Of a stretch of 64,000 bases of DNA, positions 1-64,000 are shown piece by piece. The position numbers and the translations under genes were made by a program. Source of the DNA: Podarcis bocagei (lineage: Eukaryota). Every line of letters begins with the position of its first letter. The stretch's first letter is position 1. Where the stretch lies: the NCBI GenBank assembly GCA_964188305.1, contig OZ076886.1; one strand, 5' to 3'. Under the pieces are notes generated by a model, which worked only from the letters and a program-made list of their open reading frames with translations, searched no databases and had not been told where the DNA came from.

Positions 1-606
1 CCCAAATTGTTCCAATTAACCTCATGCTCCCGGACGCCAAGCTACAGAAGTATGTTAGCCAATTAGTAAGCCAGAGACTTCCAACTCAAATAGAACTGGT
101 AGACTCGCTTCAGGAGGTACATAATGGGTGCAGCTCAATTCTATTGAAATAAATGGCAGAAAAATAATAATAAGCGGGATAAAAGCAGCATTATACCACC
201 CCAATCCAAAGACCAAATGAGTCAAAGTGCTAGCAGATGGGCTAATGGATAATCTAGGTAAATTCTCTTCTGCCTACTTGCCTGCTTCAGAACTACACAC
301 CTAGCGCATTCTGGAAAAATAAAAGGAAGGCCATCAGGAACAGCCACCCAAATATGCTCTGTGGCTCATCTATCCCCAAATGAATGGTAGGTGGGCACAC
401 CTGGTACAAAATAACAAACTCATCCATTGGGATTCATTACTCGTGACATTAATTTCAGAACAAATAGAAATTGCACCAAGCAAGCTCCAATTGGTTAATT
501 CTTATCATTCATTTTCAAATGAATTCAACCCCCACTCAGCTGTTAAAGGGAAGCTACCTACAGTATCGTGCATTTTTGGCAATGGCCCTATGTCTATTCC
601 TCACTA

Positions 607-1104
607 CAGTGGTACCTTGGTTCTCAAACGCCTTGGTACTCAAACAACTTGGAACCCAAACACTGCAAACCCAGAAGTAAGTGTTCCAGTTTGCAAACTT
701 TTTCGGAAGCCAAACATGCTCTGTTTTGAGTTTTGCGCTTCCGATTTGAGTGCTACAGTTTTGTTTTGAGTGTTACGCTGAGGTCTGTATGTTTATGCAA
801 TTTATTTTGCATTTTTCTTTTTTGTGGCTCTTTTTGTTTTGTTTTTGTGACTGTGTGGAACCCAGTTCAGCTACTGATTGATTGTGTGACTGCAGTACAT
901 TGTTTATTGATTTCATTTTATGGATCAATGGTCTCATTAGAGAGTAAAATTCATGTTAAATTGCTGTTTTAGGGGTTGTTTTTAAGAGTCGGCTTAATCC
1001 ATTTTGTATTACTTTCTATGGGAAAGAGTGCCTTGGTTTTGGAACACTTTGGTTTTGGAATGGACTCCCGGTATGGATTAAGTTTGAGAACCAAGGTACC
1101 ACTG
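607..1104. mobile_element. Tc1/mariner (Tigger/pogo-like) non-autonomous element, ~500 bp subfamily
   Basis: TA-CAGTGGTACCTTGGTTCTCAAAC...GTTTGAGAACCAAGGTACCACTG-TA: 23-bp TIRs flanked by TA (605-606, 1105-1106). Confidence 0.9.
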
Positions 1105-1106
1105 TA

Positions 1107-1326
1107 CTTAATTCGTTCCGGAGGTCTGTTCTTAACCTGAAACTGTTCTTAACCTGAAGCACCACTTTAGCTAATGGAGCCTCCCGCTGATGCCGCGCCG
1201 CCGGAGCACAATTTCTGTTCTCATCCTGAAGCAAAGTTCTTAACCCGAGGTAATATTTCTGGGTTAGTGGAGTCTGTAACCTGAAGCATGTGTTACCTGA
1301 AGCATACATAACCCGAGGTACCACTG
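1107..1326. mobile_element. Tigger-like ~230-bp MITE lacking its left TIR
   Basis: Body matches the copies at 28035 and 53854; right TIR TAACCCGAGGTACCACTG-TA is intact; the first ~21 nt are replaced by the adjacent element. Confidence 0.88.
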
Positions 1327-1859
1327 TATTTGCAAAGGGGGGGGGGTTACAAGCAAGATGTCCACAAATACTTTCTTGCCAAGGCAAACATAGTGACCAG
1401 TGTGTCTTTCTGAAACTTTCTTCACTTCAGGTCCTCAGTGAACTAGCTAACCTTTACCTTATAAATTATTCCAAACTTCACAAGGGGAAATCAGCAACCT
1501 TAGTGGAAATAACCCCTTTTTACACTGGCTAAGAAGAAAAGGAAAGGAAAGGAAACAACATCCTTTGTTTTAAAGGGGAAATGGTAAAGAATAGGAAAAA
1601 CCACTAAATGCTCAAACTAAACCTTTAAAATTTGATTTTCCATCTCTGTTGCCAGCAGTGAGAGATGTCTCTCTGCTCTCATATAATTTTCAACAGCCAG
1701 AAGAAAAGCAGGTTTTGCTAACTGTGGTTGCTCTTTCCATTCAAAATCCTTGATAACCAATGAAAGCTATGATAGCAATCTGCTTATGAGAAAATATACA
1801 TAATATAAAATGAATCTAGATAATTAATGTATAATGTTGTTTTGGGGGAGCAGACTATG

Positions 1860-2507
1860 CATGCCCACTCACACCACAAAGAACTCATAACCCACCTACT
1901 CTCAGCAGCCAGAAACATCATAACCAGACACTAGAGAGATCTGTCAGGAGAAAGCGTGGACCAATGGTACCAAATAGTGTGGGAAGCAGCCTTACTAGAA
2001 AATTTAACCAATGAACTGAAACTAACATGGGGACAAATAGAAGAAAACGCCTTCACCCCAGTATGGCTCCCCTTTATCACATACACAGCCCAACAAGACA
2101 ACGACAAGAATCCACCAACAGCATACAAATCAATTTGGCTAACCTGATCCAAAACACACACACACACCCCACTCACACATGAAAACAAAGACCACCACAG
2201 CCAACAATAAACAAGCAACCACCCACCCCCTAAGGCCAACCCCAACCTCTCTCACCACCAAAGGAACACAAGTGAATAGTAAGGAGAACCCGCACAAGCA
2301 ATGCTGACACAAAACCCCACATATACACTAAGTAGAATAGAAACATCGCCACCCGACCCTAGCCCCACTCACCATGCCCCCCTTTTCTTCCTAATGTAAT
2401 ACTAATGTCTCAACAAATGAAACTGATCTATTAAAAATGTAACTTGAAAAAAGAGACATAGCACATACTTTTGTAAACCAAGAAATCTTTAATAATAAAA
2501 AATTAAA
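1860..2507 (+). mobile_element. L1/Tx1-clade LINE 3' end (ORF2 C-terminus plus 3' UTR)
   Basis: Frame reads LLSAARNIITRH*...DQWYQIVWEAALLENLT...FTPVWLPFITY (AAR..I...W and F...W.P motifs of L1-type ORF2 ends), then a C/A-rich UTR and AATAATAAAAAA tail. Confidence 0.7.
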
Positions 2508-2949
2508 GAATGTGAACTTTGGAAAACTGCTACAGAAAAGTTTGCATCTATTAATTTTGATAAGGTTGCATTTTTTATCTACCAAGCTGATATCAGACAT
2601 TCTACAGTGGGCGCATGCATGCTCCAGTTGTTTCCGTAGAAAGTTCTAATATGTGCAAAAGACAGTTTTCTCTCTCTGACTCTCTCACACACACTTGTCA
2701 CTGATTCAGTGATAAGGAAGCAGCATAACCCCCCTTTGACCACAGCAAATGAACTGATTTCAGTGGCCATCCCTGATGCTTGTCCATTTTATGTTCCCTG
2801 AATGCCTCTGATTTTACACTGGGGACAGCACAAAAGTGGAGAACACGCTTTTAATCCCCAGCATCTGCAGATGGAGGTGAGAAAGATTCTTGGGGAAATA
2901 AAGAATCCTGAAAGAGGTGCTGTTGAGATTGCTGCATTCATAGAATTGC

Positions 2950-3443
2950 ATGGGTCTCAAACAAAGATGTGCTCTTCCATGCCCACATTCCCAGCATGTT
3001 CAAACTCCTGTCTCAGCAATGTTTATACTGGCTTGGCCATGTCCACAGAATGGAAGATGGCAGGATCCCCAAGGACATGCGCTATGGAGAGCTGGCTTCA
3101 GGCACCAGGCTTGTTGGTGGACCAACTCTGCATTATAAAGGTGTCTGCATATGTGACATGAAGGCTGGCAACGTTAATCCCATCCCTTATAGATGACCCA
3201 CAGTGTCTGGAGACAGTCAGAGGGTATATATCAGTGACCAGAGGAGAAATGACAGCTAAGATGAGTGCAGAGAGAAGAAACGCCATGGTGCATCTGTAAC
3301 AGTGAAACTAGATGCTTTCATCAGCCCCAGTTGCAATTAAATATGTCTCTCCCATATTGGCCTCTACTGCCACAGCAGGCACTGTAACCTTCCAAAAGTT
3401 TGACTGAACTCCTCCATTGTCTCCCAAGACAGAAGGATGCCAG
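2950..3443 (+). mobile_element. RTE-clade LINE 3' fragment
   Basis: ORF 2969-3196 WLGHVHRMEDGRIPKDMRYGEL is the canonical RTE C-terminal motif; a degenerate C2H2 finger follows. Confidence 0.85.
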
Positions 3444-3499
3444 TCAGGGGGTTGGGTTTGAGGTCCCTTCCAACTCTATAGTTCTATGATTCTGAGTGT

Positions 3500-3830
3500 A
3501 GGTAACAGATAAAGGACATCTGGTTAAGTCCAGTCAAATGAGACTATGGGTTTCCACAGACAGCTTTCTGGGTCATGTGGCCAGAATGATGAAACCACTT
3601 CTGGCGCAACGGCATGACGGAAACCAGAGTGCATGGAAACGCTGTTTACTTTCCTGCCACAGCAGTACCTATTTATTTACTTGCACTGGTATGCTTTCGA
3701 ACTGCTAGATTGGCAGGAGCTGGGACAGAGGAACGGGAGCTCACTCCGTCATGGGGATTTGAACTGCCAGCCTTCTGATTGGCAAGCCCAAGAAGCTCAG
3801 TGGTTTAGACCACAGCGCCACCCACATCCC
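3500..3830 (-). mobile_element. Sauria SINE
   Basis: Shares body with 9665-9996 (GTACCTATTTAT.TACTTGCACT, GGGAGCTCAC); probable TSD TTCTGAGTGT/TTCCGAGTGT at 3490-3499 and 3831-3840. Confidence 0.88.
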
Positions 3831-4236
3831 TTCCGAGTGTGAGCCATACTGAGGTCTACAGACCAATGGTCTACCTCAGTATAGGCCAGTTTCCCATGTC
3901 TCACTCATATACAAGCACACAATAATACACATTCACATTGACAGAAGAGGCAACCGGGTCCACATATGCAATGGGATGCATTCACAGAGTAGCCCTCATA
4001 TTTATATTCAATTTTTCCACCAAGGAGCTCAAGGAGGCATCCATTGTTCTCTCCCATCTCCATTTAATCCTCACAACAGCGATGTGATGTAGCTTAGACT
4101 GAGAAAGAGGCACACGGAGAACAGAAGTCACTTAAAGAGAACCCTCAAGTGTGTTCTCTACATCCAAGGTATAGGTGGGGACCATTTTGCATGGGGGTTC
4201 CGTTTCTGGCCCCCGCATCGAGCGAGCAAAAGCCGC

Positions 4237-4832
4237 TGTGATGGCCTGGGAATCAGATTCAGAGGCTGAACCGGAGGAATCCCAGCCTGCACAGGAGTCC
4301 CCGCCTCCAGGGCCTGCTGAGCTGGGGCAGGGCCTTGATTCTGAAGCGCCTGCACCTGTGCCGGATCCTCAGGAGCAGGCACCAGGTGAATCCACTCTGG
4401 CTCCGGAGGCGATTGAGGACGCATTGCCTACAGGTGCGCCTTTCCCAGCCCTGTCAGGGGAAGGTGCGTCTCCCCCTGGGTCCAGTAACCCTCCGGCCTC
4501 TCCTGAGCTGCAGAGGCTCAGGGCAGAGAGGCGGAGGGAACTGGTTTCCTCCAGGAGGAGTGCTCGCCTTAAGGCCAGGAGAGGCGGGTCACCTGGGGGC
4601 CGGGGCTGCCCCCAGGTGACCACTATAAAGGCCAGTCAGCCCGGTCCCAGGTTGCGGGAGCAACGTCATTGAAGAGCTGTTTCGGCCAGCACCCAGTCCG
4701 GTTCCCCCAGAGTTCCTGTCCTTGCCCGGCTCCTCGCTGTGGACCCCGCTTTGCCCATGGAGGACTGTCTGCCGACCCTCGACTCAGGTCCTGGACCTCG
4801 CCCCATGGTAACCTCCCCCCTGGACCAGCACA
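4237..4832 (+). mobile_element. Solo LTR (probably Gypsy/Ty3-type)
   Basis: TG...CA termini with imperfect terminal inverted repeats (TGTGATGGCCTGGG / CCTGGACCAGCACA), perfect 5-bp TSD GCCGC (4232-4236, 4833-4837), TATAAAG at 4624-4630. Confidence 0.85.
4241..4672 (+). CDS. 143-aa ORF inside the LTR U3 (acidic/Pro-rich N-part, Arg-rich RRSARL C-part); retroelement-derived, expression unknown
   Basis: Uninterrupted frame MAWESDSEAEPEES...ERRRELVSSRRSARLKARR...; ATG at LTR nt 5 in a gtgATGG context. Confidence 0.4.
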   Translation: MAWESDSEAEPEESQPAQESPPPGPAELGQGLDSEAPAPVPDPQEQAPGESTLAPEAIEDALPTGAPFPALSGEGASPPGSSNPPASPELQRLRAERRRELVSSRRSARLKARRGGSPGGRGCPQVTTIKASQPGPRLREQRH

Positions 4833-6474
4833 GCCGCACATCAATTGGATGCACCTAAAATAGTTGCTGCCTGTATTTTTTTAAATATTTTTCGGTAGTC
4901 TCCATTCATCATTTGCCCAAATTAAATCTTAGTATGGTGGAAACCATGGCTTGAACTGCATAGCTAAACCTGGCAAGGAGAGCAAGCAAATGCCTCTACC
5001 TGCTTGACTTTGCCAAGCAACTCTGAGGTTGCTTGGTATGCTGAGAACACTGTTATGGGTTTTGAATGGAAGGACAAAGCAGCAATACTTTTGAGATTCA
5101 ATAAGAACACATTCCTATCTTGCCAGAAAACATTAGCACATCAATTCTGCTGATAACGTTGGATTGATCATCATAGGCAGGAAGCCTGTTCTGTATTTTC
5201 TGATACTTACATTAAACCAAAAACATACAAAGTAAAGAGCAGATAAAGAACATTAAAGGCAGAAAAGCCTATTTGGTATCAAATATAAAATCCCTTCCAC
5301 ATGCAAAAATAAGGAGAAAAGAAATCCCTGCAGATTTCAAAGGAAGTTACACAAGTAATCTGGAATGGGCGGCATTACATCTGAGAGCAGAGCAAAAGTA
5401 AAGCTTGTATCAATATTCTAAGTATTCTGAAGCGTAGTCATTTGTCATGCTCTGCAAATAGACAAGATTCTTAAAGTATCAGAGCATTTCATCTTTTTAA
5501 AACACATCCAGTCATTTTTTAAAATTTCTTAGCTGCACACCTTCAAATGCAGAGTATTTATTGCCATTCTTTAAAGAAATTTCTTTCCTGTGTTGTAACA
5601 ACGTAGTAGATGTTCCGTATTTATTGTGTTTCACATAGATCCATATTGAATGCACTTAGAATATAAGGAAATGGCTCAGTTTATTGCCAGCCCTGTAAAC
5701 TCAGCCTGGCATTTGAGGTGTGCCTTACACAAATGAGTGCAAAGTGCTTCCAGACCCTTCACAACCTCTTCAAAAAATACCTGTAGGCTTTGATCATTTG
5801 GTTTTCATGTAGAAATATACAGATTACACTTTGTTATAAGCAAAAGGCCATCACACAAGTCACATTGCCTCATTTGTCAGGTATACTTATATGCATATCA
5901 ACACCCACCAGCGAATTAGGTAAATAAGCCACCAAGCTTATTCAGGCAATTAAGAAATACCCTACTATAGTAGTTGATTTCTGATCTTAAGGATCTCTGG
6001 GCTCCTTGGGGAGAAGGCCAGGATAGATATTTAATAAATACTAAATATGTATGGATAGAATCCATCAATCGGCTATAAGCCACAGTTTTCTAGGAAATGG
6101 TGGTTTAAATTCAGGGTGACTATCCCACAGTTCAGAGACCTGATCTGGACACAAGATTACAATGACTTTGGAACAAGCAGCAAAAAAGGGGTGTGTGAAA
6201 TAGTGCTGGGATCAGTAGAGTGCAGTAGCCTGATGGTGATGAAAATTGTCCTCTTCCTGATTTTCAAACTGATCATTTGATGAGCAGATCAGCTGATGAG
6301 AGGAGAGAGTATGATAGGTGTCTCCACTCACTTTTGCTGGTGTGTGTGGTCCTAGGAGAGTTGGCCAAAGATTAATGCACCCAAGGATAAAAAGACTAAG
6401 CCACCCCTCGGTTAAACTAACCATGGTTTTTGTAATCTTGAGTTCCTGGTTCTGGGGAAAAGGCAGGGTATGGG

Positions 6475-6615
6475 ATCATAGAAATGTAGAGTAGGAAGTG
6501 CCTGTGAGGGTCATCAATTCCAACCCTCTGCAATGCAGGAATCTTTTTGTGCAACTTGGGGCTCAAAACCATGACCCTGAGATTAAGAGTCTCATGCTCT
6601 ATTGGCTGAGCTATC
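6475..6615 (-). mobile_element. tRNA-Lys-derived SINE with CR1-like tail (lacertid type)
   Basis: Reverse strand reads GATAGCTCAG..TAGAGCATGAGACTCTTAATCTCAGGGTC (tRNA-Lys CTT head) followed by ATTCCTGCATTGCAG and a CR1-like tail. Confidence 0.85.
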
Positions 6616-6898
6616 AAATACAATGATGATGATGGTTATAGAAGCGCCAAAGAGGAGAGGTGAGGGAGAAACACACAGGGCCCCTTGCTCATTCTTAATA
6701 AACTATGGTTTATTAATAAACCTGGCTTTCTTAAATAAACTATGGTTTATGAAGTCAATGTTGTTACTTATGAGAGTGAATGAAAAAAAGGCAAGACAGC
6801 AATACTCAGATATCCTAAACATATGAGTGCAACTTTCATGTAGATAGCTATTAATACCTTGCTCTGACACCTAAACCTGAACCAAAAGCACTACAGCA

Positions 6899-7141
6899 TA
6901 GCCTCCAACATTTCTCTAATGAAAATAGGGACTCCTATTCAATGTAATAATAATTTTATTTATATGCCACCCATTAAACATTTAAAAACATCCCTATACA
7001 GGGCTGTCTTCAGATGTCTTCTAAGGGTTATTCTTCGATGAAAATACAGACATCCTAAGGAAAAACGGGTCATTCTGGGATCAAATCAGAAAACAGGATG
7101 GCTTCTGTAAATCTGGAACTGTACCTGGAAAAGAGGGTCTG
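6899..7141. mobile_element. Degenerate hAT-type MITE with an inserted L2 3' fragment
   Basis: 8-bp direct repeat CTACAGCA at 6891-6898 and 7142-7149; internal CCCTATACAGGGCTGTCTTCAGATGTCTTCT matches the L2 tail family. Confidence 0.5.
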
Positions 7142-7484
7142 CTACAGCAATGAATATGAATGACCAAGCACCGATTCATTTATATACTTTATGACACAAC
7201 ATCGCAACCCTGCATGGCAAGACATTTGTATGAAGCTGTTTCACAGGCAGTTTGCTGTGATCTCAGTCATTCCAGGAAAATTGCTGCCCCTTCTTGCCAC
7301 TCCGCTTTCCCCACTTCCCAAAAAAGAGGAAGATGAACATGGCTAAGAACAGGGAACGGGGACCTTCCTGCATCAACCTTCTTCCAGGGATCGCTTACCA
7401 ATTGTGGGTGTAGCAAAAGGTGTGGCCAGAAACACACTACTCTCCATCTTCCATCCAGGCAAGCAAGGTTACAGTGCACTAGAG

Positions 7485-7620
7485 CAGTGTTCCCCAACCT
7501 TGGGCCTCCAGCTGTTTTTGGACTACAACTCCCATCATCCCTCGCTAGCAAGATCAGTGGTCAAGGATGATGGGAATTGTAGTCCAAAAACAGCTGGAGG
7601 CCCAAGGTTGGGGAACACTG
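7485..7620. mobile_element. hAT-Charlie (URR1-like) palindromic MITE
   Basis: ~55-bp near-perfect inverted arms containing GGACTACAACTCCCATCATCC; perfect 8-bp TSD CACTAGAG (7477-7484, 7621-7628). Confidence 0.92.
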
Positions 7621-7826
7621 CACTAGAGGATGGTGCACAGTGGGGCCAGTGAGGGATATGACCTGGGCAGGGTTCCAAAAGCCAGGCACATTTGGTTGCC
7701 AGGCCTAAGGCTCCCCTACCCCTGCTAAGAGTATGAATTATTACAAGCCTTAAGTTCGAATATTAACACAGTTGTGGACCATGTAATGTTGATATCATCC
7801 CTCTCACCAGGAATGATAATCCTGAC

Positions 7827-8595
7827 CAGGGCTTTTTTTTAGCTGGAACTCACCAGAACTCAGTTCTGGCACCTCATAGGTGAGTGCTATTGCCGTTATG
7901 TCCTGAACCCCTGGCCTACTTGGCAGCAAGTCAGTATGTCAAGTCCCCAGTTCAAGGTCAAGCCACATGTCCAAAGTCCAAACCAAAGCACAGTCCTGCA
8001 GAGATCCTGGAGCATCCAAGTTGAAGCTCATAAACATGGGCAGATGAGCAGCCACAGTCCCTCAGCTCTGCTGCTCTTTTCTACTATGCACGCTGATTGC
8101 AGCATCTGGGCTCAATGAGGGATAGGACTCTCACCTGCCCCAAAGCTACACCAGCTGAGGAATCACACACCTCTGTCCAGAGCTAGCAAACCCCACCTGG
8201 CCAGCGAGGGAGCTGGGCTGCGGGCCTTTGCCTGCATCAACTTCCTAGAGTGCTGCTCCGACTGCTCCCTACGCCTCAGAACTTACCGTGTTCATGGGGA
8301 CAGGGACCCCTCTAGCTCTGGTGATGGGTCCTGCTGCTCTGGTTCCTGTGCACTGACCCCCGCCCCCTCAACATCCTGTGTCCCCCTGTGAGTACTTCCT
8401 ACACCAACATCACCTTCCCTAGCTTGTCCCTGTGTGTCCCAGTCCCAGTCCCAGTCCCAGCTATACCGCTTGCTGGGATCCTCTTCCTCTTCCTCCTCCT
8501 CCTCGTTGCCCTGCCAGTTCACAACACATTATAAGAGAACAAGGGAGGCATTCATGGTGAGTTCTGACACCTCTTTTTCTAGAAAAATAACACTG
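7827..8595. mobile_element. hAT MITE interrupted by a solo LTR
   Basis: 8-bp TSD ATCCTGAC (7819-7826, 8596-8603); halves 7827-7898 and 8527-8595 rejoin to match the intact copy at 48527-48662. Confidence 0.88.
7899..8526 (-). mobile_element. Solo LTR (probably Gypsy/Ty3-type), older and decayed
   Basis: TG...CA termini with inverted ends TGTCCTGAAC / GTTCACAACA; 5-bp TSD CGTTA/CATTA (7894-7898, 8527-8531); decayed acidic ORF at its 5' end. Confidence 0.82.
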
Positions 8596-9664
8596 ATCCT
8601 GACCTATATTATGATTGCATCAAAAGGCATCTTGCTACAACTTATGTGAAGTATTCTGAGCACCTGGGCGAAACTGAGTTAAAAATACAATTATTATTAT
8701 TTTAAATTTATGTTCCTATGTACATTGGGTCAAACTTAAAGCTTAACAAAGCTTCAAAAGTAATTGGGTAGATTTGAATGACCTCTGTGTGGGTCTAATA
8801 ACCATTCAAACTTTATGGCCATTGTGATCAAAGAGGGCTGAAAGAGTTAACGGTTCTCCACAGGTTCAGGAGGTAATCAGCAAAAGAGTTGCCTGGGGCC
8901 TCACACAGTACAAGATGTCTCAAAAGCAACAGTACTTAATCCTGTGCAACTCAGCACTGGTGCACTTTGTCATCAAACTACAGGGACACCCGTCTCGTGA
9001 TAGATTATTCTCATCTCGGCCAAAAGGAAAATATCAGCTCTTTTTCTCTGCTTGGTATTACTGCTGGGAGTTTTGGGCTATGCGCTTGGTGTCTAGAACT
9101 CATTCAACCATCCATCTCAAGGTTACAGTTCAGTACATGTCCTTCTGCTACTTGCCACTAATGGGACCCGCACAGCTTCCAATACCTACTTTCATTCATA
9201 AAATTTAAAGTTTGTTCAGAAGTAGGGTGCTTTTTTGAACAATTATTCCCAATATCAATTAAATTCTTCTAGTCACATTTCATCACTAGCAGCATGGAAT
9301 CAGGGCTGTTTATATTTTCGCTGTGCTTCTGGATTCAATCCAGGAACAGCAATCATTAGCAAGTAGATTATTTTTTTTTTAAAAAAGGAAATGTTCAAGC
9401 CCTCTAAAACAGGAGATTACTGTAAATTGGAACAGCTTCGTGTTAGAGAACACAAAAGGCTGCATGCAACACAGGTAACCAACAGATAAATACAACTCAG
9501 AAAAACATTTCTTCCTCCCAGCACCCTCAGCACAAGGCTAATGGATCAAGAAAAGGGCCATTGTCTCTTTCAAATTTTTATACTTTCGTATAAATTAGTT
9601 CACTGAGCAACCATCTCCTGAAAAACATAAACGCACTCACAATATAGTCTAGCCAAATATCTAG

Positions 9665-9996
9665 GTAAAGGTAAAGGGACCCCTGACCATTAGGTCCAGT
9701 CGTGGCTGACTCTGGGGTTGCGGCGCTCATCTCGCTTTATTGGCCGAGGGAGCCGGCGTACAGCTTCCAAGTCATGTGGCCAGCATGACTAAGCTGCTTC
9801 TGGCGAACCACAGCAGCGCACGGAAACGTCATTTACCTTCCCGCCGGAGCAGTACCTATTTATCTACTTGCACTTTGATGTGCTTTCAAACTGCTAGGTT
9901 GGCAGGAGCAGGGGCCGAGCAACGGGAGCTCACCCTGTCGCGGGGATTCGAACCACCGACCTTCTGATCGGCCAGTCCTAGGCCACCCGCATCCCT
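9665..9996 (-). mobile_element. Sauria SINE
   Basis: (ACCTTT)n tail on the minus strand, typical body, perfect 13-bp TSD GCCAAATATCTAG (9652-9664, 9997-10009). Confidence 0.95.
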
Positions 9997-10147
9997 GCCA
10001 AATATCTAGTGTTGTGCAATTGAGCAGGCAGGCAATTCAGAAGATTATCAGTATCAGGAAAAGAGGGAAGAAAATAAAATAAAAATATTTTGAACCAATT
10101 TTACATTAGATATCTGGCAACAGTTTATTTATTTATTAAAAACTCAC

Positions 10148-10314
10148 TTGGACCCCTCAAAAGGTTCCTGCATACATAGCAGAGCGCTTGGCCTTTTCTC
10201 GTTCTGAGCACAGATCCTCTTAGAGCCAACTTCCGGATGTGTCACAAGTCATCTGGTAGCACAGAAACTCTAAAATGATGTTCACTAACAATGTTCTTTG
10301 TACCGTGATCCTAG
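10148..10314 (-). other. Candidate non-coding (5' UTR) exon
   Basis: Minus-strand donor AA|GTGAGT at 10147 and acceptor CTACATTTCCCCAG|CTAG|; stops in all three frames. Confidence 0.25.
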
Positions 10315-11324
10315 CTGGGGAAATGTAGTTTACAATACTGATAAGATATTAGTGGAGCTACACATATGCCCACAGCCTAGTGTTAATTAATTAAGCATAT
10401 TTATAGCCTGCCTTTCTTTCATTAGGGATGCTTCAGTTATCTCCATCTTCAAATAAGATGAATTTTTAAAGATAAATATGCTCTTGATTCCTGGTCACAT
10501 TTCATTCTTCATCGCTCTCTCTCTCTTACACACAACCACACAAAGATACTAATTTCTTTTTAGCATTAAAATAACAAAAATATTATTTTTCCTTCTGTTT
10601 CTTTTAAATCGGCAAAGAGCCAAAGCTTAGTAGAGTGTGTGCTTTAGATTCAGAAACTCCTCTCCCCTCTCTGGTTGCAGTTCCCTCTATAGCCAAATGG
10701 GAACCAATTGCATGCCCAGGAGCCATGTACCACCATCTGCACTTAGAATAAAATAGCCACACTTACAGACATTCATTTGGTTCAAATTAGGCCACAACTT
10801 TATTGATTACAGATGGGAGTGGCTTAGGCTTAAGCATTGGGTACAACCATTATCAACCAACCCACCTGAAGCTCAGTTCTCTCAAGTGTCATTGAACACA
10901 TATTGAGGGAGTCTATAACATGCATCAAAGAGGTGCAACCCCACAGAGATTGTCTTGAGGAGTGCTATGGCCCTAGCCACTGCCTGGGCATCCAGAGAGA
11001 AACACCTCTTCCAGGATCCCTTTAATGGGATACCCCAATCCTTGGAGGAGCAGGCAAGGCAAACAACCTCCAGCCATGACTAAGGCTTTTATCCAGTGCC
11101 ACCACCTGGGACCTTAGTCTTTCCTGTTTAGCAAGTTCTGGTTGCTATGTTGAGTTGCTGTTCTGTTGCTTATCAATAAATGCAACTACTGCCGTTCTCT
11201 CCACTCCTGTGGCTTCCTAGCATTAGGGAAGACCCCTTGCAATGCTTCTGCTAGATACTACACAGGGAGCCGTAGTAATGTGAAGGAAGGGGGAACCCCT
11301 TCACAATGAAGGGGAAGTTCTTCA

Positions 11325-11495
11325 TAGGAACTGGCATTTATCTGTATCATTCAGTTTTGTCAGCCCTGACTGGTAAGGGCTCTTCAGGGTTTCCGAGGGG
11401 GGCAATACCAGCCCTACCTGGATGTCGCAGAATGAACCTGGGGCCTTTTACATACAAAGCACGTTCTCTACTGCTGAGCTGCAACCTTTCCCCCT
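11325..11495 (-). mobile_element. tRNA-derived SINE (Squam3-like), degenerate
   Basis: CCAGCCCTACCTGGA...GAACCTGGGGCCTTT...CTACTGCTGAGCTG, shared with copies at 18472, 35025, 39590 and 62040. Confidence 0.7.
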
Positions 11496-11907
11496 TCATT
11501 CTGCATGTTCTCAGGATCCATGTCTACATATTGATGCTTGGTTTGTTGCACATTCATCAGACATAAGAAAAGCCTAGGAGAGGAAGGAGCACAAAGTACA
11601 TTTCTGGTTCACAGGAACTAAAATTAGCACCAGCTAAAGACAAAAGAACCACACCAGGAGAATTGCAGTGGTTTTTATTACACTTGGTGATAATAAAATA
11701 AATTAAAGATACCTGGGGGAACTCTGGACCAGCAATTACTAGCTCCATTGCGTTCCAGGCCAGCCCAATTTGCAGAGGTTGGAAAGCTTCATAGATTTCT
11801 CAGCAAAATCTTAACTTTGGAGTATCTGATACTGTTCAAAGAAGTCCACTCTCATGAAATGGTTTTGAGTTTGCTCATTCGTTTTTATACCCCTAAATCG
11901 ATGTGGG

Positions 11908-11910
<3 letters not shown>

Positions 11911-11968
<58 letters not shown>
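11911..11968. repeat. (AT)n microsatellite
   Basis: Direct reading. Confidence 0.98.
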
Positions 11969-11970
<2 letters not shown>

Positions 11971-12339
11971 GTACCATGTTCAGAGCAGAGGTGGGACAGA
12001 AACACTATGACACAGAATGATCATGTTTGCACACCTAACATCATTAACAAATCATTAAGGGGGGTGCATTTTTTTTCTGGGTTAGAAAACACTGTGTTTC
12101 AGTTAATGCAATGGTAAAGATGTTATTGGGACACCAAAGGTGTGTTGTAATGTAAGCATAAGAAGAACCCTGCTGGATCAGACCCAAGGCCCATCTAGGC
12201 CAACATCCTGTCCTCACAATGACCAGCCCCAAAGCACAGGAAGCCCCAAAGCATATCATCAGCCCCAGTGAGCAGAGCCATGCTGGCTGGGACTGGTGAG
12301 CGTTACAGTCCCAAACAACACGACATCACCAGGTTGGCC

Positions 12340-13095
12340 AAGGCTGAACCAGAGGAATGAAGATCACAGGCTGGGATGTGCAGGGAGATTAAGGGGTGAA
12401 GCCATGGAGGGCCATGAAGGGTCTTAGAGTAGATGAGAAGCCAGTGTAGGGACATCACATGATAAGAGTGATAAGAGAGGGTTTTATTTTGCCTGTATGA
12501 GGAGATGAGGCTGACCCTGCAGAAGACCAGAAAGGAAAATACTGTAGAGGTCTAGGTGAGAGATAACTAGAGCATGGGCCAGAAGAACAACAAGGACAGG
12601 ACATATTAAGGGTGAATGGTAACATTGTCAAAGAAAAAGCCAAGAATGCATGAAGAAGGCAGCTTGAGATGAAAGACCAGACATTTGATCTTTGACATAT
12701 TGAGTATTCCAGCAATAAGATCAGAGAGGCACTTCAAGATGTGGGGTGAGGAGGGCGGTTCAGAGGGGGAGAGGGTTGGTTGTTTTAGGGGTTTCTGGGA
12801 TCTGATGAAGTCATCCAGGAACAGCGTGCAGAGAGAGAAGAGAATAACAGAGAGGGAAAGCAGAGGAAGAGTTCCCACCTGTGGAGACATTGAAAGAATG
12901 ATTAGACAGGTAGGAGGAGAACCAGATAAGGACAGAGTCACAGACACCCAAAAGGAATCAAGTAGGAGAGAGTAGTTAACTATATCAAAGGCAGTGTAAA
13001 GGTCAGAAATGTGGGTCCAATACAGGCTTTCAGCAAGGAGGACATTATCAGTGATTTGTGACATACAGTACTGTACAATGCTAGTTTCTGTGTAA
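12340..13095 (-). mobile_element. L2 LINE reverse-transcriptase fragment
   Basis: Frameshifted SDLYTAFDIVNYSLLL (LDLSAAFDTVDHxLLL motif) and LNMSKIKCLVF (LNxSKT motif). Confidence 0.8.
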
Positions 13096-15238
13096 CCAAC
13101 TCTTGATACACACACACACTTTGTATCTAGCTGTATTTCTGTTATTTTCCCTTGCTCACCATGATCTGTTGCCTTTTTTATGGTACTCATATTCACTCAT
13201 CTTGGCTTTGGGGCTACTGTAACTTTTAAATAGACCATATAGTACCTCTCTTTAAATATTATGTGTGTTTGTGTATGCAAGAGTGCATTACGCGTGCTAC
13301 TTACACCATGTTTGTATTTTTCAATGACTGCCTTTCATGTCTCTGTGTTTGTTGTCAGCTCCTATCTGTCTCTGCGGTGCACATTTAGAACCTAATGCCT
13401 AAGGGGTGACTCATCCCGACCCAGGACTTTCTCAGCATCTGTTGGATTCCCCCAGGTGAATTCCTCAGCCCCAAATGCTAGATAAGGTGTCTTTTGGGAT
13501 GTATTATTTCAGGAAGGACTTCTGAGAAGTAGCAAGCTATATTGGTGGTAGAAGAAGTGGCCTTCTGTTAACTGGGCACTAGTCTCTTGCGCATGGTTTG
13601 GAGAACCACTGCCTATACTGATGTCCCATTCTACCTGTGTATAGCAAAACACACACACTTGAACGGTCACAACACCACCCTATTTTGAGGCAGAGCCAGC
13701 TCTATATCAAAGGCCAAAATGTAAGAATTGGCCAGAAAGTCAACAACTGAGATCAAACTGGTATCCTTTGCTTTCTCTCCTCAGATTTCCCTGATATGCC
13801 CGCCAGAAGAAGTTCCGGTTAAAAGAATACTTTTTATGACAGCGAGGGAGAGACAAGAAGCTTCTTGGAAGAGTAACAAAGCTAGAGGAAGGTAGAAAAT
13901 ATCATCTTTTTGTCTTCACAGTGGTCCATGCTCCTGTGTAATACTGCTACATAGAATTACCTGGTGCTTCCTGGATATTATCTTGTAATCCTTACAACAA
14001 CCCTGTTAGGTAGGGCAGTGGCATTATCACTTATACTGTATCACAAATGGGAGGGATTATATCACAAAGTGGGATTCTCAAGCATACCCTGCTCTGCTCA
14101 GAAGAATGGTAGGAAAAGATTATAGATTCATATCTCAACACACCTGACCTTGAGCTCCTTGCAGGAAAAGCAGAATATAAAGTAAGTAAGTAAAGAAAAG
14201 AGAGGTCATCTCTGGGTCACTTCTGTGTTGGAGACCACTCATCAGTGACATGGATAGCACACAGTATACATTACAGGATGAGGCACCCTGCAGCTGACTG
14301 GTCGCCATGCCATTTTCCCCAAGTTCAGGGGTGAGTCCCCTTCCCCCTTTAGTTTTCCACCCTAACCTCTAATCAGGCTGGAAACAAAGAAGGGAGCTTT
14401 ATTTTTCCCCCAACCCTGCCCTGCCCCCAGCTCTGAAGCATCGCTCGATTTACAAATACCGTATCCACCAATCTGTCTCCACCCAGGGAATTGTTTGCAG
14501 CAAAGCAACAGCTCAGAAACATTTTGAAGTGCTCTTGTTTTGTTTTGTTTCCTTCTTTCTCCCCGCCCTTTTTTTTGTCCATGTATTTCCTAAATAACGT
14601 CAGGGAATATTGCTGCACATCCTCCCCTCCCCCGGTTTAGAACCCTGAAACAATCTTTTCCTGGCTCGTGTAATTTCATACATTCTGCCGCTCTGCAGCA
14701 GACTTTCTACGTGCCAATGGGGTTTCCATCACTTCAGGGAGGGCCAATCACTTTAACGGTTCTACGAGTTATGAGGCTCAGAGCCTTGGCTTGGGAGAGT
14801 TCAGAGCGCGCTGTGTTAGGAACCTCTTTAAAGGGTTACAAAGGAGAGCCCAATTTCGCACCCGAGGCGCCACAATGAGGATTTTTGGTGCTCCAATTCT
14901 GTTCGTTACACCTGGGTTGAAAAAAATATAAAACCAATAACTTTACAGGGAGATGCCGAGCAAAGGAGCTCTGAGACACCGTGCCAGGGAGTGTGTTTCC
15001 AGCCTTGGATAGGAGGCGGAGAGGAGGAATGGAGAACAGCAGGGCGATCAGGAGACATAACTTTGGGTCTGGAATTGATCTTTGCTCTAAAGCCTGTGCG
15101 GATCTGCTGAAGGTCCATCTGTCCCTCATCAAGGGCTCCCACCACCCTGGCCGCCCCCTCTCTCGTCAATTGCACAAACTGGTCTCTCCCCACGCCCACC
15201 CCTTTGGTCGCTTAGCTGCTTCACAAAAAAAGACTTAC

Positions 15239-15500
15239 CCCCCAATGCAGGCGCAATCGGCGTGGGCTGTTGCCGCCACCTCCACTGCCTTGTAAAAGGG
15301 GGATATTTTGGAAACCAGGAGGAGGAGGAGGGGGGGAGGAGGAGGAGGGACTTTTAACACCAAAAAAAAAAAAAGTTACAGGGAAGTTGACCAACTGCAC
15401 GAATTGTTTATTTAACCTGAAACCCGGAGGCAGTGGCCCATCAATCATCGGTAATTACACCCTGATGCCAAAGCCTTCGGAGACCCCTTGATCTCTCCAC
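15239..15500 (-). other. Candidate first (5' UTR) exon of an unidentified minus-strand gene
   Basis: Perfect donor GG|GTAAGT at 15238-15233, lying just downstream of a GC/CCAAT promoter; CpG-enriched and repeat-free; upstream boundary approximate. Confidence 0.5.
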
Positions 15501-15930
15501 ACACACCCCGCCCTCCTCCGCCCCATCACCTTTCCACGAAAAGCCAGCGTTGCTGTATTGGTTGAGTTATCAGGGGATAACGCCTCGCTCCTATTCTGTT
15601 TCGCTGGATAAGTTTTATGGGGNNNNNNNNNNNNNNNNNNNNNNNNNNNNNNNNNNNNNNNNNNNNNNNNNNNNNNNNNNNNNNNNNNNNNNNNNNNNNN
15701 NNNNNNNNNNNNNNNNNNNNNNNNNNNNNNNNNNNNNNNNNNNNNNNNNNTATGTTATATATTAATATATCAATATATTACCCCATCAATATATGTACAT
15801 ATACCCTATCAATTTCTCCAGCAGACCGATTCCACCCACGGCCCCGCATTGATTGTTCGGCAGGCGGGGGCAGAAATGTGGGGAAAGTGAAAGCAAAGTG
15901 CGGGGGGGGGGGGCGCGGATCTGGAACTGT
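15500..15930 (-). promoter_or_regulatory. GC-rich core promoter region
   Basis: GC boxes at 15506-15523, CCAAT (ATTGG) at 15557-15561, inverted GATA pair at 15566-15581, GATAAG at ~15607, more GC boxes at ~15860-15920. Confidence 0.55.
15623..15750. other. Assembly gap (128 N)
   Basis: Run of N. Confidence 1.
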
Positions 15931-16204
15931 TTCACTCTGGCATGAAAGGGAAAGAGGTGGGTCAGGTCTGTCCCTCTTTCCGCTCTCAGCCTGCATCTTC
16001 TCCCAAGAGAGGCTACAGCATCTTCCTCGCAAGGAACAGACCAGAAAGGCTCATTCCTTTCAGCAGCCGAATGCAGAGATGGGACGCACACACTGGAACA
16101 ATAACACTGTTGTGCTTTGCAGTCCTAAGAGAGCCGGCTGTGCTGAGCATCCTAGTTGTTTTCTTAAAGGAGCCCAAGTTATTTGTTTATTATTTGGTTT
16201 CTAT

Positions 16205-16400
16205 CCTCCAAAGAGCTCAAGGTGACGTGCCATGGGTCTCTTCCTCCCTGTTTTATCGTCCCAGCAACCTTGCGAGGAAGGCTAGGCTGAAAGTGAGTGA
16301 GTGGCCCAGAGTTCACCCAGTGAGTTTTATGGCTGAGTGGGGACAGGAAACCTGGTCTCCCAGGTCCGAGTCTGACACACTAACCACTACACCACACTAG
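16205..16400 (-). mobile_element. MIR-like CORE SINE
   Basis: GTGGCCCAGAGTTCACCCAGTGAG...CTAACCACTACACCAC; related copies at ~4010-4110 and 58912-59105. Confidence 0.75.
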
Positions 16401-16944
16401 CAGGCTAACCATGCCATGCAAAAGTGCCCCGGTCAATTTGATTTAATTTTGATTTTTAAAATTATAATCACCATCATTAACCTGCCCTGCACCCCAACTA
16501 TTTAAAATACAATTGAAAAGGAAAGAAAGGAAAGTAATACTATTGACAGTGAAGCTCTATTCGCGATACAGGAGAATTTATCATTTTTGTGTGGCTGTTT
16601 GCTTGGGAGCCTGTTTATAGAAATTCCACTTGGTCATAACTGTTGTATGACTGCATATTATATAGCTCATCAATGTCCATAAGACTTTACACAAAGCAAG
16701 AGAACGGGCCCCTGCCCCTGGGAGCTTACAATCTAAAATTCAGCATGGTGAAAGGGAGGTGGGAGTGGAGGCAGGAGTGAATGAGGATGAATATGCAGAA
16801 CTGAACATTGTACTTCAGGTGAGGTTTGATGCTCCCCTAGTCAGCATCTGGAGTGCTGTGTGCAGGTTTGAGCACCACATTTTCAGGAGGATACAAACCA
16901 GGTGTGGGCTAGGTGCTTAAGTCCCAAAGGAGCAGAAAATACCA

Positions 16945-17277
16945 TTTATGTGCATGACCACGGCTGCACGGATGTTACTGGCCCAGAGATGGAAAGAAGG
17001 TAAAGTTCCTACCAGAGAAGAATGGCAGATGAAGTTAACGGACTTTGCTGAAATGGTGAAAATGACCGGAAGAGTCAGAAATCAGGAAGACCAAAATTAT
17101 AATAAGGAATGGGAAAAAATATAACTTATCTTAAATACCATTGAAAACAGTTAAAATCATTTGTAGGATTGGAATATCACTTGTAGTTTAAGGTTGAATT
17201 CTGGACATAATGGAAGATGTAAAGGATTTGGATTATCATTCGTAGGATTGGAATATCACTTGTAGTTTAAGGTTGAA
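16945..17277 (+). mobile_element. L1 LINE 3' fragment
   Basis: TTAARMLLAQRWKEGKVPTREEWQMKLTDFAEM, homologous to the ORF at 60173-60650. Confidence 0.85.
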
Positions 17278-17386
17278 CAAAATCAGGTGTGGGTAATCTG
17301 TCTGCCAGCATGTGGTCCATAACAGAGTACCTCCAAGCAAAGACAGCCCTGGGGGGGGGGGGTAGGTGGGAAGATTCTCCACTCCT

Positions 17387-17785
17387 GACATAGACAAATT
17401 GGAACAGACAACAGAGTTGGCCAGCAGTGTGGAAAGCGCGTTCTGTTAGGAAAGGTAGAAGGAACCAGGTGTCTTTAGCCTGGAGAAAGAAAAGACTCAG
17501 GGAGGAAATGAAAACAGCACACTTCAAATTCCTGAAGGACTGTTATCTGGAAGATGACAAAGACTTCTTATCTGGTGCTCCAGACAGCAGGATTAGATTG
17601 AATGGGGTTAAATTACAAGAGGGTGGATTTTGGTTGAACATTAGCTATCTTGACCATAGGAGCATTTGGAACCAGATGCCTCAAGGGGTTTTCAGGAAGA
17701 ACTTGGACAGCTCTCTCTTGTAGATGCTCTGCATCTGGGTTTTCTGCACTGAGCAGGGAGTTGGGCTACATGGCCTCTCCAATCC
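17387..17785 (+). mobile_element. CR1 LINE 3' fragment
   Basis: SLAWRKKRLREEMKTAHFKFLKDCY...NGVKLQEGGFWLNI matches the CR1 ORF2 C-terminus; an upstream piece lies at ~16835-16900. Confidence 0.8.
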
Positions 17786-17858
17786 TATGGCCCTGTTGTT
17801 GTTTTTCAGTTACAGGTTACCCTACAGCTAGCCAGGCATTCATGCAAAGTAAGGCTTA

Positions 17859-17975
17859 AGCTACCAGCATGAGTTTGACCAAACTGCGGGAGGCAGTGGA
17901 AGACAGGAGTGCCTGGCATGCTCTGGTCCATGGGGTCATGAAGAGTTGGACACGACTAAACAACTAAACAACAAC
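17859..17975 (+). mobile_element. RTE-BovB LINE 3' end
   Basis: GTCCATGGGGTCATGAAGAGTTGGACACGACT plus (CAA)n tail; TSD AAGGCTTA (17851-17858, 17976-17983). Confidence 0.92.
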
Positions 17976-18471
17976 AAGGCTTATGCAAATGAAACCCAAA
18001 GTGGAGCAGAGCTGCGTCCTGTTAAGGAAATATATTTGAAAGCCATGTTCTTCCCACTCTTGGAAAAAAGACAGCTTGTAAGCCAATACCCATCTTCAGC
18101 TGACTTTACCCAAAAAGAGACTGTCTCCTGTGCTTCGTCTGTTGGTAATCACCGCTTTATTAAATAAGGCAGTGGTTTTAAGCAGAGCTTGAATAGTATG
18201 TGAATAGCAGAGCTCCGAGATGAAGGGAAATGTGGGAAGGAAGCCAAATAGAGTGACCCATAATTTGTCACCTAGAGGGCTTTACAGGTGATGCCCAACA
18301 GCCAAGCATTAGGCTCTGCGTTCACATAAGGAAGGATTTCGGGACAATTGCAATGATACACACTTACTACTGCCTTTGCCCCATTGGCTCACCAAGAGAG
18401 GAGAGGAGCCTGTGATGAAACTGTGAGAGTTACTTGAGAGAAATAATATTGGTAACAAAATTCCCTTAGGG

Positions 18472-18650
18472 GGAAGGCCGCAGCTCAGCAGAAGACCTTC
18501 CTCCTGGCATGCAGATGGTCCAAGGTCAGATTCTGGAATCTCCAGATAGGGCTAAGAGAGACGCTAGTCTGAAATCTTGGACAGCTGCTGGCAGTTAGTG
18601 TAGGCAATACTGAGCTTGATGGACTAATGATCTGACTCAGTACAAAGCAG
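18472..18650 (+). mobile_element. tRNA-derived SINE (Squam3-like)
   Basis: GGCCGCAGCTCAG head, CAATACTGAGCT.GATGGAC.AATG.TCTGACTCAGTA tail. Confidence 0.75.
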
Positions 18651-19700
18651 TCGCTACAAAGAGCAAACTGCACAACACCCACTCAAACAATCCAGCTATC
18701 AATCACTCTGAATAAGCGGCACATCTCACCAGATTTTGAAAAATGCCCAGTAGCTCCCATTATTACCTTTTCTTGACAGCATTTCTGATGACCTTAGCCC
18801 TCCAGTATGTTGTCTTTTGATAAACGGGCCCCAGCCATTGCTGAGCTCATAAGCAAAATGTGCATGCAATTATGAAAGACCAGAGATGTAAGAGTTTCCA
18901 CATTTCAGTGATATTATATCCTCTTTCCCATGCTGTCAAGGCTATTTTTAAAAAACAACAACTATAAAATGTTACATTGTCATACAAATTTCACTCTTGT
19001 TCCTCTGATCAACATTTCTTTTGCCATGGTGCCCCCCCCCCTTAATTGTACAAGGCCACTGTAAAACTCTAATCTGAAGGAAATGATTGCTATCAGATGG
19101 AATTTTCCTGGGTGTAAAGGATTAAAAGCAGTTTGATTTTTTTGGGAGGGGGGATCAATTTTTGTAAGTTGAGGCATTTGAGATGCATTCTGTTTACAAA
19201 GCAACACAACCAAAGGTCAAATGAGAGTGCAGTATTTATCTCCTGCTAATCAGTAGTTTTATGGTGCAGCATTAAATGTTAAGTGTTGCAACTGGCTGTG
19301 CACATAATACAGAAGAAACAGCACAAAGAAAAAGGAAAGGAAAGAAAGCACACAGTGCTATCATGTCTGATGGGGGCAGAACGGCAAGACTGAAAACATT
19401 TGTTCTAGCATGTTACAGACTGCACAATGGGGGAGGGACAAAATAAACTGTCAGCAATTTGTAATAGCAAAAACCTCAGCCCTGCAATGAATTGCATTTT
19501 AACAAATAGGTGAGGTGAAATGGGGGCAGTCAGCCACTCAGATTTCTTGACCCCTGTGGTTATTTGAAGGAAAGGTACTTTCCAGACACAAATAGTAACT
19601 CAGTCGTAATGCCAAATTAAAATACAGCTGCAGTTCTATGCTTATTTGAAAGTAAACTCGATAAAGTCACCAGGATGCCATCCAGAGAAAGTATGTTTAG

Positions 19701-19838
19701 GATCATAGACCTGTAGAGTTGGGACCATGAGGGTCATCCAGTCCAACCCCCTGAAATGCAGAAATCATTTGCCCAACATGGAGCTCAAGCTCACGACCCT
19801 GAGGTTAAGAGGTTCCTGCTCTACCAACTGAGCTATCC
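19701..19838 (-). mobile_element. tRNA-Lys/CR1-tail SINE
   Basis: Same family as 6475-6615. Confidence 0.85.
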
Positions 19839-20328
19839 TCCATCTGGATGGAAGGGCTAATGTGAAACATATGATTATTTCTCTTGCAGAACCAACCTGG
19901 ATCCACTACTCCCTGAAACATAGTTTGTCCTCTGCTTCCCTCTGCTACATTTTTCTGGTACCACCACCCAACTAAATGGTGATTGAATCTGATGTTGTAA
20001 TGCCCTGGGGGGGGGGGATTGATGCAACAACAATGGCACCTAATTCCCCTTTTCTTGTTGTGTTCTTCTGCAGCGTTGTGGGTGGGGTGTCCCGCCATCA
20101 CTGCCTGCCCTCTTGCCCATCTAGTGCAGTGAGGGCACAGCATTCATCAACAGCAGGCAGGAGAGATATGTGGTTCCTGTCCCACAAGCAACACTACTCC
20201 ATGTAATGTCCCATTAATCCAAACTGTTTGAAGAAATGGATGAAGTCTCCAGTTCAGTAAGTGAGGATCCTCTACACCCAACAGCTGGAAATAGTTAATA
20301 CAGTTGATGTTTAGCACACCTGAGTCTG

Positions 20329-20511
20329 GGGTGGAATCTACACACATATTAAAAACGTTGTGAAAATGTTTTTTCTTAAAAAAAATTAAAAAAAGTTTTG
20401 AAAAATATATTTAATATGCCATAGCTCACAATCGCCATCAAGTGTCACATTTGTATACTGCACTTTACAACACATTTAAAATGTTTAATTTGCAGCTGTA
20501 TAGCTGAGTCC
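20329..20511. repeat. ~180-bp interspersed repeat (possible PIF/Harbinger-like MITE)
   Basis: Second copy at 52610-52780 is clearly alignable by eye. Confidence 0.7.
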
Positions 20512-21222
20512 ATATGCACACACACACACCCCTGCTAATCCTTTTAGATTTTGATGTTGAATATACAGAAGACATTTGCCATCAATATTTGATACCCTGC
20601 AATATCCAGTAGCAATATTAGCAATCTGTAATGAGAATGAGAAGTAATTTAACATGATGTATATAGAAACATCAGATTTGTCATATGGTAATATATGTGA
20701 GCCCAATCATCAGTGTGCTAAAAGAGCTGGAGGTAAATAGAATGGCACAATCAATATTTATGTCCCTGAAAGCATTGTTTTGCAAGATGCTACCTTGAGT
20801 GGTATTTTATTATTGGAGACAGCTGTGCAAATGGCAGATAAGGATGCAGGACTGACATTTAAAAGTGAAACTACCTAGTTTGCAGTTTCCAAAACAAGAT
20901 GTGGAATGAAACACCATCATCCATTAAAATTCACATTTCTCGGAAATTTGTAATGCAGTTCTCCAAAATTTTATTACAAAAAATGCTTGCATAAAATGCA
21001 TATATTAGTTCAAATAGTATACAAAAATGCATTTGATTGGGAAAATTGCAAAAAATGTGCATATTAGACAGAATTGCAAACAAAATATGTATACTATAAA
21101 TGCTGGTGTGAACATTTTTTTAAAAATGTGAACTGATATAGAAATGTGAGCTGCATTTAAGATTGGTCCCATCCAACTCTACAATTCTATGATTATTAAA
21201 ATATAGCATAGTTTAAAAAATA

Positions 21223-21448
21223 CAGTGGTACCTCGGGTTACAGACGCTTCAGGTTACCGACTCTGCTAACCCAGAAATAGTACCTCGGGTTAAGAACTTT
21301 GCTTCAGGATGAGAACACAAATTGAGTGGCGGTGGCGCAGTGGCAGCGGGAGGCCCCGTTAGCTAAAGTGGTAACTCAGGTTAAGAACAGTTTCAGGTTA
21401 AGAACGGACCTCCAGAACTAATTAAGTTTTTAACCCAAAGTACCACTG
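21223..21448. mobile_element. Tigger-like ~230-bp MITE
   Basis: TA-CAGTGGTACCTCGGGTTA...GTACCACTG-TA. Confidence 0.92.
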
Positions 21449-24400
21449 TAGTGCTTGCTAGTTACAAAAAAACCCTGACTCCTTGCAGTTCTTCACTGAC
21501 ACCTCAGTGCAGTTTAACAGAGGTGATGTCCTTTCCACACATTACCGTGTGAGCCATTGAGCCTACATCTAAAACATAATGTGTGATGGCAACAAATAAA
21601 CTTGTTTCAAATGGGTGCCTTCCACGGAGAACTGTGTTTGGCTCCCTGTAGACCATGTACTTAGTGGCAAATGTGCTTTGTGTGCAAAACAGTCCTAAAT
21701 CATCTCACAGAGCTACCTAAAGCATCTACCACATTTACCATAAAACATCCATAATAGTGAAGATTAGAACCATAGAATTGTTGAGTTGGGGGGGGTGACC
21801 CCGAGGGTTATTTCGTCCAACCCCCCGCAATGCAGGAATGTCAACACATGGTTCCCCACACACACCTATTTTGAAACCATACACGACCCTCCTTAGCTTT
21901 GCAAGTGTGCTAGCAGTTTTATTGCTGTTGTTTACTGGTAAATTAATTTGGTTCAGTGCTGGCCATTTCTTCTGTACTTTATGACTTTTTAATTTTATGA
22001 TGTTTTAATGATTTATTGTACACCAGCATAATGTATTTTAAATAAATAAATAAATACAAAATCAACTGGTGGTTTATAAATGCCAGACACACATTTCTTA
22101 ACCCATTTGTTGGAAATAATTTGTGACTAGAAATGTTGCCCTGGGTTTTCCATTGTCCTTTCTGGCAGAAGTCTCAGGTTTAGGTTCCTATTGCTTCCTA
22201 GGGACAGATTCCAGTAGAGCAGCCCAGCCTGGTTCCTTAGGGGCAAGTGGAACAAAAGCAAACTGGAGTTTGCTGGCTGATTTGCCCATTTCCTTTGGCT
22301 TGACTAGAAGCTCAGGTTGGTTAAATAAGCACCCCTTTTTGCAGGGCAAATGTCTAAGCAATGATTTCAGTTGAAACAAAGTATGGAATTCCATTTGTCA
22401 AATTATCTGTTTGATGTCAGGAAAAGGGGGTTATTGTGAAGTTTCAGAGTGCTGATCCTGCTGAGGTAATGGTTCTTAGGAGGTCAGCAGTCTCCCTTTC
22501 ACTTCCTTAATCTCATCTGCTGATGCTCCATGGCCCATCTGCAGGTAGCTTGCCTAATACTTAGCATCTGTGAACCAACTTTCCAAGGAAATGGCTCGCC
22601 TGGATGGGGTGCACATGTCAAATGTCAGTTGAGAAGAGGCTGCTCATTAGGGAACAGGCAGCTTAAACCTGACACTGATACAAATGGTCAGATGTTAGTT
22701 ACAGTTTGATTTTTCCAGCAGCCCTGGCTTGGAATTTCCGCTCACCTCTTTGTAATCATATTCCCTCTCTCAGAGGAACCAGGATCTGTAAATTAGGTCA
22801 AGCGAAGTCAGATACAAAGCCTGAGCAATAAGCTACCTTTCTTTTCAGGCCTTCACAGTTGGCAGGGAGATGAAATTTTCTGCTCTGGAGAAAAACTAAG
22901 CAAACCCTGAAAATCTGCTGTATATTGAAAGGTAGGCAGACCCTAGCTCAGTGGCAGAGGATTTTGTCTGCACGTTTAGTTGGAATCTCCTTTCTTGCAA
23001 CTTGAAGCCATGGGTTCGGGTCCTACCCTCCGGAGCAGGAGAAAACAAGTTGGCTTTGGTGAACAAGAGTCCACTTTACCAGATGCACAAAATGTCATGG
23101 TCAGATGGCAAAAATAAAAGAGTGGGGACCAATGGCAATGAAATTCAAGAAGCCCAGTCTGAGACAGCTTAACTCGATTAAAGATGACACTCCCCTCTCA
23201 ATTCCATATACAGATCCCAGCTGGAATAGCAGTTGAATCTCACTTCAAACTTGACAACAAAGCCCCATCCTCTGCTGCATCTCAAAGCAGAAAGTTAGCT
23301 TAGGTCAAGCACAGCACACACTGTTCTGTCCTCCCAACACCTCAGCACTGCCTCCCCTCCCAGGATCTGCTGCCTGAGTGATGGTAATGGTAGGGGTTGG
23401 ACCATGTTGTGGTCCTTAAGAAAGAAAGAGAGAAAGAAAGAACAAGCCAATTCTGCTCCATGTGAGGCTAGTTAAGAAACTACAACACAGCACTATGATC
23501 ATTCACTCATTCTCCGCTGCCCTTAGTACATTGATGTCTAGCATTAATTTACTAGGCAAGTCTTTCCCAATCATTGTATCTTCACATTAAGCTCCAATTG
23601 ACTTTTTAAAAAAACAAAACTTGTCATGTTGCTGTTAAAATCACAGGAACCCTCCCAAACCAATCCTGCTTCTCATCCCAGATGTGTGTGTGTGTGGCAG
23701 CTGGATATGGTGTAGGAAAAACACTTTGCGCATTTTAAGAAACATCCTCTAATCTTCTTTCTTTTAACTTCTGCCAGACTGAGGAGTACATGCACTATGC
23801 ATTAATCCAGTGTCTGCAGCTAGGTTGAAAGGAACCTTGTCATCACAGGGAGTAATAATGTGCATAAAGGCTGGTCTTTAAAGACCAGTGCAAGGGAAGG
23901 CAGAAGAGCAGAAAGTTTGGCCACAGAAGGTATGGCGCTAGTTTCCGGAGAGCCCAGCAGAGGCTGGCTATTTGCATTGCTCTATCTTTTATTTTTAATT
24001 GTGTTATATTCAATTGCAAACCTTGAATGGTGTGGCAGAAATGCTGCATATAAACGCAATAAACAAACAAATACCAAGAAGAAAAGCAAGAGTGACGCGG
24101 CGCTAGGAGAATGCAGGAAATCATAGAATCCTGACTCAAGCTGGCTGGTGCAGGCAGGCTATATAATGCATCATTCTGATCCAGTAGAACAGACACTTAA
24201 TAATATGGGCAGAGGCGTCATCTTGGACTGAAGATTAGAGGGGTCCACAGGTGCACTGGGCACCTGTGACGTCACAAGCGCGACGTGAGCACATTGTTCG
24301 GAAGAGGCCTTGCCCAGCACCACGCAGCTTCAATTCAGTTAAACTAAGCCCTTTCCAGCCCCAGGAGGAGCATGGGGAATGTTTGCGTGACACATCTGCA

Positions 24401-25302
24401 CACTGTCGTGGCACACAGTTTGGAAAGCTCTGGTGTAGACAGTATTGAGCTAGATGGACCAATGTTCGGATTCAGCATAAGGCAGCTTCCTATCTTCCTA
24501 GGCTGATTGTTCCAACTAGACTGAAGCTCAGCGGCATAATATTGAAAGTAAACCCTTTACAGAAATGGCATCAGTTGGGTTAAGTAAAGGAAACGGGTTC
24601 CTTTTCAAGCCACCTATTGCTGCAGAAAGAATAAGGAGGCATATTTTAAATGAAATGCAGTTGCAAAAATCTTCACCCCACTGCACTTGGTCCCCCTCCA
24701 AACTGAGAATAACTTTTGGGCTGGAACACACTTCACCAGCAACCTATATGGAAATTCATCCCCTGGTGCTGACATTTACGCCTAACCACATAAGGAAGTA
24801 GCATGGCTGTTACTCTTATGTTTCCTGGGTTGGATCCTACTTAAAAGCCAAGTGTGCAGAAACAGGTACCACTGCCTTGAACGCAGTTCTCAGATTTCTG
24901 TAAAAGGGGATGCATGACCCTCACAAAAGAATAGTTTTTGAAGCAAGGCCTCCTTTGCAGCTGCCTGCAATTTTATTCCTACTATTTGGCCAGATACAGT
25001 AGTTCCTTGTAGGTCCACATCACAAGCGTACATGGAAATTGGGGGCTAGGGCAGAGGAAAAGTGAGAGGCAGAGCACATTCCATTTTCTTTGTAATGGTA
25101 CTAGAGAAGACAAAAAGCAGCCCCATGTTTTATTGCTCTGTTAAAAACACCACTGTGAAGATTCCAGTTATAGCAACGCAGCCTATTCATTCTTCAGCTC
25201 TTTGCTATTTTGCAGGGAGGTGGTAGGTTTTAAGAAAGGAATGATAGTCCCTTACAAATGGCTATTTGTTCATGAAGTTCTCATAGGTGGCCTCCTACAT
25301 TG

Positions 25303-25342
<40 letters not shown>

Positions 25343-26072
25343 GGCTTGCTTTTCACATATATCTCAAGACAATCTACAGACAAAACCATAAAACAGCTCA
25401 AGTTGTTTTAAAAACAGTAATTTTTTTTTTTAAAAAAAGATAGAAAGCAACAGAAAATGAACACCTATGGCAGGAGTGAGGAGCCTCAGGACCAGGGGAC
25501 AAATGTGACTCACACACTCAGGACTTCCCATCTGGCCCTTGGACCAATGAACGGCATGGTGGGTGGTGACTGTTGTTTTTTTAAGAGCTGCAACTTTGTA
25601 TTTTCTGAATAATAAAATAGTTGCTTGTTGGAAGAATTTTCTGAATAATAAAATAGCCCATGTTGGAAGAATCCTTGGAACTGTAGTGGGGTTGCGGGGA
25701 GAGAAGCAACATATGAGAAACTGAAGATACCAAGAAAAGAGGGCGGAGAATTAATCATGAAAGAAACACATTGCATGTTGACCTTCAACATGACCTTTAC
25801 TAGGTAGCAAAGTGTGAAAAGGCAGCATTAATTTTAAAAGTTTAATAAACATGCTGCACGTAATTAGCACATTCCACAAGGAGCCACAACACTTGAACTT
25901 TATTACAAGTTAGATTGCAATTTAAAATGTAATAGAAGCAAGGTTTTCAATTTAATGTGTGCACAGAGCAGATCTTAATTGACTGCATTTATATTCTCCA
26001 ATAAGGGCACTTCTAGCCACACACCTTTTGTGAATGACAGCAGGCATTTGATACCTGCACTCCAGGTGGGTA

Positions 26073-26316
26073 CAGTGGTACCTTGGTTTTTGAACGCAAT
26101 CCATGCCGGAAGACCGTTTGACTTAAGAAACGTTCAAAAACTGAGGCGCAAAGGGCGGTCTGCAAATGCAATGGAGAAAATTGGGGGGGGGACACTTAGC
26201 GGAAGCCGTTTGACTTCCAAGGCACGTTTGAAAACAGAAGCATTTACTTCGGGTTTTTGGCATTTGAAAACCAAAACGTTCGGCTTCCGAGATGTTCGAA
26301 AACTGAGGTACCACTA
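26073..26316. mobile_element. Tigger-like MITE, different subfamily
   Basis: TA-CAGTGGTACCTTGGTTTTTGAAC...GTTCGAAAACTGAGGTACCACTA-TA. Confidence 0.88.
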
Positions 26317-28034
26317 TATCAGTGATAGCAGCAGAGCAATTCTATGCATGAAAATGGAGAATAAAGTCATCTGCATTCAATGGGAAGTACTCCTAGGTCA
26401 GCACACATCAGATTTCAATGTTGGTGCATGCCTACACTAAAAACCTTAACTGATTTCATACCAGTTTATCTGACATGGCCTCTTCTGCAAGAATCCTAAA
26501 GCTGCAATACTGTTGGAAATTATGCCAGAGATATCTCTCTCACAAAATTATAACTCCCAGAGTTATCGACAGGGAAGAACCAAGACAGATAAAGTGATAA
26601 AAATGTACCATAGAAACCCAGCTGAAATTCAAGCACTTTGAGTTAAACTTTGCGAGCAAATTTCAAGAATATCCAGTTTGGGTGTGTGGGTGTGTGTTTA
26701 AAAAGCGGAAATCTTGGCTTTATGTAGATTTTATAATGGAGCTATTCAGTTCCATTTCCTTTACAGAAACAGTCTTTTATTGTGAGTCACAATCTTTCTG
26801 CAATTTGAAATGATTCTGGTAGTTATTTTACTCAAATCAATTTAGTTTCATTACTTTGAGAATGTGCTCAAAGGCAGTAAGACATTCTCTCCCGCCAGAT
26901 GCTTTACTTACAGGTGATTTACATGAGAAAAAAGTGCACGGAATAATCAACACTTACATTCTTAACGTTATTTGAAGACGTCTGCTCATTCATTTTTAGT
27001 TTTTTTCAATATATTTAGAAAGCTCATTTTGATTTTAGTATACGAACATATGAGTCTCATTAGCTTAATGATGTACTTAGTTATTCTTCATCAAAATGCT
27101 GGCATATGAGTTTCTTTAACTTCAGCAAAAGGCTAGATGAACTGCTTTAAAACATATACACACACATGCAAAACTACTGAATTTGTAATTGACATAAGAA
27201 ATGACCTTAAAAAATCAGATACCAATAACCGGATCTATAATTTTGTCCTTGATAGTTATTTCTTTTTTGGACCAAGGAATTGAAACTTCAGCAATGGGAT
27301 GGTTGAAAACCATTTTAAAAATATGCTTAGCCCAATCATCCGATAGTTCTACAATATTTTACAATCCATTCTCATCCCACCCACTCCCAGTAGCACCATG
27401 TGCTTGGCAGGTATAAACCTAGAACACAGAATGGCTCCCATTCAAGAACAATCTTGGCTGTGAATCCTAGAAGACCTGTTCCTTGCCCTGTTCCTTGCCC
27501 TGGCCTGGGAGAGTGGGGGGTCCTACTGACTGTAGCTTTGGCTCTGACTCTCGTTTTTTGTATCTTCATTTTAGATCTTGTAATTTAGATCTTGAAAATT
27601 GTTCAGTGGTAGGGCCAGCCCTGCAGACAAGTATTGCGTATGTAATGTCAAAGGAAATGTATGTGAGTTTGTAGGGGTATAGACCTAGATAAAGTAATAT
27701 GCACACAATGTCATTCCTTGCTCCAAAGCTGAAAAGTGCAATGCTAAAATTAACGGCTATCAAATATGACTCAGTAGCATACAGCATCTATATCTTATGA
27801 TGGGGCAGTACAGGAAATAAGTCTATTAGTGGAGGAAGAGGATATGTAACAGGAAACACCTTGCTAGTCAGCGATACAGGAAATTTTAAGAGACTAATTG
27901 CTGTGCGTCAAATAGTACATTACCGTTTTGTGTATTTAACTCCATATACAATATAGAAACAGGAAGCATATAATCCATGTGCTATATAGACACTATGAGA
28001 TAATTTTGATGTCTCTGAGATTCTCAAAAACTTA

Positions 28035-28265
28035 CAGTGGTACCTTGGGTTAAGAACTTAATTCGTTCTGGAGGTCTGTTCTTAACCTGAAACTGTTCTT
28101 AACCTGAAGCACCACTTTAGCTAATGGGGCCTCCCGCTGCCGCTGCGTGATTTCTGTTCTCATCCTGAAGCAAAGTTCTTAACCCGAGGTAATATTTCTG
28201 GGTTAGCAGTGTATGTAACCTGAAGCATATGCAACCTGAAGCGTATGTAACCCAAGGTACCACTG
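28035..28265. mobile_element. Tigger-like ~230-bp MITE
   Basis: TIRs CAGTGGTACCTTGGGTTA, TA flanks. Confidence 0.92.
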
Positions 28266-28273
28266 TACCAGAA

Positions 28274-28277
<4 letters not shown>

Positions 28278-28356
<79 letters not shown>
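28278..28356. repeat. Compound (CT)n(GT)n microsatellite
   Basis: Direct reading. Confidence 0.97.
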
Positions 28357-28359
<3 letters not shown>

Positions 28360-28950
28360 AAATGTTTCATTCTGATACTTGGAGGCCAGCTTAGGAAACC
28401 ACAAGGCTTTCTGGGCTACTACACTCCTTCCTGAAGAATTGAAAGGAGGCTGGAGGAGAGGGCTGGTGGGGAACCTGTGACCACCCAGATGATGTTGTAG
28501 CCCAATTCCAACAGCATGGTCCATGGGGATTCTAGCTCAACAACATCTGACTTAAAGGCTTAGAATACCACAAGTAGCTAGTGTTTGGAATATGGGAACC
28601 ACCTTAGGATACTATCATTACTGCCTGAGCACAGTATGCTCCCCACCTCCACCCCCGCCGCCCTCAACCACCTTCCTTTCTGCTGCATCTGGATTTTGTT
28701 TTTATCGACAAGGAGCAATGAAGGAACTGGAGCAGAAATAGGGCAGATCAAGGGCTAGGTGCTTGAAAGCAAAGGGAAAGGGAAAGGTTTAAGAGGCAGA
28801 GCAGACAAGGTTGTTGCAAAGCTAGAGTGGCATGGTGGAATGCAGAAGACACAAAACAGAAGAAAGAAAACTATAAAGGTGACTGAACAGGGGTTGGGTA
28901 AAAGGGGAGGCCAGGCCATAGCCTATGCTGTAGGAGTAGCTGCATAAAAA

Positions 28951-28969
28951 CGCCGCCACTAGAAGGCAG
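28951..28969 (+). promoter_or_regulatory. Candidate CTCF site
   Basis: CGCCGCCACTAGAAGGCAG closely matches the CTCF core CCACTAG(A/G)(G/T)GGCAG; local CpGs retained. Confidence 0.45.
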
Positions 28970-29204
28970 ACCTCATGGCAAATTATACACATGACCCAGG
29001 TTCCCCCACTGACTGATGAGGAAAAAATGACCCATCCAAGAGTGCACAGACATTACTCAAGACTGCTTGCATCCATTAAAATCACAATCTCACAATAAAA
29101 TCACAACATCAGTAAAATACATTAGAGAAATGTATGGTAGGGGTTTTTTTTACACACACAAACACACACACACACTCAAATCTGGGCATTATGTACCTGA
29201 AAAT

Positions 29205-29505
29205 AATAATAGTTTAATAATACTTTATTACTTGTACCCTGCCCATCTGACTGGGTTGCCCCAGCCACTTTGGGAGGCTTACAACAGAATATAAAACACT
29301 AGACATTAAAAGCTTCCTGATGCAAAGCTGCTTTCAAATGACTATGGAAGATCATATAATTGTTTTCTCTTTGTCAACTGATGGGAGGGCGTTCCACAGG
29401 GTGGGTGCCACTACCGAGAAGGCACTCTGCCTGGTTCCTTGTAGTGTGGGAACCGGCAGAAGGCCCATGGAGGTGGATCTCAGTGTCCAGGCTGAACGAT
29501 GGGGG
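29205..29505 (-). mobile_element. L2-clade LINE 3' end
   Basis: QGTRQSAFSVVAPTLWNALPS motif plus family tail. Confidence 0.85.
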
Positions 29506-29989
29506 CACGCAAAAGCCTGCTGGAACAGAAAAGTCTTCACTAGCCAATGGCAAACAGTGAGAGATGACTCACCAAAACCTTATAGTACAAAGTGTTTGAA
29601 TAATGTGGGTACAGTTTTAAATATCATTACCCCATAAACACAAAATACCCAAAAGAGTGACAGGGAAAATCATGGCAGTGCACATGGTGAATACCACTCT
29701 CTTGGGCAGATGAATCACCTACTTATAGTATCTCCATCTTGCCTGGACTGAGCTTCAGTTTACTGGCCTCATTGAGTTCATTATTGTGGTCAGGCAATGA
29801 TGTAGCACTTCTACCATTTCACCTTAATTTGACAGAAAGGAAAAGTTGGGTGCCACCTGTACACTGATGACATCTCACCCCAAGGCTCAGGAAGATTTCA
29901 TGCAGTGGTCTCGTGCAAGTGTTAGATACTATGAGGAAAAGAACTGAAGCCCACAAGTCCCCCTAGCATAAATGCCAAGAAGTCAAGCA

Positions 29990-30300
29990 GTGGTCCCCTT
30001 GAACCCTTTCTGGAATCAGCCATTTGGGTGCCTTCAGCTGACCAGGGCAAGCATTAGAGCACTGCATTGCAGTGGTTGCATTAATGCTCGCCCCAGTCAG
30101 CTTATGCAGAAGGATACCATGGTTTATGGTACTGAAAGCCACTGAGAGGTCTAGGATAATCAACAAGATCACACTTGCCCTTCCTTTGCCCTGGCATAGG
30201 CCATCCGTCAGAGCTGCCATAGCAGCCCCACTGCCAAAATCAGGCTTGAATTCCGGTTGAAATAAATCTAGAAACTCAGTTTCATCTCAGAGTGCTTGGA
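29990..30300 (-). mobile_element. L2-clade RT fragment
   Basis: ILLIILDLSVAFSTINHGILL RT motif. Confidence 0.8.
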
Positions 30301-32984
30301 ATTGTATAGCAATTGCCTCCTTTTTGTATCCTCCTTTCCTTCATTAGTCATCCTTAAATATCTTGTTACTGGCACTGTGTGCAGAAGTCAATATTCCTGT
30401 TTACTTTTAGTCTGGGAAACTCATCTCATAGAGAACACTCATTAAGCATGTTAACAGAACCTTGTCTTGAATGTTACTTGAGACTGTTAGAGATTAAAGG
30501 AGACCAGTCATAATGGTCTGAAATCTTTCACTCTGCCAGCAGAAGCCAATCCTTCTGGGAAAAGGAGGTTTTGTGGATTCACTGGGATAGATGGATCAAA
30601 CAAGGCATTTCCTGGAGGTAATTTACAGGTTTTGTTTTTTAATACCAATGTATAAAAATGTTTTAGTCGTCAGGTCAAAATGAAGACCATAAACTTTTAC
30701 ATCTAACAGTGTCATACTTAAATAATGAAAGATAAATCATGAGACGAGAGCATGTGTCCAATCATCCACTTTATTTTTTGCCTCACCTACACGTTTATGT
30801 GTCCATCCAAAAACCAAAAGGGAAGGGAGTCCTGAAAGATTTTTCTGAATACCCTTTTTTTGCTAGGAACTGCATTCGAGAACACCTTTCTCCTGCTATG
30901 AGGAGGAAGTGCTTTTGTGATATCAACAGGCATTGTACAAGTCTACTCTCCAATCTATTTGCACCAGATTCACTTGAATCCCATGTCAAATCAGGACTTT
31001 GACCAAATTGGGCAGAGACAGCCCTGAATCACTGCAAGTTGGACTGGGCTGTGTATGTCTGGCTCATATTGTTGCAGAAGGTGCCTTTTCAATGTTTGGT
31101 TGCTGCTGTCTTTCCATATTTTTGTGATTTTTTAACTGTTTTTTTCAACATTCGCTTTCTGACACCTCCCTTTACATAGGAACAGAAATTTATTGCTGTC
31201 ATCTCAGTGACTCGCCCTTCTAAGGCAAGGACCTTTCCCATCCCAAACAACTAGCTTGCTGCCTGCCTCCCACTGCTGGATGGTTCCCTGCAAAAATGTT
31301 CGTCCAATCCTAAAGTGCTTTGCTCTTTCTGTGCTCTCCCCTATACATATTTCTGGTACCAGCACTGTTTTTAAGTGTGAATATATATTAGCTTCACTGA
31401 AAACTAGCAGCTCTGCATTAGTACAAATAAGTAAGCATTTTGCACAGATTAAAAGTGCACTCATACATTTTGATTCGGAAGTGAAAAAAGAGAAACAAAT
31501 AAAAAGTTAAGAAAAGCTTTAATACAGAATTGGCAGTTGAACTGTGTTTTATTGGTCCTTTGTGACTCACTGATTAAGATATTTCCTCTGCACTGGGAGC
31601 TGTGAGTGAGATAAACATCACCTGTTGCTGAGTAGGAGCATGGCCTTTCCTCTTCATTTGTTGACATTAGATAAACCAGAGAGAAGTGACCTGATGATAA
31701 GCTAGCCATTGTGCCTGCTCTCCTTTAAATAATTGTTATTTGATATTCCTGAGACACCTACCGGGGCTCAAAATAGCTTCCCTTTTCCCTTAGAATGCCA
31801 CTGAGTGAAAGCTTCCACACAATGATTGGATTAATTTCCTCTATATCTAATGAAATGTTGGAAATGCAAAACAAATTACCCAGTCTAACCTATTAAGATG
31901 ATAACAAATAGAATCTCATTAGTATGTTTCAATGGTGATTTAAAAGCCCAAAATGAATTAAATGGCATTTAAGAATTAGACAGCAATTAGGTTCAATATC
32001 CTCCACATCTGTTTTATCACACATGTGGTGACACAGCACAATGAAATATTCATTCAAGTCACAGCTCTTTAGTTGATGGAGAATGGTAGCTATCATCATT
32101 TCAATATCTACTCCCAGGCTACTTCATTTGCAGCTAAGAGTCAGTGAGTTCTTCAGCGAATTGTGTCTTTTCCAGCTGTATAGAGATACGGTTGACAACT
32201 GAGGAGAAACTATGTCACGCTATAGCATTTAATAATGGGTCTTCTCATATTCCATTGAGATGTAATGTGCCCTAGCGAAGGGTGCAGAAGCTTCCAGCCA
32301 TGCTGTGGCCTAGTCTTCTAGAACAAAGATGGGGAAGTTGTAGATCTCCCCAAGTTGCTGGCTAGGCCTAACAGGAGTCAAAGCCCAACTTCTAGAAAGC
32401 TACAGATTCCTCACCCCTGCTTCCTTCACAGATTCTGCAGGCCTTCTACTTGTAGGTGGTGGCAGCACTCACCGCCACTTAGACTCTACTCAAGGTGCTG
32501 GTGTTTGAACCCTTCCATGGTGTGCAACCACCTGCACATCCTTAGGAATAGCAAGCCAGGTCCTGCTTACTGAAACTTACCTTGATCTTGACTGCAATTC
32601 AAGCAAGTGCCAAATGCGGCACAACTACACAGCCAGAAAATGCACTCTCCTGCCCCTAAGCCCACCGTGCTGCCTGCTCCTTCCAATTCCAGTTGTGTGG
32701 TTCCTGCAATCGTGGCCTTTCACAGTTTTGCCCATCACTGTTCCCCCCCCACACACACACCCTAATTGTCTTTATTTTTCTGAATATTCTGTTGCAGTGT
32801 TTGTGTTTGTATACTTTTTACTGAGTTGTTATTTTGTTGTTTTAGAAAGTTGTGGATATATGGAACTTTTTGAAAGCCCTCCTGGGATATGAATAGGCAA
32901 AATAAATAACAAATTTGTCTTTCCTGCATAAATCCCGGTTCCTTTCAATCTTTCTAGGTCCATTTTTAATATAACCACCATCAA

Positions 32985-33447
32985 CTTATTATCTATTCCC
33001 CAGCCACTCTGGGTGGCTTCCAACAAAAGATTAAAAATACATTAAAACATCACTCATTAAAAACTTCCCTTAACAGGGCTGCCTTCAGAAGTCTTCTAAA
33101 CATCAGATAGTTGTTTATTTCTTTGGCATCTCATGGAAGGGTTTCCACACGGCAGACACCACTACCAAGAAGGCCCTCTACCTGGTTCCCTGTAACTTCG
33201 CTTCTTGCAATGAGGGAACCACCAGAAGGCCCTCGGAGCTGGACCTCAGGGTCCAGACTAAACGATGGGGGTGGAGAAGATCCTTCATGCATACTGGACT
33301 GAGGCTGTTTAGGGTTTTAAAGGTCAGCACCAACACTTTGAATTGTGCCTGGAAACATACTGGGAGCCAATGTAGGTCTTTTAAGACCGGTGTTATGTGG
33401 TCTCAGCGGCCGTTCCCAGTCACCAGTCTAGATGCCGCATTCTGGAT
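32985..33447 (-). mobile_element. L2-clade LINE 3' part
   Basis: Shares CCCTT.ACAGGGCTGCCTTCAGA and GGTTCCCTGTAAC with 50516-50830. Confidence 0.85.
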
Positions 33448-33569
33448 TAATACACTATTTCACTCCCATTGTTGCAAGTGGACTGCAGTGGATTTCCTTT
33501 TCTTATCACACCTTCACATATATGTGTAGAACAGCCAGCTTTGCACAGTACCAAACAAGGGCACATGCC

Positions 33570-33614
<45 letters not shown>

Positions 33615-34336
33615 TTATTTATACCCCACCCATCTGGGTATAAATTATACCCATTATGCTATATTTATACTTTCAAGTTATCTGCAAAGACACCCATCAG
33701 TCTACTTTTGTCATCTACAGTACACCTGTCTTGCACTGCGATCCTCTATCACTTACCACCAGGCAGTAAGCTCCATTGAATTCAGCTGAGCTAACTCCTG
33801 AGTAGAAATGTATAGGATTGTATTGTTAACTACTCCCTTGGTGAAGGATTGGGAGTGAAAGGGGGCAACCTCTTAGATCTGATCTGTATTTCTTTTTTAG
33901 AGTTATTCTGAATCAATGAGCTGCATGCAGTATAAATTATTCAGTACCATATTGTTCAGTGACAGATGAAGAATTAGTGAATCATTTATATGTGATCTAG
34001 AAACTGATTTAATAATAGAGACATTTGTTCAATTAATTGATTCAGCATAAATGGAGGAAATATTCATTGGATCCATTATTTGTCATTAGTATCAAAGTGT
34101 ACCTAATTATTTTAATCCATGCTTTGGTATGGAAAGAACATAGCAAACTACCAAGTAGAGCTGCAGCTTTTTATTCCGGGCACACTGAATATCAAACCAT
34201 CATCTTGAGAACAAACAAACAAAAATGCAGTTAGAATCAATACATCTTATTTTTACATTGTCATCCCTCACCCCTTATTATGGTAGTCAAGAGAACTTAA
34301 TGAAGAGGTTTGGAGGCTTTGACCAGTAGCAGTGCA

Positions 34337-34690
34337 TGAGTGAAACTCGGTGGTCACTGAAGTGTAGGTGTGTTCCCACAAGGCAAGACACAGTGATAAC
34401 AGCAAGAACCTTTATTGAACTAACAGAACTGGACAACAGGGGCAAAGCAACTGCTTATACACATTTCTGAAGGCCTAGGCCACTCCCACTCCCAATGTTA
34501 TTGGCTGTCTCAACTTCCAAGGTGCGAATCATGACTCGGTGTTTAAGGGCCAATGGCTGAAATTTTCTGTCATTGGATATCATGTATCAAATCAGAACAC
34601 AGGGGCTCAGAATCCTTAGTCCAAACTCAAGCTCAGGCAAACACAGACTACTGAATACACAACAGTCACCAAACCACAATTTCTTCAACA
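34337..34690 (-). mobile_element. Possible solo LTR (ERV-like)
   Basis: Minus strand begins TGTTGAAGAAA, then CCAAT-like boxes, a TATA-like site and AATAAA in LTR order, ending in CA; no clean TSD. Confidence 0.4.
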
Positions 34691-34710
34691 GTCCCCAAGA
34701 AACAGGACTC

Positions 34711-34927
34711 AGACAAGACTCCCTGGAAAAGACCCTGATGTTGGGAAAGATGGAGGGCACAAGGAGAAGGGGACGACAGAGGACGAGATGGTTGGATAGT
34801 GTTCTCGAAGCTACCAGCATGAGTTTGACCAAACTGCGGGAGGCAGTGGAGGACAGAAGTGCCTGGCGTGCTCTGGTCCATGGGGTCACGAAGAGTCAGA
34901 CATGACTAAACAACTAAACAACAACAA
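34711..34927 (+). mobile_element. RTE-BovB LINE 3' end
   Basis: DSLEKTLMLGKMEGTRRRGRQRTRWLD...AWRALVHGVTKS plus (CAA)n tail. Confidence 0.95.
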
Positions 34928-35024
34928 TTGTCCATTCTGCAGTTACTCATGTTGATGATCCTTCCTTATACCTCCTCCATGAAGAACAGTGGCTGGTATC
35001 TGTGCATTGCTGTGCTACACTGTG

Positions 35025-35205
35025 GAACACAGAAATGTAGGCGGGTTCATTATACTGTGCCAGACCACTGGCTCATCTAGCTCAGTATTGTCTACACGGA
35101 CTGGCAGAAGTTTTCTAGGATTTCATATAGACCTTCTTAGTCTTACGTGGAGATGCCGGGGGTTGAACCCAGGACCTTTTGCATGAGATGCTGAGCTATA
35201 CTCCT
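35025..35205 (-). mobile_element. tRNA-derived SINE (Squam3-like)
   Basis: CATCTAGCTCAGTATTGTCTACAC...GGAGATGCCGGGGGTTGAACCCAGGACC. Confidence 0.78.
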
Positions 35206-36970
35206 TCCCTGTAAATATACTTACTGCAAGGCTGTGTATACATTACCAGTGTAAATCACAGCTAGGTAATTCCTTGTCACAATTTGAATCTAAGCCAGTT
35301 GGGGGTGGGGATGCATCGAAATGCAATATTTCATAAGGAATGACAGGAAAGTCCATGTGACTGGTAAGAGCCTCATTCTAGTCCTGCTGCCAACTCAGCC
35401 TACAGTCACACGGGATGCAGGTGAGTTAAAGAGAATATATAAGTATATCAAGGAACTCTGCCAGCCTGAGCTTTAGCTTTCTCACAGATTGCACCATTTC
35501 CTTGGGCTCAAATCCTGAGAGCTTCTCTGGGTTTTGTCCTTTGTCAGTCCCAAGAGCCCTTTTTAAAAAGAAGCAGCCTTATTGATGCTTGTGTACTTTA
35601 AATCCTCAGGAAAACTATCACCAACTTTTTGCAAGTTTTCCGTTATTTTTAAATATTTAATAGAGTGCACAAAAGTGTTTGTTTTTTCAAGACTGATTCT
35701 GCAGCATGTTAACATGCACTTTCCTCCTGAACGTACCCTTCTTTTGAGATCTCTCACTCTGTGTGTGTGCATGTTTTAAACGACCTTTAAAAAGCATTTT
35801 CCTGCATTGGATCATCAGAAATAAATGTTCCCTGGGCATTACAAAGCTTGGCCTGTGTGGTATACACAAAAATGAAAAGAACAGCAGAGTTCACCTTGCA
35901 AACTCTTTGTTGTTTGCAGGGGGACTTGAGCGCATCCTGTGACCAGAGAAGAGTGTGTTTGCCCTTCCACAGTGTTCTTGACAAAACTAGACAAGGGCTA
36001 ACTGTGCAAGCCACTCAGGATAAATGTAACAGATCAGGTGTAAGGGCCTGTGTCTCGAGGACAATCTCAATGCTCATTCTTCCGCAATCTGCATTGGGTA
36101 GTCATAAAATCCTACTTACTATTTGGCAGGATGCAGCTGATGGCCAAGCTCCAAGGGAGCTTGCTTCCCCTCTCCCTGCCATAAAGCATGCTGTGCTCCA
36201 ACTGCCAGTTGCCCTGGGACACCAGAGCTAAGGGAATTTTGCTCTGGCTCCAGGCAAGGAAAGACTAACCAGGCCACATCTATCGGCCAGGAAAGGGACA
36301 GCTGCAAACAGCTTGCCCTGCTCCCCCAGAACACTTGGCTCCACTGCATGCTTTGCTCTCCCCTCCCTCATTCCCTTTTCCTTTTGTGTTCTGTCTGTTA
36401 GGAGGAGGAAGAGGAAAGGCCTCAAAATGGCACTGCGAATGTACTTGTAAAATTATAATAGAACATCCAACTTGTTTCAGTAGCAGCTCGTCCACAGTCC
36501 CCTTGTCCTGTACCTAGAAAGCATGGGTCTGAGTGGTTTTCCATGTGTTCCAGGCCTTCTAGGCACAAGTCTGAGTGCCCTGCTGCTTTCCCTCTGAAAA
36601 ACCATTGGGGAAAGCAGAAGTGTGTCATCGTAGGCCATTATTGAGGGGCACTTTCCAAGGATACCATTTTCCTATTAAGGCAGCATCTGAATAGGGTGTT
36701 GCCTGGAATGTATTGTTTACTAGAAATAGCAGCTACAGAATCAAAGAGGAGGTGGGGTTTCTTTTCATCAGGGAAACATTGTGGGCAGGAAAAGCAAACC
36801 CCCTTGCCCCACATGTCAGAGACTGGATCTGGATCAGAGCCCCAAGTAGCGGCTTTCTGTGGGGAAAGTGGCAAATTCGAAGCTTACCGTATTTTTCGCC
36901 CCATAAGACGCACTTTTTCCCCTCCAAAAATGAAGGGGAAATCGGGGTGCGTCTTATGGGGCGAATGCCT

Positions 36971-37617
36971 GCAAGCCTCGCGCGCCCGGCAGGAGGTCCC
37001 ACCGGGTGTGCGAGGCTTGGGGCAGCAGCCTGTCGCCCGAAGCACGGGGAGCCCTCCGGAGGGCTTCCCCTGCTTCGGGCGAGTGTCTGCAAGCCTCGCA
37101 CTCCCGGCAGGAGGTCCCACCGGGTGCGCAAGGCTTGGGGCGGCAGCCTGTCGCCCGAAGCACGGGGAGCCCTCGGGAGGGCTCCCCCTGCTTCGGGCGA
37201 GTGTCTGCAAGCATCGCGCACCCGGCAGGAGGTCCCGCCGGGTGCGCGAGGCTTGGGGCGGCAGCCTGTCGCCCGAAGCACGGGGAGCCCTCGGGAGGGC
37301 TCCCCCTGCTTCGGGCGAGTGTCTGCAAGCCTCGCGCACCCGGCAGGAGGTCCCACGGGTGCGCGAGGCTTGGGGCGGCAGCCTGTCGCCCGAAGCACGG
37401 GGAGCCCTCCAGAGGGCTCCCCCTGCTTCGGGCGAGTGTCTGCAAGCCTCGCGCACCTGGCAGGAGGTCCCACCGGGTGCGCGAGGCTTGGGGCGGCAGC
37501 CTGTCGCCCGAAGCACGGGGAGCCCTCGGGAGGGCTCCCCCTGCTTCGGGCGAGTGTCTGCAAGCCTCGCGCACCCGGCAGGAGGTCCCACCGGGTGCGC
37601 GAGGCTTGGTGCGGCAG
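36971..37617. repeat. 118-bp GC-rich tandem array (~5.5 units), each unit two hairpins
   Basis: Units start at 36971, 37089, 37207, 37325, 37442 and 37560. Confidence 0.95.
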
Positions 37618-37622
37618 ACTGT

Positions 37623-37880
37623 GCTTCTAGGTGTGCGCAAGCAGTCCGCTAGCCTTGGGAGAGCCGCGGGGCTCTCCCAGGGCTAGCGGACTGCTTGCGC
37701 GCACACAGAAGCTTGGGGCGCGCTGAGCTCGGCACGCCCCAAGCTCCTGGTGTAGCGCAGCGATCCGCTAGCCCTGGGAGAGCCCCGCGGCTCTCCCAGG
37801 GCTAGCGGACTGCTTGCCGGCACGCAGAAGCTTAGGGCGCGCTGAGCTCCGCACGCCCCAAGCTTCGGGATTAGCGCAGC
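37623..37880. repeat. Second ~119-bp tandem unit (2 copies), palindromic
   Basis: TCCGCTAGCC recurs at 37645 and 37764; long and short hairpin in each unit. Confidence 0.9.
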
Positions 37881-39615
37881 GCACCTGGGGGGGAAATAAA
37901 ATTTTCCCCCCTTTATTTCCCCCCAAAAAACTAGGTGCGTCTTATGGGCCGGTGCGTCTTATGGGGCGAAAAATACGGTACTTTTACAAATATGTGTGCT
38001 TAAGAGGATGGCCCTGATTCAGAAATCATATATATTCCCTTCACCACATATTTGGGGGGAGGGGAGAGAGGGGGGGGGAGAATGTCTCAGAGCATGGAAT
38101 GCAGTTTAAACAATACAGAAATCCCAGCCTCTCAGTTCTTTCCACATTTTAGCAATACTTCCACCTGTCAAACCACCACTTGACATCTCTTTTAACTAGC
38201 CTCTTAACCGCAATGCTATTATACTCCAATTTAGTATTACTTTAGCAATTAAGATGTAAAAAGCAGCACAAATCCAGGTCACTGCTGCTAAGCCCATCTA
38301 TATACCAAATGCCAAGGAAAGGGAAAATACCAGTGAGATTACTGAGAGAAAAATCCTTCAAAGTGCTTGAAGAAAAGGATTGTAATCTAAGGTCCGTACA
38401 TTCTGCCAAAAAGCAACAACAACAACTCCAAAAAGAGCTGATTTCAGTGTGACTACACACCAGCTCTAAGATGGAATACAGAAATTCTGTTAACTTCAAA
38501 TGCCACTTTTAAAATACATTTTGACATCATTGGGACCTTTCTATATTCTATTCCAGTTCTGTAAGTGCCCTTTCTAAAAGTAGCCACCGCCCCAAGAGGT
38601 TGGTATCAGCAGACCTGAGGCAACCCTGATGTTTGACGCAGTACAGAAGAATTTTTATGTTGTGAAGGGCCCTGTGATCTGGCGATGATGAGTGGGATGG
38701 TATACAAATTTACGGTAATCAGTAAAATTTATTAATAAAGGTAGGAAACCTCTTCCTCCACCACAAAAAAGGTAGCCCAATGTGTACTGAACGTGCTTAG
38801 TTAGTTGGGATGATGGCTGATTTTGGGGGGCAGGGAAATGGAGAAGCTGGGAAAGGAGGTCAAAGGAAGGGACTTGTAGATTCATTCCCTCTTGCCAGTG
38901 AGCACCCACCATTCCCTGGCTCTCTCAACAGCTGACACCATCCATTCTCTCACCCTGGACAGATTCCTGCATGTAAAGGGAAAGTATTGAAGGAACCTCC
39001 CAAACACGCTTGAAACATTTTGTTGTGGGGCCCCACTTGTTGAATTATTGCCAGTCAATTATTACGAGAGAATTCCAAAGTTATCTAAGTTCTAGCAAGT
39101 CAGGATAGTGGAGTTTCCAGCAGTTGTCCATTGGAACTTGACCTTCATTCTACAAGCTGGGGAGGTAGGTGGGGGAATTCAAAAGAGAAATCCAGAGAGA
39201 CAGGGTTTGTGCTATAACATAGTTGCAGTGATGAATTAATGCACCATAGAGAATATTGTTCTAGGTGTTTGGGGAGGGAGCAGAGAGAAAAAAGAAATAA
39301 TGATGATCACTTTAAAGTTCATTTTTTCTTTGCAAAATTGCCTACAGGCTAATTCCATTATTAAACATGACTGAGTAGCTTTAATATGTTAATGATAGAT
39401 TCATGTCACAGCAACCTATTTCAATAATTGGGTTTCTTTCAGCTCTCTATTGACTAATGGCACACTTATAGCAATTATTAAAATCTGTCAGAGAAGGGGG
39501 GTAACGTTCTCTCACCTCCCCATTCTTCTGACCACGTCTTTCTGTTCCCAGCTCCTTGCTTGCATCCGAATGGGAATGGAGCATAGTGCTTAGGAACAGA
39601 GGAAGCTGCCTTACA

Positions 39616-39864
39616 CAGTGGTACCTCGGGTTACAGACGCTTCAGGTTACAGACACTTCAGGTTACAGACTCCGCTAACCCAGAAATATTACCTCGGGTT
39701 AAGAACTTTGCTTCAGGATGAGAACAGAAATCAGGCTCCGACGGTGCAGCGACAGCAGGAGGCCCCCATTAGCTAAAGTGGTGTTTCAGGTTAAGAACAG
39801 TCTCAGGTTAAGAATGGACCTTTGGAACGAATTACCGGTAAGTTCTTAACCTGAGGTACCACTG
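39616..39864. mobile_element. Tigger-like MITE inserted in a Squam3-like SINE (~39590-40010, minus)
   Basis: CAGTGGTACCTC TIRs; flanks GGAAGCTGCCTT and CAGAGTCAGACCATTG rejoin into the SINE tail. Confidence 0.9.
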
Positions 39865-40336
39865 TACAGAGTCAGACCATTGCTCCATCTACACTGACCA
39901 GCAGAGGCACTCTGAGTTTCAGACAGAGTTCTCTCCCAGCCCTACCTGGAGATGCCAGGGATTGAATCTGGGGCCTTCTGCATTCAAAGCGCCAAACCTG
40001 TGGCCCTTCCCTTGCTTGGATTGGCAGACTAAGGTAGTAAGGTGAAAAAGGGAGAAGCTTTAGCAAGCATGGGGGTGGGGGTGGTGAAAGGATGAAGTAA
40101 TTCTCCATGCAATCCTTTTACTTTTAAAGTAAAACACACATCTGCTTTGCATATGAATGAGATAGATATGTGAATAAAGGCCCATCACTTTGTGTTTGGT
40201 CATTAAATGCTGCAAACGAAAGCTCTCTAATGAATTAAGTCACCTGCAGTGAATGCTGTGGCTGGTGGAGCAATGGATTCCATTGCTGAGATGGATTCTT
40301 ACTGTAGCAGGATAGAAGTTACCAAACACTCTTAAG

Positions 40337-40592
40337 CAGGGGTCAGCAACCTTTTTCAGCCGTAGGCCGGTCCACTGTCCCTCAGACCATGTGGTGGGCC
40401 GGACTATATTTTTTTTTGGGGGGGGGGAATGAACAAATTCCTATGCCCCACAAATAACCCAGAGGTGCATTTTAAATAAAAGGACACATTCTACTCATGT
40501 AAAAACATGCAGACTCCAGGACCGTCTGTGGGCCAGATTGAGAAGGCGATTGGGCTGCATCCGGCCCACGGGCCTTAGGTTGCCTACCCATG
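40337..40592. mobile_element. hAT-Charlie (MER30-like) MITE
   Basis: CAGGGGTCAGCAACCT / AGGTTGCCTACCCATG TIRs; perfect 8-bp TSD CTCTTAAG (40329-40336, 40593-40600). Confidence 0.9.
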
Positions 40593-42321
40593 CTCTTAAG
40601 GGTATGTTCATATCAGCAGCTTTAAACATAGCCAAGTCATTTTCTTCCACTGCGTTTCAACCTACATATGTGTGGTATTATACATATCGGAGAGGGAGAA
40701 GGCATGTTTTGTTATCCAACAATGCATCACCTTTTTGGCCCCCCCCCACACCCCTTCCCACAACAACTATTCAGGAAACTGTCATATATGCGTGTGCTCT
40801 GCCTCAAATGTTTACACAATTCTTAAGTACAAAGTGAATATGGCTTAGGTTTTCTAGTCAGGTTGAAGATAGCTTGATAAAAAATGCATCAAGCAGTAAT
40901 ATTTGTCAAGAAATTACATTCTCGATATGGATTGTGGCTAACGTCGTGTGAATGTAACTTTGAAAACTAGCAGTGGGAGCACACTGGATCCAGAGTAATG
41001 ATATTGTGAACATACCCTTAATTAAACATCCTGGGGTGCTAATCCATTATTTAGATTTGAGCACTATAGACTGGCTGACTCCAAAGCAGAATGGCCAAAG
41101 TCATTAATCCTATTTCCTGTTTCTCATTCAGGGGAAATTGTCTATTGACTATGTCTTTTTGACAAGACAAAGCCCTGCTTTTCACTTAATTCCTATACTT
41201 CCCTTTTATAATATCAGAAATGACAGTTACAAGTTGCGAGTGATAAACATCTCCAAGTTTCAGAGTATATATTGGAAACGGATAAGGCTATGAACTACTT
41301 AACTACTATGAGCTACTTAATTGTTATGAGCATAAGTGCAGCAGAAGGCGATAGATATTAAGGTTGCAAACTGTAATTAATTTGATCAGTAGATCAATCA
41401 ACTGGAGCCTGGATGTCAGATTAAAATTTGGTCCCTGTTTAATCAGTGGGGTTGAGATTAAAGGTCAGAGAGTCATTCAGGCTGCACAGTTGCACCAGCA
41501 CCTCCTCCTCATAGTAAATTTTATTAAACAGAAGCATAAAAGCTAGATATGAAAGATAAAAAAATTCAGAAGAAGCAGAAAGGAAAACACTGAAAGTGGA
41601 ATTGTACATATGGCTTGCTTGCTTTTTATAAAAGAGTTCCTTATTAAACCACTCTAGAAACTATAGCTCTGTCAACTCCTAACAACTCTCAGGACCCTTA
41701 ACAAACTACATTTCCCATAATTCTTTGGGGGGAGCCATGGTTGTCAAAGTGGTATAACAGGGCTTTAAATGTATGTTGTGGATGTGGTCCTAGCACTAAC
41801 AACCACAGAAGTAGCTGAAGGTGACCATTTTCAGAAAGGTGGCCATGTTAGTTTTTTGCAGTAAAAATAACAGTCTTGTCTTGTGGCACCTTAACAAATT
41901 CACTATGCCATACGGAGAAGTGTTGCTTCTGTGGTAAAGTTTTTATTGTAAGGCTGTTACAAAGGTTTTGGTACTGAGTTGGATGCAAAGGGTTAACCCT
42001 AATGTAAAGTGATGTGCTGTCTGCTGGGAGCTATATGTGTCAGCAGGAGGCCAGAAGGTCACCTGAGTGACTGCTAAATTGACATTTGTAATAGTGTGTC
42101 AAATGAAAGTTGGCTGTGGGAGTGAGGTTTTATGTCTATATATACGGAAGCAAGGCATTAAACTGTAATGAGTAGATGGACTGATGGTCAGTTTCCTACC
42201 ATATACCTATGAAATGAATTTTTGAAATGCAAAGCATGTGTCACACCACTGAGTAATGGTCCTTGTCTGAGATGCTAATCTGGTTTCACATGGGCGCATC
42301 TGAGCTTCATCTCGGATAGCT

Positions 42322-42735
42322 GCAGGATAGCTCAGTTGGTAGAGCATGAGTTGCTCTGCCCCAGCTCCTGCCAACCAAGCAGCTTGAAAGCACACCGGTG
42401 CAAGTAGATAAATAGGTACCGCTGTGGCGGGAAGATAAATGGTGTTTCCATGCGTTCTGGCTTCCGTCATGGTGTTCCATTGTGCCAGAAGCGGTTTAGT
42501 CATGCTGGCCACATGACCTGGAAAGCTGTCTGTGGACAAACGCTGGCTCCCTTGGCCTGAAAGCAAGATGAGCGCTGCAACCCCATAGTTGCCTTTGACT
42601 GGACTTAACCGTCCAGAGGTCCTTTACCTTTTTTACCATTAGAGCATGAGACTCTTTGTATTGGACAAAAAGATTCCTGCATTGCAGGGGATTGGACCCT
42701 AGTCATCATTTTAAACTCTACAATTCTATGATTCT
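42322..42735 (+). mobile_element. tRNA-Lys/CR1-tail SINE interrupted by a Sauria SINE
   Basis: Head GGATAGCTCAGTTGGTAGAGCATGAG resumes after 42640 and ends CTACAATTCTATGATTCT. Confidence 0.85.
42351..42639 (+). mobile_element. 5'-truncated Sauria SINE
   Basis: CCTTTACCTT tail; 11-bp TSD TAGAGCATGAG (42340-42350, 42640-42650). Confidence 0.92.
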
Positions 42736-44204
42736 AATATCCGAGCTCCAAATAGGCTGGCCAAAATTTAGGGACAGGTGATTTCTAGAGGTGTGTGTGT
42801 GTATATATACACGCGCCTGTCTTTTTTATCATGAACCCTTTCTGTGAAGAGCCAAGTTTAGACAGGAAAATATCCTTTTATTGTGTCTAATGTTTATTTT
42901 TGTATTAGCACTCATTATTTTGTTAAACATTTTTGGTCTCTTGGGTTAGCTGCTGAATAAAATATTATTAAGCAAAACAGGCTATGTTTTGGAACACAAG
43001 AGAATTTATTATTCAGAACATCTAAAATTACACTGCAGTTGTTTGCATAGTTATCTGAAATGAGCTTCTGTGGGGAAAAGGTCCTGTAGTCTGTGTAAAA
43101 TTAATCTAAAATGAAGCATATTTAATATGAAAAGTATTCCCAGTTTGTTGTTTTCTATTATAAAAAATTAAGTTTTCAAAATAATATAATTGTATTTAAG
43201 ATTATATCTAGCTGCAGAACACGTGAGACAATGAAAATTACCTGTATCAAAAGTTTTGTTGAAAGCAATTAATGGTAGCATTGGCATACGCTAAGATCAA
43301 GTTTAGGTCCAGTTATCTAATTGTCTTTATTTACAGCCATTAGAAATACTTCAAAACAAAGACTGAAGCCTTAGGAGTTGATGCACACATTATGACTTAG
43401 GTGTACACATAAGATGACTTAGGCACAAGTCCTACGTGTCATAAATGTATTCTTCAAAGTACTGGTATGTTGTGAATATAGAAAACACAAGTATCAGAAC
43501 AGCCACAATCGTGACTGGTTGCAGCTCACATTTCGAGTGGAAAATCTCATTTGCCCTGAATTATATGTGCATATGTCCGAAGCCTTTGTTCTTTGAGACA
43601 AGTTAGTCTGGCTCAAGTCTCTGTTTCAAATCCTGGACCACTTTTTTGTGTAGGGAGAAATTCCAAGAGCAGAACAGTAAAAAGTCTGGTATTTCATAAG
43701 AATTAGCCCTTTTCACAGCTCCCATAGCCTGGGTCAGCATCTTCACTGAGCTATCCACTTCAAGGTCTCATTTCAGATATACATTCAGACCCCATGAATG
43801 TATATGTGAAATTGGCTGTTTAATGCCTTAGGCTGGCCCGGGCACTCTGTATGTAGTACTGGACAGGGGAGCAAAACTCAGTCCAAAGGCTCCCCTCTTC
43901 TGCAGCAAGTAATTTATGCTAATTATGGATTCAGCATGTTAAGGCGTAAGAGAGGGAAAACCTGTGAACATACAGCACACAGGGTATAAACCAGATGACT
44001 ACAAAGTAAACACAATATGCCATCAGTAACAGAGTTGGATCCCGTTTCTGACTTAACATAAGGCTATGCAATGGATTGCCAAGCACTGTAGGCCAGATAT
44101 CTAATCAACTTCTGTAATGAATGATAAGATCATGACTGTACTAAAGCGAAAAGCAAAATAAAAAGATGAAACAATTGGTGCAGGTCCATGAAGTAAAAAA
44201 TATA

Positions 44205-44418
44205 CAGTCATACCTCGGGTTACAGACACTTCAGGTTGCGCATTTTCAGGTTGCGCACCGCTCTGAACCCAGAAGAACCGGAACAGGTTACTTCCGGGTT
44301 TTGGCGCTCGCGCATGCGCAGAACCACAAAATCACAATCCACGCGTGCGCATACACGGTGCTGCGGGTTGCAAACGTGCCTCCCGCACGGATCACGTTCG
44401 CAACCCGAGCGCCCACTG
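44205..44418. mobile_element. Tigger-like MITE with imperfect TIRs
   Basis: TA-CAGTCATACCTCGGGTT...AACCCGAGCGCCCACTG-TA. Confidence 0.82.
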
Positions 44419-44892
44419 TATATGGAAAAGCCAGCTATAGGAGACGAGAAACCTACAATTCCAGACGTTTTGGATCCAAGAACACACTTCTGAGACTATC
44501 TGTTACTATAAATCCCATTCTGTTTTCATTTTTGCCACTTGCCAACTGGCAACAGTTAATTACCGTAAGTGGGAGCTTATCCTGTCCTTTTATCTCCCTT
44601 TTTCTGGCATTGGTTTGCAGGTGCTGCTCTTTCCCTAAATTGCAAACTCATCCCTGATATAATTCATTTCTTTATGATACACACCCTGTTCTTTCCATTT
44701 CCTAGTAAGCAAATTAGTGCTTACAGTGGTTGAAATGCAATGCTGGGGTTGAAATGTGAATTGTCTCTAGGTCAACAGCTGTAATGACTGTTTGGAACTT
44801 CCTAGCAACTCCCTCCGCTTCACCATGCTACACAGATAAAATACTTCCCCTTTGCCCTTTCTCCTAAAGAAAACTTTGACTTCTCTCTTCAG

Positions 44893-45004
44893 CCTGTGGC
44901 TACCTCTGGTGCTTCATCACTGCTGTGAAGAAGAAGAAGAAGAGGTCTGAACAGCAGCAGCAGCAGAGCACCAAAACCATTCCTCCCTTTCCCTTGGGAG
45001 CAGG
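44893..45004 (+). other. Candidate spliced exon (112 nt)
   Basis: Acceptor TTGACTTCTCTCTTCAG|, donor AGG|GTGAGT, internal (GAA)n enhancer-like tract. Confidence 0.3.
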
Positions 45005-47109
45005 GTGAGTTAACAGAGTTGCAGATTAAGATGATAAATGGCCTGGAAAAGCATCTCTTCTAAATAAACAAATAGATGCATTCAAACCCTCCTCTTCCAC
45101 GCATCTAAAATGGCTTGCAAAATATACTTATGGGAGCAGCAGTACCACAGATCGAATGTGCTAGGAACATAGGAAGCTATCTCATGTGGAGTCAAACCAT
45201 TGATCCCTCTAGCTCAGCACTCTCCATACTGATGGTCAAATCTGTCCCTTGAACGAAAAGGGTTGTTAACAGTAGGAGCTCTTTTTATTTCCAGCTATTT
45301 TTCTCTCGGGTATTTTCATAGGCTTTCCACACAAGTATACTGTATATCTCTGACTAATATTCCATTGAATGGGTTTAATCGTTTTTATGTTTCCTTATGC
45401 GAAAGACAAACACCGCATGTGCAATGTACAGGCAAGCTGATTCAATTTATCTCACTACCAATCAATACCTAGGGAGACACTACAGCTCATGCTCATTTGG
45501 CCTCATCCACTGATGCTTAGATACAATAAATCAGATAGCTGTACACCACATATTTATTCCATTAATACACAGTTCATGGTGACCAAGCCAGAAACCATCC
45601 ATTGATTGATTTCAGGCTCTGCTGGATGTCACAACATATCTGCACACCTCATAAAAAGCCCTATAAAGCCATTGTATTAAAGTGGTACATTTCCATTGCC
45701 ATAAAGCGATGTCATTTCTTCCTTAATAAAAAGAAAGGAAGAAACCCTAATTCAGCAGGTTATAACTCAGGTGTAAAAATTCTCTCTGGGCTAAAACTTG
45801 GCATGACATGATTTCAAGGAGAAAGCTGGGCATAAATTTTGAAATGTTCCATCTGTTGCATATAAGGTTCTGCTGCTGTTGTTCTTGTTGCACATCCTAC
45901 TATCATAGTGGAACCAACCTCGGAAAGCTTTCGGCAAAGCTTTATTTTATTTTATTTTTGGTAGAACTGACTTTAGATTGGTGTTAGTTTGTTGTAGCAA
46001 AAACACACACAAAAACTAGCACACAGGGAGTCTTAAGATTAACCATAACACAGTAATTGTAGCATAGGTTTTCATGAACCACTTTATGAGATCCATGAGG
46101 TGTTATCCCAAACTGGCAGGTTTTCACACAGTTCAGAAGAAAGTGAAGTGGAGTGTGGTAAGAGGAATCCAAAAGAAAACAGGAATAAAAAGTGATAATG
46201 ACATAAAAGCAAAGATGTTACAGTGACAATTGACATGGCATTATTGGTGACAGCACTGACATCCTGCCACCAGTCAGCTAATTAACACATACAAAGTGAT
46301 AAAAAATCATAATCACAATTTAAGTCACAGATGGTAGAACTAAATTTCCTGATAAAATGTAACTCAGCAGTTTTGTGCTGGTCTCTCCCTTTGAGGTTCA
46401 TTTGTTCAACAATAGCCACTGTAGAATCAGTAACAGCGTGTTCTGGAAAGTTGCAACTGGCTTCTGAATGTTGCCATTTCTGATGACAGATTTGTGTCCA
46501 TTTGTGAGCCCAAAAAAGAGACAGGCACAGGGTTGGGTTTAAATTACCCACAACTTTATTAAAGAGTTAAATTTATTTAAAGTCAGCCTTAATAAATCCA
46601 AACCAGTGATGGATGGGAGACCTAAACTGCGAACAACCTGGAATCTGTCATGGCTGTCCTGGTATATGATGTCCAGTTTTCAAGTCAGAGTTGAACTGCC
46701 CATGAGGTTGGGAAGCCACCATCCCTAGTCAGGAGTGTCATTCCTCAGGTTGCCACATGACCAAATCATGGGGCCAGCACCTCTCCCATGACCTAACCTG
46801 TTGAGAGGTTACAACGATGTTCCTGTGCCCATAACTGCTTTCTAATTGCTGTTGACTCTCCAGTTTAAACCCCAGACTCTGAAACCTTCACCACCAATTC
46901 ACCAGCTGACTTGTGATAACAGGTACAAAACCATCAATGCACTCTTCCCCTCCTCCACCACCCCAGCTTATAGAGTTGCTGTGCAGTTTGACAATTCTGC
47001 TTTGTCAATTGTCCTTGAAACTTCTTCACTTTTTATGTAATTATCACTCTCTATCATTTTTGAACTTTGTTTCCTTTTGACCTTTTTATTCCCCACTGGC
47101 CAATTTAGT

Positions 47110-47205
47110 CTTTACACTTTATGCATCTGATGAAGCGGGATCTGGTTCATGAAAGTTTATGCCATATTAAGTGTATCAGAATGCCACAACACTCTTGGTT
47201 GTTTT
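47110..47205 (+). mobile_element. Penelope-like element terminal-repeat fragment with decayed hammerhead motif
   Basis: ATGCATCTGATGAAG..stemII..GAAAGTTTATGC then GCCACAACACTCTTGGTTG; related minus-strand piece at ~41830-41912. Confidence 0.65.
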
Positions 47206-47734
47206 TTCCCAAGAGCTACTTTCAAAAAAAATATTGAAAACTACATTAAAGTGTTAAAAATTACCTCTCACAAATCAGACTTATTCTCTGAGTTCCTAAA
47301 ATTTCAAAGTTTCATTATTTGAGGCACAAATGATTGGAGCCCAAGGGACAATTTCTTGCTTTGTCCACTACAGCTTATTATGCTAATACAATAGGTTCAC
47401 AATGTTCCAGGTTTGGGGAAGTTTCCATTAAGTGCACTGGAAATTGTGACTCTTCTGATCTAAGTCTCACCCAGTTCTTCATATTATTCCGTTAACAGAA
47501 TACAAACCACAAGTTAGCGTTTGTATGAGCAGAGCTTCATATGATGCCTAAAGGGATCACTGGTTTGGTATACTTTGTAGAATAATATTATGGATGTTTC
47601 TTTATTAGCTTCACAGCCTGCAGAATATTTAACAAATGTGCCGAAACCAGCAGCCGCAACTTCGTATGTTGTGTTTTTGCTGAACATCCCCCAAATTTCA
47701 CATTGCTATAAATCTAATGTCATTCTTCCTGCAG

Positions 47735-47763
47735 GTTGAAAATCCAAGTGTAGCCCCTGGGAG
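47735..47763 (+). other. Candidate 29-nt micro-exon
   Basis: Branch-like CTAAT (47714), acceptor CATTCTTCCTGCAG|G, donor GAG|GTGAGT. Confidence 0.3.
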
Positions 47764-48526
47764 GTGAGTCATTTCCCCAAACTCTTCCACTCTGCTCCAG
47801 CTGCAGCCCTCCCAACCTTTGGTTGCACTTAGTGAAAGAGAGAGATTCATTTAAACAGCTTTAATCACACTCTCCGGGTAATTGAAAAAAATGCAATATA
47901 GGAGAAGTTAAATATTCTTATTCAGTCTCATATGGCAGTTAAATAATGGCATTAGTGATGTAAATATTAATAGCTGGGGAGCAGCTTGAGCAATCTCTAC
48001 TGCATAAATCGCTTAGGTTCGGAAACGGATCGCTATGACCTCTTTTAAGTGACAGAGAGGTAATTTAGAATCTCGCCAATTAATTGTGCACTCATCTAAA
48101 TAGTCTACCGTCATGCAAAATTTGCACCAATCCTGAGCACAGGACAAATTCCAGATAAATATTTCTTTCTTTTTAAAAGTTACATAAATGGGACATACAT
48201 TTGTAACATGAGAAATCAATCTCACATCTGCTGTGTTTATAACAAGCCAGCTTTCAAGTACTTCAGGGATATGATTCATTATATTTTTTAAAAGGCACAC
48301 CCCTGTACTTTTACTACTGAAAGTCTGTATTGTAAGGAAGTTGATTTCCAAACTGGAAGGGCACAATAGATAGATAGCTCAGAAACGTCATTACTCAATT
48401 ATTCCATAAAAAGTCAGCGTCTTCTCAGCCTTGGTGAACCAAAGAGTACACTTGCTCCGAAGTCAGTGACTGTGAACATAGTGGTATTTACTCCTGAGTG
48501 AACTAAACATAGGTTTGGATTTCAAG

Positions 48527-48662
48527 CAGTGCTCTTTTTCCAGAAAAAGAAGTGCTGGAACTCCTCATGAACACTCCCCTCGTTCTCTTAGAATGGCAAT
48601 GGCGCCTACCTGAGAGGTACTGGAACTGAGTTCTGGCAGGTTCCGGCTGAAAAAAAGCTCTG
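48527..48662. mobile_element. hAT MITE (intact copy of the family at 7827-8595)
   Basis: CAGTGCTCTTTTT / AAAAAAAGCTCTG TIRs; 8-bp TSD ATTTCAAG/ACTTCAAG. Confidence 0.85.
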
Positions 48663-49483
48663 ACTTCAAGTATGATGTTGTTATTATACCTGGTGATGAG
48701 GGGGAAATGAGAGGTTCAGTTTATTTGGGGCACCTTCAGAGGAAATAATTTGATTGTTAAAGTACAGGAAAAGCTGTACATGTTTCCTTTTATTCTGCAC
48801 ATTCATAGAATAGGAATATGTATTGCATATTAAGCCATTGGCTTTGCTCTCTTGAACCATGATGCAAAAATCAAAATGGGTTCAGCGAAAAGGGCTGTGC
48901 ATGCTATCCATGTTTGCGTGTGACGGTGCTGTTCCAAATTCATATTGCTACACTGCCCAGCTGAAATAACATGCTGACCAGTGTGAACCAAATGTTCACA
49001 GTGGGCACATTTTTCCTCCTTCTGTTTGCAAATAAGAATCAAATGCAAATAGCAGCACCAGAATCCATCTCTGCCGAAAGGCAGCGTGAGAACATCAGCA
49101 AAGCCTTGACCAAGGTCGTGGATATGGCTTGCACTGAAATTATTATGGAGTGCAGCAAAAAACAAAAACAAAAAACCTTTGCACTTAAAAAAAGTTTACA
49201 TTTTCATGCACACTCTTCCAAGCAGATGAAGTCAGCATAACGCTATTTTTTTATAAAACTTTATGGAGTTACAGCCAATAAATAATACATTGCATATCGT
49301 CTCAGCTTCAGTACATTATTATACATTTATTTTCACATAACTGTTTTCAGCCTTTGACTTCCCTGTTCTAAAATATTAACTCCAGGCATATACTGTATAA
49401 GTGATTGCTTTAAGACTCTGGGGATTAATCAGGCTAATATCAGCGTGAAGTTATGAGAATCTGAAATCACATTTCATACTACT

Positions 49484-49522
<39 letters not shown>

Positions 49523-50515
49523 CTTGTTATTCATCGCAGAATTAGTTTATTTCTGGAGTGGGTTACTCTTTCTCCCAACTTGTCACAGCAAGGAAAATCT
49601 GTCACAGCTGATGTGTGCAGTGACTGTTTAAAATTGTGCTATTTATCATTAAGGAACAAACAGTATTATAAAACAAATAATTCTATTTAAACAAGCTCAC
49701 TATTTGACTCTCTTGCCATCTCTCTATTCTTTCTTTGCTGCGTCACTTCCTGGTAGCTGGTCCCTTAACCTGTGCCTTCCTAATTGCTGTCCTAGCCCTC
49801 TTACTTAGTTCCACATACGATGATGCATCTTTCCTTTTATAACCAAAGAAATTAGACTTAACTAGATTGTTTCAAAAGTCCATATACACTATTGAATTTA
49901 GACAGTCTTTTAGACAATGGAGTTTCTGTACTAGTCAACCTGCCCCCGGTCTTTATCTGTTTTGCCACAGAAGATGTAGTTCTTTCTTGGTTGTGATTAA
50001 AATCTGTGGTGTCCAAATAGGTCATAGGGTTGCCATACATCTGGGAAAACCCAGACATGTCCTCTTTTGGGGGGGGGCAACATGCCCATCCAGATGGATT
50101 TTTACATTTTAAAGGAAATGTCTGGGTTTCGCGGGGCTCAGGCTTCTCTGCACACCATGGAAGCTGCCAGCCCAAGCTGGGGAAAGAGGTACACAGGCAC
50201 TTCGGTGGCAGCCTCATACTCCCACACTCGCATGTGTCTTTCCCCAGCTCAGACTGGCAGCAGCTAGGGCTGTCCTCTTTTCTGCTCTTCAAGATATGGG
50301 GAGCTCTCATTTACCTGTGTAGGAGAAGCTGGACATTCTCCAGGCTGTAAGTCAAAACTACTGCACTGGCATCTTCTGCCTCCTGAAATTGCCTCTCTTC
50401 TGCGAGTCCTACTAGTTGGTTGCTGCTCTGCAAATGTCTTCGATTCCTTCTCAGAACTTGGCCCTCTTGAGTTACCACCTCAAACAAATGTATGCCCACT
50501 TGACTTTGGGCTTGA

Positions 50516-50830
50516 GGACACTGAGGTCCAGCTCTGAAGGCCTTCTGGTGGTTCCCTCACTGCGAGAAGTGAGGTTCCAGGGAACCAGACAAAGGGCCTT
50601 CTCGGTAGTGGCGCCCGCCCTGTGGAACGTCCATCCATCAGATGTCAAGGAAATAAACAACCATGTGACTTTTAGAAGACATCTGAAGGCAGCCCTGTTT
50701 AGGGTAGTTTTTAATGTTTGATGTTTTATCTCCTTATTATTATTATTAATATTCTGTTGGGAGCCACCCAGAGTGGCTGGGGAAACCCAGGCAGGGTATA
50801 AATAAATTATTATTATTATTATTATTATTA
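50516..50830 (+). mobile_element. L2-clade LINE 3' end followed by (ATT)n(CAT)n
   Basis: TLRSSSEGLLVVPSLREVRFQGTRQRAFSVVAPALWN...FRRHLKAALF. Confidence 0.9.
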
Positions 50831-52148
50831 TCATCATCATCATCATCATCATCATCTGGACCTCCGCTTTCTTCCACTCTTTATTGTGTTACTCTGTTGG
50901 CTGTATCCAAACCTGCTCACCCACATGTAGTATGTGGTCCTTCATTGGTAACACAATATTTGTCCTTCAACCCATCAATCCCTGTGCTGGGATTCCATCC
51001 ACACCTTGTGAAGGTGTTTTCCGGTGTTCAAGGATGCATCAGTCCCTGCTTTTCTGCCTTTCTCTTGGCCATTTTGACGGCTGATTCCGCTTTCCCGTTG
51101 CTCGGGGGATAGGCAGGTGAAGATGTTGGATGCTCAAATTCCCGCTGCCTTTGGAACGCTCTGAAATGTTCTGACACAAAATGCTCCATGCCTAACGTGC
51201 AAAGAGATCTCTCGGATATTTAAATTGTTTGCCTTTGAGCATCGCCCTTCACAGCATTATGTCAATTGGTTGTTCTTTTCAATGCAGCAGGATCCTGCTC
51301 AAGATTTATGCTCTTTGCTCGGTTCCATTATAAACCTCTGAACCCATGACACAAAAGTAGCCTTGACATTTTCCAAAATGTTCTCTTCCTGTCTCACGAG
51401 AGAGATCTATAAGGAGCAAGGCATGAGAAATTGCTTCCCCAACGTCTTTATTGGTGAGGGAAGAAAAAGAGCACAAGGCAGATAGAGCAACAGTGAGGAT
51501 GTGCAGTATATCTTCTCCCTTCTACAAAGTGGGGGGGGGGGGGGAGCTAGCTCTGAGCTAGCACACAGGGGCATGCAAATGGAGTACAAAGAAAACCATC
51601 TGTTAGTAGGAGAGGAGGAAGGGCTGCATGCCCTCATGCGCCTCGGCTGCCAAGTGCCATTAAAGAGAGAGCGCATGCGCAAATAGCATTGCAGTGGAAT
51701 ATTTCCCTTTTCGTTAAAAAGACAACAAGGTCGCAATCTGTTGCTTACATATATAAATGTCAGTACAGAGAGGGGTGAGTAAAATCATGGCAACAACAGC
51801 TCTCCAAACCTACATGCACAATAACCTTGGAAATCAGCAAGCAGCAATTGTGTAATGGGGGCGAGAGCTCTGCAGCAGGAACCTGAGTTTGGATAAGGAA
51901 ACTTATCCAAGTTGTATAGTTGTACACTGCAGTTCAGGTTGTCCATGTGCTGTGGAAAAGCTGTGACAACAAGTTATATGTATACAAGGTCGCATACAGT
52001 GTCGGACACAGCTTTACATGAAGTTGTGCAGATACATGCAGTTAAATTTCCAGTTGCTGGTTTAGTATCTTGAGTTGACCAGCATGGTCACTTTCATGGT
52101 AGACCTGCCAAATAGGGGAGCATATTATCATAAGGGAGCATTTATCAG

Positions 52149-52594
52149 CAGGGCCGCCTTTACCCCGGGGGTGCAAGGGGTGCGGGGCACCCAGGCACAA
52201 AATTCTGGGGGGTGCCAGGCACCCGCCTCTGAAGCCGCCTAAGCTCTTAACCACCTATCTGTTATGAAATAATAAATAATTTTGATCAAGCTAGAAAAAC
52301 AAAATACAAATATTCTTAGGTATTACCGAAATGTATACCTACTGTTTCACTAAAGGACTTTCAACTTTCTGCGCTGATTTACCAAAGATGTGCCATGCCA
52401 GCAGTGGTGCTTGTCATTCGCAATGGTGGCACTTGTCGTTCTCAACGGCGCCGTGCATGCGAAATTAACTCTTACATCAAAATATGCGGTGTCTGACATA
52501 AGCATAATAAAAGTTAATTTGGGAGCTAAACTAAATTTGGGGGCGTTGGGCGGATCTTTGCACCCCGGCGGCGCATATGGTAAAGATTGCACTG
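52149..52594. mobile_element. hAT non-autonomous element
   Basis: Imperfect TIRs CAGGGCCGCCTTTACC / GGTAAAGATTGCACTG; perfect 8-bp TSD TTTATCAG (52141-52148, 52595-52602). Confidence 0.88.
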
Positions 52595-52609
52595 TTTATC
52601 AGAAATAAA

Positions 52610-52780
52610 GGTGGAATTGACACACATATAAAAAAAACGCTGTGAAAATGCTTTAAAAAAAAAGTTTTGAAAAATACATTGAATTTGCCATGGCTCACTG
52701 TTGCCATCTAGTGTCACATTTGTATATTGCACTTTACAACACACTTAGGGCGTTTTATTTGCAGCTGTAGAGCTGAGTCC
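52610..52780. repeat. Second copy of the ~180-bp repeat at 20329
   Basis: Alignable by eye. Confidence 0.7.
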
Positions 52781-53853
52781 AAAGTCACACACCTTTCCAT
52801 TATTCCTTCCTCACCACCTTGTAGGAGGAAAGGAAAGAGGCATGTGCTTGAAAATACTCAGTAGATTAGGCTATGCACTTACAACCACCCACTACTTCAG
52901 GCAACTGTATCCACTCCATAGCTAATGCTCAATTTGAGGGTAGGCAGGAGCTGAACCCCTATTGGCTCAGCTGCACAGCTTGCAACTACCAGAAACGCTG
53001 CATTCAGTGCAGTGGTCCCAAGTCTGTGGAACGTCCTCCCAACTGGGATTGGAGAGATACCCTCCTTGCTGAGGGAAGGTTGCATATAGCTCAGTACAAT
53101 TAGCTCATGCAGTATGTAGGCATTCAATGGGGGTAATTTCTTAACGTCATCCACACCCAGCAACCTGTGCAAAAAGGTGTGCCTTTGAAATGTTATGAAA
53201 TGTATATAGTAACAAGGAGAGATGTACCTTGGTGAGCAGAGCAGAGCAGAGCAGAGCATTCCACAACCAAAGAAAATATCCTCTCAAGTCCCACAAACTT
53301 CCCCTGCAGGTCTATAATGGAAATCTACATGACTTGCAGATTCAAAACCTTCCTCAAAGGCAGACTCACTCTTGTATCAAACACTGAAGCATTGCTGCTG
53401 TTTTTCGACAGTGTCCCCATCCTCTGAAACGGTCAACTGAGACGGCCGTTCTCTGGGAGCTGTAGCCATCTGAAGTGCGGCAAGCAGAGCCGCAAGAGGC
53501 AAAGAGAGCCTTTTCAGTGGTGGCCCCTTGGCCTTCAAATACACCACCACCACCAGGCCTATTGTTGTTTCCTAGCATCCTTCTTACCAAGGCTGGCTCT
53601 ACCATTAGGCAGAGAGAGGTGGGAGCCTCAGGCAGTTATTTTTGGATGTCAGCAAACATTTAGCTAGCTTATTTGTGACTGTATTTTTAGTGCCAAGGAG
53701 AGGGAGGGATGTTCTGACTCCATTGCCAAAATAACTTGGCTAGTCTTGGGTACGATGCACCTTGACTAGGTGAGCGAGGTGAGTGTGCCATTTGCCGCTT
53801 CACTTCAGGCAGCAAAATGTTTGCTCCTATCATTTAAGCACCATGCAAAGGTA

Positions 53854-54084
53854 CAGTGGTACCTCAGGTTAGGAACTTAATTCATTCCAGAGGTCCGTTC
53901 TTAACCTGAAACTGTTCTCAACCTGAGGTACCACTTTACCTAATGGGGCCTCCCACTGCTGCCGCGCGATTTCTGTTCTCATCCTGAAGCAAAGTTCTTA
54001 ACCCGAGGTACTATTTCTGGGTTAGCGGAGTCTGTAACCTGAAGCATCTGTAATCTGAAGCATATGTAACCTGAGGTACCACTG
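53854..54084. mobile_element. Tigger-like ~230-bp MITE
   Basis: TA-CAGTGGTACCTCAGGTTA...TAACCTGAGGTACCACTG-TA. Confidence 0.92.
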
Positions 54085-54669
54085 TATACCTCTTTCCCCC
54101 CAGGCTTTTCAGAACTGCTACTGTTAGCATTTTTTAAACATATAGCACTTTTGATTTTATTACCTAAAGAGTCCAATGAGCTGTAGCTGTTTTTACTTTG
54201 TATGCTCTGTTGTATCGTATGCCGTATTTATGGCACTTTTATTGCTTCTTCCTACTTTGGGAGCACAAATTTATGTTGAAGGTGCGGGATATAAATTATG
54301 CAAATACATAAATAAGTTATCAATCCTGCAGTGCCTTCCGTGGCCTGATATTTAAACAAAATTGCATCAGCTGCCTTTTCTGAACGTCTAGACAGCTTTC
54401 TGTCGTGAACCCTTTGGAATGGATTGCTCTGATTTAAGATATTTTTCGAAAGTAGATCAGGCTTCCCCAACCAGGTGCTCTCCTGTTGTTAAACTTCAGC
54501 TTCCACCACCCTTGACCATTGGCTATGCTAGCTGCAGCTGATGAGAATTATAGGGTCAGATTGAGCTACCCTGTTCCGCTAGTGGAAGCCAGCACAAAGA
54601 CTCCCATTATTACTATTATTATTACTATTATTATTACTATTATTATTATTATTACTATTATTATTACTA

Positions 54670-55400
54670 CTACCTCACCCATCTGGCTGGGTTGCCTCAG
54701 CCACTCTGGGTGGCTTCCAACACACATACAAATGCAATAAAACATCAAACATTAAAAACTTTGCCATACAGGACTGCCTTCAGATGTCTTCTAAAAGTTG
54801 TACTATATCTCCTTGACATCAGATGGGAGGGCGTTCCACAGCAGTGCTGGATTTACGTATAAGCTAAGCGAGCTATAGCTTAGGGCCCCACTCTCTTGAG
54901 GGCCCCCCCAAAAAATAAAGGGGGAAATACTGGATGAACATTTCCGAAATATAATATAAAAAACAAATAAAATAAAACCTACATACAGTTAGAGCTTAAT
55001 AATTATTTCACGATTAATATACTTCTTCTTAATTGTATTTCACTATTAATATACTTCTTCTTAATTGTATTTCAGTTCAACAATTACTTTGATAAAATAC
55101 ATATTTTGTTATGTGCAAATGGATTTAGATACCTATTAGGTCCATCAATTACCAAATAGCATATATTCAACACAAAAAACAGCAACAATCTGTTGTTGAC
55201 AAAGGACAGCTGGGCCCCATTACCTTAGCTTAGGGCCTCATCAAACCTAAATCCGGCCCTGTCCCACAGGGAGGGCACCACTGCTGAGAAGCCCTCTGTC
55301 TGGTTCCCTGTAACCTCACTTCTCGCAGTGAGGGAACCACCAGAAGACCTCCGTGTTTGGGCTGAACATATAGGTGGAGACACTCCTTCAGGTATACTGC
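54670..55400 (-). mobile_element. L2-clade LINE 3' end split by a hAT insertion
   Basis: GGGAGGGCGTTCCACAG|...|TCCCACAGGGAGGGCACCAC continuity; (ATT/ACT)n tail at 54606-54672. Confidence 0.85.
54842..55261. mobile_element. hAT non-autonomous element
   Basis: TIRs CAGTGCTGGATTTA / TAAATCCGGCCCTG; 8-bp TSD TTCCACAG/TCCCACAG; internal 32-bp tandem duplication at 55013-55074. Confidence 0.88.
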
Positions 55401-56452
55401 AATGGGGATTCTGCCCCCCAAATCCACTCTGGAGCATCAGGGGAACCCCTCTTCTCAGAACAACATGCAGGGGGAGGAGAGAGGAGATGGTTCCATCTGC
55501 TTGCCTGACTGAAGGATCTGCTTAGTGCTACATGGAATTCAACTCATAGCCCAAAATGCTTGGAGGGTGCAGGGCTGGGAAGGTGTATCATTTGACATTT
55601 TGAAAGATTTATTCCTCGCTTTCTAACTCTGATTTGGGTAGTCTTATTTCTAAGAAATATGGCTTCTGTGCAATCCATAAATTCACCTGCTCCCCAAACA
55701 GCAGACTTCAGATACATCAAAACCAGACATGGTAGCACCGGCGTTGACAAAACCCAGGTTTTCACCACTTCCCCTTCTTTTAAGAAGCTGTCTCACCCTT
55801 TTATCTCAAAAAAAAGAAATACAGAGCCATAATCCATGGGTTTTCCAAGGTATCTGCCTGGTACACCTCCGTTCTGTTCAGACTTGGAGCATATTTGTCT
55901 TTTTCGTGTAAAATTTGGCAGTGGATTTTTAATGCAAATGAAAAGAAAATGAACGGAATGTTTAATGTCTTTTTAAAGAGGTTGCTAGCTATATGACCCA
56001 GACATTAATCTATTACATTTACCATGGACTTTTAAATACAGATATTAACTCTGAAATGCAGAATGAAATATGTTTCTTAAAAGATGACTATGCTGCTCAC
56101 TAATGAACTGCAGATGGTAACATGAATTTCGAGAGACTTTGAAAAATATTAGAAAAATTTCTTAAATGCCACAGTGCATTGCTCTGTCTGAACTGGCATA
56201 GTATCAGTTACAAACATTTGATATTACATGTGTTGGTACTTTTGTTTAATTTGAGCTTAAAGTCTCAATGAGTTAATGCATGTATAATATAGACATAAAT
56301 ATTCGTCTTCCACAATACACACATGTCAGTAATAGTTAAGCTCTTCAGAGGACCAGGAAATCCCTGTCAGTGCAATTAGCCATATAAATAAGCAGGCCCT
56401 TTCAGAGGAGGAAATAACAAATCTGTTGCGATGTGAATCTTTTCTTCATTAA

Positions 56453-56453
56453 G

Positions 56454-56486
<33 letters not shown>

Positions 56487-56534
56487 TGTATACCAGGAGA
56501 AAAAAATACATTCTTATTAAACCAAGAAAGGCCA

Positions 56535-56571
<37 letters not shown>

Positions 56572-56606
56572 TATCTATCTACCTACCTACCTACCTACCT
56601 ACCTAT
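56453..56606. repeat. Microsatellite cluster (AAT)n, (GT)n, (CTAC)n
   Basis: Direct reading. Confidence 0.9.
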
Positions 56607-58116
56607 ACTTCATAGAGTCTAGTGTAGTTTTTTTACATAATGTGACCTGGACAAGTCACTCCAGGGATGTGCACTTCATAGAACCCAACAATCAGCAGAT
56701 TGTCAGGTCTCGAGAAGCAAATGGCTTTCTAGACACTGCTGATCAGCTGTTTGGCAATGCCTGAAGACCACTTCCAACTGATTCAGGTCTTTACCTGCCT
56801 CATACCTGATGCCATATATGATGTCGGGTGCAAGGAAGATAAGCATGAGTTAGCCAAAATGGTCCTGCAGGCCAAATGGGGAGGTCAGGTAGCCTAATGA
56901 AACTTGTGGGCTGGAGGTTCCCTGCCCCTCTGCCTTCTTTTGCTCTCTGTCTCAACTGGCTTTGCTTTCCCTCAGTTATAACATCACATAGTCCAAACTG
57001 TAACTATAACTTATGTCATTTTAAGAAGATTGTTACCTGCCCCAAATGAATGGGCTGAGAAAATGAATGATGACACACACATCCCCCAAAACTTTACTTA
57101 CTGCAAGTAAGGCTGATCATACTGAAAGACAATCTCCAGCTCATAAAGTAAAACTCATCTGCTCATCTGACAGACCTTCTGGAATGAAGCCATAGATGTT
57201 AACAAGGAAAATCTGTAGGTTTTGTGACTAGTGCATGCACAGTGTGAGGGATTAGTACCCGACAGGAAAAAAAAAAAGGAATTTTTTTGACAAACTGATT
57301 TTTTTACTCCCAGAACCAGACTGATCTTTGAAACGGTGTTTGGCACCTTCTGGGCACTGGCATCAGAAAGTATCACTCAGTATTCCAACATGAAGCACAG
57401 CAGAAAATACAATCCCATGCATGAAGCTGAACAGTGTGTGGGTGTGGGTGTGTGGGTGTGTACACGCGCACGCTCAAGTGCACATAGCCATTTGGTTCTC
57501 ATTCATGAGCTTTGTGGAGGAAAAATCCAAGAAGGAAACCCAACCCCACCCCCAACCCCAGTTCTTTATTCAATAGCTCTTGATTCATTTATACCCAGTC
57601 ATGTGTAAGGCAGCAATGTTCCGATTTCTGAAATTCATTAAAATTAATGCTTGCTAGGGGGAAAATGTGAATCAAACCTCAGTGAAAAATGTGTGTCTTG
57701 AAAAGTTTCTTGGGCATATTTCCTGCAGCTTTAGCACAAAATGTCATGATTCCATATAAACATACAACTTTTTATGAAATAAATAACTATCACAGTTGCT
57801 GGAGATGGCAGGTTGGGGAGACTGCTGCTGACTCGGATTCTGCTTTCGGGGTTCCCATGGGCATCTGCTTGGCCACTGCGAGAACAGAGTGCTGGGCTAT
57901 ATGGAACCTGATCCAGCAAGGCTCTTTTTAACATTCTTCTGTTTCCACATCTTTAATTTGTTGGTCCTTTTTGACATAGCCTTCTCCATGTCCTTCCTAC
58001 AGAGTTTTCATCCAGAGTTCCTGTTAAGCCCACTATGTCTACGTTGTCCTCTAAGACCAAGCCCACCCTTGGCTCAGTTTATTAACAAATAAACACTTAC
58101 ATATTGTGTATCCCAC

Positions 58117-58272
58117 CAGTGGCGTAGCGTGGGTTGTCAGCACCCGGGGCAAGGCAAGTAATTTGCGCCCCCTAACCCGGTAGGGACAGAGAGCTGCGAG
58201 TGCGAGCACACACCCCCAGATGTTGCGCCCAGTGCGGCCGGCCCCCCCTGCACCCCCCACGCTACGCCATTG
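58117..58272. mobile_element. hAT MITE
   Basis: 17-bp TIRs CAGTGGCGTAGCGTGGG (1 mismatch); perfect 8-bp TSD TATCCCAC (58109-58116, 58273-58280). Confidence 0.92.
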
Positions 58273-58911
58273 TATCCCACCACACAGCCATGGCGCAGGT
58301 GTTTTACAGTGCTTTGGCCTCTTTGAATTGCCATTAAGTGCCGCCGCGCTCTCAGTTCCTAGTTCTCTACTGCGCTCCACTTTCCACACTTTAATCCCTT
58401 GGTTGGTAAGCTAAGCACAATGTCCTGTTGTTCTATTACTTCAGCAGCAAGCAAGTCTGGGGCTAGACTCCTATGGCTGTCAGTTTAATATGGTACCTGG
58501 AACTACTGCCAGCAGCGATACCGCAGAAAAGAAAATGCTACCATAATGCAAGTGACCAAATTTCATTAAAAGTCAGGAAGTACGGTAAGTTTGCAGATAG
58601 CCCCTTTGCTGGCGCTACTGACGTCTCAGCAATTGCAGTGTCAGCATACAGGGAAAGAGAATTTCAGAACCTGGTTTGAAATGGCCTTTATTACTAGCAG
58701 TTATAGTTATTCCCCATGGAATGTTGCAGGTTTCGCTGAGAGAGGCTTAAGCAAATCAATGCAACATAAACCTGCATTATTCATCCACCTTTCGGTCAAC
58801 TCTTCTACTCAGAGAACCATTAGGGACTTCAACCTGTGTAAAAGGTAACTGTTCACATCAATGGATTCCAAATGAATAATTGCTACGCTTGGAACTTGTC
58901 TATGTATGTGA

Positions 58912-59105
58912 CAGTGTGTTGTAGGGGTTCGAGTGTCGGGCTAGGACCTAGAGACCATACTACAAATCCCCACTCAGCCATGAAGCTCACGAGGGCCAGT
59001 CACTGCTGCCAACTTACCTGTTGTGAGAATTAAATGAGGAGGGGGAGAACCATGTGCGACACCTGATGTCTTCGGAGAAAAAGGTGGGATATAAATGCAA
59101 TACAC
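58912..59105 (+). mobile_element. MIR-like CORE SINE
   Basis: AATCCCCACTCAGCCATGAAGCTCAC...GTTGTGAGAATTAAATG...GGGATATAAATG. Confidence 0.72.
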
Positions 59106-59859
59106 AAATCAATAATATATAGTACAGCCGTTGACTTCAATGGCTACTAAGTATAGGAGCTCACTCTACCCCCACCCCAAAAATAACTTGAAAGGTACTA
59201 AATGTAACAAAATACACGGTTGCAAAATGTTAATAGAGAAGTTCACTGATCTGAAAAATGCTTAATAAAAGTTATGCATTTGGAATAAATTACGATTTCA
59301 CCAGTCAGATCTTTAATTACCTCAATTATTCATTAGTCAGCATTCCCATTCTTATGGCTGACTTCAGCAAATAATGGAAATGCAAAAGTTTTGGGGAAGC
59401 TCTAAAGTAAATTTTGCATTTTAGGGGAATGATAGTACTACTATCCCAATGGCGGTGCATTCTGCCAAATACTGTGACTTCATCCATTCAGCATTTCCAC
59501 ATATAGGACAGTTTCCAAAACATGCTCTGGCCTCTGTGGTTGTGAAGATAAGCCTTTGTATAGCTGGGATTGCGAGGAGATCAGATTGCAATGATAAAGG
59601 TGATCAGGACGGTGGTGCCAAAGAGCAACACCAGGATCCTATGAGGAGAGTTCAATGCTCAGTGGCAGAGCATTTCCTTTGTGTACAAAGTACAATCCTG
59701 GCATCTCCAGATAGGAATGGACATGACTCCTGTCTGAGCACCTGCCAGTCAGACAGACAATGCTGAGCAAGAAGGAACAACATTCCAACTCGCGTGATGC
59801 CTTCCTAGAGCAGATTACCAAGCATTCAAAAAGGAGAGATACAGGGAGGAACTGATCTA

Positions 59860-60830
59860 CGAAATGAAAGTACTCGGAAACTTGGGAGGAAGTGATCACG
59901 TCCTCCTGGGTTTTATAATACAGAGGCAAGGGAAAGCTGAGTGTAGTCGGACATGTGCTCTGGACTTTATTTTTTAAAAAATAATTTTTATTAATTTTCC
60001 AACACGAATAAACAATCATATCGAAATTTCCACAAATTTAGTTCTATTTGGACTTCCTTCAGCTTCTCTGACAATCATCCATATATACCTCTCAGTTACG
60101 CATTTCTTCTGTTTATATTGCCATTAAATTTCCCTCCCACTTCTATTTCTTTTTAACAATATATCTCAACTTTCACAGTGCTTCTTGAAACCCCACTAGT
60201 GTTGTTTGCACATCACACGTTCTTTTCAGATATTCGACAAATTTCCCCCAGTCCTCGATGAATTTTTGGTCTCGAAGATATCTAATTTTTCCAGTTAGTC
60301 TGTCCAGTTCTGCGTAGTCTGTCAGCTTCAGTCTCCATTCTTCTACCGTCGGTATTTCCTCTTGTTTCCATTTCTGGGCCAGTAGAATTCTTGCTGCCTT
60401 AACTGCATACTGGAAAAGTTTACAGTCCTTTCTTCTTATTTCCTTTCCTGTAATCCCTAAAAGAAAAATCTCAGGTTTCTTTACAAATGTATATTTTAAC
60501 ATCTTTTTCATTTCATTGTATATCATCTCCCAGAATCCCTTCACTTTCTTACACTCCCACCACATGTGATAAAGCGTTCCTTCTTTTTCTTTACATTTCC
60601 AACACTTATTACACGTCTTATACATTTTTGCTAATTTTACCGGTGTGATAGACATGCGCTCTGGACTTTAAGAAGGCCAATTTCAAAAAACTGAAGGAGC
60701 TACTGGGTGAGATCCCATGGTCAGAAATACTCAAAGAGAAGGGAGTTCAAGATGGATGGGGGTTTCTAAAAGGAGAAATATTGAAGACCCAAATGCAGAC
60801 AATTCCAACAAGAAAGAAAAGTGAGAGGAA
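59860..60830 (+). mobile_element. CR1 LINE ORF2 fragment (endonuclease end/linker) split by an L1 insertion
   Basis: Rejoined frame reads KVLGNLGGSDHVLLGFII...TCALDFKKANFKKLKELLGEIPWSEILKEKGVQDGW...IPTRKK. Confidence 0.88.
59970..60650 (-). mobile_element. 5'-truncated L1 LINE with intact ORF2 C-terminus
   Basis: CWKCKEKEGTLYHMWWEC CCHC knuckle, stop-free to 60173, A-rich tail, 20-bp TSD GACATG(T/C)GCTCTGGACTTTA (59950-59969, 60651-60670). Confidence 0.93.
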
Positions 60831-62039
60831 ACCAGTGTAGTTTTCTGATCAAAAGTACTATTCACACTTCAAAATCAAATCCATGTGACACAGGGACAAA
60901 TCACACACAAACAGAAAGACTCCACATAGTCACACTGGGAAAAGCATACAAAATTCATATCTGGGAATTTTGTTTAATTTGGGGGTTTGGGAGGGTAATT
61001 TTTTTTGTAAATCCACTCACAGGCAATTCTGAACAAAGGAAAGCTATTAAAGCCACAAAATAATTGATAATTTATTACTCTGAGTCTAGTCAAGACAGGA
61101 GAAACACGATAAATCTCCCTGTGGTGAACATACCTTGGAAAAAATGCCTTGGATACGTACGAGCAAATTCCCTGTGCAGTCATAACGAATTATGGATATA
61201 GCACTTATTCGCACATTTGAAGATGCCAGCAATTCAGTTGTAGAAACATGAATATAAGAGAGCAGATTACACAGAAATACATTACTGCAAACAAACTCAG
61301 CATTTTGGCAAGGAAAGCAGAAAGTAATAATGGAAAAGATAGACTTTGTAAAATGTACCACCTATACACCCTGGAATTTCAACATAATGTGTTGGCTGCA
61401 ATTCTCAGACTGCTTGTTCTAGAATAGTCCCACAGGGTTCAAAGATCACTTGCTCAAAGTGGCTTGAGGAATAAGTTCCCCAGGTGTGCCAGCAGATGGG
61501 TAGAAGGGGCAATTGCCAGTCTCCTTGGGTCAGTTCTCAATGGCTGGCAGGAGACCTCACATCCTCTCCCACCAGCTGTGAGGATTTGAATTTGGCCCAC
61601 CTGCAAATTGGCAAATTGGCCAATCACAGGCAGGCCTGAAGGCGGGCTTTGGTGGGTCAGAGTTAACTGGGACTCCTGCTGGAGTAGAGCTCTACTCAGG
61701 TCCATTTCTTGGACTTAAATAAGGCCCGCCTCCGGCGGCGGAGCAAGCTGATCGGGCGCCTGGGGTGGTGCATGTACCAGAGCCAGCCTCCCACAGGGTA
61801 GGGCGAGCCGGGCAGGGCATTCCACGGGGCCTCCGAGGAGTCTTCCTACCTCCTCCCACTCAGCCGCCCTACAGCTGAGGGGGAGGCGGTGGGTGGGCCA
61901 TTTGGGGCAGCATGGTGGCTGCTGGTGCCCAAGCCACCACATCACTGCCAGGAGAGATGCATGGCTCGGGCGCTCTGCAGACCCTGCGGTGAGTACCGCC
62001 TGCCATTTTGTCACTCCCCTCAGTTCCATTTTCAAGCCA

Positions 62040-62165
62040 TGACATCTCCAGGCAGAGCGGAGAAAGATTCCTGTCTCAGACCCTGGAAAGACACTGCCAG
62101 TCAGTGTAGACAATATGAAGCTAGATGCAACAGGGCATCTGACTTAGTATAAAGCTTCTTCCTGT
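62040..62165 (+). mobile_element. Squam3-like SINE 3' part
   Basis: CTGCCAGTCAGTGTAGACAATA...GACTTAGTATAAAGCTTCTTCC. Confidence 0.75.
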
Positions 62166-63557
62166 GTCCTTAAGTGAAAGTATGGCAAAGATATTTTAGG
62201 CTGTAGGGCTTTGCAGTTTAATGTAATTCTAATTCTAGTAAAAAAAATCTTTGCAGCACATGAATAGAACCTTATTTTTCCGCCCAAGGGCAAAGCTTTG
62301 ATTAATCAGCCAATCATATAAATTAGAATTTCATGGCATATTCTTTTTGATAATTCCCTTTGGCAGGACTGTGGTGTTTTTCCTCCCCACACACCACAGT
62401 GTTACACATCCAATACTTTCCAAACACGGTGCTCCTCTTCCATTGTTTTGACCTTAGATACTGTAGCAGTGCCTCAAATCTCATGCATCTGTCTGTCAAA
62501 AATACGTTTCCCATCTGGATGTCTTTCAGTCAAGAGCAAACCTCCAGAGATCTCTGTATTAAATGACTCTCAATTGACAGAATCGTTTTTTCATCTTTTG
62601 TAAGAATGGATCTCACCGTTATTGCACAAAAAGAAAAAGGTGACATTCTCACATATTGCTTCTTTAGTGCACTGCTCCCTAAATGGGGAGATCTTAGATT
62701 TAAACTCAAAGATGATACCTACCATATATTATCATCGGAGCCAATTTACCTTCAAGGCATAACTCCTCTTGGCTGTTTTCCATTGAGATCATACTTTCTG
62801 GATTACATAAGTTCTTCTGTCTCAAGAGGACCTTATTGTTTTCCCTCCTTTGTCAAAATTTCAGACGTTATTTGGCTATGGTTTGCAAGCACAGCCATAG
62901 CAGATTTTTCATATTAAACGCTTTTTCTTTCTTTAAAAAAAGGAATCACAGCACTGTATATTTTATGGCGAGCCAAGGGTATTCTGATTATTAAAGCTAT
63001 ATTCCAAGGGGAAGCTGCTGCACATCAACAGCGAAGGATGTTATAGAAAAACATAAAAGTACACTTGATGCAATGCACATGGCTGTCCCCATGCAAGGCA
63101 GGGGCTGCATCTGTACTGACGACCGAAACCCTTTGAGGGATTGTGTTTCCCCATGACCATACCATCACTTATTGGAGCTGGCTTCCATCCTAAATACCCT
63201 CTCGGCAACTCCCAAGGACTGAATAAAGGCCAGCTCTGTAATTCAGACCAGGGAATGGCCTGTTTCTGTCCAACAGTGTGCAGCAGACAGTATCAGTAGC
63301 CACCAATTTGGAGGAAAAAGAATGTGTGTGATTCATAACTAAGAAAAGGCTTCCAGCTCCTTTGGAGTTGTATATTACCGTATGATTAATTTGGGAGGTT
63401 TAAGTAAGTGGCTTTATGATTAGCAAGTCCAGTGTCTCTGGCTCGGAAGGTACTTGAGGGCCATACTGGGCAACACACTAAATCTATGCATGCATTTGTA
63501 TGCACCTGGTTTTTATTTAAAATCCAGGTTTTGCATGTGGCATATCAAAATCACCTA

Positions 63558-63677
63558 GGATAGCTTGGTCAAGCTGCGGTAGAGCATAAGACTCTTGATC
63601 CCAAGGTGGTGGGGTCAAGCCCCGCATTGGGCAAAAGATTCATGCATTGCAGAAGGTTGTGGTCCCTTTCTAACTCT
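63558..63677 (+). mobile_element. tRNA-Lys/CR1-tail SINE
   Basis: GGATAGCT...GGTAGAGCATAAGACTCTTGATCCCAAGG...TTGGGCAAAAGATTCATGCATTGCAG. Confidence 0.82.
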
Positions 63678-64000
63678 TCTGCTTACCCTTTTAACCAGAG
63701 ACCCCAAGGGATTCAACCTGTGACCCTCTGTCACAAAGCTATGGGCACTCTGAGCTGAAGCTAAGCAGCTGCCTAAGAATGCCTTCAAACACAAGGTACA
63801 CAGTTATGTGCCCTACCATACTAGCTCTTTGGATCTTCATGCATTCTTCAAATGGATGGGCATCACATGAGTAAAGGGGCTGTGGGGATATGCCTGTGAC
63901 AGTGACACCCTCCCAATGACGCACAACTCCTCTCAGCCCTGTTCCCACCATCCATGCATTGACATAGATCCCTGTGTTGGAAAAACTTATGCTTAAACCC

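Follow-up and report, generated by a model that had tools for sequence, protein, structure and literature searches.

The 64,000-nucleotide stretch of Podarcis bocagei DNA analyzed here (contig OZ076886.1; the window) contains a solo long terminal repeat (LTR) of a chromovirus family whose pol frame continues into the 3′ LTR. Copy comparisons and a modeled complex incline us, by a modest margin, to regard the LTR-encoded C-terminal tail as a nucleosome tether that would act through its RRSARL motif and give the integrase a second hand on chromatin. The features of the window copy are as follows.

4232–4236, plus strand: left target site duplication (TSD), GCCGC (sequence).
4237–4832, plus strand: solo LTR with TG and CA termini, from a Tf1/sushi-type chromovirus family present in many genomic copies (own-genome copies, TSD).
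4241–4672, plus strand: U3 frame encoding the C-terminal tail of Pol/integrase, 143 amino acids here and 129 in sister copies (copies, junctions).
4241–4480, plus strand: acidic, proline-rich linker, amino acids 1–80, predicted to be disordered (composition, AlphaFold2).
4484–4543, plus strand: conserved SP-rich lead-in and predicted basic helix, amino acids 82–101 (selection analysis, AlphaFold2).
4553–4570, plus strand: HMGN-like RRSARL, amino acids 105–110, a predicted docking element for the H2A-H2B acidic patch (alignment, complex model).
4587–4621, no strand assigned: perfect 14-bp inverted repeat (arms 4587–4600 and 4608–4621), private to the window copy, which shifted the end of the frame (copy comparison, fold).
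4624–4629, plus strand: TATA-like box, TATAAA here and GATAAA in sister copies (copy comparison).
4654–4663, plus strand: GCGGGAGCAA, putative R start and self-primer, complementary to the primer binding site (PBS) behind the 5′ LTR (full-length copies).
4833–4837, plus strand: right TSD, GCCGC (sequence).

The element is 596 bases long, begins with TG and ends with CA, and has the 5-bp GCCGC on both flanks, in agreement with the TSD-bounded LTR described in an earlier, sequence-only reading. That reading had also described an open frame containing RRSARL and encoding an acidic-then-basic protein. Both points hold: the frame runs for 143 amino acids from the ATG at 4241 to the TGA at 4670–4672, with 17 D/E and no K/R in residues 1–80 and 11 K/R in residues 88–115. 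A frame in a single copy is weak evidence because an open frame of at least 129 codons was found in 42% of base-shuffled LTRs (n = 2,000; 10.6% had an ATG-initiated frame of that length), and it is the family that carries the case.

The frame does cross the TATA box in the window, as had been noted, but no other copy shares its length of 143 amino acids or the literal TATAAA, because the variant with the inverted repeat was found once in the genome. The repeat (fold z = −4.7) replaced the usual stretch of sister copies; the window LTR differs from its nearest copies at 32–38 positions, 12–15 of which lie within 4600–4625. At the box, 26 of 30 copies tallied have AGAAGATAAAGG, and the stop codon of the tail in the window's subfamily is the TAA of GATAAA. 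The inverted repeat likely arose by a template switch that gave the window copy its canonical TATAAA.

Sister LTRs were collected from the same genome, where 40 of 2,520 candidates were scored and proved 92–95% identical. Among 29 next-best loci that were fetched, 24 had a 5-bp TSD and 27 had a frame of 128–129 codons. Flanking sequence tied these LTRs to a retrotransposon: gag lies on the 3′ flank of L012, and the 5′ flank of L014 holds the end of a chromodomain and a polypurine tract, both in the reading phase of the LTR frame, an in-frame junction within the window's own subfamily. Fuller copies measured 4.6–5.7 kb, some with internal deletions. Pfam searches of full-length relatives returned DUF4939 Gag, RVT_1, RT_RNaseH, Integrase_H2C2, rve, SH3_Tf2-1, and Chromo, which is a Gypsy domain order with the chromodomain after the integrase. 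The three positions that we take to form the aromatic cage are occupied in the family's chromodomain sequence.

A C-terminal extension of a Gypsy pol/integrase into the 3′ LTR, one of two origins proposed earlier for the frame, was confirmed in these full-length relatives. Gag-pol is one continuous frame that passes through the integrase core, SH3, chromodomain, and polypurine tract and stops at or just before the TATA-like box in the 3′ LTR, so that U3 encodes the last 114–142 residues of the polyprotein. Approximately 50 of the best 150 chromodomain matches, counted by eye, lay in open frames of 1,552–1,593 amino acids. Single frames of 1,564 and 1,558 amino acids end inside the 3′ LTR, and the family is judged to be young because the LTRs of these two copies are 100% and 99.85% alike. 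The LTR frame of subfamily B is also in frame with pol (L175), and a Podarcis muralis UniRef protein (A0A670IJD3) ends in the family's tail. In a protein search with the chromodomain, which favors intact frames, 30 loci were fetched, and 21 of the 29 listed read in frame as far as the motif position. The frame in a solo LTR is a by-product of LTR–LTR recombination.

The family shares Gag DUF4939, reverse transcriptase, RNase H, integrase, SH3, and a C-terminal chromodomain with Tf1/sushi-group chromoviruses (vertebrate V-clade: Sushi-ichi and Amn-ichi/ni/san, named in PMC6317226). It also shares TG...CA LTRs, a 5-bp TSD, and a PBS complementary to the start of R (here putative) rather than to a tRNA; that source describes this self-priming arrangement for Tf1/sushi elements. 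Ten bases behind the 5′ LTR are complementary to R at window 4654–4663 in five of five full-length copies, and the 10-base pairing is retained in the centroid fold. With R beginning at 4654, the presumed transcription start site falls downstream of nearly the whole frame. Unlike the Tf1/sushi group, Pol here adds approximately 130 residues past the chromodomain, most of them LTR encoded. In a quick integrase tree, built without named V-clade references and with at least two own-genome rows (L127 and L135) left out as too short, the family grouped with other squamate elements; this family, a sister family (family E), Anolis proteins, and a Rhineura protein came together (SH-aLRT 92, not starred).

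The tail had no Pfam match at E values up to 1 and no match among PDB sequences at E values up to 10. AlphaFold2 predicted no ordered fold for residues 1–87 and a helix at 88–113 (mean pLDDT 63.5). The tail was then modeled with the H2A and H2B encoded by this genome, alongside three controls and in three runs. The complex scored 0.64 and the best of the three controls 0.02; individual runs gave 0.64, 0.66, and 0.02, with at least 41% of contacts in common and a partner pLDDT of at least 44. The score mark is reached by 51 of 78 solved versus 2 of 108 mismatched microbial pairs (39 of 65 versus 2 of 126 for eukaryotes), but peptides and disordered partners lie outside the calibration of the tool, and the pass may reflect memory of like complexes such as that of Dsup. 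Confident contacts joined tail residues 102–110 to H2A E61, E64, and L65 and to H2B E105, L106, and H109, presumably all acidic-patch residues, and H2A D90 and E92 were absent from the confident contacts of the model. With peptides outside the calibration and the Dsup complex already described structurally (PMC13347269), the pass shows likeness.

In the accessible parts of PMC13347269 and PMC12480509, such motifs in HMGN2, Dsup, and Dot5 are reported to bind the acidic patch, and the RRSxRL-type motifs of the non-HMGN proteins Dsup (tardigrade) and Dot5 (yeast) use the same three arginines on it. The family's RRSARLKA matches seven of the eight residues of RRSARLSA, and the tail holds RRSxR(L/I) with the three key arginines within a disordered region, as those proteins do; its binding to the patch is predicted. 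Unlike HMGN, it has neither a full nucleosome-binding domain nor a stand-alone small protein, RRSARLKA being fused to Pol. When the basic block was shuffled, 1.5% of the shuffles contained the looser RRSxRL. We suggest that the tail would be retained on the mature integrase and that RRSARL, bound to the H2A-H2B acidic patch, would tether the integration complex to nucleosomes. The disordered acidic linker would supply reach; the basic helix and RRSARL would hold the face of the nucleosome, and the chromodomain would at the same time read a methylated histone tail.

Selection on the tail was estimated from pairwise distances between natural copies only. Of 110 LTR starts gathered, 83 were kept; stops, frameshifts, truncation, or the lack of a motif-like match removed the other 27, and because the filter demanded such a match, the invariance of the motif is inflated. 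Net dN/dS between subfamilies A129 and B was 0.36, compared with 0.59 within groups (ratio 0.61, bootstrap 0.36–0.95; P = 0.02); the other five frames gave ratios of 0.86–1.82 in the same comparison, and third positions diverge approximately twice as much as first or second positions. Across 11 subfamily pairs, which leave out single-copy group D versus A129 (0.69), net dN/dS was 0.23–0.50 for the whole tail and 0.00–0.24 for the basic block. Taken alone, the basic block was borderline (ratio 0.49, 0.17–1.10). The distance to the end of the motif is 97, 103, 113, or 121–125 amino acids depending on the subfamily, and every indel keeps the frame, including those tolerated in the acidic linker. 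Silent codon changes between subfamilies were found at 8 of 15 retained residues in amino acids 82–104 and at 7 of 17 in the acidic part. These comparisons point to purifying selection of moderate strength on the tail between subfamilies, and they show selection at the protein level for the tail and its helix.

The motif itself behaved differently from its surroundings: RRSARL had synonymous changes at 0 of 6 residues versus 15 of 32 other retained residues (Fisher p = 0.037). Its codons are silent-invariant, and a DNA or RNA element may therefore be what selection keeps. A search for the motif pattern with other serine codons gave five matches, none in this family's LTR. The main alternative, which we consider less likely, is that the tail is real but that its basic helix serves nuclear import or general DNA/chromatin affinity; the RRSARL bases would then be kept as a promoter or RNA element in U3, and their likeness to HMGN would be coincidental. 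In its favor is the contrast between the six unchanged codons and the helix before them, which has silent changes. It also draws on family E, which has an arginine-rich block in the same place without RRSARL, and on Ty1 integrase, which has a C-terminal targeting domain (PMC7459421, in the part available). Against it, the fold model placed these very residues on the acidic patch, RRSARL keeps the three arginines required in Dsup and Dot5, and a dual constraint on protein and nucleic acid is possible.

Long-range RNA pairing with the 5′ leader is a mechanism in Ty1. In favor of the alternative, the 18-base RRSARL island paired with the leader better than 94–98% of U3 windows (9–23 of 362 did better); against it, the island was not the top partner in any of five copies, and covariation was absent. 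A Ty1-like pairing was not convincing. The earlier suggestion of nucleosome tethering thus stands in part: the modeled complex agrees with it, and the lack of synonymous change and a sister family without the motif weigh on the other side.

Family E supplied a comparison for the tail. Among 30 own-genome SH3 matches, 25 belong to family E (L131, L135, L136, L143, L144, L146, L151, L155, L156, and L172 among them), to which P0073 is also assigned, and five (L127–129, L139, and L141) belong to another family whose frame ends directly behind the chromodomain or breaks before that point. The pol of family E also enters its 3′ LTR (L172), so that read-through recurs without RRSARL and the motif is not conserved among families. 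Behind its degenerate chromodomain lie one or two acidic FxGF motifs (x variable), at least one of which is found in 24 of 25 loci (L145 is truncated). Two Anolis proteins (P0148 and P0152) are without a chromodomain and keep one FxGF motif. According to the accessible part of 10.1101/624023, FxGF is the consensus of proteins that bind the LEDGF IBD; the family E motifs may possibly be a tether of the LEDGF/TND type. Profile comparison of the two tails detected no homology (probability 0.65%), and PDB searches with two FxGF-bearing pieces gave chance matches only.

Post-chromodomain tails of 116 chromodomain-bearing relatives had a median length of approximately 23 residues. Tails of at least 100 residues were found in 21, and among these 21 a D/E content above 17% was confined to this family and family E. 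RRSARL was confined to this family among the 116; RRSx{1,2}R was present in 12, this family's included, versus 2.0 in shuffles, although the rows are related and not independent. Protein searches with the tail returned Podarcis sequences only, a weak guide to its range, since protein annotation is lacking for most reptile elements. As a separate observation, RRSS[AV]R was found in 6 of 116 tails versus 0.01 in shuffles, and P0059, P0070, P0071, P0112, P0120, P0124, and P0011 end, a little way past the chromodomain, in RRSS[AV]R or RRSSR; these are distant chromoviruses, at least one of them fungal (Podosphaera). Such ends might serve as a short motif for the acidic patch, or they might simply follow from a DNA element close to the polypurine tract.

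We consider it improbable that pol simply lost its stop codon and runs on neutrally through a GC-rich, stop-poor LTR, even though equally long frames are common in shuffled LTRs and the acidic part is only weakly constrained (ratio 0.63, 0.33–1.10). Neutrality would also accommodate the junctions: of 30 loci chosen for DNA likeness, 10 keep one frame between chromodomain and LTR, the remainder carry a shift within or close to the G-rich stretch that precedes the LTR (natural or homopolymer error), and the basic block is out of frame in 12. Yet constraint on the whole tail was seen in this frame only, accompanied by the third-position excess and by subfamily indels that are all in frame. Eleven junction loci have a common U3 frameshift, which in L064 is confined to the 3′ LTR and so arose after insertion; these eleven copies probably multiplied as DNA. 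In a further locus (L061, 2317–3053), a fragment of another Gypsy pol lies directly 5′ of the 5′ LTR, with an open frame into the LTR frame, as a nested insertion. Contig C19 (G000) was strongly enriched in junction-bearing and family E copies, many of them near-identical, and may be a repeat-rich, possibly sex-limited chromosome with DNA-level duplications.

U3 accessory genes of the nef and sag type have their own reading frame and are translated apart from pol. The other origin proposed earlier, an independent protein of this kind made by solo LTRs from their own ATG, is the least probable of all: a good start context (GTGATGG in 27 of 29 sister copies) and several Podarcis gene models that begin at the LTR ATG, one of them joined to other sequence (RefSeq XP_077791897), speak for it, but those models are predictions, the frame is continuous with pol, its ATG falls inside the terminal bases of the LTR, family E reads through in the same way but lacks an ATG at that place, and U3 lies upstream of the presumed start site, with no reads on the unique flanks of the window copy in four RNA runs.

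These runs came from two studies, and 6–12% of each was read. Reads on the LTR were thin and on both strands, as many copies would give, and depth was zero at 3862–4169 and 4940–5700 in all four, which may derive from other species or from animals without the insertion. Expression of the solo copy thus had no support in the four runs, which does not imply silence. The idea that solo LTRs leave behind an ATG-started frame survives insofar as the frame is kept; lying upstream of the presumed start site, it would need a host transcript, and none was evident in these runs. Separately, subfamily B LTRs (L097–L126) have a splice-donor-like GTGAGT after the motif, and a Podarcis muralis RefSeq model (P0032/P0035) joins the LTR frame to other sequence at GTGAGT, a possible exonization of the tail.

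Continuation of pol into the 3′ LTR is already known from plants. In the accessible part of PMC3059260, pol of the centromeric CRM group A retrotransposons enters the 3′ LTR with a targeting motif, as pol does here; those elements have the CR motif instead of a chromodomain and are primed by tRNA-Met. By contrast, this family keeps an intact chromodomain and a self-complementary PBS, and its LTR adds a second module. Ty1 and Ty5 likewise have a short C-terminal motif in the integrase region that tethers to host chromatin, as the motif here would, but those elements are Ty1/copia with non-histone partners and experimental support (PMC7459421, in the part available), whereas this one is Gypsy, LTR encoded, and predicted. 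Our literature searches found no paper on this family, on read-through in reptile chromoviruses, or on an HMGN-like motif in a retroelement, nor any that connects the integrase of a retrotransposon with FxGF or TND motifs; by these searches the HMGN-like integrase motif is undescribed, although repeat databases or supplements may record the read-through.

If RRSARL binds as modeled, a retrotransposon integrase would have a direct anchor on the histone face, taken over from an architectural protein of the host and working next to a chromodomain. Because the tail lies in U3, each round of replication copies its code and each solo LTR retains it, which would offer the host a nucleosome-binding exon. 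The FxGF motifs of family E suggest an exchange of tethers within one clade. More speculatively, squamate chromoviruses may have made the LTR and the region upstream of it a platform for integrase tethers that mimic host proteins, with an HMGN-like branch and an FxGF/LEDGF-like branch in which the chromodomain decayed or was lost, and thousands of solo LTRs would then scatter a nucleosome-binding exon. Elsewhere in the window, positions 36885–37877 hold a tandem array of approximately 118-base units, with inverted matches between units and long open frames on both strands.
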